From Podarcis cretensis (lineage: Eukaryota), in the NCBI GenBank assembly GCA_951804945.1, contig OX638150.1:66340001-66404000 (forward strand): DNA of 64,000 nucleotides, read 5' to 3'. A program made the translations under genes and the position numbers. Shown one piece after another: positions 1 through 64,000 of the stretch. Positions within the stretch are counted from its first letter, which is position 1; every line of letters starts with the position of its first letter. The notes under the pieces are model-generated. The model saw only the letters and a list, made by a program, of their open reading frames with translations. It did no database searches and was not told the origin of the DNA.

Positions 1-1643
1 GCAAGAGAGCTGGAAAACAGGAGCGGTTAGTGAACTATATATAAACAACAGGGCAAGAGGTTAATTAAAGAGAAAGGAGTCAGAAGGGGAGTGAGAAGTT
101 GTGGAGTTTTAATTTAATTTCCTCTTCTCTGACTCAGATAACTTGTCCTACAGCTTCTTCACAGGGGGCAACACATGTAGGCTCCAGAAGTGGATGCGTA
201 GAGTGGTAGAGTGATACATTTTGACATGCAGGAGCTCACAGCTGACAGCCATAATAGCCACACTTTGAAGGAAAATCCAAAAATGCTGGCAGGTGTATTG
301 ACCTCTTTTGTTTAATTACACATACCCCATTTATTAGGTTCAGCATGCGTGCAATCCTACTGTGCTTAGTTACCTGGGACTAAGCTCCATTGAGCTATGT
401 GGGACTTACCTCTGGTGCATGGGTTCAATTTGTAGAACAATTTGTGAGGCTTTAACAAAAGACCTTCAGCTAGCCATTAGCTGCTAATTAGAAATGCAAA
501 CTGTATTGCAAAGAAGTTTTGCCATTTAAAGTGCCAGGAGAAAGCCCATGAAAGAAAAAGAAAGAAATATCCAACCCCGTGTTGGTTATTTCCTTATTCT
601 CTGACATCTTCTTTGGCATTTGTCACAATCAAGCTTGAAAGCTTCGTTACCACCTCATTCCCTGGCCAGGGCAAGGAGGTTCTATCAATTACTCTGGAGC
701 TCAAACTGATGATATTAGCACACCTGCTAAGGGGGTGGTCCTGATTCCCAGAACTCCATTTCTCTACTCTTAATTCCCTTCCACTATACTGCTGAACGTA
801 CATCTGAAAGGATGCAAATATGCTTCAGTTGCATTAATTACTTGAAAAGACTTAATTAGTGGCTGACAAAGAGGTAGATCTCTAGGGTGAGAACAAAGAA
901 TAGCACAAGAGTCCAAGTTAGATTTACCAGTGCTTGTTTCAATTGAAAAACACTTGGTGGCAAATCACTCTACACAAATCTGGAGGTGTTGTTAGGCAGG
1001 GCAGTGTGCATGTGTGGAGGGGAGGAGAGGTTGTGTGAGAGAACTCATTGCTCTCTCTTTCCTGTTAGTATCTGGGCTGTTATTTCTTGTATAAAAGTGT
1101 ATAACCCCTGTTACCACAATGGTTCTGCTTTCCTATTTCAGAGCTCAATAAGCTTTCTATCAATATCATTGGACAGTCTGTGGCCTAGATTGTTCAGAAT
1201 GCTATTTTTATCTGTGAATAGCACTCCCCAAGAGAGATGTTTGTTTGCTTTGACACACTTTATACTGTAAAAGGTCAGGGAACACAGGTAGGAGTCCAAA
1301 CAGTGGGGCAGCAGGAGCCTCACAGAGGGACTCACAAAGCCAGGAGATATACGATGGTGGTTCTTGCTGATAAAGAGAACTTGCCAGCTCCAGAATTCAG
1401 GTCATAGCTGCATCATCATTCTTCTGCAGCTGTGGCTCAGAGAGCAGAATTTCAATGGGGTTTGCTGTAAAAATGAGCTGGTGCAGACCCCACTTCATTA
1501 CAACAATATTTTATTAGGATGGCAAGACGTATCCAAGCTACAGCTTATATGAAGAAGTAATTTATTCCTGTATGATCAGTTTATAGAATTTCCACTTTAA
1601 AATCCTACTGCTGCAGCATGTTGTCCATAAGTGGGTGTGGAGA

Positions 1644-1690
1644 TACACACACACACACACACAAACAAACAAACAAACAAACAAACAAAC
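1644..1690. repeat. Compound microsatellite (AC)n(AAAC)n
   Basis: Read directly from the sequence. Confidence 0.95.
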
Positions 1691-2126
1691 ATGCACATAT
1701 ATATTTGTGTTATACGACAATGCAGCTCCTTAGAATCCCATAATAATAATAAAGCAGTAGTTATGAGGTGATTTGCTGGTTATTATGATGTTGTATTTTG
1801 GTTCCTCTCATTTCCCCCCAGTGCCTCTAGTTAAGAAGTAATTGTTTACAGTGAGTGAAATTCAATGTTGCATTAAGGCAATTGTTCCATCAGCACAAAT
1901 ATTTCTGCTTGCTAGATGAAATTATATCCCGTCCCCCTGTGTGCTCCAGGGGTTGTCTTGTTGGGGAGATGGGGGGAGGGGGAGAAGGGACGGAAGCCCC
2001 ATTCAGTGGCTCACTGCACTGGCTCCTACTAGTGCCATTATTTAGTTGAATCCTATCCATGTCTACTAGGGCACAGCAGTTGCTGTCTCCTGCTAGGGCA
2101 CTAGAGTCCAAAATGCTACCTAGGAG

Positions 2127-2289
2127 TAGGACCACAGTTCACAAGTATAATATCTGCTTTGCATACAACACATCCCATGTTCAATTCCAGAGCCCCCTAG
2201 AGAGTCATTGCCCATTTGTATAGGCAAAATTGACCTGGTTAGACAAAATGGTCTAATTCAGTATAAGGCAGCTCCGTATGTTCCTATGT
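2127..2289 (+). mobile_element. Old Squam2-like SINE (tRNA head, CR1-like tail)
   Basis: atctgctttgcat...ttcaattcc...cagtataaggcagctccgtatgttcctatg. Confidence 0.55.
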
Positions 2290-5200
2290 ACAATACTTGA
2301 TATTATGCCTAGGAGGTGAGTGCAGACAACCACATAAATGAGGTTTGCTGAAGAATTAGAAAGAGGGGGTCTACTCTACAAACCTTCTGCGGTTGGGGAT
2401 TTTGTACATATGCAGGCGAGCCCCCAGCAGAAGATTTTGGACAACGTAGTAACAACTATTAGATGAACAGCAGCTTGTGACACCAGTGCAAAATCCTCAG
2501 CTAGTTCATATGTGAAAGGTCAGCATTGCAGCAAAAGATGGAACCCACCTGTATCCCTTGGCATGGACAGGGAGATACCAAGCAGGGCAGTATGACAACT
2601 TATGGAAGGTAACGGTGCTCAGAACAATGTTATTAGAGCCTGAGCTTGAAATATGCTATGAAACTGAAGGTGGAAACAGCTTTCTTCATTTCTGTCCTGG
2701 AGATGTGGACTACATATGCCATCTCTATCAGATATTTTTCCTTTCAAGATCAAGTCTTGTTTTTCTTTGTAGTTATTTTAACAAGATGGCCTTAAAGATC
2801 CTACCTCTTTTGCACCACATCTCAGCTTCAAGTTCTGCTATAACCCTGCTAGTCTTTGGTTGTGTCTCTCTTATCTGTCAGTTTCTACAGCTGCTTTGTG
2901 CTCAAAGATTCAGACCCCCTTTGTTTTGCTGTGGTAATATAACACAATGTTCTCATGTGAATGTCTAGATAACTATATTGGAGGGAATTTTCATAGGCTG
3001 GCAAATTTGATAAACCACAGGCATCTGGTTGGCCACTGTGAGAACAGGACTAGATGGGTCATTGGCATGATCCAGTATGCTCATCTAGTGTGCAGGTGCA
3101 AAGGCACAGTTGGGATCTGGTGACCTCTCCATTGCAGGCAGAGAAGCAGCCATCAGTCCCGCTACACCAACGGAAACTGTCCATTCTGCCACAGCTGGAG
3201 GAAGCAGTAGAGCAGTGGCCTCAGGACAGTACATTCTGTCTAGATCTGGTCTCAGCTGCATTTTCAGTACAGAAACACCTACTGGTACAACTGTAGGATG
3301 TGGCGAGCATGGTGCACAGTCCCAAAGCTGAGTCTGCATGCATCACATCCCTACCCAGGTGTGCATAATAGGCATCTGTGTTGATCTGCAACTTGGACAT
3401 GACCATTCCATTTTGCATGGGTCCACTCAAGCTCACACATTTAAGAAGTAAATTTGGTTATATAAGTTGGCCTTGTCTCAGAGGCAGAAAGATGGTCCAG
3501 GTGTTGTTCCATACTTCTTGCTCTGCCCTTTATTCTGGTTACCTGCCCTTTATTTCCAGTGCTCATGTTTGATGATTCATCATGTATCTATGTCAAGTGC
3601 GACGTTCAAGGATATGGGCTGTTTCTTGCAAGACTTGAATGCTTGATGATTTTTGTCTTTCAAAACATCTCATGAAAGCTGTTCAAATGTCCAGTTATGT
3701 TCTTTCTTTTAAATAAGCCTCCTTTGCATTTTTTAAAACACTTATTTCTCATCATGAAGACTATCAATGTGAATCCAGAGAATTTTCAGAATTGCTTAAA
3801 GCCAACTAAATAATAAGGATGGGGTAAGAAAAGGCACAAATATCTCTTGAACTAAGGGTGATAGGCAAGGAAGCAGGAGGAATGGGAACAAATGAAATCA
3901 TTTTAGGCTCAAAATGGATTAGTTTTCAGTTGTGATGGTGACACCATATCTCACAGATGTTTGCAGACATATCAAACCGTGCTGCAAACAAAGATGGCAG
4001 TCAAAAGCTAATGCAAGATATTTCTCAGCTCCAGGTTTTTCCTGTCCTTCAGGGGGTCCCCTTAAAAAATGAGGGGCAGATAAAGATTACTGAAGCTTGC
4101 CAACCACATCCTCCCATGGCCTGCAGGTCCCCTATAACAGTGGGTCCTCAGGCTAAAGAAAGTGGGATTTTCCATCCCCACAAACTCACAGAACTTGGAG
4201 ATATTGGTGATTCTTGATGTTGACTGAACAAAAACAATCATGGCAGTACTGTTTGTCTATTTATTTCTGCATGTTTGAAAACCCTGCATCCTGGTCTTCC
4301 TGGTCCTACAGAACTTGGCTTATCCTTTTGTAATGTGTAACAGGATCTAAATACTATGCATCTGGCATCCAGATGGGAGGCATTTGTTAAATTTGCTCAT
4401 GGGTCTGGCCAACAGATGGGGAACTGCACAAATGTGCTGTTCTGTTACAGCAGTATAAAGCAGAGAAGCACCATCTTCTACAGTTTTCTTCTGCTCTGAA
4501 TCAGTTGTTGACTTGGTATTTCCCAGGAGGTGAACACTAAGGCTCTCTCTATATGGGACATAGTTGTTTTAATTAAATGAAGAGGCAGTCAAGAGATAGT
4601 AGCTAGTACTTTCAGAAAGCAAGTAACAAGTGAGTTCTAGTACATTAATTTTAACTTTGGAACATCAGTAGATACACACAGAGTACTACATGGTACATTA
4701 GCCCTGGCCCATAAAGGCTTTTATAACCCCAAAGTGGGTTTAATTGAATAAAATATAATTCACTAGATCCTCTTCTTTACTTCTAAATTTTTATGTTCAA
4801 GGCACACAGACCCTCCATTTGTTTCCTTCTGCTCTTGGTGCAGAAAGTGCACCATCTCAACCTACACACGGCATTGCAACGTGAACCTGTTTCCAGAAAG
4901 AAGTGAGGCTCTATGGTTCTGATGACCCTTGGCGGCAAATTATTTCTGGCTCTTGGGCTCCTATTCTCTGTTCCTCACAGCTTTTATCATTGTGGCCAAC
5001 AGAGGCTTGCATTGGTTAAATGAATCCAGAGGCACCAAAGCACTCAAGATGTGCTGAAGCAGAAGCTCAGAACCCCATTTAAAAAATACCCAGATGTTGC
5101 TCAGTCAGATGTAATAATTCATATGCTAAATGCAGATGTTGATTTGTCTGTTGCATAGTATTGAGACTGAGGGGTTTTGTTTTGTTTTTGACGTGTCTGT

Positions 5201-5551
5201 GTGTGTGTGTGTGTATGACACACTGAAAGCCAAGTGGTAATAAAATTGGTCAGGCTGGATGAAAACCAGCTGGAATGCAGTTCTGCTCCAGGAACAGTGC
5301 CAGGTTTTTATGGGACATGGATTTCACACTTTTGCACAGAGCCTACTCCAACTGTTACTTTTCTGGTTATCTTCCTCTTCCCCCACTAGCTCTGTATGTT
5401 TGGCTGCCTGAGATCAAAAGCCTCCAAGGCAACCTTTATGCCAGTCCCAGGGAAGAAATGGAGGAAACATCACAGCCATTTTTTCAAATGGACCTTTCAT
5501 ATAGATCAATGGCAGAAATGTGAGTTACTTGTAGTAGAACTGACTGGAGAT

Positions 5552-6146
5552 GGGGTAGGATTGTGGAACTCTCTCCCACAAGAAGCGGTGATGGTCATCA
5601 ACCTAGATGGCTTTAAAAGAAAATTAGACAAATTCATGGAGAAGAGGGTCATCCATGGCTACTGGCCATGATGGCTATGCTTTGCCTCCATAGCTGGAAG
5701 CAGCAGTGCTGGAAAGCACAGGAGGAGAGAGGGTCATGTGCTCATGGAGCCAGCGTGGTGTAGTGGTTAAGAGTGGTGGACTCATAATCTGGTGAACCGG
5801 GTTTGCATCTCCGCTCCTCCACATGCTGGGTGACCTTGGGCCAATCACACTTCCTTGAAGTCTCTCAGCCCCACTCACCTCTCCGAGTGTTTGTTGTGGG
5901 GGAGGAGGGGAAAGGAGAATGTTAGCCGCTTTGAGACTCTTTAGGGTAGTGATAAAGCGGGATATCAAATCCAAACTCCTCCTCCGCCTCTTCTTCTTCT
6001 TCTTCTTCTTCTTCTTCTTCTTCTTCTTCTTCTTCTTCATGGTCCGCTTGCCGGCTCCCCACAGGCATCTGGTTGGCTCCTGTGAGAACATGATGCTGGA
6101 CTAGATGAGTCATAAGCCTGATTCAGCAGGCTTTTCTTACGTTCTC
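5552..6146 (+). mobile_element. CR1 LINE 3' end (ORF2 end and 3'UTR), split by Squam3
   Basis: LWNSLPQEAVM...LDGFKRKLDKFM, then the 3'UTR motif ggcatctggttgg...ctggactagatg. Confidence 0.8.
5746..6038 (+). mobile_element. Squam3/POM-type tRNA-derived SINE with (CTT)n tail, inserted in CR1
   Basis: Head gagccagcgtggtgtagtggttaagag. 3' end agccgctttgag...aaagcgggatat. Possible TSD tcatgg. Confidence 0.88.
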
Positions 6147-7573
6147 AATTTTTTTCCAATCTTAAATTCAGCTCCCAACATTTCTGCATCACCCTGTGAT
6201 TCCCTTTTCAAAGGTTCTAATTAAAAAGCCTCAGCATTTTAGTGCAAATATCTCCTGTACATTTTTAATGCAGGTTTTACACAATATACACTCCAGGACA
6301 ATGCATTTTGTATGATATTTTCAATTACACGTGCATTTATATATACACTTCATTCTAGTGTACACATTTTTGTATGCATTGCTTGGCTGGAAAATTTGGC
6401 AAAGGGAAAATATTGACCGTTGGATGTGTTTTGGTTTACATACTGTTTTAGAAAGTGCCAATTAGGCAAGTTCTCCTTTAAATGCAAATTGAATTGAATT
6501 TCTCCCCCATAGGAGATAGCTGTGTGTTGTTATGGCAGCTGGGTCTGTTCTCTCGTCCTTTTTCAAGGCACCTACTGGAGTAGAGCCATCTGCCTACTGA
6601 GCATTCAAGTGTCTAAATGTAGCCTTTGGCCTTTCCCAGCTTTGCTCGTTCCCAGTTCAGGTACATTCATGGCAAAACAGGACAAAAAGCCTTGATCGTA
6701 CCTGTAGAAATTAAAGTCAAAGTCTTTCCAGCAATTTTTTTTTTATTGCTTGCTGCAAAGCAGCTAGATCTTCTTAACAGCTTTAGCTCTCCTATTCTTT
6801 ATTTTGATGTAAATGATTTGAAATACATGCATAGCCAGAAGTTGCAGAGCACCTTAAACTAGCATCTTTGGCCTGTGTCGTCTGTGCCCTAGGCACTATG
6901 CTCTTGGCTGTTGCTAAAATAGAACCTAATCCAATAGAAAAACCCAGAGGGCATGATTTAGAATTCCATTTCATGTTAAAATGAAAAAGTTTGTGTTATC
7001 CCTGCTGATACTAGCTCAGCTACCGGAACATGTTGAGGGAAAACAGGGTGGATCTAAAATATATTCTCTATTCTGTTAAAAACATGGGAGATTCCCATAT
7101 GAATTAAAATAGTTCCTTTCCAGAATGTACAAGGGGGCATCCTAAGAGATGGCTTAAAAATTATGGACAACAGCTGTGAGCCTATTAGCTTTATACTACT
7201 ACTGACTAGTCTTCCTATTCTTATGTAATAACTACCTTTCCTTACCATTTGCTCCCCCACCCCCATTTTTAAACAAACTGGCAGTGGCAGGGAGGTTGTT
7301 TCAGAACCAACACTAGCAATGTCCAGAATCCTTCTTATTTTAACAAAAAGCATGATTCCAATTTTGAAAAGTACTCTTTGCGAATAAAGCACAATGTATT
7401 TAGGAGCAAATCCTTTTCTTAAAAGAAGGGATCTTACATAATCATTAAATGTAAAGCTAATAAAGTTGATTTTAATATTGTGTCATTTTTTGATGATAAT
7501 GTGGTGTTTTGTTTTAATTGTTGTAACCCTCCCTGGGATCTTAGGGTGATGAATGGGTAATAATAATAATAAA

Positions 7574-7957
7574 GGGGACGCTGGTGGCGCTGTGGTCTAA
7601 ACCGCTGAGCCTCTTGGGCTTGCTGATTGGAAGGTTGGCGGTTTGAATCCCCATGATGGGGTGAGCTCCCGTTGCTCTGTCCTAGCTTCTGCCAACGTAG
7701 TAGTTTGAAAGCATGCCAATGCATGTAGATAAATAGATGCAGTGGGAAGCTAAACAGTAATTCCGTGTGCTCTGGTTTCTGTCACGGTGTTCTGTTGCAC
7801 CAGTAGCGGTTTAGTCATGCTGGCCACATGACCCAGAAAATTGTATGTGGACAAACACCGGCTCCCTTGGCCTGAAAGCGAGATGAGCGCTGCAACCCCA
7901 TAGTCGCCTTTGACTGGACTTAACCATCGAGGGGTCCTTTACCTTTTACCTTACCTT
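7574..7957 (+). mobile_element. Sauria/Squam1 SINE
   Basis: tRNA-like head gggacgctggtggcgctgtgg (A box), ggtttgaatccc (B box), (ACCTT)n tail. Confidence 0.92.
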
Positions 7958-9668
7958 TCAGAAGAAAAAGAAGAAGAAGAAGAAGAAGAAGAAGTCAATA
8001 CATGCATTGCTTTGGCACCTGACATCTATTCTCCAGCAAAGATTTTGGGCGTCTGATCTTGTGGCCCTTCAGTTTTGGTCCTGGAAGAAATCCTGCAACT
8101 GTGCTGTATTTAAATAGAGTTGACTTCATAAGTCACCATTTGTATATAAAACAACCCACCCACCCCTTTAATGCCATTGTTAACACCTCCTCAGTGTTCC
8201 AAAGAGATTATTTACCTGAAGTGTCTAAAATATTTGCCATATTAATGAGCTTGGTCAGCGTGTCAACATACCTATAAGCTACTTTGAATAATTCAACATT
8301 GCCTATGTCGTTTGAGAGGCTTGGGATCGTTCACATCAATAGTAAATGGGCACAATTGTTCATTTTCCAACTATCATTCTCCTGGATCTACATGGCAAGA
8401 AGTCTTGTTATTTTGCTTTCTTTTTTCATGTTCAAAGAGCTCCCAACAATTATTTTACAGTCGTCATTTTAACTGCAGGTGGATGGTGAGCATGGTACCA
8501 GCCAAGGAGCTGTGGAAATTAGGAGTTATGCTCTCTATCATGTACATAGTTAGTACCTGGTTAAGTCTGTGTACTTGAGAAGATATCCAGAACATATGTC
8601 GCCCCAATAAGAAAAAGCACGGTAAACAATGTTTTATAGTAAGAGTCTAGGAGATTATGTAGCTGATTTTATTAGGCTCTTAGCCCTGCACTGCCCACTG
8701 AAAACATTAGACTTCTTGGAGTCTTGATTCGTGTTTGCTCTAGGGAATATACATTAAACCTGTACTTTAACCTTGCTGGGGATAAGAACTGAGTTTGAGA
8801 GAGATTCCTTCTGCGGTCATCAATGACTGGTGCATAATATCCAGGAACATACTTAATTTCAGCACTACTATCACCAGCATCACGGAAAGTGCCCCAAACT
8901 CTTTTGCTCTTTTTTCTGGTAGATATGTCCTCATTTGCAATTTAATCTGCCTTCAGTAAGCAAGCAGCATCTCATAACCCAATACGCTAATTTGAATTTG
9001 CCCTGATCTGGAGTCATTTCCACAGTGAACCAGATGATCTGGGGAAATGTTGACTTGTTAGTGCAACAGCAGCCTAGAATGGAAATAAAGCCAAGCTATC
9101 CCCCCCCCCCAGTCTAAATTCAGCAGAGGGGCAACAATTTGTTGGGGCAGCAATGGAGAGAAAACGAGAGAGTGAGATGAAAACAGTGGTAGCTTTAACA
9201 GGAAGTGAGGAGAAAAGGTGGTGGTGAGACATCTTATTCCTTATTCTGATACATGATGCACTAACCTTTGGGGAAGCTACCTTTCTCAGGGGCAACTTGT
9301 GGCTGAAACACTGTGTACCAGTCACAGGAAAGAGTGTGTGAGTGAGAAAACCTCTCCATTTCCCTTTGTTGCTTTTTGCAAGTACAAGCAATGTACCACC
9401 CAAGTGGGTGGGTAAAGCAAAAAGGGGGAAATTCCTCTCTGGTTCAGATAAAGAAACCAAGCTGGGGAAGAACTCGAGAGCACCAAGCAACTAACTGGAA
9501 CCCAACCTAGAGCAGCTGGGAAAATTTCCCATCCTGCCTTACAGCTCCTCAAACGTACCCTTCAGAAAGATGCATTGCTTTTCAGTGTGTGAGTGATAGG
9601 TAAAGGGACCCCTGACCATCAGGTCCAGTCATGACTGACTCTGGGGTTGCGGCGCTCATCTCGCTTTA

Positions 9669-11336
9669 TTGGCCGAGGGAGCCGGCATACAGCTTCCGGG
9701 TCATGTGGCCAGCATGACTAAGCTTGCAGATAAAATCGCTCAGATTTGGGAAGAAGTAGACTCCACCGTGGGAGCAGGGCCAGGGTGGGAGAGTGCTAGA
9801 GTCCTGTCTAGTCAAGTTGTGTGGGATCAATTCCAATCTGTTACCTCCGAGGATGTGGACAGGCTGCTTGGACGAGTGAAGCCAACCACCTGTCTCCTGG
9901 ATCCTTGCCCATCCTGGCTTATAAAAGCTAGCCGGGAAGGACTGGGCGATGGGCTCCGTGAGGGAGCCTTCCCAGACCCGCTGAAAGAGGCGGTTATTAA
10001 ACCGCTTCTTAAAAAAACATCTTTAGATGCGGCCACGATGGCCAATTATCGCCCAGTCTCAAAACTTTCATTCTTGGGCAAGGTGATTGAGAGAGTGGTT
10101 GCTGAACAACTCCAGGCATGCCTGGAAGAAGTGGACCATTTGGATCCCTTCCAGTCGGGATTCAGGCCTCACGAAACTGCCTTGGTCGCACTGGTTGATG
10201 ATCTCCGGCGGGCTAGGGACAAAGGTGAGAGCTGTTTCCTAGTTCTGCTGGATCTCTCAGTGGCGTTTGATACCATCGACCATAACATCCTTCTGGACCG
10301 TCTTGAGGGGCTGGGAGCTGGGGGCACTGTCATACAGTGGTTCCGCTCCTTCCTCCTGGGCCGTGTTCAGAAAGTGGTGGTGGGGGATGAGTGTTCAGAT
10401 CCCTGGGCTCTCACTTGTGGGGTGCCTCAGGGTTCTGTCCTCTCCCCCATGCTTTTCAACATTTACATGCAGCCGCTGGGAGAGATCATCAGGAGGTTTG
10501 GGCTGGGTGTTCATCAGTATGTGGATGATACCCAGCTCTACCTCTCTTTTAAATCAGAACCAGTGAAGGCGGTGAAGGTCCTGTGTGAGTGTCTGGAGGC
10601 GGTTGGAGGATGGATGGCGGCTAACAGATTGAGGTCGAATCCTGACAAGACAGAAGTACTGTTTTGGGGGGACAGGAGGCGGGCAGGTGTGGAGGATTCC
10701 CTGGTCCTGAATGGGGTAACTGTGCCCCTGAAGGACTCACAGCTGTCCATGGAGGCACAGGTCAAATCTGTATCCAGGGCAGCTGTTTACCAGATCCATC
10801 TGGTACGTAGGCTGAGACCCTATCTGCCCATGGACTGTTTCACCAGAGTGGTGCATGCTCTGGTTATCTCCCGCTTGGACTACTGCAATGCGCTCTATGT
10901 GGGGCTACCTTTGAAGGTGACCCGGAAACTACAACTAATCCAGAATGCGGCAGCTAGACTGGTGACTGGGAGCGGCCGCCGAGACCATATAACACCGGTC
11001 TTGAAAGACCTACATTGGCTCCCAGTACGTTTCCGAGCACAATTCAAAGTGTTGGTGCTGACCTTTAAAGCCCTAAACGGCCTTGGTCCAGTATATCTGA
11101 AGGAGCGTCTCCTCCCCCATCATTCTGCCCGGACACTGAGGTCCAGCTCCGAGGGCCTTCTGGCGGTTCCCTCACTGCGAGAGGCCAAGTTACAGGGAAC
11201 CAGGCAGAAGGCCTTCTCGGTAGTGGTGCCCGCCCTGTGGAACGCCCTCCCATCAGATGTCAAAGCAATAAACAACTACCTGACATTCAGAAGACATCTG
11301 AAGGCAGCCCTGTTCAGGGAAGTTTTTAATATGTGA
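9669..11336 (+). pseudogene. 555-aa chimeric ORF: antisense Squam1 sequence fused to L2 reverse transcriptase, no endonuclease domain
   Basis: The first ~19 codons (TTG start) lie in the SINE. The rest is L2 ORF2 with three apparent in-frame deletions. Confidence 0.8.
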
Positions 11337-11396
11337 CATTTTAGTGTATTTTTCATCTTTGTTGGAAGCCGCCCAGAGTGGCTGGGGAACAAATAA

Positions 11397-11435
<39 letters not shown>
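9725..11435 (+). mobile_element. 5'-truncated L2-clade LINE (RT and C-terminus of ORF2, 3'UTR, (TTA)n tail), inserted in a Squam1 SINE
   Basis: NYRPVS, DPFQSGFR, LLDLSVAFDTIDH, GVPQGSVLSP, QYVDDTQLY, SRLDYCN, LHWLPV, LWNALP. (TTA)n tail. Apparent AGCT TSD at 9721-9724 and 11436-11439. Confidence 0.93.
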
Positions 11436-11436
<1 letters not shown>

Positions 11437-13026
11437 GCTGCTTCTGGCGAACCAGAGCAGCACACGGAAACGCCGTTTACCTTCCCGCCGGAGCGGTACC
11501 TATTTATCTACTTGCACTTTGATGTGCTTTTGAACTGACAGGAGCTGGGACTGAGCAACGGGAGCTCACCCCGTCGTGGGGATTCGAACCGCCAACCTTC
11601 TGATCGGCAAGGCTCTGTGGTTTATATTGTGTGGGTACTTGGATTTGTCTTTAAGTGAGAAACATTTTAGAAGCACTGATTGAAAATGCAAAGTTCAAAG
11701 GGCAAGCTAGTTCTCCTGCGACAGATTTATAACCCCACCCCATTTCAAACATAGCCACATTCCTTTTAACATTTTGTGCTTCTGCTATTTTTACAGTGCT
11801 ATGATTCAAGGTATAATCTTCCTATTCAGACCAATTTGCATCAAGCTTTTATTATTATTAAAAAAGCCCAGCTGTCTGAGGCTATGCCTACTCATTGCTT
11901 TAGATTGCATATAAATGTTCAAAGCTGCAAGTGGGATTTTACAAAGATGTATTTTGGGGGGAACATAACAGGATATGAAATCTTACCAATGAAATGTATT
12001 TTTCTTTTTTCACCAAAGCTCTGAACAGATGCTGTCATGCATATCCCGAAGAGTTTTTATGCTGATGATACATTGGGAACCTTTCAACTTACTGGATCAT
12101 ATGGAGGACAAAAGAAAGGTATTTACCCCCAACATCTTTACACAGAAGCAGCTTGTTGAATCTTTTTTTAAAAAAGACAATAAAGTCATTCATAAAATAC
12201 GCATAATGCAATACAAGCTCTTCTTGGCATATCCCCACTCCCTGAAAGTTGCAAATCATAATCAACAAGATATGGAATATAAAAGGGATGGAACTAGAGT
12301 TGGGGAAAATTATTGGAAGAGGCAGAACAGGCCGCACACTGTAGTTCGGCAGCAAAGGGATGAAGGAAAATGTGATCATAGTCTGAAGCAGCAGAGGGGA
12401 CAGATGGGAAGGAGCCAGAGGCCAGAGGAAGACATTGAAGTTAACTGGAGAGAACTGAGATGGAGGGGGCAGAAGGCAAGGGCTGAGGAGCAAGTTGTGG
12501 AATTGGAGCTGGAGAAATAGGAAGTCAGTACATAATGAGAAAGAGCTAAGAGGCAAAGGAGGAAGACAGAAGGAAGGGAGGAAAGGAGTGTTAATTGACA
12601 TGATGTTGTTTTGTATTTAAGAAGATTCTGGGAGCTTTGCTTGTAGGACTGTAGGAGAGAAGTAGTCCACAGGAACAATTTGGTGGAGCAAATCAGCGGG
12701 AGGCAGCAGTAAGTCATTGGATTGCACAAGGAAGATAGTAAACTGATTTTTCAGAAGCTCTTAATTGGCATTGGCCAAATCAAAAAATATTTCAGCTGGT
12801 GAAGAAAGGAGGTCAGCTAGGACTGAGTGTTGGAAGGGTGAAGAAAAGGGAGAAGAAATGAGACAAAAATGTATAATGGAAAGGCAAAATTGAAATACAA
12901 GCAAACGTGCACAGAACCAGTAAAGAATAGGGAAGCAAGCAATGTAACACAAGGTGAATGAGCAGAAAGTGTCAACAAAATGTGCAAACTGAAGGTTCGT
13001 GGAATCACAGAATTGGACAACAGCTC

Positions 13027-13355
13027 TATACCCTCCAACGTTTCTCTGATGAAAATAGGGATGTCCCGTTCCATAATGATAATTTTACTATTTATAGCCC
13101 ACACATCTTTCTGGCTTGCCCCAGCAACTCTGGGCAGCTTCCAATATATATAAAAATATTAGAAAACATTAGAAAAACTACAGGATTGCCTTCACACTGC
13201 TTGGGGATCAGATAATTCCATACCCTCCAACATTTATTCAATGAAAATAGGGGCATCCTAAGGAAAAGTGGGACATTCTGGGATCAGATCAGAAACCAGG
13301 ACAGTTTCTCTAAATGAGGGACATCCCTGGAAAATAGGGACACTTGGTAGGTCTG
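13027..13355. mobile_element. Composite TIR element with a duplicated left terminus and an internal antisense L2 3' piece
   Basis: (T/C)ATACCCTCCAAC at 13027 and 13219. Right end rc CAGACCTACCAAGTG. CAGCTC at 13021-13026 and 13356-13361. Confidence 0.6.
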
Positions 13356-13522
13356 CAGCTCCAGTATCATTCTAGACCAACCCCTGCAGGGGAGGAAACC
13401 CACAGCCACTGCTGTGAAAAATTGCTGACAAAGGAGAGTCCATCACCTTTCAATGAAGCGTTTCCCACTGCTGAACAGCTCATACTGCAAGGAAGTTTTT
13501 CCCCTAATGTTTTCTTAAAATA

Positions 13523-13762
13523 CAGTGGTACCTTGGGTTAAGAACTTAATTCGTTCTGGAGGTCTGTTCTTAACCTGAAACTGTTCTTAACCTGAGGTAC
13601 CACTTTAGCTAATGGGCCCTCCTGCTGCTGCCACGCCGCTGCTGCGCGATTTCTGTTCTCATCCTGAAGCAAAGTTCTTAGCCCGAGGCTATTTCTGGGT
13701 TAGCGGAGTCTGTAACCTGAAGCATCTGTAACCTGAAGCGTCTGTAACCTGAGGTACCACTG
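13523..13762. mobile_element. Tc1/mariner (Tigger-like) MITE
   Basis: TIR CAGTGGTACCT(T/C)(G/A)GGTTA, TA on the left flank. Near-identical to 42018-42232. Confidence 0.85.
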
Positions 13763-14329
13763 TCCTGTTTTTGTTATTTGAACCCATTCATTGGTTCAAG
13801 TCCTATCTGAAAGTTTTAATCTATCATACTTGCTTTAAAAGAGAAGACAGAGAAAACAGAATACTGCAGGAACTATTTTATTAATTTAAAAAGCCCACAC
13901 AACCTCATTAACACTTTTATAATTGATTTACAGTGAGGAAAGTGTCTTTTTATAGCCCTGTGTGTTATTTTTCTTCAAGAGGTAAAATGATCAAGCATTT
14001 TTAAGACTAGCTCTTCATAGTAACATTTAAGTAATTACACCTTTAATGTCTTCGTTAATACTAATCATATCCATGCTGGAATGGAATCCTCTTGAAGACC
14101 TGGCATCGACACTTTACTGCATTGCTATTAATGGAAGAGAACTTCATAACACACAGAGAATGAATAAATGGTATCTATTTTAGAAGCTGGGTCTGTTGAA
14201 TCTGTGGCCAAGCTGCTAACCAGAAGCTACTAACCAGATTTTTCTTGTCTTGTTACTTTCATTCATAGTGGGTCCAGGGGACCATTAAGATGCATGCAAG
14301 ACAAATACCATCCATTGCAAACTTTGAGA

Positions 14330-14640
14330 ATGGGGTGGAACCCTATATCAGACAATATTCTGTGGCCAGTCACTCCAAAATTGTGGGACTCTGCACCAGG
14401 AAGCAGAGTTGGCATGCTCACCATAAGGCAAAATCTTTCTAGTTTAGTCAAATATTGGTTTAATTGGCTATATAAGTTTATATCCAATGCTTTTGTTTTA
14501 ATCTGTTGCACTTGTCTCTGTTTTTATTACATTGGATTTCTGTTTTTTTTATAAAAAAATGTATTGTATTTTTTATGGTTGGGTTTAATTGTTGTACGCT
14601 GCCTTGAATATTCCATAGGCACTAGATATAATTTTTCCAA

Positions 14641-14683
<43 letters not shown>

Positions 14684-14685
14684 AT
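14330..14685 (+). mobile_element. Old L2-like 3' end with a (TAAA)n tail
   Basis: PKLWDS-like ORF end, ttgtacgctgccttga 3'UTR motif, (TAAA)n at 14638-14685. Confidence 0.5.
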
Positions 14686-17600
14686 ACAGTAGCAGTCAAT
14701 ATGTTCAGCTTCATGTTATCAGTTGAAATTTGGGCATATTTGAGTCAGCCCTAAGTGTGTTTACTGGGAGCACTATAAAAATGCTGGGTTGGTTTTTCTG
14801 CCCAGAAACCCTGAAAACACATCATGCTGAGCAGCACACATTGGGATAAGCAGAAATTAGGCCTGAGTTATAGCTCAGATAACCTGCCAGTCAGCTACCT
14901 GTAGTGTAAACGGCAGTGCTTCTGTTCCTCTAGGGCTGTTTTCATCCTTTGCCATCAAGCACCCAAGAAAAAGAAGGGAAAATAGCCACGATGATAATCA
15001 GTATAGTGAGTACTTTAAAAGAGTAAAGGATAACCGAAGGTATATATTTTTTCAAATCACTTTCAGTTTTTATCTCACCCTTCAGCAATAAGCACCCAAT
15101 TCTGCTCTACTCGTCACAATAATTGCAGAATAAACAAACTCTTACTTCTCACTGCAGGCAAACAAACATGCTTCTTTATTGCTGGCTTGGTAGAGAACAC
15201 AACTGAAGCTCAAAAGCAGAGCAAAGGAAAGTCCAAAGGGTGGAGTCTAACTCTAGCCCACAATTCAAAGTTATAATATTTAATTCTTTAAGGATCATAT
15301 AGGCTGCCTTTTTCAGACTCACTAAAGTAATCTTAGCATAATTGTGACCTGCCAAAAATCTGCCCTTAGTCAGGGAAAGTCTTGACTGAGCACACTTTTG
15401 ATGTGCACTCATCCTGCCTCATTCACTGAATTTTTCAGAGGGTCCCATTTCTCCTGTTCTTCAAGTAAGTGGTCTTTAGATGGGGGCTGTAACTGTCATG
15501 CACAAATTAAAAAGAGAATTATTATTTTTTAAATCATGTGAGCGCGCATATGAAACACAGCTCAGGGGCAGCAGCAACGCACACATTTGCCCAACCCTGG
15601 CTACAAGGCTGTATCTGTGTTCAGATTCCGTTATCCAAAGTAGCATGTCTTTGAATACTAGTTGGTGGGGAGCACAACTGGGGAGAGTGTTGTTGCACTA
15701 AGGTCCTGTTTGTGGACTTTCCATAAGCATCTAGTTGGTCAATGTGAGAACATGGCCAGATGGCTTGATCAATGGCCAGGGTTCTTCTTAGGTTCTTTTG
15801 GTTTGTTCCATGCAAAACCTGATTGACTAGCCCATAACAAGCTCCTAAAATGGCTTACCACATGAAATTGGTGCACCATAATAATAGTATCCAAGCAAAT
15901 TCACAATAAAATCTGCTGTTAAAATACAACACAGTACTGTATAAGAGCAAGATGTGTAAAAAAACCCCCAACACCCTCAGCATTCAACCCAAGCAGCGAG
16001 AGCCGTCCTAAATAGCTCCTTTTTATAAGCTACATAAGGACTTAAAAGAAATCAGTCACACACATTTTCTTCGGAGGGGAGTTCCAGACTGAAAAGTGCC
16101 TAGATCTTGCCACAACTATTCAGACACCTGAAAATGAGGGCATGAACAAGGCTTCTTTAGCAGATCTTCAAGTATGATGTGAGAGAAGACAATCCTAACT
16201 CCACAAATTGCCCTTTGATGATGTGAATCAATGGGATATATTTCCAACCAAGTGTGCTCACAACTGTGATAAGAGTTATTGAATAGTATCCGATGACTAA
16301 ATCCAATTATTGGGGGACCAGCATGAATAGCAAAACTGCTTCATGGTTTCTTGATTTTTTTACTGATTATCTGAGCTACTTTGCATGAATCAGTATAGCA
16401 TTTTTTGTGTACTGTGAGGGAGCCTGGGTGCCAAAAGTACCACAGACAGAAGAGTTATTGCACCCCGGGATGGAAGCAGGATGCATAAGTAGGCTGGCGT
16501 CTGTAGTCAGGAGGCTAAACAAAAAACTTCATTGTTTTTCTTAAATAGCAATGGAATAGCAACAGGACACTTTAAATTCCACCAATATACAATTAAGTCC
16601 AGCACCACTTAGTGACTAAATTATATAATGACACTATCCACAGAGGCCTGCACTGTTGACTGCATATCCCATGATGCATTGCTGCTTGCTGCTTAGTTGA
16701 CCATAGACAAAACTACAGCATAGCACAGTACAGTGTACTTTATTGTGCACTAGAGTGGTGCTATCTTATACTGTGGACTTGACAGTTGCTGCAGTCCTCC
16801 CCACCCTTCACAGGAAAAGTGTCAGCCACCATTGCACTGTACCAAAGGTACAGCTTTCTGTCATTATATAAAATATTTGGAATGGGGAGGCCTTTCTGCT
16901 CCTTATTAATTACGTGCTGGAGAGGATTTTAGACTGAATGAGGTGCTTTCTCCAAATCATCTTGGAACAATCCATGTTTTCTCCATTCCAGTATATGAAT
17001 GCCAGTGTAATACAGGCTACTCGACACTTAACACTGCTGCATTTATGAATGATTTATTCAGTCATTTAAACTGCTCATCAGCAACAATTGCAGATGCACT
17101 CAGCACATTGGTCATCTCATTCTAAATGACTTTATTGAATCTATTTTAGTCATTTGTAGCCCATTTGGCAATACTGAAAAATAAAATCAATCCTAAAGTA
17201 TTGACAAATCTTTACTTTCCGGCAACATGAATATGCTGTATCACAAGAGCAAAGGTTCTCTGCATGCCAGCAGTCTTACTGCAGTGCCAAATATTGAAGA
17301 GTCAATGATTACAAGTCCTTGAACATTCTTCTTTCTTTTCAGCATATAACGGAAGTGTGCCATAATTACAAATTCCTCTCCAGGCTGCTAATGTGAATGC
17401 TGTTTATACAAGGGATGGAATTAAATGGTCCATTCCAAGTTTTCTTTAGGTTCCATTTCAGGAAAAAAGCAGGCCACCCCAGTAGTCTAACTATGCTGCT
17501 TATGCCCTGTTCGCAGCCAAAACTCAGAAATAGCAAGTGGTGTCTCCTTTTCAACCCCCCCCCCTCATCACTGTGACAAGAGTGCACTGGGGAAATGATA

Positions 17601-19610
17601 AACTGTGATTAAGTCTGGACCTGTCAAAACAAAAGAACCCCCTTTCTTCTACAGCCCTCCTTCTGTGTGCTACCCTACCCTAGTGAGTTTGGTTTCATTT
17701 TCTGAAAAAGGGAAAGAAAACAACAACATTTCACTGTATGGAAAAACTGAGCAACACGTGTCCTGGCTCCCACTCATGGATGCAGTATTATAATTTCAGC
17801 TCAACTACTGCAGAAGACAGAGACAGGTGTATGGGAGCATGACCATTGCAGTCACATCAGGTGTGGAGCCTCTGAGGTACCTCAGCAGACACCACAACTA
17901 TGACAGAGTTTGGCGTCACACAGGGCACCACCGAAATTTGAGATGCCAAGATCTGCCACTGCCGAAGGTTTTATTTCAAAATTTACTCCAATGCCCAAAC
18001 GTAGATGCAGTTATAGGTTACATGGTTCAGAAGTTCATAGGAGAGTTTTAAAGTGCATGGCTAGGCACAAGCTAAGACATTGCACCCTGAGCTCCCCTTT
18101 TGAAGAGCAGGTTGTGCACAATTATTCACATGGTTGTAATCCCAAGGCATGGCAAGTGAGCAGTCTGGCGAGTAGCTGAGACTTCATGCTGGTGCAGTCA
18201 TTGCCACGTCCTTGGCAATGAAGATGAGATGGCTGGCTCCTTATCTAATCTGGTCTCAGGTTCGTCCCCAGGGGTGGGGATAACTTCACTGATGAGAGGC
18301 AGTGTTGGAGTTGCGCCACACAACTCTACCGCCACCTTAAAGTCATCCAATGACACTGAGGCAGGACTCCTGACAACCCGCTTGGGTCCTCTCCAGCATC
18401 CAGATCAGTGCTTCCCAAACCACAGAGTCCTTCTGCAACGTCCAACTCCACATTCTCACCTGAAATTTCCTCCCCCCTGACCAACCCTGCCAAGAGGTTT
18501 CTATGGGGCTCACAACAACATGGGTGGTTGGTACTTCCTGATCTGTCTAGATGCACCTTGTTAATGCCATGATTCAATTTGGTAACATGAAACACTATCC
18601 CAAACAACCCACATTCTCCTAATTATTTAGGATACACATAAAACTGATGCCGACTCCTAGCAGTTACCATTTGGACTGATGGTGTACTAATAGTGTGCAA
18701 GTCTTGTCCTGGCTTCCTTTTTTCTGTGTAGCTCTGCTTATGGTATTCATAAGGAGCAGATAGAGAAATATGTTTCACTCTTTCTCTGACAGAGACAATT
18801 ACTAGTTCCTTATTATATACGCTGCCTTATCCTCCCCTGAACAACCATGCCTTTCCTTCCCAGTAGATAAGCAAGGTACTTAACCCATAGCACTTAATTC
18901 TCCAATCCTGTGGCATTTTCACCTGTTGCCTTTTTGTTACCAGATGCATGTCTCTCTGATTGACAGAGTGACTAATCCACTATAACCATGTTTTCATAAT
19001 TAGTCCCTCTGAGCTATCAGTGACAGCTCTTCTGCATAAGTAAACTGCAGCTCGCTAGAATATGTGTTTAGTCCCTGACAGCTAAGTGCAAAGGAAGCAT
19101 CAGCCACAACAGTCAGAAAAGTTGTTGGGAGTTGTTTTCTTTTGCCGTGTCTTCCATAACTCCTCTGTTGATAACTGTGATAGCAACAAGAACTGGGCTC
19201 TTATCAAGACTGGCACAAGTCTCCACCCAGAAATCTCACTGGTAGGCAGTGATAACCGGATGCTCTGGAAGGTGATTATCTCCTACCTACAGTGCACAGT
19301 ACTATACAGTTTAGAACAGATTCAGTGACCTGGATCCTTTATTTGAGGGAAATGGTAAAGGAAGAGAACAATCGGAAAACAGATAAGCAGGTGGTGGACA
19401 GTTGTAGATTAGCTAGCCAGATTTACCCACCAGTTCTGCCCATGTTTTGAAATGGAGGTTAACAGTCCTTTCCCACAACACATAGGCTGGAGAAACCTCT
19501 AAGCCAAGTCCATTTTGACACTGCAGAGATTATGCCAAGCCCCAGTCTCCAGCTGAGTGCTGCAACTCCTGATTTACTAATATGAACAGCACAATTCATT
19601 TATTTATATA

Positions 19611-19790
19611 NNNNNNNNNNNNNNNNNNNNNNNNNNNNNNNNNNNNNNNNNNNNNNNNNNNNNNNNNNNNNNNNNNNNNNNNNNNNNNNNNNNNNNNNNN
19701 NNNNNNNNNNNNNNNNNNNNNNNNNNNNNNNNNNNNNNNNNNNNNNNNNNNNNNNNNNNNNNNNNNNNNNNNNNNNNNNNNNNNNNNNNN
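19611..19790. other. Assembly gap (180 N)
   Basis: Run of N. Confidence 1.
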
Positions 19791-21077
19791 GTGGTGGGGT
19801 TTATGGGTTGGTAATGTTCTTGATCTTGTTTTTATTATGTACTTCGTGTTTTTATTTTGTATTTTTATACTGTGAAACACTCTGAGAACTACAGATGAAG
19901 GGCATTAAACTAACTAACTAACTAACTGACTGACTAACTAAATCTCAGAGAGGTTTGCAATAGATCAGCAGGGGTTTCTGACTCACAACTGTCTAACAAA
20001 GTACTATCTAAAAATAGTTTTTCCCTATCCTAAATTAGGCTTCTGAAACAAAGAATGCTTGGGAGAAAACAAGAAGGGGTCTTTTGTTTGTTTGTTTTGA
20101 CTGTGCTGAGCATGTGCTCTAAAGTACTCTGCTCCTCATTCCAAAAACATGTCTTCTTGAGCCACTATTTTTCACCTGATTCCAGTAGGTGGATGTCAGG
20201 GTTCTAGAAAAGAATAAAGAAGACTTCACAAGGCTAAGCCTAAAATTTGCCCACTCCTATTTTAGCAGAAGGAGTCAGAAGCTTCCCATAGCATGCACAG
20301 CATCTCATCAGCCAGAGGTGGCTGCAACTTCTCCAACAGAAACTTGCAGTAGGATCTTGGCAATTCATCAGCTCTTTCATGTACCAAGTGTGAACACTGA
20401 AAAACAAACAGCAAACCTAGTCATATTAACATGTTTACTCTCTCCCATTTCTGTATTAATTTACACTTTTAAAAAATATCCCCACAAAAAACATTCATAT
20501 ATATAAAATATTATTTTGGGCCAGTTTTCTGGGCAAATTGCCCATCCAAATGGGTTTACAATAAAAATGACAAAAGATTAAAAGAGTAATGCAAAAAATT
20601 CCAAAATAAATATACAACTCAACAAAATTCCACTTAAAAATAAACAAAGAACTGAAAAAATCATAATTCAACCAAACCATCGCCGAGCTGATAAACATCA
20701 TACCTGAAGGCCAATTCAAAAACATAGGTCTTCAGGTCTTTCCCCAAACTGTGCAACAATGTATTTTTGAATTTCTTTTTTGATAACATACACATTTCTA
20801 AATATATTTTAAGTATGTATTTCTAAATATACTTCATTTAAAAATATGCATCTCACATGCATTTCAGTACATTTTGGAGTCAAAAACTCCATCACAAAAT
20901 TCTGAGAAGTGCAGAATCCAACTGCATTCTGACCCACATTTTTACAAATCCAGAATGTATGTTGCAGGTCAGTTCATAATACAATTGGCAACCAACAAAT
21001 CCCTTAATAACATTAATCCCTGCTGTCCCTAATAAATTTTAATCAATGTTTGATAAACAGTTTTTCCTTCTAAAGAA

Positions 21078-21191
21078 ATATTTCATGCGAAACAGACATT
21101 TCACACTTCAGCATTACATCTTTCTTTAGGATATAAAATCCTAATGAGAGATTAATACTGAAATGTGAAACATCTGTTTTGTGTGTAATAT
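21078..21191. repeat. Imperfect 114-bp palindrome (fold-back element)
   Basis: ~55-nt arms, about 80% complementary, around the loop ATAAA (21133-21137). Confidence 0.8.
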
Positions 21192-22254
21192 GCACAAAAG
21201 GTGTAAATATGATATTCTGCTTGAATGCATGCCTATTATGCCTGTGAAGCCCTGTCTGGTGGAGGAAACTTTGTTATAGAGGCAGATTGTGTGTGTGGTC
21301 TGTGCCTCTATTTACTGCAAAATACACGCTGTCATCACTGTCTGAAGTGTAAAGTGGCTCTCATGTATAGGGAAGCCTACAATCCCTTGGGGGTATAGCA
21401 TCTCTGTGGGTTGTTATCTGTCTTTGTATGGTGTGTCCCAGATTAGGTCATGACACTTCAGCTACAAATCCTGTTGTCCATTTCTTAAAACCCCTTTAAG
21501 TTCCTGTAGAAAGCTCAGCACGGATGAGCAATTCTGAAGTGGAGAGTTTACTTCAGGCCTGTATCATCAGATCTGTTAACTACTGAACGATGTGCCCTGA
21601 CAGCGACAATTCAGCCGGCGACAGAAATGTGACATTTACCTGAATTGTCTATTTGTTCTGTTCCTCCTCCTGTAGATCAGGAAGCGGGGAGAACCTGAGC
21701 ATTTCTTTCAGTGTTTCAGGTCAGCATTCATCATACAGAGAGGCTTTTGGGAGGTGAAATGGCTAAGCCACTTGTATCAACAGATGCATCGACATGTCCT
21801 CAAAGAGACACATCAATATTGAACAACAAAGGTGACCACTGACATGTAACGCAAGCACATTGAAGTGTGTCGGGGGAAATAATGCAGCCTGGCACACCAG
21901 TGTGTCAGAGGATTTTGAACAACACCTGCCTGCAGCTGCCACTTGATTGGGGTTAGCAGTAGATGCCAAAGCTAACAGAGAAAAACTTTCTTGTGAATAA
22001 TGAATGCATATTAGCGTGGTCAGAGGCCAAAAGTAGCCAATAATTTCAATGGGTTTTGTTTGTGTATTCCTGCTTCTAGCCCATCAACTATTTTAGGAGG
22101 GGAAAAATACAAGGAAAATGGCAATACCGTATTGAATAGATATAGATTACTAGGTAAAGGTAAAGGTAAAGGACCCCTGGATGGTTAAGTCCAGACAAAT
22201 ACGACTATGGGGTTGCAGTGCTCATCTCACATTCAGGCTGAGGGAGCCGGCATT

Positions 22255-23282
22255 CAGGGGCTTAGGAAAGGGGGTGGGTGGGACGCGAGACGTACCAAGT
22301 GCCATCATGGAGGGGGGTGATAAATTATCAAGGAACAATTACTGCCCTACTAGGGCGGTTCGTAAAAAACTTTTTTTAAAAAATGCCTGCTATAAAGGTC
22401 TTATCTTACTACACTAGAGATTATATAGCTATATATGAAATTACATGCATATCACTTAATATCTGTGACCCTCCTCCACGAAAATAGCTGTTTACTTGGC
22501 ACTTTTCCTATGTTGTGAAGGCTGAAATTTCAATTCAGTGGAGCAGGTTCAAGATATTAACTGATACGCATGAAATTTCAGCTACAGCTATATATTCCCC
22601 AGTTTAGTAAGATAAGACCTTTGGAGCAGGCATATATTTTTTAAAAAAATAAATGTTTTTTATGAACCGCCCTGCTGCCCTACCCTCCGCTGGGCTTCCC
22701 GGGTCCTGGAAAGTCGGCCTATGTGAAGAAAATGAGACTAGGCTGAGTAGATTAGATAATACAGAGCATGGTGAAATCACAATAAATAAAACCTCCCCTT
22801 CAGTAGTTTCAAGCACTACTACAGGTTCCACATAATATCTGTACTGCATTGTTTACTGTGACAGCACCTGCACTTTGGAACTCCCCGTCTATTGCAACAA
22901 AGCACGTGCCTTTGCTAGACTCTTTTCGGGCACCTGCTAAAAGCATTCTTCTTTAGGCAAGCATACCTAGATGCTTAGGAAGTTGAAGTAATTTTAATCT
23001 TAATATTTTAGCTTTTGTATGTTTTAAAGGAGGTTTGTTAATTTTTCTTGATTTTACTGCTGTGGTGTTTTTTGTTTTGGTAAACCACTTTTCAGGTTTT
23101 TTAAAATAAATTTTATTAAATAAATAAACAATAAATATAAATAAAACAACACAAGCCAAAACACAACCCATCCTGTAGATGTAAGTATCTGTCCATAGTC
23201 ACCTACTTGTTATCAGAGGCCCAGAATCCACATTCCTTTGTAAGAAAATATAAAATAACGTAAAACCATTTTTGCAGGCAAA

Positions 23283-23317
<35 letters not shown>

Positions 23318-23386
23318 ATATCAATAGGGGGGTGTGTGACAAGAAATTTTCCACACTGGGTACCACCTGACCTTCCTATGCCTCTG
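22255..23386. mobile_element. Non-autonomous hAT-type DNA transposon (~1.13 kb)
   Basis: TIRs CAGGGGCTTAGGAA / rc CAGAGGCATAGGAA. 8-bp TSD ccggcatt (22247-22254) / ccggcgtt (23387-23394), differing by one CpG transition. Confidence 0.8.
22351..22674. mobile_element. 324-bp MITE with a 9-bp TSD, nested in the hAT element
   Basis: TIRs TAGGGCGGTTCGTAAAAAAC / rc CAGGGCGGTTCATAAAAAAC. Exact CTGCCCTAC at 22342-22350 and 22675-22683. Confidence 0.85.
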
Positions 23387-26301
23387 CCGGCGTTTGTCCA
23401 CAGACAGCTTTCCGGGTCATGTGGCCAGCATGACTAAACCGCTTCTGGCACAATGGAACACTGTGACGGAAACCAGAGTGCACAGAAACACCATTTACCT
23501 TCCTGCCGCAGCGGTACCTGTTTATCTACTTGCACTGGCATGCTTTTGAACTGCTAGGTTGGCAGGAGCTGGGACAGAGCAACAGGAGTTCATCCCATCG
23601 TGGGGATTTGAACCGCTGACCTTCCAATCGGCAAGCCCAAGAGGCTCAGTGGCTTAGACCACAGTGCCACCCTGAACTAGTGTTTCTCTTTGTGTTTTGA
23701 GGGCCAACTTCACCTCATGGTGAGGGAACCACCAAAAAGGCCCTTGGAGCTGGATCTCAGTGTCTGTGCTGAACAAAGCGCCTGGAGACTCTCCTTCGTG
23801 TATACAGGGCCAAAGCCATTGGCTTGTCTGCTGACCAAGAAAATCTCTGTCATGTTTGCTTCTGATACTGCAGGAATTGATTAGGTATTCATTTCCACTT
23901 TCAAGTTCTATATATGAGATTGCAAATGTATTGATTAAAGCAGTTCCAGCCTGATCCTACGCATGTTTCCTTGCGTAAGTCCCACTGAGTTGAATGGGAC
24001 TCCAAAGTAAACGAAGACAGGATTACTTGCTTGACAAACTTAATTAAGAAGTATTGTTTCTACTCCCCCCATTACTTCGTCAAGCAGAAAGGCGCCCATC
24101 TAGTTAGTGATTTACCATTACTGACACAAAATTAACAGCTCGCAGTCTAGCAGTGCAAAAGGTGGTTGTTATTAGATGAACATCACTGCTGAAAGGCCAC
24201 AGGGAACCAAAGAAAGCAATCTAGCTACAAGCTTCCACAAACCCATCTCTCAGCCTTCCATGTTGCAAAAAGATCTGAATAAAGATAACAGCAGCAGACA
24301 TTTAATTAGCTGTGTTACGTCGTTTAAATTATCCTCCAAAGAAGGGGAAGTAATTTTTGTCCCCTGTCTTCGTTGGAACATGCCTAGAATAGAACAGCAG
24401 CTCTCATGGCTGACGTATCCTCCATTACAAGGAAGAAAACTTTTCTGTAAGAAATGAAGAGGCCTAAAACAGATTGCATGAGTGAGAACTATAGATTGAA
24501 CTGTAGGAATGAGGTTACTTTGTAAGTTGATATTGTTTGCAATTCAGAAGAGTACACTGAATATCTGCACATACATACCAGTGGAGGCTGCTCAATTGTG
24601 GCAAAAGCTAAGTCTCCTCACCACCCCCACCCCACCCCCACTTGTGTGTCTTTTTACAACTAAAGTGGCACTGGCTGTCAGCCTCCTCCTCCTCCTCCTC
24701 CTCCTCCTCCTTAGTCTCAGTGTTGCCCTCAAAGAACTCAGCAGGGAGGAGGATGGGGACAAAACCAGAATGAGTTGGTTCTGGCTCTAACAGTTGTTTG
24801 CTCTGGTGCCACCTACTGTTGGTCTCCATGCCATTTGCGTTACCATTTCCCAAAGAACACCTGTCTCCACTGATACACACTAGAGAATATGTCTCAAATT
24901 GTATTGTGCTTGTGGCAATGAAACCTTGCTACAAATCTCATGGAAAGACTCAAAACTCCCCCCCCCCATCTAGTGGTGGGAAAGAGACATCACCTGGAAA
25001 ATTGACAGAAGGACCACTTAACTTGCATAGATGGGTGGGGCCTAAAATGTAAAGCACTTGCAAAATTAAGCTGCAACACAGCTTGGGCACATACTATGAA
25101 CACATTGCTTATGCAACACGATACACATTGGGGCAAAACCCCTAACTTAATCTGAGAATTGTAATCTTATTGAAGCACCAGTTGCTCAGTGCCTCTGAAG
25201 GCTTTTAACTGGGGTACTTTATCAGCTTCTGATAACAGCAGATTGAGAGGGAAACATTTTGGGTTCACTTTCTTTAGATATTGTCTCTATAGCACTTCAG
25301 TGGAACCAGTGACTTCAGTTTGCACAAACACCAATCTTTTAACTCAATAGGTCAGTAATAGGTCAGTATTTGATGCATCAGCCAACAGCAGGCATCACAT
25401 AGAAGCAAAAGCTAGTCTGTAACTGGATCTGTATGATGCAACCTTATACATGTTTACTCTGAAGTAAGTAAATTGTGTTTAATGGAGCTTATTTCAAGGA
25501 AAGTGCAGCCTTTCAGCTTGGCCTCCATTCTTTGACATGAGGCTGATTTGCATAAATTCCTGGCAACTTTTCCTAGACTCTGATGGGCCCTGTAAGAACC
25601 GTACATTAAAGCCATTTAAGTTGGAATCATAACCGATTGACTGGATATGATTTTTTAAAAATTTTATGGTGTAGTAAAGCATATTCCTCACTGCCACCCA
25701 GACTTGCCTTGGAGCCTGCAGTGGATTTTATTCTATTACTGGCGATCTGGATTGTGGATGAAGATGTGAAATGGAAATCACTTGTGGGATGCTCTTTTAT
25801 CTGTGTGGCATCTTTATTTCCATATGGCTATCATACCAGGGGTGCAGAAAACCCACTGTGCCCTTTAACAGAGCTCTTTGCTTTTGATGTAGATGGATGC
25901 AGGCTTTCTTCTTTCTTTTGATTTGCATCCAGTTGTGCATAGAAATATGGTACCTTTATCAAAGTTATGCTTTTGACAGCAGCCTGATACTCAGAAATTA
26001 ACCTGCAGACATTTCCCCCTTCATTTTGTCTCCATGCTACGTTACAGGATGAGAGCCCCTAAATCAATTAAAGACCCTCCTGGCTGCAATGCCATCTGGA
26101 CTATACCCCACCCACTGCCTTTACCAGCCAGTGGGAATTAAAGAACAGAATTGTAGTTCCCTGAGAAAGCCCAGACGTTCACACATGCCTAAGCACAGAT
26201 TTCTGTGTCTGCAGCTAGCATGAGAAAGGGAAAAACTCATTCCCCAACAGACTCAATGACCAGCAGTCTGGGCACTAGACTTGGAAATCAGAGTTCCTTC
26301 T

Positions 26302-26572
26302 GAAGAAGGAGGAGGAGGAGGAGGAGGAGGAGGAGTTTGGATTTGATATCCCGCTTTATCACTACCCTAAGGAGTCTCAAAGCGGCTAACAATCTCCTTT
26401 CCCTTCCTCTCCCACAACAAACACTCTGTGAGGTGAGTGGGGCTGAGAGACTTCAGAGAAGTGTGACTGGCTCAAGGTCACCCAGTAGCTGCATGTGGAG
26501 GAGCGGAGACGCGAACCCGGTTCCCCAGATTATGAGTCTACCACTCTTAACCACTACACCACGCTGGCTCTC
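26302..26572 (-). mobile_element. Squam3/POM-type SINE
   Basis: Reverse complement of the 5746 and 50878 copies, with a (GGA/GAA)n tail. Confidence 0.88.
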
Positions 26573-28324
26573 AGTGCTAATCCTTTATAGCAGCAAAAAT
26601 CTATTTGGAATAAGAAAAGCAATATACCCTACACTGACTAATCAAATAAACCAGCAGTTTAGAATAAACACACACTAAAATAAAGAACCATCCTGGCTAG
26701 CCTTATCATATACCTACTCAGCCTTGAGAAACACATACCCTGGAAGGCAAAAAAAGCTGGCTTGTTCACCTGCATTGTAAGAATAAGCAATTCTAGCCTT
26801 CAGAACAAAATTATTAAAGGTACAGGAGCCCTGTCCTGTATTACATCTGGACACACTGCCTGAAAGGCTGCTGTTAAAGGCACAAGAACCTGAGCTATTA
26901 AAAAAGTTGGCAACCATAACTAGAAACAGTTTGAAATTGTTGACTTATTCATCCACCCCATACATACTGAACATACATTTAAAGTCCATGACTTCCACCA
27001 AAGAATCCTGGGAAGTTCCCTTTATTAAGCGTGCTGAGAACAGTAGCTCTGTACAGTTCCCATGGATCTTTGGTGGAAACCATGGGCTTTAAATGTGTGC
27101 TAAATGTACTGCATGTTCAGAATTCATTCAGTGGTCTCATGCTACTTTTCCTACATCTTCATCACATCATACCTTTTGATAACAGTCCGGACTATCTTAA
27201 AAAAAGAGAACCCTGTTCCTGTGCTTTTAATTAGTAGCCTAATCCAAAGAAATTTAGCAGGTGAAGTTTTTCCCGGCGTAAAGTTATGGGGAAAGCTTCG
27301 ACTACTTGATTAATGCCAAGCTGCTATAAAAGGCTAGGCTGCTAAAATGTAAGCAACCCGATATATGAGTGGCATCAAAATGTAGGTTTGTGTTCTACTT
27401 CTCCTACATTAATATTCTTGATTAGGAAAGGGGGCAGATTGTGTTGTCTGTCTCAGGCCAAACAGATCAAAGACTAAATATTCAAAAGGATTCTGCTCTC
27501 AGGCATTGAAATTTTAGGTCAGATTTTGAAAGGTGCTAAGCATCTAACTGCTGCCATTATATCATCTAGGGCTGGATTTATGGAAGAGCTCAGCATGCCT
27601 CAGATACAGAAGCTGAAGTATTTAAAGTTATGAGTGGCAAGCTATTTTAAAACCTGCCCACGAGGGATAATCAATACATGTTGCAGCATAATTTCTAAAG
27701 AGGCATGAATTCATAGCCACAAAACACGGAGTGAGGGGACTTACATGGTTAGAGTATTCGCAATACTAGCCGTTTCTCACAAAACAGGCAATAACAGGAG
27801 AGGATATTGTCCCCCCCCCCCCAATTTTGTTATGACTTCCAGAGGGGCTGCTGTGCTAGTCTGTTTCTGGGGGGAAACAATAAGCATCTCAAAGGTTGAT
27901 AGATATATTGTGGCATATGTTTCCATGGATAAGAGACTACTTTATTAGATGCATTCATCAAATCTATGCAAGTCAACCTCATCTCAAGACAAAGATGGCC
28001 AAACTGACATAACTTGGAAATGAATGAAATAATGGTGTAACATATCTGAGCCCAAACTCCTCATACTCCATGGAAGTATGCATGATCAAACCTTTATGTT
28101 CTGTGTTAATCAAGCCACAATAACGGCCAAGCCCTGATTCTATATTCAGGTTGCTAATTCTGCTACAATCGTACTGACCTAGGATTAAGTCCCATTGAAC
28201 TCAATGAGTCTGGCTTCTGAATAGACACATATAAGAACTTGCTGTTAACTCATTTTAGTTAGGAGCATGTTCATGTTAGTTTTGGACCCAATACTAATCT
28301 AGTCCAGCATCTTGTCTTCGTGGC

Positions 28325-28694
28325 TGAAATATACTCAGAGTCGCAAAGTGATTTCATGCTCTTTATTCAGCTCATAGTGGTGAGGAGGAATGAATGAAAG
28401 TCCCCTCAAGGTATCTGCTTTATATACATTATTTACACAATGGGCTGAACATGATTGGCTAATTCCGGAATTCTACTGTAAGCCAATCAGGTTGTGGATT
28501 CACTTCTATCTGGAGCATGATTGGGTAGTTCCTGCCAACCAATCATACTGCTGCATTGTTCTAGGACCAATCAGACTGCTGCATTCTGAATCCTATTGTT
28601 CTAGGACCAATCAGGCTGCTGCCTTTTGGATCCTATTGTTCTAGGGCCAATCAGACTGCTGCAGTTTGGATCCTATTCAACCCAGTACATAACA
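28325..28694 (-). repeat. 3' LTR of the Gypsy element (370 bp)
   Basis: Direct repeat of 32908-33277 (offset 4583). The two 84-aa ORF-track entries inside the LTRs are identical. Confidence 0.97.
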
Positions 28695-28706
28695 CCCCTC
28701 CCCTCT
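28695..28706 (-). promoter_or_regulatory. Polypurine tract (PPT)
   Basis: Minus strand AGAGGGGAGGGG directly abuts the 3' LTR and overlaps the pol TAG stop (28705-28707). Confidence 0.9.
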
Positions 28707-30384
28707 AAGTTCCAGTCCTGCCCGGGAGGTCGCATTCATAGTCCTCAAGGTACGCTGGCGGCCTACGTGTGCGTTGCGGCCTGGGGTGTTCCCTGGTCCG
28801 GGGTTCAGGTTCTGGCTCGTGTTCCAAGGATGCTGGCTGTGATGGGGCTGTTTGGTCTGGCGCAACCGGCTCACTCAGTCGTGGTTCTGGTTCCGGTGTC
28901 CTTTCGGCCTCGCAGGTCCTCTCTGTATTTACTGATTCTGCCTCTCCTGCTGGCCCCTCGTGCTCTATGGGCCTCACTGCCCCTCTGTTCCCTTGGGACT
29001 CCTCTGCCCTTTCCTCCTCCTGGTTTTCTCCTGGGAATCGTCGCCGTATCTGGTCGCAGTGGCGGCGCCAGCATTGCCCCCCATCCGTTAGCACCTCATA
29101 CGACACGGGGCCAGTGACCCTGGTGACTGTGGCGGGTACCCATGCTGGGCCTGCCCCAAAATTCTTTGCGTACACTGGGTCCTGAGCCTCGAAGGTCCGG
29201 GGGTTCTTGCCTTCCCCCACCACTGCCTCATCCTGAGCTCTATCGGGGTGAAGGCGGTCCAATCTGATTGCAAGGCGCCGACCCATTAGTAGTTCAGCGG
29301 GGCTCCGGCCAGTCGTTGAGCTGGGGGTGCTGTGCTGTGCTAGAAGGAATGTGGCAAGGCGGTACTCCCAATCCCCTTGTGTCATACGGCGAAGGGTGTC
29401 CTTGGTGGTCCGCACCATGCGTTCTGCTTGGCCATTGGTGGCAGGGTGGAATGGCGCCGAACGGATGTGGCGGATGGCGTTCTGCGTTGTGAAGGTTTGG
29501 AATTCTCCTGACGTAAATGCAGTCCCGTTGTCTGAGACGAGAGTGTCAGGGAGCCCGTGGGTTGCAAACAGCCTGCGTAGTACCCGGATGGCTGCGGACG
29601 TAGAAGTGGACGGTACCAGTGCGACTTCCAGCCATTTGGTGTAGGAGTCCACCACTATGAAGAATGTTTTCCCCTGAAAGGGGCCAGCGAAGTCCACATG
29701 CAGGCGTGACCATGGTGCTCGGGCGGACTCCCAGGACTGGACTGGGGCCCTTGGGGGATCTGGGCGGGATTCTTGGCAGGCCTGGCAGTGTTTGACCCAG
29801 GCCTCTATCTCTCCGTCGATCCCCGGCCACCACACATAACTCCTGGCAAGGGCCTTCATTCTTACTACCCCTGGGTGTGTCTCGTGTAGGGCTGTGAGGA
29901 CCCTTTTGCGGAGGGGCTGGGGAACAACGACCCTGCTTCCCCATAACAGGCACCCCTTGTGGGCTGACAGTTCATGTTTGCGGGTTGTGTAGCCGGCGAA
30001 TTCTGGCCCGGGGCTGCTGCTGGGCCATCCCCTCCACACCCAGTCCAGGACCCGGGAGATGACCCTATCTTTCTTGGAATGGTGTGCAACTTCTTGTGCC
30101 TGAATGGGGCGGTCAGGAAGCAGCTCCAGGCTCATAACCTCTTGTGCAGGTGCTGGGTCGGGGCCTGTTTCCGGTAGTGGTAGCCTGCTGAGGGCGTCCG
30201 CATGGCCCATCGCCTTCCCCGGACGGTGAATCAGTGCATACTGGTAGCTGGCAAGGAAAATTGACCACCTGAGGACGCGAGGAGACAGCACTTGGGGGGT
30301 CTGCTTTTCAGGGGCAAACAAGCCAAGCAACGGCTTGTGGTCAGTCACCACGGTGAAGGGCCGCCCGTACAAGAAATCATGGAA
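28705..30384 (-). CDS. Gypsy pol, 3' part: rest of RNase H and integrase (out of frame with the 5' part by one extra base)
   Basis: FHDFLYGRPFTVVTDHKPL...ADALSRLP. HHCC motif (HETH...CQAC). Catalytic core HVDFAG / SDNG / GQAER. Frame break lies at the T8 run 30385-30392. Confidence 0.93.
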   Translation of the reverse strand, partial: FHDFLYGRPFTVVTDHKPLLGLFAPEKQTPQVLSPRVLRWSIFLASYQYALIHRPGKAMGHADALSRLPLPETGPDPAPAQEVMSLELLPDRPIQAQEVAHHSKKDRVISRVLDWVWRGWPSSSPGPEFAGYTTRKHELSAHKGCLLWGSRVVVPQPLRKRVLTALHETHPGVVRMKALARSYVWWPGIDGEIEAWVKHCQACQESRPDPPRAPVQSWESARAPWSRLHVDFAGPFQGKTFFIVVDSYTKWLEVALVPSTSTSAAIRVLRRLFATHGLPDTLVSDNGTAFTSGEFQTFTTQNAIRHIRSAPFHPATNGQAERMVRTTKDTLRRMTQGDWEYRLATFLLAQHSTPSSTTGRSPAELLMGRRLAIRLDRLHPDRAQDEAVVGEGKNPRTFEAQDPVYAKNFGAGPAWVPATVTRVTGPVSYEVLTDGGQCWRRHCDQIRRRFPGENQEEERAEESQGNRGAVRPIEHEGPAGEAESVNTERTCEAERTPEPEPRLSEPVAPDQTAPSQPASLEHEPEPEPRTREHPRPQRTRRPPAYLEDYECDLPGRTGT

Positions 30385-32782
30385 TTTTTTTTACTCCCTT
30401 CACGATTGCCAGACCCTCCTTGTCGATTTGCGAGTAGTTCCGCTCGGTTGCGTTGAGTGTCTGGGAAAAGTATGCCACTGGTACCTCTCTTCCATCCGGG
30501 AGTTGGTGTCCCAGGACAGCGCCAATTCCATAGGGCGAGGCGTCGCATGCTAGCACCACCGGCAGCCTCTCGTCGAAGTGTGCCAAGACCGAGTTTGAGA
30601 CAAGCAAGTCCTTGACTGCCTGGAATGCGGCCTCCTGCCGCTGGCCCCACACCCAAGGGGCCCGCTTGTCCAGGAGTCTGTGTAGGGGCTCCGCTACCGC
30701 CGCCTTGTGGGGAAGGAAGGAATGGTAAAAGTTCAATAGTCCCAAGAAGGCCTGAAGTTCAGTCTTGTTCTTGGGCGCTGGGGCATCACAAATGGCCCGT
30801 ACCTTGTCCCCAGTCGGGTGGACCCCTTCTGCGTCCACCATAAATCCAAGAAAGTCCACCTGAGGCACTCCTAGTAGACATTTTTCCCGCTTCACCTTGA
30901 GACCCGCCGTCTGGAAACGGTGCAGAACGGTGCGGAGGCGGTCCTCAAACTCCTCTGGTGTGGGCCCGGCAATCAACACATCATCGAAGAAGGGGGTGAC
31001 GCCAGGAATCCCTTTAAGTAGAGAGTCCATTAGATTCTGGAATATGCCTGGTGCCACGCTGATACCGAATTGCAGCCGCTTTACCCTGAATGCTCCTCTG
31101 TGCGTCACAATCGTCTGTGCCTCTGCTGTGGCCTCATCTACTGGCAACTGTTGATATGCTTGGGCCAAGTCCAGCTTGCCAAAAATTTTCGACCCAGCCA
31201 GGGTGGCAAGAACATGGCTGACCACTGGCACTGGGTATGCATGGGCCGTAAGGGCCTTGTTTATGGTACATTTGTAGTCTGCACAGATGCGGACCGAACC
31301 ATTAGGCTTGACGGGTGTGACAATTGGGGTTTCCCAGGGGGCATTAGGCACCGGCTCCAGCACTCCTTGCTCCACAAGCCGGTCCAATTCCTCGTCTATA
31401 CGGGGTTTCAGGGCAAACGGGACCCGGCGGGCCTTGAGCCTGACCGGTCGTACTGCGGGGTCAAGCTGTAGAGCAATTGGGGGGCCCGTATACTGTCCCA
31501 ATTTCCCATCAAAAACCCCCGGAAATTCCTTGCATATGGCGTCCACGTCCACTTGTAAGCTAGTGTGGTTCACCCCGGTGACGGCTAGCCCCAGTGGTCC
31601 AAACCATGCCAATCCCAGTAAGCTAATGTAGGGGCCCTTGACCACCAGCAATTCCAGTTGCCGCGTCCGCCCTCGGTATTGCACCCTGAAGGTCCCCACC
31701 CCCATTGTGGGGACCTTACGTTTCTGGAAGTCCCGGAGGGTGAATGGGGCCGGCCTGAGTTTGGGACCCCCAGTAGGACACAGTTTCCTTAAGGTCCTTG
31801 CCGAGATTATGGATAGAGTTGAACCCGTGTCAAGCTCCATGCGGCATGGGGCCCCCTCTATCTGTACGTCAACATAAATTTTCTCTACGTTGGGGTGGGG
31901 CAACTGGTATACCTGGAAGTCCGTGAGCTCCGTCGAGTTGCCTTGGTGCGTTGGGCCCCGGGACCTGGGGCTCTTGGATTGGTCATCTGATGCCTGGCGT
32001 CGGGTGGGCCGAGCCCGACACACCCGGGCGATGTGTCCCGATTTTCTGCACTGCCTGCACTCTGCGTTGCGGAAACGGCAGGTCCTCCTCTCGTGACTTT
32101 CTCCGCAACTTGCGCAGTTTCCTCCTTCTCGTCGAGGCAGCTGTGGTATGTGGGCTGCTTGAGTGCGCTGCTGTACTCGGTGCACCTCCTCCCTGTTGGA
32201 TCCTGAGTCGTCGGTGAGGTCTTCATGGTGGACCCTCGGTTGGGATGGCTGGCTCGGCCGTGCCTCTTGCGTCGACCTCTCGGCAGCTTCCGTTGCCAGG
32301 GCCTCCTCCAGAGCGACCTGGAACGTTAGGTCCTTCTTAGCGTAGAGGCGTCGTTGCAGCTTCTCATCCCTCAGGCCACCGACGAGGCGGTCACGAAGCA
32401 TGTTCTCCAGCTCTGAGAAGTTGCAGAACCGGGCGGCTTGGCGGAGAGAGGTCACAAACCCAGTTATGGTTTCCCCAGGGGCTTGCCGCTTTGCATAGAA
32501 GGCATTTCGACGAGCCACCACTGAGGGCTGTGGCGAAAAGTGCCCCTTCAGCTGTTCCATTATTGTTTTGTATGGAACAGTAGCAACGTCTTCAGGCGCA
32601 AGGAGAGCCCGGGCAATTTCAAATGTCTCCTCTCCGCAAACGCTGAAGAATATTGCCCTCTTCTTGGCGTCTTCTTCATCGGTGACCCCTTTGGCTTCTA
32701 GGAGGAAGGTGAAACGGGAGGCGTACGCTTCCCAGTCTCCGGATGCTGGGTTGAACGGTGAGAAGCTGCTGTTGGTTGCCAT
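30377..32782 (-). CDS. Gypsy gag-pol, 5' part: Gag (two Zn knuckles), protease, RT, start of RNase H
   Basis: 801-aa ORF. Knuckles CASCGESHERRTC and CRQCRKSGHIARVC. Protease LDTGS. RT motifs RICADY, KLDLAQAY, LQFGI, FFDD, FLG. RNase H CDAS...YSQIDKEGLAIV. Confidence 0.95.
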   Translation of the reverse strand: MATNSSFSPFNPASGDWEAYASRFTFLLEAKGVTDEEDAKKRAIFFSVCGEETFEIARALLAPEDVATVPYKTIMEQLKGHFSPQPSVVARRNAFYAKRQAPGETITGFVTSLRQAARFCNFSELENMLRDRLVGGLRDEKLQRRLYAKKDLTFQVALEEALATEAAERSTQEARPSQPSQPRVHHEDLTDDSGSNREEVHRVQQRTQAAHIPQLPRREGGNCASCGESHERRTCRFRNAECRQCRKSGHIARVCRARPTRRQASDDQSKSPRSRGPTHQGNSTELTDFQVYQLPHPNVEKIYVDVQIEGAPCRMELDTGSTLSIISARTLRKLCPTGGPKLRPAPFTLRDFQKRKVPTMGVGTFRVQYRGRTRQLELLVVKGPYISLLGLAWFGPLGLAVTGVNHTSLQVDVDAICKEFPGVFDGKLGQYTGPPIALQLDPAVRPVRLKARRVPFALKPRIDEELDRLVEQGVLEPVPNAPWETPIVTPVKPNGSVRICADYKCTINKALTAHAYPVPVVSHVLATLAGSKIFGKLDLAQAYQQLPVDEATAEAQTIVTHRGAFRVKRLQFGISVAPGIFQNLMDSLLKGIPGVTPFFDDVLIAGPTPEEFEDRLRTVLHRFQTAGLKVKREKCLLGVPQVDFLGFMVDAEGVHPTGDKVRAICDAPAPKNKTELQAFLGLLNFYHSFLPHKAAVAEPLHRLLDKRAPWVWGQRQEAAFQAVKDLLVSNSVLAHFDERLPVVLACDASPYGIGAVLGHQLPDGREVPVAYFSQTLNATERNYSQIDKEGLAIVKGVKKIP

Positions 32783-32888
32783 TCTGAGTTCCTTGTGTCC
32801 CGGAGCTGAAGCCTGGATACACGGTGCGAGGCAGCGGTGCGGCAGGTGGCGGTGCTGCGGTGCTGTGTGTGGCAGTCAGCTCAGCGGG

Positions 32889-32906
32889 ATCCCATCCTCG
32901 TCGCCA
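32889..32906 (-). promoter_or_regulatory. Primer-binding site, tRNA-Ser(GCT)-type
   Basis: Minus strand TGGCGACGAGGATGGGAT, 1 nt after the 5' LTR. Complementary to the vertebrate tRNA-Ser(GCT) 3' end ...ATCCCATCCTCGTCG-CCA (recalled). Confidence 0.85.
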
Positions 32907-32907
32907 G

Positions 32908-33277
32908 TGAAATATACTCAGAGTCGCAAAGTGATTTCATGCTCTTTATTCAGCTCATAGTGGTGAGGAGGAATGAATGAAAGTCCCCTCAAGGTATCTG
33001 CTTTATATACATTATTTACACAATGGGCTGAACATGATTGGCTAATTCCGGAATTCTACTGTAAGCCAATCAGGTTGTGGATTCACTTCTATCTGGAGCA
33101 TGATTGGGTAGTTCCTGCCAACCAATCATACTGCTGCATTGTTCTAGGACCAATCAGACTGCTGCATTCTGAATCCTATTGTTCTAGGACCAATCAGGCT
33201 GCTGCCTTTTGGATCCTATTGTTCTAGGGCCAATCAGACTGCTGCAGTTTGGATCCTATTCAACCCAGTACATAACA
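32908..33277 (-). repeat. 5' LTR of the Gypsy element (370 bp)
   Basis: Minus strand reads TGTTATG...ATTTCA. Identical by eye to 28325-28694. TATATAAA at 33002-33009(-), AATAAA at 32945-32950(-), multiple CCAAT boxes. Confidence 0.97.
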
Positions 33278-33355
33278 GTGGCCAACTGGATGCCTACAGG
33301 AAACATACAAGCAGGATCTGAGTGCAAGAGCACTTTGCTCATTTACAATTCCCAC

Positions 33356-34671
33356 TAGGGCCAACCCAAGACATTTTGGAATCTGAGATGAACCACAAAA
33401 TGGCACCCCCATTTTCCACCAGGGAAGAAGGAGTGAGGCATCTGATCAAGGCCTGTATTTTAAAATGAGCTTAAAGATATATTTGCAAATGTTTGTATGT
33501 TTCATGCCAGGCAGAAACCAGCTGGCTAAGTACTTTGGCAGTTGTTTATCTTCCTGCTCTCCTGAACAAGGGCCCCTCTGATTTATAGCAGTAGCAGGAG
33601 ACAAGTTTCTCAAAGTTGTAAAAGGGAATTACAGGCTGGGAGCAAATGTTACACTGACCCTACATATTACAGAATACAATCAAGCTGCAAAAACGCTAAT
33701 TAAGAGTTGGTAAATAGTAAGATTTATTGTTTAACAGAAAATAATACCATGTGCCTCTCATCAGACTCTAGCCATATTTTCCTAAGGTTTAAGGTATACT
33801 GAGAGAGTTAAAGGGCAATAAATTTTGGGAAGAGCTAATGGTAAAAGCAGCTGGCTGGGAAAGGGGGGTGTAAACGGAAGAGGCTTCTTTTGAAGCTGTT
33901 TTTTTACTGAGTTCTTTTTTACTTTGCGAAGGCCTTTTCTTCTAAAAAGCTATGTTATGTATGAGATTTGTTGGCTTAATGTAATTAGGCAAAGGATTTA
34001 GAAAGTAAGAAATGTTAGATTCTTATGTTAGATTCTTATTTCATTGATGGTGTGTGAGAATGTGAACCCAAGATCTCTGTTTAGATAGAATTTAATACCA
34101 CGAGCCATTTGTTTTAGCCATTTGTTTTGGAATGCAGGGGCAACAGGGGCAAAAGGTGATCTGGTAATTAAGGTGCCTTGTCGAGGCAAATGTAAGATAT
34201 ATGGCTACTTGTCTGCCATTTATGGATAGAAAGAAATATAGCTCTTTGTCTCCCATAAAAGGTAATAGGAAATGGGTATATCTTTTATGATTGGTTCTAG
34301 CAAACAGCCAATAGGAATTTCGACCAGGCTGATTGGACAGAGGCAGCCAAAGGAGGAGCAAGGGGGCTGGGCTGAGGAAATATAAGTGCTGGCCATCAGG
34401 GCTGGAAGGGGCAGAGCTTAGGTAACCATATACCACTGTGCCTATCATTTATTTGTCTGACAAATAAATTATTATTTTAATTTCTCTATTGCTGCATTGA
34501 ATATTTCATTCCAGCTAAGCGTTAACCACAAGCAGGGTGCTACAGGAGCAACTGAAGATCTACATCAGGAACAAAGGGAAAAAAGTAAAATCTGGGTTGG
34601 GATCTGCTACCCCTGTGGATTCTGCCACCTGAGGCAGTAGCTTCAACTTGCCTCATGGGTGGCCAGCCCTG
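33356..34671. mobile_element. Non-autonomous hAT-like MITE interrupted by the solo LTR
   Basis: Termini TAGGGCCAACC...GGCCAGCCCTG. Degenerate 8-bp TSD (attcccac/gttccaac). Both halves resemble the uninterrupted copy at 52521-52758. Confidence 0.65.
33434..34544 (+). mobile_element. ERV-like (ERV1-type, 4-bp TSD) solo LTR, ~1.1 kb
   Basis: TGAGG...CTACA ends, flanked by GGAG at 33430-33433 and 34545-34548. CCAAT/ATTGG boxes at ~34289-34336, TATAA at 34381, AATAAA at 34463. It interrupts a MITE whose halves rejoin when it is removed. Confidence 0.7.
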
Positions 34672-35304
34672 GTTCCAACCAAGTATTCTTCATACACATG
34701 CCACCTCCAATGCTGTAGGTAGTACAGAGTTATCCTGGCTAGTAGCCATTCATAGCCTTATCCTACATGAATTTGTTTAATCCCCGTTTGATGCCATTCA
34801 TGTTGATGACCATTGATACATTTTGTGGGATTGAAGGTCATAGTTTCATCATCATCATTTTATTTGTATGCCACCTTTCCATAGTTAAAACAATGCTCAA
34901 GGCTAACAACATGACAAGATTTACATAATTACCAACATAACAAAAGTCATAAACAATAAATAAAGCACATCAAAGGTACACAACCAATTTCCACATAAAT
35001 AATAAAATCTAAAATTAAAAAATGCAACATTAATATCAATAACAATTTAAAATGACACAGTTAAAAAATAAAAACAATTTTTAAAAGGAGCCATCTCTGT
35101 CCAGCAGCAGCAGCAGCAGCAGCCGCCGCCCTTTATGGAGCCCTCCAGGCCCCACCCAAAGCCAGGTGGAGAGAGGCAGGGCAGGGCCCTTCAGGCTCCC
35201 AGCAGGTCAGTTTATCTATGTGCTGTAGGGAAGAGACACCTGTCAGCCACTAAGCCACTTCTGACAAGGTGTTACTTTTTAAGGTGCCACAAGATTTTGA
35301 GCAT

Positions 35305-35478
35305 ATGGACCCCCATACAGTTAAAGCATCTCCAACACACAGTTTAGGGAAGCTTTTAATGTTTGATGTATCACAGTATTTTAATATTCTTTTGGAAGCC
35401 GCCCAGAGTGGCTGGGGAAGCCCAGCCAGATGGGCAGGGTGTAAATAATAAATTCTTCTTCTTCTTCTTCTTCTTCTT

Positions 35479-35509
<31 letters not shown>

Positions 35510-35641
35510 TTGTTGTATGCTACTTCCCCCAAAGAATCCTGGGAACTGTAGTTTGTTAAGGACACTGGGAATTGTAGCTCTGGGGGGAAATCTACAAGTT
35601 CCAGGGGAAATCATGTGCCTTGAATGTATGGTGTGGATCTG
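35305..35641. mobile_element. Palindromic MITE carrying an L2 3' end with a (CTT)n tail; related copies at ~26960-27110 and ~46033-46170
   Basis: catac...aaagca / tgaatgtatggtgtgg ends and the core cccaaagaatcctgggaactgtag. The insert ggaagccgcccagagtggctgggga matches the L2 3' end at 11364-11388. Confidence 0.55.
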
Positions 35642-36521
35642 CTCTCTCTTGCTTTTGTTGCTCCTAAGTGTGCTTCAGATTTGCTATGTATGAGCAGAGC
35701 TAACAGCCTCACAATTGTGAAGGGGTGTCTTGTTGAAGCAACAGGATTTTGAAACAATATGCTTTGTGCCTCCAGAGGAGAAACAAAATCCCAGTAGTGA
35801 AATGGGTACCTTATGCTTTGGTCGACTGTGTGGTGGTGGTTGTTTTTTGCTCACCTGGAGGGAAGAAAAGTTCATGCTGGTCCAGGCAGACTTCATTTGT
35901 TTCATCTTTTCCCTACAGGGTGCACAATGTACACAGTAGGCTGCTACCTGCAAGGATGCATTTGTCCTTTGGAAACATTTTTATGCTGTTTGAGCAACAG
36001 GGACTCCTGCAGAATTCAGAGAAGATTGTAGGAAGGTGAAGGAAGGTGAGAGCCAACTGTGGAATGCAGTTTTCTGAAAAGGTTAGCCATCTTGACAGTT
36101 GGGTGGTTGTCATTATCCTAACACAGCTATGACACCAAAGAAGGAAGAAAAAAATGTGTCTTTAAATAACAGAGTGACCTACTCAAACCTGTAATTCTAA
36201 CAGAAGAGTAAGTAACCCTTTGAAAACAGATCAAAGAGATGTGAATTATTAAAAAGATGACATTCATCAGACAGATTTATCTCCATTAGTAATTATATGT
36301 CTGAATCATTAAAGAACTGGAGGAAACAAGTTGTCTGTTACTAGTGTAAAAAATGGACTTTAATAATAATAACAAAAATCCTTTCTGTTTAAGAAGACTG
36401 CAAGAAAGACTCTATGGAAATTTGGTCCAAAGCAATTCAACAGTGGGAAGGGAAAACAGTTGCTAGAGGATCTTAAAATATTCTGGCCATATTCTAGCTT
36501 CAAAAAGTACCAGCAGTCAGT

Positions 36522-36523
36522 CA

Positions 36524-36602
<79 letters not shown>
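36522..36602. repeat. Compound microsatellite (GTCT)n(CT)n
   Basis: Read directly from the sequence. Confidence 0.95.
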
Positions 36603-36607
<5 letters not shown>

Positions 36608-36929
36608 TAACAGAAATGCTCTTCCTTGTTCTGAGCAGGTGCCTGGGCCATCTACCATCTTTTTGATTTTCTGAACTGGAAATGAATTGTTGCTGAAGTG
36701 GATCTGTTTTAGTTCCTTACCAGCTGGTCCAGAATGCTTTCTGATTGCCTGTGTTGGGGAGCTGGGATATATAAGAAAAGAAGATGCAGCATATTTCTGA
36801 ATACCAGTTGCTGGCAGTTACAGATGAGGAGTACACTGTTGCACTCAGGTCTTCCTTGAGGATTTCCCATGCACATCTGGTTGGTCACTTTGGGAAAATG
36901 ATGCTGGGCTAGATGTAGAGATGTAGGAA

Positions 36930-37930
36930 TGCATCATTCCTTCTTCTGTCCTGTATTTGCTGCCTGCAGCACCGCTTCCATTCCACTGCAGTTTGTCTCC
37001 TGCCAAAAACTACGTTATTAGTCTTTCTGTCTGCATAACAAAGCAGTCCTATGAATGGATCCACTCCATCACTTGCTTGGCAAATCTGGTCTTCAAAAGA
37101 TCTTGCTTGCTTAATGCCAAGGTAGTCCAATGAAGACCTGACCACCAACCCACAGCCACCACCACTCTCTATGTAGATGTAACCCAACGGCTCAACATCA
37201 CCTTGTGAAGTCAGAAAGCAACCATATGAATCAAGCTGTAACCTCCTGATTATTCAGATGTTTTGGCTGCCCTCCAGTACATCTAATAAATTTGCGTAAC
37301 TATAGGTTTGATAGTGTTGTGTAAGTCTCCAGTACGTCTAGACAAATGAGTTGTACTATATTTAACCCATAGTGCTGGTCTCTTTCCATTACACTATAAA
37401 TCTTGTCATCTTTCTTCAGCTACCAATCTTCCATGGATTTCGTTCTTGTTCCTCCTCCAAAGAAAACTACTGTATATACCAGCATAAATAAGAGTTGATG
37501 TCTTTTGCTGTTATGCAGCTGTGAAATGAAGAGTTAGTTACTGAAGGCAACTATCTAGAAGTCCACAGCACTGGTTTGGTCGGCACCTACAGGTATGTAG
37601 AGTAACAACAATATTTTCAGCAGCACAGGAAGGACACGATGCAGCCACCAGAAAATTCATCATTAAAAGGTTATCAGAAAATCGCTCATTGATAGAAGAC
37701 AGAGGAAGACAGATATATGAAAGCCCGACAGACCAGGTGATGCGAAAGGACATGTAGTGGACACAATGAAAATTTAATGCCTGCAGAAAGAAAATGGCAA
37801 TATCTGAATAAGGATGGCATGCACCCAACTGCCTGAGGATTGATGAGTCATAATGACAGACAGACACTCTGAATGCATTGGCAGTAATTTTGCCACGCAC
37901 CCCCTGCCCTGAAAACAAATGCCTTGGAAT
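36930..37930 (-). mobile_element. Highly degraded RTE-like LINE RT region
   Basis: Minus strand shows frameshifted remnants in the expected order: ANAFRVS...ILRQLG, INS.L.YA(D), then LGYIY-like C-terminal motifs. Confidence 0.4.
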
Positions 37931-38099
37931 GCAGAGAATGTGTCAAAACCACTTCCTTGACCACACTTTAAGATGTCTGTCTGTCTTCACTGTAAATATG
38001 CTAAAGTTTCTGTGAAGTGGCAAGTTGACTGTATGTCATGTGGAAGATTTTATTTACCTGTTTCCCCACCTCCCAACTTGATCATGGTCCAGAACCCTC

Positions 38100-38131
<32 letters not shown>

Positions 38132-39056
38132 CATTCCACCCCCCCCAAAACAAAACCAGCCCTGGATCCTTATGTGAACATCTCTCAATGCAGAATAAGC
38201 AGGTCTCATACACTGCTTTGTACACCAAGCATTTAAAAGACAGACATCTGATTATGATTTTTAATGATTTCATTGTACACTACACACACACACACACACA
38301 CACACATTTGATGATTTAGGAATCTTCTTGTATGGGCCCTTACATTCTGACAGTGCAAATACACACTCCATGTCAGTGTTTAGTTGATGAAACCATTTAA
38401 ATGTATGTGTATAAGCTTATATAAGTGATCGAGAGTTTCAGTCAGTTGTCACCTATTCAGGTTCTGAATTTCATATGTTGATATTTGGCTGCACGTTTTC
38501 TGGCATGATAAAATCTTCAAGTGTAAAGTCTTAAATTTCAGAGCTCAATTCCTTAAGCATCCTCACAAAAGCAGCTGCTGAAATAAAGTATCTTTGACAT
38601 GTGCTTATTGATGGGCTTGCAGTGTTAATATCCTGTGTCTTTTCTGATATTGCTTCCAAGTGATATTAATGAAAAAAATGCTGGGTTTGACAACTTTTTA
38701 AACTCTGTATTTTATTTTAAAATTTCATCATACTAAAGGGCACCGTTGATAATCCCCTTAGGTAAATATAATCTAAAGTGATTCATCCATTTTAATTAGG
38801 AAAGAAATCCACAGGTAAGGAGGAAACATTTGTTTTTCTCAGGTAAATCAATGGAACAATAGAATGTTAGTCTGGAGAGAGATTATTTCTGTCTCCCAAG
38901 TTGAACCTTAAATACCTCTTCTTGACACACAAAGGAATGAATGAGCATCTGCTGGACTTCAGGGAATGTCTGCTTATTCTTGATGGGAGCTGGCTTATTG
39001 TCAAACTTTCAAGCACCCTTTTGCCCTCTCCCACAAACAAAGCACTCTCCCTCCTT

Positions 39057-39214
39057 ATGAAAACATTTAGTCAGCCATTTTTTGTCATCACACCTAGCAT
39101 AGGACCCCCCAAAAGCTGTTGAGATTTTTGGGTTTTTCTTAAAAAATCTCCACAGCTTTTGGGGGGTCCTATGCTAGGTGTGATGACAAAAAATGGCTGA
39201 CTAAATGTTTTCAT
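39057..39214. repeat. Near-perfect inverted repeat: 73-bp arms, 12-nt spacer
   Basis: 39057-39129 vs rc of 39142-39214 match at 72/73 positions. Confidence 0.95.
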
Positions 39215-39519
39215 TTTTTCAATCAATTTTTTGATTGACTTGCCTAAGATCCAGGACAAAGCACCAGATTTTGGAAATTTCCCCTGGACATCAGTTCCAC
39301 CTCTGAAGTCCCAGTAATGTCCAGGACGTATGGCAGCCCTAACCTAGCAGTTTTTAAATGACATACATATTGTATATTCTGAAGGTTGTTATTTCAGATT
39401 TTAAAATAGCATTAGAAAAGAGCCCATTATAAAAAAATTAAAACATTTTTGTATATTATGTTAGAAGCTGCCCCAAGTGTCTGAGGCAACCCAGGCAGAT
39501 ATGCTGGGTACAAAAGCAA

Positions 39520-39520
39520 G

Positions 39521-39582
<62 letters not shown>
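39520..39582. repeat. Compound microsatellite (TTG)n(CTG)n next to an antisense L2-like 3' end (39430-39515)
   Basis: Read directly from the sequence. Confidence 0.9.
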
Positions 39583-39585
<3 letters not shown>

Positions 39586-40049
39586 AAAAGCATCAAAATC
39601 TAGGCTTGGATAGATATGTGGCACAAAAGCATCAATGAGTGGATTGGGGTTGGCTAGAGTTTTGAGGGAGCAGAGAGGAGAAACCAGACAACACTATCTA
39701 CCTAATGTGCCATATGTGCTCTGACAGTGTTTTCTACAATATGTAGGTCTGTCCATTCTAAAATGTATAATGAAAAAGAGGCACTTGTAAACATTTACGA
39801 ATACATAGATTGAGATTACTACTGTACAACCAATTATGCATCTGTTTTAGATAAAATGAAGTCGGAAGTCTTTGAGGCCAACTTAGGGCCAAGGTAGACA
39901 TGCAATGTACATGTTTTTAAATAAAAATAGTGATTGGTAGGAATGCAGGCTTTCCCTTCCTGTCACAGCTCTGACAAAAATGCAATCCTGATGAAAATTG
40001 CATTGGAGCCAATTGAGGCAGGTGTGAGTGTTTCCTTCCAAGGCATACG

Positions 40050-40498
40050 GGAGCTTCAAAGGAGTATTTTTTTTATCTCAGTTATCTCAGTTTCTCCTTT
40101 TTCCAATAATAGATTTGGTTCCCCACATTTTGCAGCAATTTGTGAATTTTTAAAAACCTTTATGGCAAATTCATCAGCCTTTTAGCATGATTTTCTCCCA
40201 ATTAAACACATTTTATATGTAGTTTTGACCAATGTACACATTTTTGCAAATACTTTCCCCTTATATAATGCTTTTCTGTATGTAGTTTTCACTCAAACCT
40301 TCATTTTTGTGCAAAGTTTTCCCTAAAATATTTGCTTTTGTAAAAATTGGTTGGAGAACTGTATCACAAAATTCAGATAATTGCAAATTTTGAAGAATAG
40401 ATTTGTTTCAGTTCACATATTGTTTCATAAAGTGTGAGTTTCTTAGACTTAGCTTCAAATGTGTACTGAGTCATATTCCCACCCCTCCCCCTCCCTAG
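40050..40498. mobile_element. AT-rich non-autonomous DNA-transposon-like repeat; related copies at ~6150-6512, ~20760-20990, ~55430-55680
   Basis: Recurring motifs cacatttt...tatg, aaaattcaga.aa.tgc and a ...ctccc(c)tag terminus. Confidence 0.45.
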
Positions 40499-42017
40499 TT
40501 AGGACTGCAGGACAAGGAGAAAGCCTTAAAGTTCCCATTCCTTGTCTGTTATACTCTCAATAATTATCAGTTCATTCACAGCTATTTTCAGTATTAAAAA
40601 ACTGCCTGCTAAATACAGGTGCATTTAATGTTACATCTAGTTGGATTCTAAAAGGCACCTTAAGGAAAGAATAATGGCAAGTCAATTTTAAAGAAGTGAA
40701 AAACAGAAATGTTATTCAGATAATCTTGACACTAGGAAAAGGTCAGTAAGCATGACTCTTTATTTCCTATATAGTTCAAAAAGAAGAAGAAGATGTGAAA
40801 TGAAATCCAAGTTTGATTGAATGTGAGTCTTTCTTGAGAACATTATATAAGCCTTCTGAATCAGGTCCATCTAGACCAGCATCCTAAACTCACAGCAACC
40901 AACCAGATGCCTAAGGGAAGTGCAACAGCGTTCTCCCCACTTGTGAGTCCCGCATACTGCTTTCAACAGTGGAGGCAGAACATAGCTATTGTGGCTAGTA
41001 ACCTTTGATAACTTTTGATAGTTTAAAGACATCCAAGTTGCTGGCTATCACTACTTCTTGGGGGAGTGAATTCCACATCCTTAAAAAAGAAATCATACTA
41101 AAAGACCATTGATTTTCAGGTGGTGTTAACCACACTAAAAACAAACCAGAACTATTACGATATACCTGTAGTTACATCTGCCCACAAGGAATCAAGGGTA
41201 TGTGTTTTATTTCGTTGTTTGCCTTAGGAAATGACTCAGTTACTGTGTGCAGCATTTTTATGTAATTAGTGTGTTGGTTCATTCACATTCAGTCGGCTGA
41301 CAAAAAAATATTACTGATGTTGTCAACTTTCAATTGAGCATGCAAGGCTATATTGGTTTCTTGTTTGCCCACGGGCCTCTCTGTCAACAATGAAGCTGGT
41401 GAGTACGTGCCCAGTTCTTCTCTGTTTTGTTTCATTTATCGGCAAGTAACATACTTGTTGTAGGTAAACAAGAGCAGCAAGGGACCGGGCAATTCTTAGA
41501 AGCCTTTTTCACCACTGTTGACTTTTTGTCCCATCATTAAGTTGCAGCAGTTACAACTTGCCTGTAAGGATGGCAAGTTAAGCTTATATGTGCCATGGAC
41601 TTTACCCGAGGAGCTGCTCCCACCCCTGCCCCAATAGATATTCTACAGTTTGTTGAAATATTGGAGTAGAAAGCAAATTAAAGGTGCTGATTGTGAAATA
41701 CAATGTGTTGTCTGCCAGGGTCCCCCCCCCCCAGTGCTTCAGGCATGAAGCATGGAAGATTTAAATGACATTCCTTTGCTGACCACATTGGGTTAGGACT
41801 AGGCAGACACTTCTTTGCTCAATTGGCAAGACTCACTCCTCGTGGGTATACTACAGGAGGATAGCCAGGATACAGTAATTTTGCCTTAGTTTACTTTGCC
41901 TCAGCTTTACTCTACCCCACTCCCCAGAACTTGTCAGAAACTTGGTTCAACACTATATACTTAGCCACCCTTAGAGGTTGACTTTCAGAAACAATAAAGC
42001 AATAACAAAGCAAACTA

Positions 42018-42232
42018 CAGTGGTACCTCAGGTTAAGAACTTAATTCATTCCGGAGGTCTGTCCTTAACCTGAAACTGTTCTTAACCTGAGGTACCACTT
42101 TAGCTAATGGGGCCTCCCGCTGCCGCCGCACAATTTCTGTTCTCATCCTGAAGCAAAGTTCTTAACCTGAGGTACTATTTCGGGGTTAGCGGAGTCTGTA
42201 ACCTGAAGCGTCTGTAACCCGAGGTACCACTG
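42018..42232. mobile_element. Tc1/mariner (Tigger-like) MITE
   Basis: TA|CAGTGGTACCTCAGGTTA...TAACCCGAGGTACCACTG|TA. Confidence 0.9.
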
Positions 42233-43182
42233 TAAGTTCTTCTATAGTTTCCTCCTATTGAGGCACATTTTTCAGACAAGATTTACGGCTTAATTGAAAT
42301 TTAAAGTAGTTTAATTTAAACTATGGTTTAAAGTGATGGATAAACAGTGCCGAGTTATTTACCACCATGGTCTGCCCCTAGTACAAAATAAAATAGAAAT
42401 CGGATTATGGAGAGCCTTGTTATGCAGGGAAATATCTTAGACTATTATTCCAGAGTTGAGAATTCTGTCATTTTCTAGAAGTGCAAAAAGCTTTTTCATG
42501 GTGGGTTGTTTTCTGTAGTGCTGCTGACACTTTTCTCACACAGCAAAAGCACCTAATGCCTGCATTGAACAATGGTCATGTATGCATTATTAAGGAAATA
42601 AACATATTTGTAAGCAAATTTCACATATATCCCAGCTCCAGTTCCATTGCAGATTCCTCAGTTACATCTTGCTCAAGAAAGGCACAACCTTGGTTGCTTT
42701 GTCTCTCTATTACATCACTCCATGGCTTTCCGGGCTGCATTCCAGCTCCATTTCCACCTACTTTCTTAGCAATTTATATTGTGATATGCTACTCTCTCAC
42801 CCCTATGACCTTTGGCATTTGTTCCAGCTACTTTCAAATGCTGAGGTTATGATATCAAGCCTCATGGATTTCTGAAATATTAAATTGTTGTCCCTCTGAG
42901 GCTGTCTCCCTAGCCCCACCCCCACCCCAAGCCACAGGTTGTTTCCTTAGAAGAATGAGTAATCTGCATATGCTGGGCCAAATAAATAAGTACCGGTATT
43001 TTGCTGATAGGTATCCAAGCTGTTCTTATGCATACATATTTTATTAAAGACTTATCTATATAATTATCATGTTTATTACTTCTCGTAGGTAGATGAGTAT
43101 TTTTTTTTACTGCTTAACTTCCATAGCAGGATTGTTAGTCTTAATAAGGTGGATCTTGCATAGATGTTTCTATATATTGTAA

Positions 43183-43537
43183 AGGTAAAGGTAAAGGGAC
43201 CCCTGACCATTAGGTCCAGTCGTGACCAACTCTGGGGTTGCGGCATTCATCTCGCTTTATTGGCCGAGGGAGCCAGCGTACAGCTTCCGGGTAATGTGGC
43301 CAGCATGACTAAGCCACTTCTGGCGAACCAGAGCAGCGTATGGAAACACTGTTTACCTTCCCGCCGGAGTGGTACCTATTTATCTACTTGCACTTTGACA
43401 TGCTTTCGAACTGCTGGGTTGGCAGGAGCAGGGACCGAGCAACGGGAGCTCACCCCGTCATGGGGATTTGAACCGCCAACCTTCTGATCGGCAAGTCCTA
43501 GGCTCTGTGGTTTAACCCACAGCGCCACCCGCGTCCC
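43183..43537 (-). mobile_element. Full-length Squam1 SINE
   Basis: Complete head and (GGTAAA)n tail. 14-bp TSD tctatatattgtaa at 43169-43182 and 43538-43551. Confidence 0.95.
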
Positions 43538-43675
43538 TCTATATATTGTAACTATATCCAAAATGGGAAACCTCCGGCTGTTGTTGGACTCCAACTCCCA
43601 TCAACCGCAACCATAATGTGCAATAGTCAGGGATGATGGAAGTTGTGGTCCCAACAGACTGAAGGACCACTCAGA

Positions 43676-43981
43676 ATAATAAAAACGTGATAAAACATCA
43701 AACATTAAAGACTTCCCTAAACAGTGCTGCCTTCAGATGTCTTCTAAAAGTCAGATAGTTGACATCTGATGGGAGGGCGTTCCACAGGGCGGGTGCCACT
43801 ACCGAGAAGGCCCTCTGCCTGGTTCCCTGTAACCTCACATCTCGCAGTGAGGGAACCGCCAGAAGGCCCTCGACGCTGAACGATTGGGGTGGAGACGCTC
43901 CTTCAGGTATACTGGGCCGAGGCCGTTTAGGGCTTTAAAGGTCAGAATCAACACTTTGAATTGTGCTTGGAAATGTACTGG
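43676..43981 (-). mobile_element. L2 3' fragment, same family as 9725-11435
   Basis: FKVLILTFKALNGLGPVYLKERL. DNA colinear with 11020-11350, with small deletions. Confidence 0.88.
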
Positions 43982-44696
43982 AAAAGAAGACTGTTGGGTA
44001 GATGGCACAGTAATTTTCTGAGATGACTTCTTAACTATTGTTTTCTCTCCCCCCCCCCACATGAACTTCTGAACATTTTAAGCTCCACCAGTTACGTATC
44101 CATTTATATACCTTCCCCATTCATTTTGAAGCCTGCTCCCCATGATGTTTTTGACGTGATGCATCCTATTCAACAGCACTCCACGGTACAGCATGTCATG
44201 TTATCATATTTCTTGCTACCTACTAATAACATGAAATGAGATGACATAACACAACGGAAACAATGCCATTAAAGTCACAGATGATCTGTTGCTTAGGCTG
44301 GTGAAGTGAAACTGCTTTTCAAAGAGCAACAAAGATTGGAAGATAAAATTGCATTTTCATTCACTGTGGTCTGTGCTTTCAAACAGTGTACAGTTGGATG
44401 TACTTAATTCCAAATGAATCTGGGAGTAGTTGTGTGAAACTGTATTGGATGTCTGTGCATGTAACAGAGCTTTCATTAAGCAGCTAGAGACAGTGGCTTA
44501 CTATGTGATTCCCCCACAAGGCAGGGAGAATGCAGCCATATGTAGAATCAATCGCCTGTTTTGGACTGGCAAACAGTAGCACAAATCTAACCGCATGCAC
44601 CCTTGTCTCATCAGAAACTACACAGCAATCAAGTTTTACACTGAATATAACACTGGCATACCAACAACAAGAAATTAGTATGTTTATCAATTTCTC

Positions 44697-44697
<1 letters not shown>

Positions 44698-44750
<53 letters not shown>
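44698..44750. repeat. (GTT)n microsatellite
   Basis: Read directly from the sequence. Confidence 0.95.
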
Positions 44751-44751
<1 letters not shown>

Positions 44752-46208
44752 ACTATTATTGCTGTTATTTCAATTTATATACCACCCTGTATCAAAAGAT
44801 CTCAGGGCAGTGTATCACATTAAAAACATATTTTACGGAGCATAATAGTGTATGGCATGCTGGTGATTTGACAACGTGCCATCTTTAGTTGCTGTATCTT
44901 GGCTCAAGGTGTGTGTCGGAAGTGGATGTGATTCAATCAAAGGCATTTAACATTTTAATTTAAACATTTTTAAAGAGAAGAGTTGTATCATTTTGTACAA
45001 GTTTTCTTGCCTCAAGAAAGGTAGGGTGTGTGTGTTTGAGTGTAGAGGGAGGGAGAGATGATTGGAAAGTCATTATGCTGTATATCGCCATTTCTCTCAA
45101 GGCCTGAAAAGCTTGGATAAGCTGTGAGGGAAATATTGCAAAACAGGTTCCGCTGTGTTTGACAGATAATGCACCCAGGACCTGGGGATACTGAAGTTGT
45201 ATAAAGCTCAATAGAGCTGATATCTATAACACAGCAAGGAGAGGAACTGCCAGCCAGGTAACAGCTGTTTGTCCTATAGCTGAAAGATTTTTAACCTCCA
45301 AATCAACGAATATAAAAAGAAATGTATGCCTCTCTGAACCGAAGCCAAAGTTAATTTTCTTCAGTCCCACATATCTTTTCTGTGTGAATTTCTATATGAT
45401 TATAGGAGTTGTGCTTTTTCATCCTTTTTAATGCTTTTTTTTTTACACTTGGTGTTTGGGAACATCACATTTTGTGATTGGCTGGTGCAGAATACAGATA
45501 AATTTTATTTTGTAATGTCAGTTGTTCTAATGAAGATTTGTCTTCCAAGTATTTTTTTTGTTAGGGTATTGTTTGACCTGAAAGCATTGTATGATGGAAG
45601 CTGTTTCAGATCAACACTACAAAAACAACTAGTGTGGCTGCAGCTAAATATTTAGGTTGCAATTCTAGACATGTTTGTGATTAAGTTTTATTGATTCTGG
45701 TGTAATTCTGGCCTGTTACATATCAGATTACAGCTTTGGACTTGGAAGCTCTGGATTCAAATCCCATGCCTCCATGAAATTCAGTGGGCAGCACAGAGCA
45801 AGTTGCTATCTCTAAGCCTAATCTGCCTTACAGGTAAGAGGATGAAGTGGGGAATCTCCTGGGCACACCAAGGTTTTTATATTTACTGTGCTATTTTGGG
45901 ATATTTAATTTATTTGTTTTACTGCAACCATAGAAATATGTGATTTTTCATTAATGTAGATGTATTATAAAGCAGGGCTTTCACAATATCATTTAAATTA
46001 AATTCATTGCATTGCACTACAAAGAAGGATGGCCCATACATTTAAAGCACATGACTTCGTACAAAGATTCCTGGGAACTGTATTTATCCCTCACAGGGGT
46101 ACAATTTCCAGATCCCTTAAACTACAGCTCCCAAAGATTCTTTGAGTGAAGTCATGTGCTTTAAATACTTTGTATTTTTAAAATACTTGGATGCTTGTCA
46201 GCCTGGGC

Positions 46209-46301
46209 CATAGCTATCAACTTTTCCCTTTTCTTGCGGGGAATCCTATTTGGAATAAGGGAATTTCCCTTTTTTAAAAAAGGAAAACATTGACAGCTAT
46301 G
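46209..46301. mobile_element. 93-bp hAT-type MITE
   Basis: TIR CATAGCTATCAA / rc CATAGCTGTCAA. Exact 8-bp TSD GCCTGGGC at 46201-46208 and 46302-46309. Confidence 0.85.
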
Positions 46302-46385
46302 GCCTGGGCCCCTCTAATAATAGTGTGCGCGCAACATTTATGTTTGGATCCTACTCTGCAGAAAACAAATGAATTCCATCATCTA

Positions 46386-46690
46386 TCTAACAGCCCTTCA
46401 AATATTTTGAGATGATAGTTACCATTGTCTCCTTTTCCAATCTAAACGTACCCAACTTCTTCAGCTTGTCCTCATAGGAACTGGTCTCCATGCCTCTTCC
46501 TCCCTTTGTCGCATTCTTCTGAACATGTTCCACTTTATTGATATCCATCTTAAACTGTGGTGACCAGAGCAGTGCTCTGTATGAGGCTTGACCAAAGCAT
46601 AATTGAATAGTGCTGCTATTTATTGAGATCTGGGACACACTCTTTTTGTTGAGGCACCATAGAATTGCATTTAGTCTACTATCTCCCATA
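46386..46690 (-). mobile_element. Degraded CR1 ORF2 fragment
   Basis: LWSPQFKMDINKVEHVQKNATK...SYEDKLKKLGTFRLEK...KYLKG. Confidence 0.8.
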
Positions 46691-47010
46691 GACGCCTATA
46701 AAAAAAATAGATGCGCAGAGAATCTTGGCATTTGTATGTGTTTTGGGCCCATGTAACTTGGGTAGCCCATTCTGTTGGCAGGCATATGAACAGAAATGCA
46801 TGGTAACTCATGAATGAGAAAGCTTATTTGGGAGGCAACATATAGGATGAGGCTTAAGAACTATGACTTAGCAACTATTGCCACTATGATGATCTAATGG
46901 TTAGAATGCCAGACTAGGAAGACCCAACTTCAAATCTATACTGAGATGTGAAGCTCACTGTGTGCCCTTCAGCCAGTCCCTGTCTTTTAGCTTAACCTAC
47001 CCCAACAAGG

Positions 47011-47370
47011 GGACGCAGGTGGCGCTGTGGGTTAAAGCCTCAGCGCCTAGGACTTGCCGATCGAAAGGTCGGCGGTTCGAATCCCTGCGGCGGGGTGCGC
47101 TCCTGCTGCTCGGTCCCAGTGCCTGCCAACCTAGCAGTTCGAAAGCACCTCCGGGTGCAAGTAGATAAATAGGGACCACTTACCAGCGGGAAGGTAAACG
47201 GCGTTTCCGTGTGCGGCTCTGGCTCGCCAGAGCAGCGATGTCACGCTGGCCACGTGACCCGGAAGTGTCTCCGGACAGCACTGGCCCCTGGCCTCTTAAG
47301 TGAGATGGGCGCACAACCCCAGAGTCTGTCAAGACTGGCCCGTATGGGCAGGGGTACCTTTACCTTACCT
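47011..47370 (+). mobile_element. Full-length Squam1 SINE (CpG-rich variant), inserted in an older tRNA-derived SINE (~46890-47420)
   Basis: B box GGTTCGAATCCC, (ACCTT)n tail. 13-bp TSD taccccaacaagg at 46998-47010 and 47371-47383. Confidence 0.94.
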
Positions 47371-47559
47371 TACCCCAACAAGGTTGCAATGAGTATTGCT
47401 CTGAGTTTTTTGTTTTTGGAGGAAAACAAACATTTATTTAATAACTTTTGAAATTGAAGAGATACATTTTTGACTGCTTAATGCAAGTGATTTTTATTTT
47501 TTAAAAACTTGCTTTTCGAAAAACAATACATCTTAAACAAAGTCCACATAGTTGCAAAA

Positions 47560-48130
47560 TCATCCACCACTTCTCAGTTGCAGCTCAGCATTGTGTAGTC
47601 ATGATCCAAAAGCGCAAGTGACTCTCTAATAGCAAGGAATGTGCTGTGGACACGTCCTGTGTTGGTGACAGATCAGCAAGAGAACTTTCTGTATGCACAA
47701 ATGCCTCAGCTTGTCAAAAGTGTTCACCCCTCCCTGTCCACCTGCTGCCCAAATTAATCAAGTTTAACTTGATATTTTTTAAAAAACTTTTGCAGATACC
47801 ATCCACACTCTCACCAGATACCTTTCAGCATTTAATGTCTTTTTCTGATAGGACATTTATCTCTTCAGCCTGTGCCAGCAGGTTTTCAAGCTGTGCCATC
47901 AGGATTGAGTAGCCATTTAGGAGCACTCTTGGGGTCATTCTATCAACCAGCTACAAGTCCATCAAACAGTAGCATTGTCTAGCCCACATTTCCCTAGTTT
48001 TGTCAATGAGGATTTTTGAGGGTTTTGTCAAAAGCCTTGCTGCAATCAAGATATGTCCAAAGTGTTTCCCTGAACTACCAAACTAGTAGCTCTATTTAAG
48101 AAAGAAAGAAAGAAAGATCAGACTGCCATG
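47560..48130 (-). mobile_element. Degraded CR1 RT fragment
   Basis: gtcaaaagccttgctgcaatcaagata reads YLDxSKAFD on the minus strand. Surrounding sequence is decayed RT-like. Confidence 0.55.
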
Positions 48131-48762
48131 ACTAGGATACCTTAAAAAATTGTTTCATCTCTCATATACTTAGAATTCACTGCAGGAGACAGATACCTTC
48201 TTACCAGGAGGTCCATTCTGCCCAGTGCTCATATCAGGCCTTTACTGTAGTGGCAATTCGCCTTTGGAACTCTGTCCTGTTACAGATCAGGCTGACAGTC
48301 TCTATGGTCTTTTAGCACCTGTTGAGAGCTTTCTTCTTTAAACAAGCCAACTCATTGGAAATTTTTATTTTGGTCAGAATCTGCAAGGTATTTGAAATAA
48401 TTTTTTTATATGTAATTGTTTTATATATGCTTCTATTGTACTGCAAAATTGTTTCAAGAAACTGTGAAATAAATTTAACGACTTTTTCTTGAGAAACCAG
48501 TGCTGAATTTCTTCATGGGGTACAGGAAAAAGTCATGCAGTACTTCACCTGTTTGCCAAGAATTCTCCAAAGAAATTGGACAGAGGGCCTGAGATTACAC
48601 CTACAAGTTCATTTACTGCTTTAGGATGTAATTTATCTGGCCCCCAAGGATTGAACTGATTTAATATGTTCTCCCATGTTACCTCTTTACCTCTCTGCTA
48701 CAATTCCTTCCCTTCAATGTTATCACTTGAATAGGATCGCTCTTTGCCCCTGGTGTATAGCT

Positions 48763-48903
48763 CACATGTGGGGACCTTTGGCCTTCCAAATGATGCTCAA
48801 CTGCAGCTCCCATTGGCCTCATGGGGCAAGAATGGCCAATGGCTAGTGATGATGGGAGCTGTACTTCAACAACATCTGGAAGGTCAAAGGTTCCCCAGTC
48901 CTG
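48763..48903. mobile_element. Short palindromic hAT-like MITE; related copies at ~43560-43670 and ~54451-54590
   Basis: ggggacctttggccttcca...tggaaggtcaaaggttcccc inverted termini around ctccca...tgggag. Confidence 0.55.
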
Positions 48904-49705
48904 GGGTATAACTACTCCCCCTATAGTGGCCCCCACTATATGCAATTCTCTCCCAAGGGATATGCTGTTGACCCCCTTGGCTGCCATATTTAAAAAGACT
49001 TTGAAAACCCACATGTTTTATATAGCTTTTAATGGATGTGTTTTATTGGTCATGCTGCTGCTTTATTGACGTTTTGCCATGCTTCTTATGCTGGTTTAAT
49101 TATATTGTTGGTTTCTTGTATTTTTCCCCACCACCTTGGGTGAACTTGGTCCAGAAAACTAGTGTCTAAATATTTAATTGATTGATTGATTACCAAGTGA
49201 GGCGCTAAGGGAATCTGCAGTGTTTGTCCCAGTATTTTTACAATGGGGGGGGGGGAGAGACTTAGCTAGATGGCAGCCAATGGAATAGTCCACTTGGCAT
49301 TTATTTTTCCATTAATATAAATGCCTTAGTTTAACTTTGATTTAACCTTTGTGAGACTTCATAGTGCTACTAGCAGGACTAATTCTATCTCCCATAAAGA
49401 TACATTTAACAAATATAAACCCATGTGAGCAGTTGGAGAAAATGTACTTAAATAATTGAACAGAAGAAGGTACTTATAGTTTTTAAAGTAGTATAGATTG
49501 ACAAGCTGATACCAAGAGGTTGGTTGCTATGACTGCACTAATTAGTTAAGGGATGCCTTTGGCAATAAGCTAAAATAGAAATAGTCCAACCTTGAAAGAA
49601 ATTAAATTCTTCTATTTGGACGTCAATGGGATCCACAAGAGGACAGAAATACATTACTAGATTTTATTGCTATCAGTTTATGTTGCACACTTCAGCTTCT
49701 AGTTA

Positions 49706-49710
<5 letters not shown>

Positions 49711-49777
<67 letters not shown>
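49711..49777. repeat. Compound microsatellite (TC)n(AC)n
   Basis: Read directly from the sequence. Confidence 0.95.
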
Positions 49778-49778
<1 letters not shown>

Positions 49779-50877
49779 CAAACTCCAAGTCACCTACAGA
49801 TTCCATTTTATGCAGGCCCAGCCTGTGGTTGATACAATCAACTCAGTGTGAGTCACCCCCACAGCCTTGCCTGTTTGAATTGCTAATACCAGCCATGTTA
49901 GTTGCAAATACTCCATGGTCAAATGAACAAATTAAGTCTTATAGTGGCCTCTCACTATCCAGGCTCTTTTTGCTTCCATCAAGAAAAGAGAATCGTGTAA
50001 TGGCTTCCTGAAACAAAATTACATGGTAATGCAAAAGGAGAGAGTCCAGCATCCTCTGCCAGAACGCAGACTGAAGCAGTTGGGTTTAAGGGCCCTTTCA
50101 CAGCAGAGTCAACTCGGTAACTGCTTGTCTGCTGAGAACTTTATGTATTAGCAAATGAGAGTTGGGAAATCACTTGTTTTTCTTGCACAGGATTATTCTT
50201 TTGCACCAGAGTTTTATTCTGACAAGGCTGGTTCAAATGATAGGTTATTGTGAAGTGATTGGCTGGTTGCAGTTGAGAAAAGGCATACAGGCGGATAGCA
50301 TGCAGGGTATTTTTTTAAAAGAGTAGTTCTGAAAACCTGCTGTCCATTCCACCACCAGCAACAACTGAAGGGTAGGCTTGGCTGTTTTGATTCAGTCGCT
50401 TCCCACTAATGGCTCCACCTCTGCCCAGTTACCAGGATCCTGGTTGACCCAGATGTTGGAGAGACTTCTTCAGAAGCAAGAAACTTGGGGCCCCATGTAC
50501 CTCTCCACTCTCACTGAAGACATACAGAAACCCTCAGCATTCCAGAAGGCAGCCCTCCAACGACCCAAACAACATCTTAATACCTGATTCGCCCTCCATC
50601 ACTGATCTGGCCTCAGGAGCATATACAATAGTGGATCAGATGGGAAGCCCAAATACCCAGGAAAAGTGCTGTTTGGCTGCCGGACAGCTCAGCTGGCAAG
50701 GTTCTACACTAAAAGAAGGTTCTATTTGGGATGAACTAGCCTATCTTCAGGAGGAGGAGATCCTGGTACAATACATTAAGCTCCTCATCAGTTTATGATT
50801 TCTTGTTGCAGGAAATGACTCGATGGTGTCAGCTATTTAAATGTTTCTGTCACCTCTGACCCTTTAACACCCAGTGT

Positions 50878-51154
50878 GAGAGCCAGTGTGGTGTAGTGGT
50901 TAAGAGCGGTGGACTCATAATCTGGTGAACTGGGTTCGCGTCCCTGCTCCTCCACATGCAGATGCTGGGTGACCTTGGGCTAGTCATACTTCTCTGAAGT
51001 CTCTCAGCCTCACTCGCCTCACAGAGTGTTTGTTGTGGGGGAGGAAGGGAAAGGAGAATGTTAGCCGCTTTGAGACTCCTTTGGGTAGTGATAAAGCAGG
51101 ATATCAAATCCAAACTCCTCCTCCTCTTCCTCCTCCTCCTCCTCCTCTTCTTCT
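50878..51154 (+). mobile_element. Squam3/POM-type SINE
   Basis: Same head, body and (CCT/CTT)n tail as the 5746 copy. Confidence 0.88.
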
Positions 51155-51728
51155 TTTCAGAGTTTCTAGATTCTGTGGCTGCTGCTGCTGCTACACCTTG
51201 TGCTGCTCTTAGACACCTGGGACTCAGCTACATTAGTAAAGGAAAAGTGCTTGATATGCGTTATAACATTGTGTCACCAGATGGCACTGTGGAGTCCCGT
51301 CTTTCGCCAATGTGGTTTCCCTTTATGAAGTTTGCAACACATTTTTCTGAAACACTTTTTTCATGTGTCTAGATCCAGCCCTGGTCATATCTTCGCCTTA
51401 GTACTGATTCTATCTCGTCTGCCATGAGGTGCCTAACCTACTGCTGGTGCTATTGTGGGTTGCACTGAAGAGCAAGGAACTTTGAGTTCTGTGGCCGCCT
51501 GTTTTTCTACAGCTACAGCACACATTGTTCTTGTTGGCTGAGAATGATGGGAGCTGGAATCTAAAAACTTACATACTTTGCTCTCAAACATGTTATACAC
51601 AACTCTCATTTTTTTGTACATATAGTTTATAAATTTTCAAAAATAGACTTCAGAAAGGTCACACATTCCCTAACACTGACATAGGGGGATCCTTTCCTAG
51701 CCCACTGATGGCTGTCATTTAGTCATTC

Positions 51729-52405
51729 TGTAAAGAACTGCTTAGATACTGACTGATGCAGGGTCCATGATAATCATATTTAGATAATGGAAGGAACCTT
51801 TCTGCTGTAGTGCTTGCCAGGATTAGGGGCTGAGAATTATCGCTTATCCATCTAAGCGATGGGCAGGGTTTGCGACCCGGCATGGGCTTCCCGAGCCTGG
51901 GTGACACCCATCTTGTTTGCTGGGCCATCACTCCACCCCCTCCTCAGCTAGCCAATCGGCTGCAGGCTGGGGGGCAGAGTGAGGACCAGGGAAGGGAAGG
52001 ATCTAGCCAATCTTCTCCTAGTCGGTCTTCAGAATGCGGGGGGGGGGGGGGGTAGCATTATTATGCACCCCCATGTGGCCGCGTTTGCAGGGTCTGTTAA
52101 AAGGTTGGTTGTGGAAGTCTCTGGCCCTGAGTGGCGGCGTTAGGTCAAAATCTACATCAGGTGAAATGGGGGGGGGATGCTACGTAAATTCTCGTTTTGC
52201 AGTCTCCCTCACAACACCTGTCAGCCCTGCGTATCCTCAGACCCAACTGGGCTAAGAGGGATGTCATCCAATGCCTAAGCCCAAGGTTTCCTACATCTGA
52301 AATCAATAAAGTTGTGGCCTATTTTAATCCCATACATCGTTGTCGTGTCTCATTATTTATGGGCTGGCTCCCGGGCAGGGGGGTTAGCGCATGGGCTTGC
52401 AAACA
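51729..52405 (+). mobile_element. Probable solo LTR
   Basis: TGTAAAG start, two AGCCAATC boxes, TTAAAAG, AATAAAGTTGTGGCC (shared with the 63625+ element), CpG-retaining. TSD ambiguous (cattc). Confidence 0.5.
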
Positions 52406-52520
52406 TTCATTACTGAAGAGTCCAGCTTTCCAGACTGTGAATGTAGATCCATGGAGGAGAAAGTCATCTATAAGCAGAAAATCTCTGGAATGATTCCACA
52501 GGAGACTCTGCTGCATGTCC

Positions 52521-52758
52521 CCAGGGCCGGCACAAGACAGTTTGGTGCCCAGGGAACCACAGAATAGCACTCCCTTCCCACCAGGGGAGAAAGGGTGAGT
52601 AGGGAATAAACCATTAAATAAAACATTATTTAATAAAGCATTGAATAAAACATTAGGAACAAATGGGGAATAAAGACCTACATTGAGATCTGCTTCCCTT
52701 GCAGAGGCTGCTGCCTGAGGCAGTTGCATAACCTTGCCTCATGATTGGGCTGGCCCAG
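52521..52758. mobile_element. hAT-like MITE, same family as 33356-34671
   Basis: Termini CAGGGCCGGC...GGGCTGGCCCAG. Shared internal motifs ccaccaggg, gatctgc, ctgaggcag, ttgcctcatg. Confidence 0.55.
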
Positions 52759-55550
52759 TATGTTCAAGTCAACCAGTGCAACATGCTTCATTGTCCAGTT
52801 CCTCAGGATATCAACCATCCCAGTTTCCTTGCCTGGCTTTGAAACTGATGCTGCATGATTACACTTCCTTAATATTTTGCCTGCTGAATTCCCTGGATTT
52901 GCGTTAATTAGTTTTCATGGATTCTGTTTAATATTTCACCTACTGGATTCCTTCACTGGTCGGTTTTCACTCTTCATACAGAAACTTGGCATGCCAGGCC
53001 TTGACATATTCTGTTTTCATGTTGCAGATGGGTGGATAAATGCAAGTTTATGGACCTCTGTTTTGCATCGTTCAGATAAATAGTTCCATAAAACTGCCCT
53101 GCACAATAAAAACACTCTGTAGTGTTTTCTTGATGTACTTTATTACTTGTCTATTTGGTATCATTACTTATTGAGTGGAAATGAGTGGGCAGGTATTAAT
53201 CTTCTCTCTTCTCCTTTACTTCTTGCACATTCGGAAGCATCAAGAAGATTTCAATTTCAACATGAGCTGTTGTGACAGGACAAAGGAAGGCACCATTCAC
53301 CTCTTCCTGTTGATTCAGGCTTTTGTCTTCACTGGGCATTTTTCTCAGAATGTGCTGTCACAGCTCTGGCATTCTGAATCTCTTTGGAATACTTGCACGG
53401 TATTTTCCAGAGTGTGCTTTCACCTTCCTTTTCTTAGGTAACAGGAGCAATATTTTAAAGAAGAAAGCCAAGCCAGTGAGTATGCTTGCTACCAAGCTGT
53501 TTGCAGAGCTTTTTGCAAGCAACCCACATGGCTGTTCCTTCACAAGTATCCTGTAAAAGCTGAGGGACTTACTTGCCTAAAGCCACTACACAAAGAGGGG
53601 ATTTGTACACACACTTCCACACTTGTGTCTTTTTATGTACAGGCAGTCCTGTCATCTGGCAGAGGGGAATTGGTTATGGGAGAAACAGTTGTGGGGCTGC
53701 CATCACTGCCCTCCAGCAGGTGGGTGCCTTCCTCTGTCTAATCTAATGGAAGTACTGCCCCTAATTTAAACACAAACCATTTTATCAGGCCTGGGGTGAC
53801 CGAGGCACAGAGCTCTGTGATCCATGAGCTGCCCTTCCACCCTGAATAGTCACTTCTTTTTGCCAAGAGTCCGTTTCACGGGCGTTTCAGTGCTAATCCC
53901 CTGCTATGTGAAGATGGCTACCTATTGTTTAGCTGCTCGGGGGTTTAATTGCAGCTACTGCAATTCTCCCCCTTCCCCTGATAGATTTCATCTTTTCACT
54001 TGACAGTTCCTTTGTGGGTGTGTGGAGGCAGTTCTCATGTTAGCTGTTGAGTCATTTTATAATAAATAATCAGTGATAAGTAGAGTGGCATACATTCATG
54101 TGCAAATGAGCCCCAAGACATCAACTCTCTCACTGGGAAAGAGGGGTAAACGTGCATGTACTCGCTGTGAAGACTGATTATAATTCATAGTATCTGAAGG
54201 CAAAACATGTCTAAGGGCAGTTTGAGTTTGTTTTGTTTTTTTAAAGGAAATTCTATCCATAGCATTATATTCATGCCAGGTACATAGCAGAATATCCTGT
54301 ATGGCAGATACCACAGAAACATACCACAGAAACAAACTTCAACATAAGCTGTCTAGACTAGATGTCTCAACAGAAGAGGAAACAGAAGAGGTAACACAAC
54401 TTTGCCTTTCTGTGCAGTAAAACAATCCTATATAAAGTTTGGCTTTAAGGCAGCAATGGGGAACCTGTGACCCTCTAGATGTTGTTGGACTCCAGTACCC
54501 ATCTTTGTTGAGCATTGGCAATGCTGGCTGGGGCTGATGAGAGCTGGAGTCCAGTAAATTCTGCAGGGTTGCTGGTTCCCCCATTCCTGCTAAGGACATA
54601 ACCACACAGAGTCCCGAGGAGTCTAAAAAGTGTGTGATCATATGGAAAATCCATTCCCTGCATGCCATAAGACAGCTGCAATGTTTCCCACACTTCATCC
54701 CAAAAATCCACACAGCAAATTGGAGGGCAGTGGGGTTAGGTCATCACAGTGCTCCATAAATGTACTGTATCTTCTTCTGAAGGTATTGCTTTCTGCACTT
54801 CTTCTCTATACCTGTATTATTTGCAGTTGTACTTGCTAGTGGCCATTTAAAATGTTAATTAGAGTGACGTGTCAGATGGTCCAGTTCCTCTGAAGAGAAC
54901 CTGTCAACTGAAAATAACCTCCTGACAGAAGAACTTAAAAAAAGACATGCCTAGGTTGAACTTCTTCAGATTGTTAAATAATTTCCCAAGCAAGCACTCT
55001 CTTCCCCTCACACTATATTCTCCAATTTTAATAAAGCTATGGCTGTGCAAATTATGAATAATGAGCAAGCATTGAAGTTCTTCATCCCATCCCTTCATGC
55101 ATGGAAAGGAGAGTAGGCTGAATTGTGAGATTTGCACTATAGGTTTTTCATTGGTAAGTCTCTTTTACTGGCCCATTTATTGAACACAACTGTGCACTTC
55201 ATTGCAGCATCCAACTGTATATGTCAGTGCAGTATAAAGAAAAACCCTGGAGTATAAGAGTCTGCAAGAGACAATATGTTTCAGGATGTTATGTTTTGCA
55301 AAGAAAATCCATCCAAAACAGAACACCTTCCAACAGAAGCACATACATTATTGAATGACCCCCATGGCCTCTCATTTCTGTTTCTCATTCTCCTCAACTG
55401 CCCTTCTCAGACTGAGAGAATATGGTCATACACTGTATAATTTTGCACTGAAAATTCAGTTTCCTGTTTGTTTGTTTTTTGTCATATGCCCTTTTGCATC
55501 CCTTGGAATGTTCAGTTGAGAAATTGTATGCAAAATGCACATACTAGTTT

Positions 55551-55618
55551 ATTAATAATAATACTATTTTTATTTCTGGAGATTATTAATAATAATACTA
55601 TTTTTATTTCTGGAGATT
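55551..55618. repeat. Perfect 34-bp tandem duplication
   Basis: attaataataatactatttttatttctggagatt, two copies. Confidence 0.95.
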
Positions 55619-57677
55619 TCTCACACATTGAAACTTGTGATCATTCCCTATGGGAAATTTCTGTTCTATAGCTTAATAGCTTTGGTTCTCTGTTAATTTA
55701 CTTAGTAGCATGTTCTGCTCCTGCATAAGATGGCAATCATATAGTGTTAACAGATTCTTCAGTCAGATAATCTCAGCATTTAAGATAAAATTGCACTTAA
55801 AGCAATGTAACTTCATCTCCCAGTGAAATCAAAAGGTGAAGCATCTAGAGGCAGCTTGAAAAGCATATAATGAGCTGAAAGGTTACAGTCTTTGCAACAA
55901 AAACTAGTCAGTCCATTGATAAAAGAATAATAATAATCTCAGATCAGAAAGGTTTGTGGGGTCATTGTAGTCGGTGGACCATTGTGGACCTCCCGGCTAG
56001 CTTCGCAAACAGGCTACTTCTACAGCAGCACATTTTTAGTAAACTCCATGTTGTTTTATGGCTGGTAGCTTTTTCTCTACATAAGATTTTGCTGTTTTAT
56101 TTTTCTTGCTGCTCAAGGCTATAACCGAGTCAGACCTCCATGATTAGGAATGGGACTGAATTGCACATCAATGTTCTGGCACCTTTTTGGGTCATCAGTA
56201 CAGTACCTCGGGGGCCACTTTGGTGCTAAAGCAAAATATTCAAGAGTGTGGGTGAGATGGTATTATGTACATAAAACAAAATATAAATATGACCTATCTA
56301 TCTAAACTCTATGCAAGCAGACACACAGTGGAATATCAATCATCTGTACCAAAGGAATGAGTTGCTCAGAATAGTCTCTGTTTTTAAAAAATCAAATGGG
56401 TAAAGTAGGACAGATGATCCTGACAGCCTGTAGCTGTGAGGTTGAGTATTCTTAGTAAAAACACTGAAGTGCTTGCATTTGCTTCTCATAGAAATCTGAT
56501 TTTTTAAAAAAATAGATCAACATTAGGGAACAAAATCTTTGAGTGGCTATAGTATTATTAGCTTTATTTCTTGTCAATCAGGCATTTTCCATGTGTATTG
56601 TCAAGACAGTATTGTGTTGACACCTGCTTAGTAAAATGAATCGGAGACTTGTCCCAGATTTCAGTTCTGGTAGGGTTAGTTTATGTAACATTTTCTGTCT
56701 TCTTCTTTTTAAAAAAATGTAGTTCAGATCCTCCTAAGTGTAGTACAGAGATTTATTTCTCTTTGTAGTTCATGGCCTTAATTACAGATCCTTTGCAAAT
56801 CACTTCCCAACATCTTTTGAACTATCAAGCCACAGTGTATCATAATGATTAGTTGTGGGTTTCTATTTTGGAAGAAACAAGAGAGGCTGGGTGCTGGGGC
56901 TCAGGTGAAGAGGTAGCTGCCGGTGCATGTTGAAGAGCACCGAAGTGCACAGTGGATGTCAACATTGCCCAAATGAGCTGTGTCATCTAATTATTTTCAA
57001 TCGCAATCATGATCTTTTCACTAACGTTTTCCTGTGCTGATGCTTGCGTGCCTAATGTAGCTGACTCTGACTTTATGATCCCTGTTGTTACAGCGTGCTG
57101 TGCTTAATTGCTTCATTGCCGTAACAAACAGACGTTCTGAACAATTGGACAATAACATGAAAAGGAGGTAGGGAAGTAGCTTGAGATGCTTTCATTTTAA
57201 TTATGTTGATAGTGCACCCTGTGGCTTTCAGAAACAATGCTAGAACACTGTTATTTTGATAGCCCCCTCCCCCCTCCAACAACTTTAAATGAGATCTAAT
57301 AATTTTTTATTTTTATGTAAAGAATTTTGACCTCCATGAAGTGAGCTCCTTTGTTTTTCATTCAAAAAGCTCCTCCGAAACTCCTTGCAGCCTGGTCCCA
57401 GTTTAGCAACACATTACCACTCCTTGGCAAAGTATTCATAAACATACTGAAATTGCATTAAATTGGGTACTGTGTAGAAATGACAGCAGAAGATTAAATC
57501 TGGATATGCCACATAACCAAGCTGGGAGTCCAACTTGAAGAGCAAAACAGTCCTCAGCACTGGCCCTAAGCCCCCACCCCTTTGTCAGGAGCTTGTCCTA
57601 CTCTCAAGTAGGACCCTGGCAGAGACACATGCCCGACTGGCAGCTTGCCATTTGACAGTCTTTGCCATTTCCCCAGC

Positions 57678-57858
57678 ATCAATGGTAGAACGTCTGCTTT
57701 GCATGTAGAATGTCCTACATTAAATCTCCAGAATTTCCAAGCAGGGCTGGGAGAAGAAACCATTTGAAATCCTTGAGGACAGCTGCCAGACACCGTAGGA
57801 TAACACTGAGCTAGATGATCCAAGGGTCTGTCTTGGTATAAGTGAGCTTTCTATGTCT
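57678..57858 (+). mobile_element. Old Squam2-like SINE
   Basis: tggtagaacgtctgctttgcatg...cagggctggga...ctgagctagatg...ggtataag. Confidence 0.6.
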
Positions 57859-58032
57859 CTGTTTCCTCAGAAGAAAATAATTGTGGAGGTGAAGAAGACC
57901 TCATCTACTTTGTATCTTGTTCCTAAGAATGTGATATTGCCGTATACTGGGCAGGCAACAATAGACTTTCATTGGCAATTTATACTCTCCTGTTAGTATT
58001 TGATCTTGGAGTACTTTAGTGTTTTAATATAT

Positions 58033-58213
58033 GTTGTTGTTAGCATCCTTCTGTCTTGAGAGACAATGGAGTGCGCCTCCAGGAATGGAGTCAAACCACT
58101 GGAGAATCACAGCACTTATGGCTGCAGAGATCTGTGACTTATAACTGCTGCCTCCTGCGTTATTTCTGTTGTGTTAGCAGCACCGAAGTGACCTGCCCAG
58201 GATGCAAGCAGGG
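58033..58213 (-). mobile_element. RTE-1-like 3' end or RTE-tailed SINE
   Basis: gttgttgttagcatccttctgtcttgagagacaatgg resembles the reverse complement of an RTE 3' terminus with a (CAA)n tail. Confidence 0.45.
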
Positions 58214-58930
58214 TTAAATAAGCATGAATAGGCTTGTTCACTTTACGGAGTTAGTGGGAAGCTCTTCCTCTTTTATATGATATCACTGATCACCAATAGA
58301 CAGAGCCCTGTTCTCTTGAATATGACTCTATTATAACTGTGCACAGTTGCCTTCAGCTTCTGCTTATAGTATTGTTAACCCAATGACTGAGAGCTGCAGC
58401 ACACTGTTTTTCTGAACAAAAACTTGGAGACCTATTTCACCCTGGGCATGCTGTTCAGACTGTGCATGCTAAGGTTTGGAAGAATTGCCATCCCTCAAAA
58501 GAGGTCACCTGCTGGATCTCTGTTTGTGTTTCTCTTCTGGGTATTTCTCCTGACTGGAAGGAGGAATGCCCAGAGGCTCCATTTATTTGTTTCATTTATT
58601 TCATGCAGCACATTAAACGTGCTCTTGTCTCAAGTCACACTAGTGTGCCCTGGCATACAGTTTGAAAATGATTGTGTTGGAGGTGCTCTTTGACCTGGCA
58701 AAGAGTCACTCTGCATCTAAACAGGCTGCGAGGGTTTAAATTAAGTCTGTGTTTAAGTGCCTTCTAAGCGCTTTGGAGATAACTGCCACTGAGTTCAATG
58801 TAACTTACTCCCTGAGAAGTGCAGGATGCTACTATTTTGCTGAGAATGGCTGAAGGTTTGCAGCATGATACATGCCCATGCAGAAACTTATTAAGTTAGA
58901 TGGGGCTTGCTCCCAAGTAAGTGGGATTAC

Positions 58931-59199
58931 GTTATTGTTGTTTAGTCGCTTAATCGTGTCCGACTCTTCGTGACCCCATGGACCAGAGCACGCCAGGCAC
59001 TCCTGCCTTCCACTGCCTCCCGCAGTTTGGTCAAACTCATGCTGGTAGCTTCGAGAACACTATCCAACCATCTCGTCCTCTGTCGTCCCCTTCTCCTTGT
59101 GCCCTCCATCTTTCCCAACATCAGGGTCTTTTCCACGGAGTCTTCTCTTCTTATGAGGTGGCCAAAGTATTGGAGTCTCAGCTTCAGGATCTGTCCTTC
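58931..59199 (-). mobile_element. 5'-truncated BovB (RTE) LINE
   Basis: LKLRLQYFGHLIRREDSVEKTLMLGKMEGTRRRGRQRTRWLD...HGVTKSRTRL. (CAA)n tail. 12-bp TSD aagtgggattac at 58919-58930 and 59200-59211. Confidence 0.93.
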
Positions 59200-60777
59200 A
59201 AGTGGGATTACAGTTGTACCCAAATATTTGAAGAATTACTGGAAATAAATGACTCCACATTTCAGAGATATTTAAAAATGGGGGAGGGATTACTTCTGAT
59301 TTTCCACACAATATTATAATACTTGGTATTTCATCTGTTGAGGAGTCCTTCCCTGTAGCATATATTCTCTCCATCTGGCAAGAATGGATAGTAAATGGGA
59401 AAAGAATAAGCTAAGTATCCAGGCTGTTTTTCACCCTTTCAAGTCAAATACATACAATGGTGGAAAGGACACAACTGAGCTATCCTGACACTGCTGTAGA
59501 TTATGGGCACAAATGCCTACTTTGACTGCTTAAATCTTCACAATTACCAGTGTAATAGTATGAAAAGTACTCTTAATAGCCTGCAACCTAGTGCGACATG
59601 TGAGGCAAACAAGCCAGCTCAGTCGCCACCAGCCTTTATTAATACAATTTGCATAGAATTACCATATTGCTTTACAGTTCTACTTGAAAAACTATTGCTT
59701 TTGACAAGTTCCCTAACCTTTATTAGCATTTGTGGGGCATGAAGAACTTCCCACTAGGGGGAAAAAGCAAACAAGAGCAAAACATGCCCCACCTCCCAAA
59801 AAAGTTAACGATCAATAGGCAATTTGATACTTTCCTGGACATTATGAGAAATAACTTGCTAAAGCTGGAGATGCTTTATTAAATGAAATGGTGCTCTGAC
59901 TACTTTTATTTCATTTTCTTTTGCACACTGCTGCTTAGAGCTGGAAGCAGTATTTGCATATTCGCTTCTCCACTTCTTAAGGTGTAACACCCTTATTTGA
60001 TGCCAGGTTTCCATACTATGTTAGCATCACTATGTTAGGTGGCTTCTGATGTGGAGACTCTCTATGGAATGAGGTAGAGATATTAGACTTGTCTCACAAC
60101 ATTTTATGGGAGCAATGTTTACTTCATGTTATATAGGTTGTAGTATATGGATTGGTACTTGTTATAGCCCCATTCGTCTGCCATAGATGTACATAGCTTA
60201 CAGACTCTCCAACTGCAGCTGTCTTTGCTATAATAGGTTGGCATGGAGGATAGAACATCTCTGTTGCTCATTTTAATCTAATTCTGCTTTGGGACACAGT
60301 CTGTTGCTTCTGAAGCTCCAAGGATGGGGCGGAATGCTAAACCAAAAATGCTAATGCCCATTAAAATGTCTTCATTGCTTTCTTATTTCCGTTTAAGGTT
60401 GGTTGCAGCTTGCTTCTGACAGGAGAACACATACTAGGCAAGATCTGAAATTTAGATATTTATTAGCTTTATTATTATCTTCTTTTTTGCAAAAAAAGAT
60501 CTTCTTGTTCTGACAAGCTCTAATAGACAATTTCTAAGCCCAAAGAAGAATGAATTGCAGCTATTGGGACACAAGCTGCCATACCTTTATCTGGAAGAAC
60601 TCTTGCACCTTGAGCAGCTGGGTGATGGTGTCAGAAATTCAGCAGGGCTAGTGTTTCCCATCCCTGCATTTCCATATACTGTAACTTCCATGTGATACCG
60701 GAAATATAAAAATTTTGAAGTAGCTTTCAATGTCCATGCCAGCTTTCCTAATATGCCTAGATAGCAGCCGTTCTGTT

Positions 60778-62360
60778 TAGCTGATTGCAGCCTTTGGGAG
60801 CCCATGACCAGGACTTATAAACTGGAGCGTCTGTGAGGGTTTGGTGGAGACTGACGAGAGTAAGCTTGTGTATTTTGTATTAAAGCTAGTTGCTTGTCTA
60901 AGTTGTTTGAGGCTTGATTGTGTGTTTGTGGGTGTGGGTGGCCATTTGCTCTGCTAGAGCACATGGTCTGAGGGGCTACTGCTGAGAGGAAGTCAAGCTG
61001 AATGTGGGAGCAAGTTGGCGGGGGAGCTCACAGTCAGCAGCAGTTCTGCTGAGCTGAATGCAGCTTCTGGGAGCTCATGACCAGGACTTGTAAACAGGAG
61101 TGTTTGTGTGGCCATTTAGTGGGGGAGTCTGAGGGAGAGGTCTGGAGTGCTGTCTCATGATGTGTATAGGACCAAGATACATGGACAATGAGGGAGCAGC
61201 TGCAGTGACCTGCAGCACCTTTGTCAAGTATGCCTTCCTGCCTGAGAATGTGCAAAACTGCATCTGCAGCAAATGCCAGATGGTTGCCTTTCTGGAAGAG
61301 CAACTTGAGACTCACCTATCCACACTTCAAGCTACTGGGCAAATGAGGAATTTCTTGATCGAGCAGAGTGGACAGCAATGCAGGTGGATTGCCTCTAGGG
61401 AGGAGGAAGATCACCCATTGCAGAAGACAAACACTTGGAGAATGTGACACACAGAAGCAGGATTGACAGGAGCCATGCTGTGTCGCTGGAGTTGCAAAAT
61501 TGATTCCATGCCCTCACCTCAGACATAGATTCTGGGCCAGAGGAGCAAGGAGAGCAGCTGCAGACCTCAGAACACACCACGGTGACTGTGGAAGGGGCAG
61601 TGTACAGAATGATGTTGGATATTCTCTCTGTGTGTTTGAGAATCATTTGTTCAAAGAAGAACAGAGAAGAAGTTTCAAGAAGCAACAGAAGCCTGAGATT
61701 GTTTTGTCTATGCAAGGACATTTTTTGTGGGAACTGTTCCTTGGACACATGCAGTGTGACAGGAAGTACTGATAACAATGGTTCTGTGTAACCTGTTGTA
61801 ACTTTTTGTGAGTCTCTTGCTTGCGCCTTGCGGTAAGAGAAGCAGAGAGAGAGTCTTGGACTCTTGTTGGACTCTGAGCATGCCTTAACCACGGCAGTGG
61901 TGAATATCTGTATATATTTGCTACCAATATACTTTTATGCCTGTCGAGTAAACCCCTACACTTGACTGAATCCTTATACAAGTGTTTATTGCCTGCTGTG
62001 TGTACCTTCATTACCTGCATTGAGTTGTAATTCTGCTGAGTTTGGATACTGGCACACACGCACAGTGAAAGTGATGCTGGACCCAATCCTTCTCTAATCA
62101 TCCATCATAGGTTGATGGATTCATCCAACAAATGATTCATGCCACTCTCCTGAGGAGGAAAAAATGTGTGGTACTGGTAGGTGAGACAGAGGCAGCAGTG
62201 TGTGGAGGTGACAGGATATCCCGGGAAATGTGTTGTCTTCCAGGTGCAGAGATTCATGATGTGAAAGAGAAATTGCCAAGTCTCACCGCAACCCCTTGCT
62301 TCTGATTCATATGGGTACAAACAATACTGCCACACATAGCAAGGGACTATGAGACTCTGG
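60778..62360 (+). mobile_element. CR1 5' portion: repeated 5'UTR and ORF1 remnants (Cys-rich N-terminus, esterase-like domain), interrupted by a ~0.5-kb insert
   Basis: AVTCSTF...CICSKCQMVAFLEEQL (61181-61330) and SREMCCLPGAEIHDVKEKLPSL (~62219-62285) resemble CR1 ORF1. Confidence 0.65.
61613..62100 (+). mobile_element. Possible solo LTR splitting CR1 ORF1
   Basis: TG...CA ends, TATA-like and AGTAAA motifs, lies between two CR1 ORF1 segments. No clear TSD. Confidence 0.35.
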
Positions 62361-62469
62361 GCAGGAAATTGAATCATGTTCTGAGCATCTCTCTTTTTCA
62401 CATAGGGTTAGTGGGAGTTCTAGATTTTTGGTTCTTTTATCAGTACAGTACAGAAATTTTAAGGATCCC

Positions 62470-63407
62470 TAAGAAACCAGAGGCTTTTCTCTTGGGCATG
62501 GTTGGCCAAGTGGTGTTAAGGAAGGATAGGATTTTCTTTATGTATGCCACTACAGCAGCAAGAATTCTACTGGCAAAGTATTGGAAGATGCAAGAACTAC
62601 CTACTCTGGAAGAATGGCAAACAAAGGTGATCGACTTTATGGGACTGGCCGAGATGACGGGCAGAATCCGTGACCAGGGGAAAGAGACAGTGGAAGAGGA
62701 CTGGAAGAAATTTAAAATATATCTTAAAAACAATTGTAAAATTGAGGAATGTTAAGATGTCAGGGGGTAAGAGGTAAAGAATTGCAGCAGTAATCAAAAA
62801 AACTAAAGGAAACTTTATGAAAGGGAATTAAGACAATGGACCTAAAGGTAAAGGTAAAGGTACCCCTGCCCGTACGGGCCAGTCTTGACAGACTCTGGGG
62901 TTGTGCGCCCATCTCACTCAAGAGGCCAGGGGCCAGCGCTGTCCGGAGACACTTCCGGGTCACGTGGCCAGCGTGACATCGCTGCTCTGGCGAGCCAGAG
63001 CCGCACACGGAAACGCCGTTTACCTTCCCGCTGGTAAGCGGTCCCTATTTATCTACTTGCACCGGGGGGTGCTTTCGAACTGCTAGGTTGGCAGGCGCTG
63101 GGACCGAGCAGCGGGAGCGCACCCCGCTGCGGGGATTCGAACCGCCGACCTTTCGATCGGCAAGCCCTAGGCGCTGAGGCTTTTACCCACAGCGCCACCC
63201 ACGTCCCATAAAGGAAACTTTATGAAAGGGAATTAAGACAATGGACCTAAGGGTTGCTAAAGAACCATTAAACAAGGATGCAGGGATGGGGAGGTATGGG
63301 GAAGTCAAAAGAAAGAAGGGTATGAAATGATGATTTTGAAGCTATATTGTTCTATATTGTTTTTATTATCTGTCTGAAAAACGAATAAAAATTATTAAAA
63401 AAAAAAA
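62470..63407 (+). mobile_element. 5'-truncated L1-clade LINE (ORF2 C-terminus, 3'UTR, poly-A)
   Basis: PEAFLLG...AARILLAKYWK...PTLEEW...WKKF. AATAAA followed by an A tail. 18-bp TSD agaaattttaaggatccc at 62452-62469 and 63408-63425. Confidence 0.88.
62846..63208 (-). mobile_element. Full-length Squam1 SINE (same variant as 47011), inside an L1 3'UTR
   Basis: Near-identical to 47011-47370. Flanked by a 42-bp direct repeat at 62804-62845 and 63209-63250. Confidence 0.95.
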
Positions 63408-63624
63408 AGAAATTTTAAGGATCCCAACTAATTAGGAAACAGCCTTTCTTGATTAACGTATCTATATTCCTTCCATAAGATTTCTGAAACAAAAGGGCCT
63501 GATTACAAACCTAAACCTGTCTTATTTTATCCTTCTCAAATAGTTAAGTGTTCCCACTTTCTAGATCCATAGCTGTTTGCTGCTTAACAGAAGATTTATA
63601 TGTCACTGAAAAAGTATTTTCCAT

Positions 63625-64000
63625 TGTGGTTCGAGGACCCGACCCCTGCGAAGTGAAATGAAGACACAGGGACACGTGATATAAGGTTAATGGGCTAGAA
63701 AAGGCCACAACTTTATTGATTACAGCAATGCAAAGGTATTGGTTTAGGCATTGGATCGCGAAACAAGTGGGTTTATTCACCAGGGGTTAATCACCTGTTG
63801 ATGCTAATCCAACTATAGGCTCACCCCTGATGTCACCGAGGGTCGTGCCATGGCATCCCGCCAAGCAGGCTTCGGACGGAATACACGACTGCCAGATTCC
63901 ATTAACGGAATACCCCTAGAAATTGAAGGCATAGGCGATGGCCACACCTAGCACTTCGACACACCACAACACATTATTCCAATGCCTAACCTACCCACCA
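63625..64000 (-). mobile_element. Probable LTR running off the window end
   Basis: ggccacaactttattgat is the reverse complement of the AATAAAGTTGTGGCC motif at ~52306. CpG-rich, TG boundary at 63625. Confidence 0.5.

Follow-up and report, generated by a model that had tools for sequence, protein, structure and literature searches.

The window, meaning the whole stretch of 64,000 nucleotides that was analyzed, contains an env-less Ty3/Gypsy retrotransposon of 4,953 bp, located on the minus strand at positions 28325–33277. Its two LTRs, which show TG...CA ends in the sense of the element, are both 370 bp long (3′ LTR, 28325–28694; 5′ LTR, 32908–33277; both on the minus strand), and their comparison gave 0 differences over 370/370 nt, as had been claimed in an earlier sequence-only reading of this DNA. 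The exact repeat between them stops precisely at the LTR ends. The perfect GTGGC target site duplication (TSD) of that reading was also present, with its left copy at 28320–28324 and its right copy at 33278–33282 (no strand assigned). The 5′ LTR carries 40-bp tandem units, seven CCAAT/ATTGG boxes and a TATA motif at about 33003–33009, and an AATAAA signal was located in the 3′ LTR at about 28362–28367. The 18-nt primer binding site (PBS; 32889–32906, minus strand), separated from the 5′ LTR by a one-base spacer at 32907, is complementary to one tRNA-Ser(GCT) isodecoder group; the proposed tRNA-Ser primer was borne out by an exact 18-nt match to the 3′ end of tRNA-Ser(GCT) genes of the same genome plus CCA. 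At the other side lies a 12-nt polypurine tract (PPT; 28695–28706, minus strand), whose last two G adjoin the LTR; this final GG corresponds to the letters found in the imperfect left TSDs of sibling copies, described below.

The coding region is divided into two frames, both on the minus strand. The first one (30377–32782; 801 codons, beginning with the ATG at 32782) encodes Gag, protease (PR), reverse transcriptase (RT) and most of RNase H (RH), and the second one (28705–30390, 561 aa from stop to stop) encodes the end of RNase H, the integrase (IN) and a P/E-rich tail. Comparison of the frames placed the break at one homopolymer run inside RNase H (30385–30392, no strand assigned), in agreement with the single frameshift noted before, and the Pfam RT_RNaseH domain is split by it (positions 3–64 in the first frame and 62–105 in the second). 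The expected catalytic motifs of PR, RT, RNase H and integrase were all found. The integrase comprises a zinc finger, a D,D(35)E core and a GxV module; a strict HHCC pattern missed the zinc finger because of the two-residue distance between its first and second histidines, and Pfam detected the domain. The two Gag knuckles that had been proposed are both present by motif pattern (aa 223–255; 32018–32116, minus strand), but only the second has the canonical CX2CX4HX4C form, the first being CX2CX3HX4C. Neither an env gene nor, by Pfam and motif searches, a chromodomain was found in the element, and no space is left for env, since pol ends in a stop codon that overlaps the PPT. As for host genes, the 140 open stretches of at least 78 codons outside the element, a threshold that short exons would escape, gave one LINE RT only.

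The contrast between a CpG-rich element and a CpG-depleted host held for the interior of the element (CpG observed/expected 0.63, 229 CpG) but not for the LTR, which is poorer (0.12, 2 CpG) than the flanks (0.23 and 0.24). The frameshift probably makes this copy non-autonomous; since it falls within a homopolymer and may be a consensus-calling error, this non-autonomy is uncertain.

Classification and published relatives

The TG...CA LTRs, the PBS, the PPT, the TSD and the PR-RT-RH-IN order of pol (Pfam) are those of Ty3/Gypsy elements. Among solved structures the RT was nearest to that of Ty3 (E 4.6e-56, versus 1.6e-30 for foamy virus and about 1e-19 for MLV). Within this group, the Mag lineage has been characterized by two CCHC arrays in Gag (PMC2577118) and by the absence of env and chromodomain together with a GxV/I module (PMC2774666). 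The element has two CCHC arrays and a GxV/I module after the integrase core, and lacks both env and chromodomain. It also shows two traits that are typical of Mag and not exclusive to it, namely a 5-bp TSD (perfect in 103 of the 115 non-tandem copies described below) and a tRNA-Ser primer; Mag elements of Culex have been described as having mostly 5-bp TSDs and a tRNA-Ser or Leu primer (PMC3286476). The Mag assignment made earlier was hence upheld. A chromovirus was discarded (no chromodomain after the integrase, and two CCHC arrays versus the usual one), as were Gmr1, since the integrase is not before the RT in the Pfam order, and Retroviridae or errantiviruses, which would need an env.

The Culex Mag lineage and the Mag A, B and C clades resemble the lizard element in their size of about 5 kb, short LTRs, two CCHC arrays and an integrase placed after RNase H, whereas the lizard family differs in its amniote host and in its longer LTR of 40-bp CCAAT units (PMC3286476, PMC2774666 and PMC2577118). 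In reptiles, three Mag lineages have already been published as full-length elements (PMC3670739), and a heading in the supplement of that study places Mag/Jule "in tuatara, turtles and crocodiles." The "Alligator mag" element of the same source (AKHW01014103) shares with the lizard copy a single gag-pol, the same knuckle pair with CX2CX3HX4C first and a GPV after the integrase core, and a count by eye gave 50/69 identical residues in the RT block. The alligator protein P0246, assigned by eye to the published Mag/Jule family, was 56% identical over 338 aa and fell in the same clade, with a support of 99; this placement runs through P0246 as a proxy and the by-eye match, in a tree without named GyDB references. 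The alligator Mag/Jule element differs in that it grouped with Xenopus and not with the squamate clade; a further difference is that the lizard family is young and multicopy.

The nearest named proteins were lacertid (99% over 367 columns to Podarcis and 96% to Zootoca), which agrees with the lizard host deduced previously. Gene models labelled "K02A2.6-like" in Podarcis, Zootoca and Lacerta, annotated merely as uncharacterised proteins, belong to the same family or to near sisters (94–96% over RT/RNase H), and a Zootoca-led protein cluster has 133 members, some of them full-length with 1,356 aa. A protein atlas comparison of Gag gave generic Gag clusters only. The literature search, with subscription journals, Repbase and Dfam outside its scope, found no description of this lizard family. 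The element belongs to a young Mag/Jule family of lacertids, of which the window copy is one broken member.

Copy number, integrity and age of the family

A search of the genome (1.51 Gb in 51 contigs) yielded 459 RT candidates, and the 40 best of them, with scores of 1251–1265 bits versus 1265 for the window copy against itself, were all near-identical to it. Exact LTR-PBS junctions amounted to 258 and 74 for two PBS types, so at least 332 copies retain this junction. Exact LTR starts numbered 378; among the first 100 of these matches, 81 were arranged in 39 pairs and one triple, and 16 of the 18 single LTRs that were fetched lacked any internal sequence, which makes them likely solo LTRs. 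For the analysis of individual copies, 142 loci were given to one parser, which resolved 119 and failed in 23; one copy with duplicate flanks was dropped and 118 were counted. Since these loci had been selected through exact patterns or the best RT match, the samples are biased toward young copies.

With this bias, the LTRs were identical in 89 of the 118 pairs, with 42 substitutions in 42,704 sites overall, and one open frame of at least 1,380 codons (about 1,390) was kept in 80 of 111 full-length copies. Both figures fit the claim of a very recent family. Pairwise pN/pS was 0.16 (57 copies) and 0.18 (21 copies) in two length classes; the internal regions are under purifying selection, as expected if copies arise through working proteins. 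The window copy is broken, while most of its sampled siblings are intact. Of the 110 further full-length copies sampled, one is broken at the same codon, which indicates that the homopolymer is either a slippage hotspot or a spot prone to assembly errors.

Ages were calculated with an assumed substitution rate of 1–3e-9 per site per year. On this basis, identical 370-bp LTRs alone allow an age of up to about 1.4–4 My. The 23-copy clade of the window copy, with 4 LTR substitutions in 8,509 sites, would be 0.08–0.24 My old, and 5–8 substitutions in about 4.2 kb separate the window copy from its five nearest siblings.

The insertion had been suspected to be polymorphic, and the comparison with other sequencing runs points in this direction. 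A contig of 1,431 nt from run X1 tracks the left flank, from which it differs by 2 substitutions and one small deletion, ends its match at 28324 and continues with 180 unlike letters; a contig of 392 nt from run X7 likewise leaves the flank at 28324, followed by about 180 unlike letters. An occupied site would take the contig into the LTR, and therefore the site is likely empty in X1 and X7, as judged from the left junction. Runs X3 and X5 had no coverage of the unique flank.

These results make it very probable that the window copy is a young, likely non-autonomous member of an env-less Mag/Jule-type Ty3/Gypsy family whose multiplication in this lacertid germ line likely dates from the last few hundred thousand years, and which may still move. 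A burst about 0.1–0.5 My ago in a family since extinct or silenced, with no transposition today, seems unlikely: the 5–8 substitutions to the nearest siblings and the estimated age of the 23-copy clade would suit it, but the share of identical LTR pairs is high, several subclades are equally young, most sampled frames are uninterrupted, there are two pairs of copies whose interiors are identical despite their different sites, and the site appears empty beside a near-identical flank. That LTR identity and copy similarity came from assembly collapse or gene conversion instead of youth is very improbable, since, although polishing can homogenise short near-identical repeats and the homopolymer break hints at consensus errors, flanks and TSD are particular to each element, the two LTRs of a pair share private forms (such as 366, 369 or 330 bp), a single change separates the two LTRs in 20 of the 118 pairs, and the internal regions are likewise young and under purifying selection.

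Priming and integration records in the copies

Genes for tRNA-Ser(GCT) with three different 3′ ends were called in the genome (3, 2 and 3 genes), and three PBS types occur in the family, each matching one of these isodecoder groups (84, 23 and 2 of 111 sampled copies, with 2 others). On the copy tree, the PBS type required 22 changes, against an expectation of 23.3 after shuffling of the labels; for a control label that is inherited, the corresponding values were 6 and 26. Moreover, copies L040 and L053, inserted at different sites, are identical internally and differ in PBS type. Such random switching on the tree would be expected if the primer used rewrites the PBS. In HIV-1, the PBS has been reported to revert to the primer actually used (PMC11251516). 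The lizard family is like retroviruses in this rewriting, and unlike them in that the record here lies in the germ-line copies that belong to an endogenous Ty3/Gypsy family and involves three isodecoders.

Furthermore, two copies retain a longer tRNA segment. Copy L112, a 1,484-bp element with a TSD, has a 35-nt tRNA match, the last two letters of which fit either side, and then jumps into the integrase; in L132, an older relative, the tRNA match is exact for 24 nt and approximate for about 35 nt. The stop of this read-through adjoins the predicted m3C47d position, a C of the variable loop. Human tRNA-Ser(GCT) is marked by m3C47d (PMC7969016), and retroviral plus-strand synthesis continues past its usual stop if m1A58 is missing (PMC11251516, PMC2857682 and PMC7969016). 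By analogy, lizard tRNA-Ser(GCT) may carry m3C47d, near whose predicted position the read-through ends, a feature that sets the lizard family apart from retroviral PBS rewriting.

The TSDs were imperfect in 12 of the 115 non-tandem copies. On the U3 side, 9 of these 12 ended in GG, versus 6 of the 103 perfect ones (Fisher p = 1.3e-7, for a pattern noticed before being tested). Two imperfect TSDs started with CT on the U5 side, and one copy had both GG and CT; these are the element letters immediately inside each LTR end. Among 44 copies parsed afterwards there were only 3 imperfect TSDs (one with GG, one with CT and one with neither). The GG at imperfect TSDs is likely a retained 2-nt element end, and its simplest reading suggests a linear DNA with two extra bp per end, the 5′ flap of which was sometimes ligated and not trimmed. 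In one XMRV provirus, a TSD change was ascribed to an unpaired 5′ dinucleotide (PMC2857682); that was one proposed case, whereas in the lizard family scars occur at about 10 of 115 insertions.

A cycle compatible with these records can be proposed. A CCAAT/TATA promoter in the CpG-poor LTR would drive one RNA encoding a single Gag-PR-RT-RH-IN polyprotein, and any of the three tRNA-Ser(GCT) isodecoders might prime minus-strand synthesis. Plus-strand synthesis would then copy 18 nt of the primer, so that whichever tRNA served as primer would rewrite the PBS. At each end, the linear DNA would likely bear two extra bp (GG at U3 and CT at U5), which the integrase would trim before joining the ends with a 5-bp stagger, and host repair would retain a 2-nt flap in about 1/12 of the insertions.

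Relation to hard-tick elements and significance

Protein searches, of which the best 120 of about 850–1,090 matches per search were compared, revealed a relation with ticks. Among the matches listed, identity decreased from lacertids (94–96%) to geckos (about 80%), Rhipicephalus and Ixodes-cluster proteins (72%), snakes (64–68%) and Xenopus (63%). When the query was made from the tick side, hard ticks (Ixodes, Dermacentor) came first with 78–82%, followed by squamates with up to 76% and a soft tick with 66%. All the corresponding trees were quick trees on the best-scoring matches; 3 of 121 proteins, whose cover was short, were dropped from one RT/RH tree, and the integrase tree used the 49 of 124 rows that had sufficient length. 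A clade of squamates and hard ticks received SH-aLRT values of 98–99 in the RT/RH trees and 99 in the integrase tree. Ticks appeared nested within squamates in the free trees (SH-aLRT 83–91), yet a tree constrained to hold squamates together was as good or better, and this nesting was not retained.

An old transfer between squamates and hard ticks, in either direction, would be a fairly probable explanation of these comparisons. The main rival, considered unlikely, is that the grouping reflects very old paralogous Mag lineages inherited vertically under strong constraint, with losses elsewhere. Mag has been described as probably the oldest metazoan Ty3/Gypsy lineage (PMC2774666), and the Xenopus, alligator, spider and nematode elements are 56–66% identical, both of which speak for paralogy, as does the restriction of the comparison to the best-scoring matches. 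Squamate monophyly (AU p 0.64) and a single clade of all ticks (p 0.195) are also compatible with the data, so that either direction of transfer, or old paralogy, would fit. Against it, the hard-tick RT/RNase H was 72–76% identical to gecko and lacertid proteins and 66% to the soft-tick protein, and the clade recurred in both the RT/RH and the integrase trees. Monophyly was rejected for arachnids (p 1.3e-4 with RT/RH and 3.6e-5 with integrase), for vertebrates (p 0.015) and for squamates plus alligator (p 0.043), the last two with RT/RH, and, among the named matches placed in the trees, none of those inside the clade came from a fish, turtle, bird or insect. A tick-squamate Gypsy transfer was not described in the literature searched, subscription journals being outside its scope. 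Taking transfer as the preferred reading, a wider scenario is put forward tentatively, as quite possible: an env-less Mag/Jule lineage might have crossed between squamates and hard ticks early, radiated in geckos, lacertids and snakes, and be still transposing in wall lizards, its hundreds of copies recording which tRNA isodecoder was chosen, where tRNA modifications caused stops and how integration was repaired.

Full-length Mag elements of reptiles being already published (PMC3670739), what the analysis adds is the correspondence of three PBS types with isodecoders, the GG scars at TSDs and the tick-squamate grouping. Birds and mammals are described in that source as having no active Ty3/Gypsy elements, and a young multicopy family in a lizard would thus be among the few study systems in amniotes. 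The window copy by itself is ordinary; the added value lies in the priming and repair records at the family level and in the likely exchange between ticks and squamates. The insertions, likely polymorphic, may serve as population markers and are candidate mutagens. The copies also allow predictions: in the germ line, the three tRNA-Ser(GCT) isodecoders should be used in proportions near 258:74:few, the linear DNA should carry 2-bp extensions, and repair should err at a rate near 9%. Host-parasite transfers are known for BovB and, if the tick link is true, an LTR element would join BovB among them.

Target sites and the arrangement of copies

A weak and symmetric target preference was observed among the 103 perfect target-site duplications (TSDs) of the Mag/Jule-type family in Podarcis cretensis. 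The first position was G or C in 68 of them and the last position was C in 52, with T favoured at position two and A at position four.

Four loci (L078, L079, L080 and L108; G000:C2:118.38-118.49 Mb) had a common right flank, and three of them also shared the left flank. On the basis of these flanking sequences, the four are a single insertion copied by local segmental duplication, with decay that differs among the copies. Tandem arrays in the order LTR-internal-LTR-internal-LTR were found at L093 and at L048/L049, and a third array is likely at G000:C5:94.44 Mb. At G000:C3:16.95-16.96 Mb, two independent insertions (L031 and L088) were separated by approximately 2 kb, and a solo LTR was located 19 kb beyond this pair.

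tRNA read-through copies

In two copies, the primer binding site extended approximately 35 nt into the body of tRNA-Ser(GCT). Beyond the tRNA-matching stretch, the sequence jumped to the integrase in L112 (G000:C17:15389000-15396200) and to LTR-end-like sequence in L132, whose LTR identity was 80%. A tRNA-Ser(GCT) copy broken at its 5' side (L124) was missed by ARAGORN.

Other repeats and a snake gene model

The window also carried a non-LTR (LINE-type) reverse transcriptase on the plus strand (9639-11336; a 565-codon stretch, Pfam E 1.2e-34). A short repeat at 26370-26570, of very high copy number judging from contig depth, is likely a SINE; contigs connected other copies of it to the LTR end of the Mag/Jule-type family. 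In a snake, an FKBP15 gene model (P0190) included three domains that belong to the lineage of the Mag/Jule-type family (RT, RNase H and integrase), which may reflect an annotation artefact or exonisation.

LTR repeat units and CpG content

Comparison with sibling LTRs revealed that the number of 40-bp CCAAT-bearing units (window 28555-28677) differed among LTRs, giving lengths of approximately 290, 330 and 370 bp, and was sometimes unequal between the 5' and 3' LTRs of a single copy. Since exactly two CpG were present in 107 of 119 LTRs, the promoter of this family may be poorly silenced by methylation.
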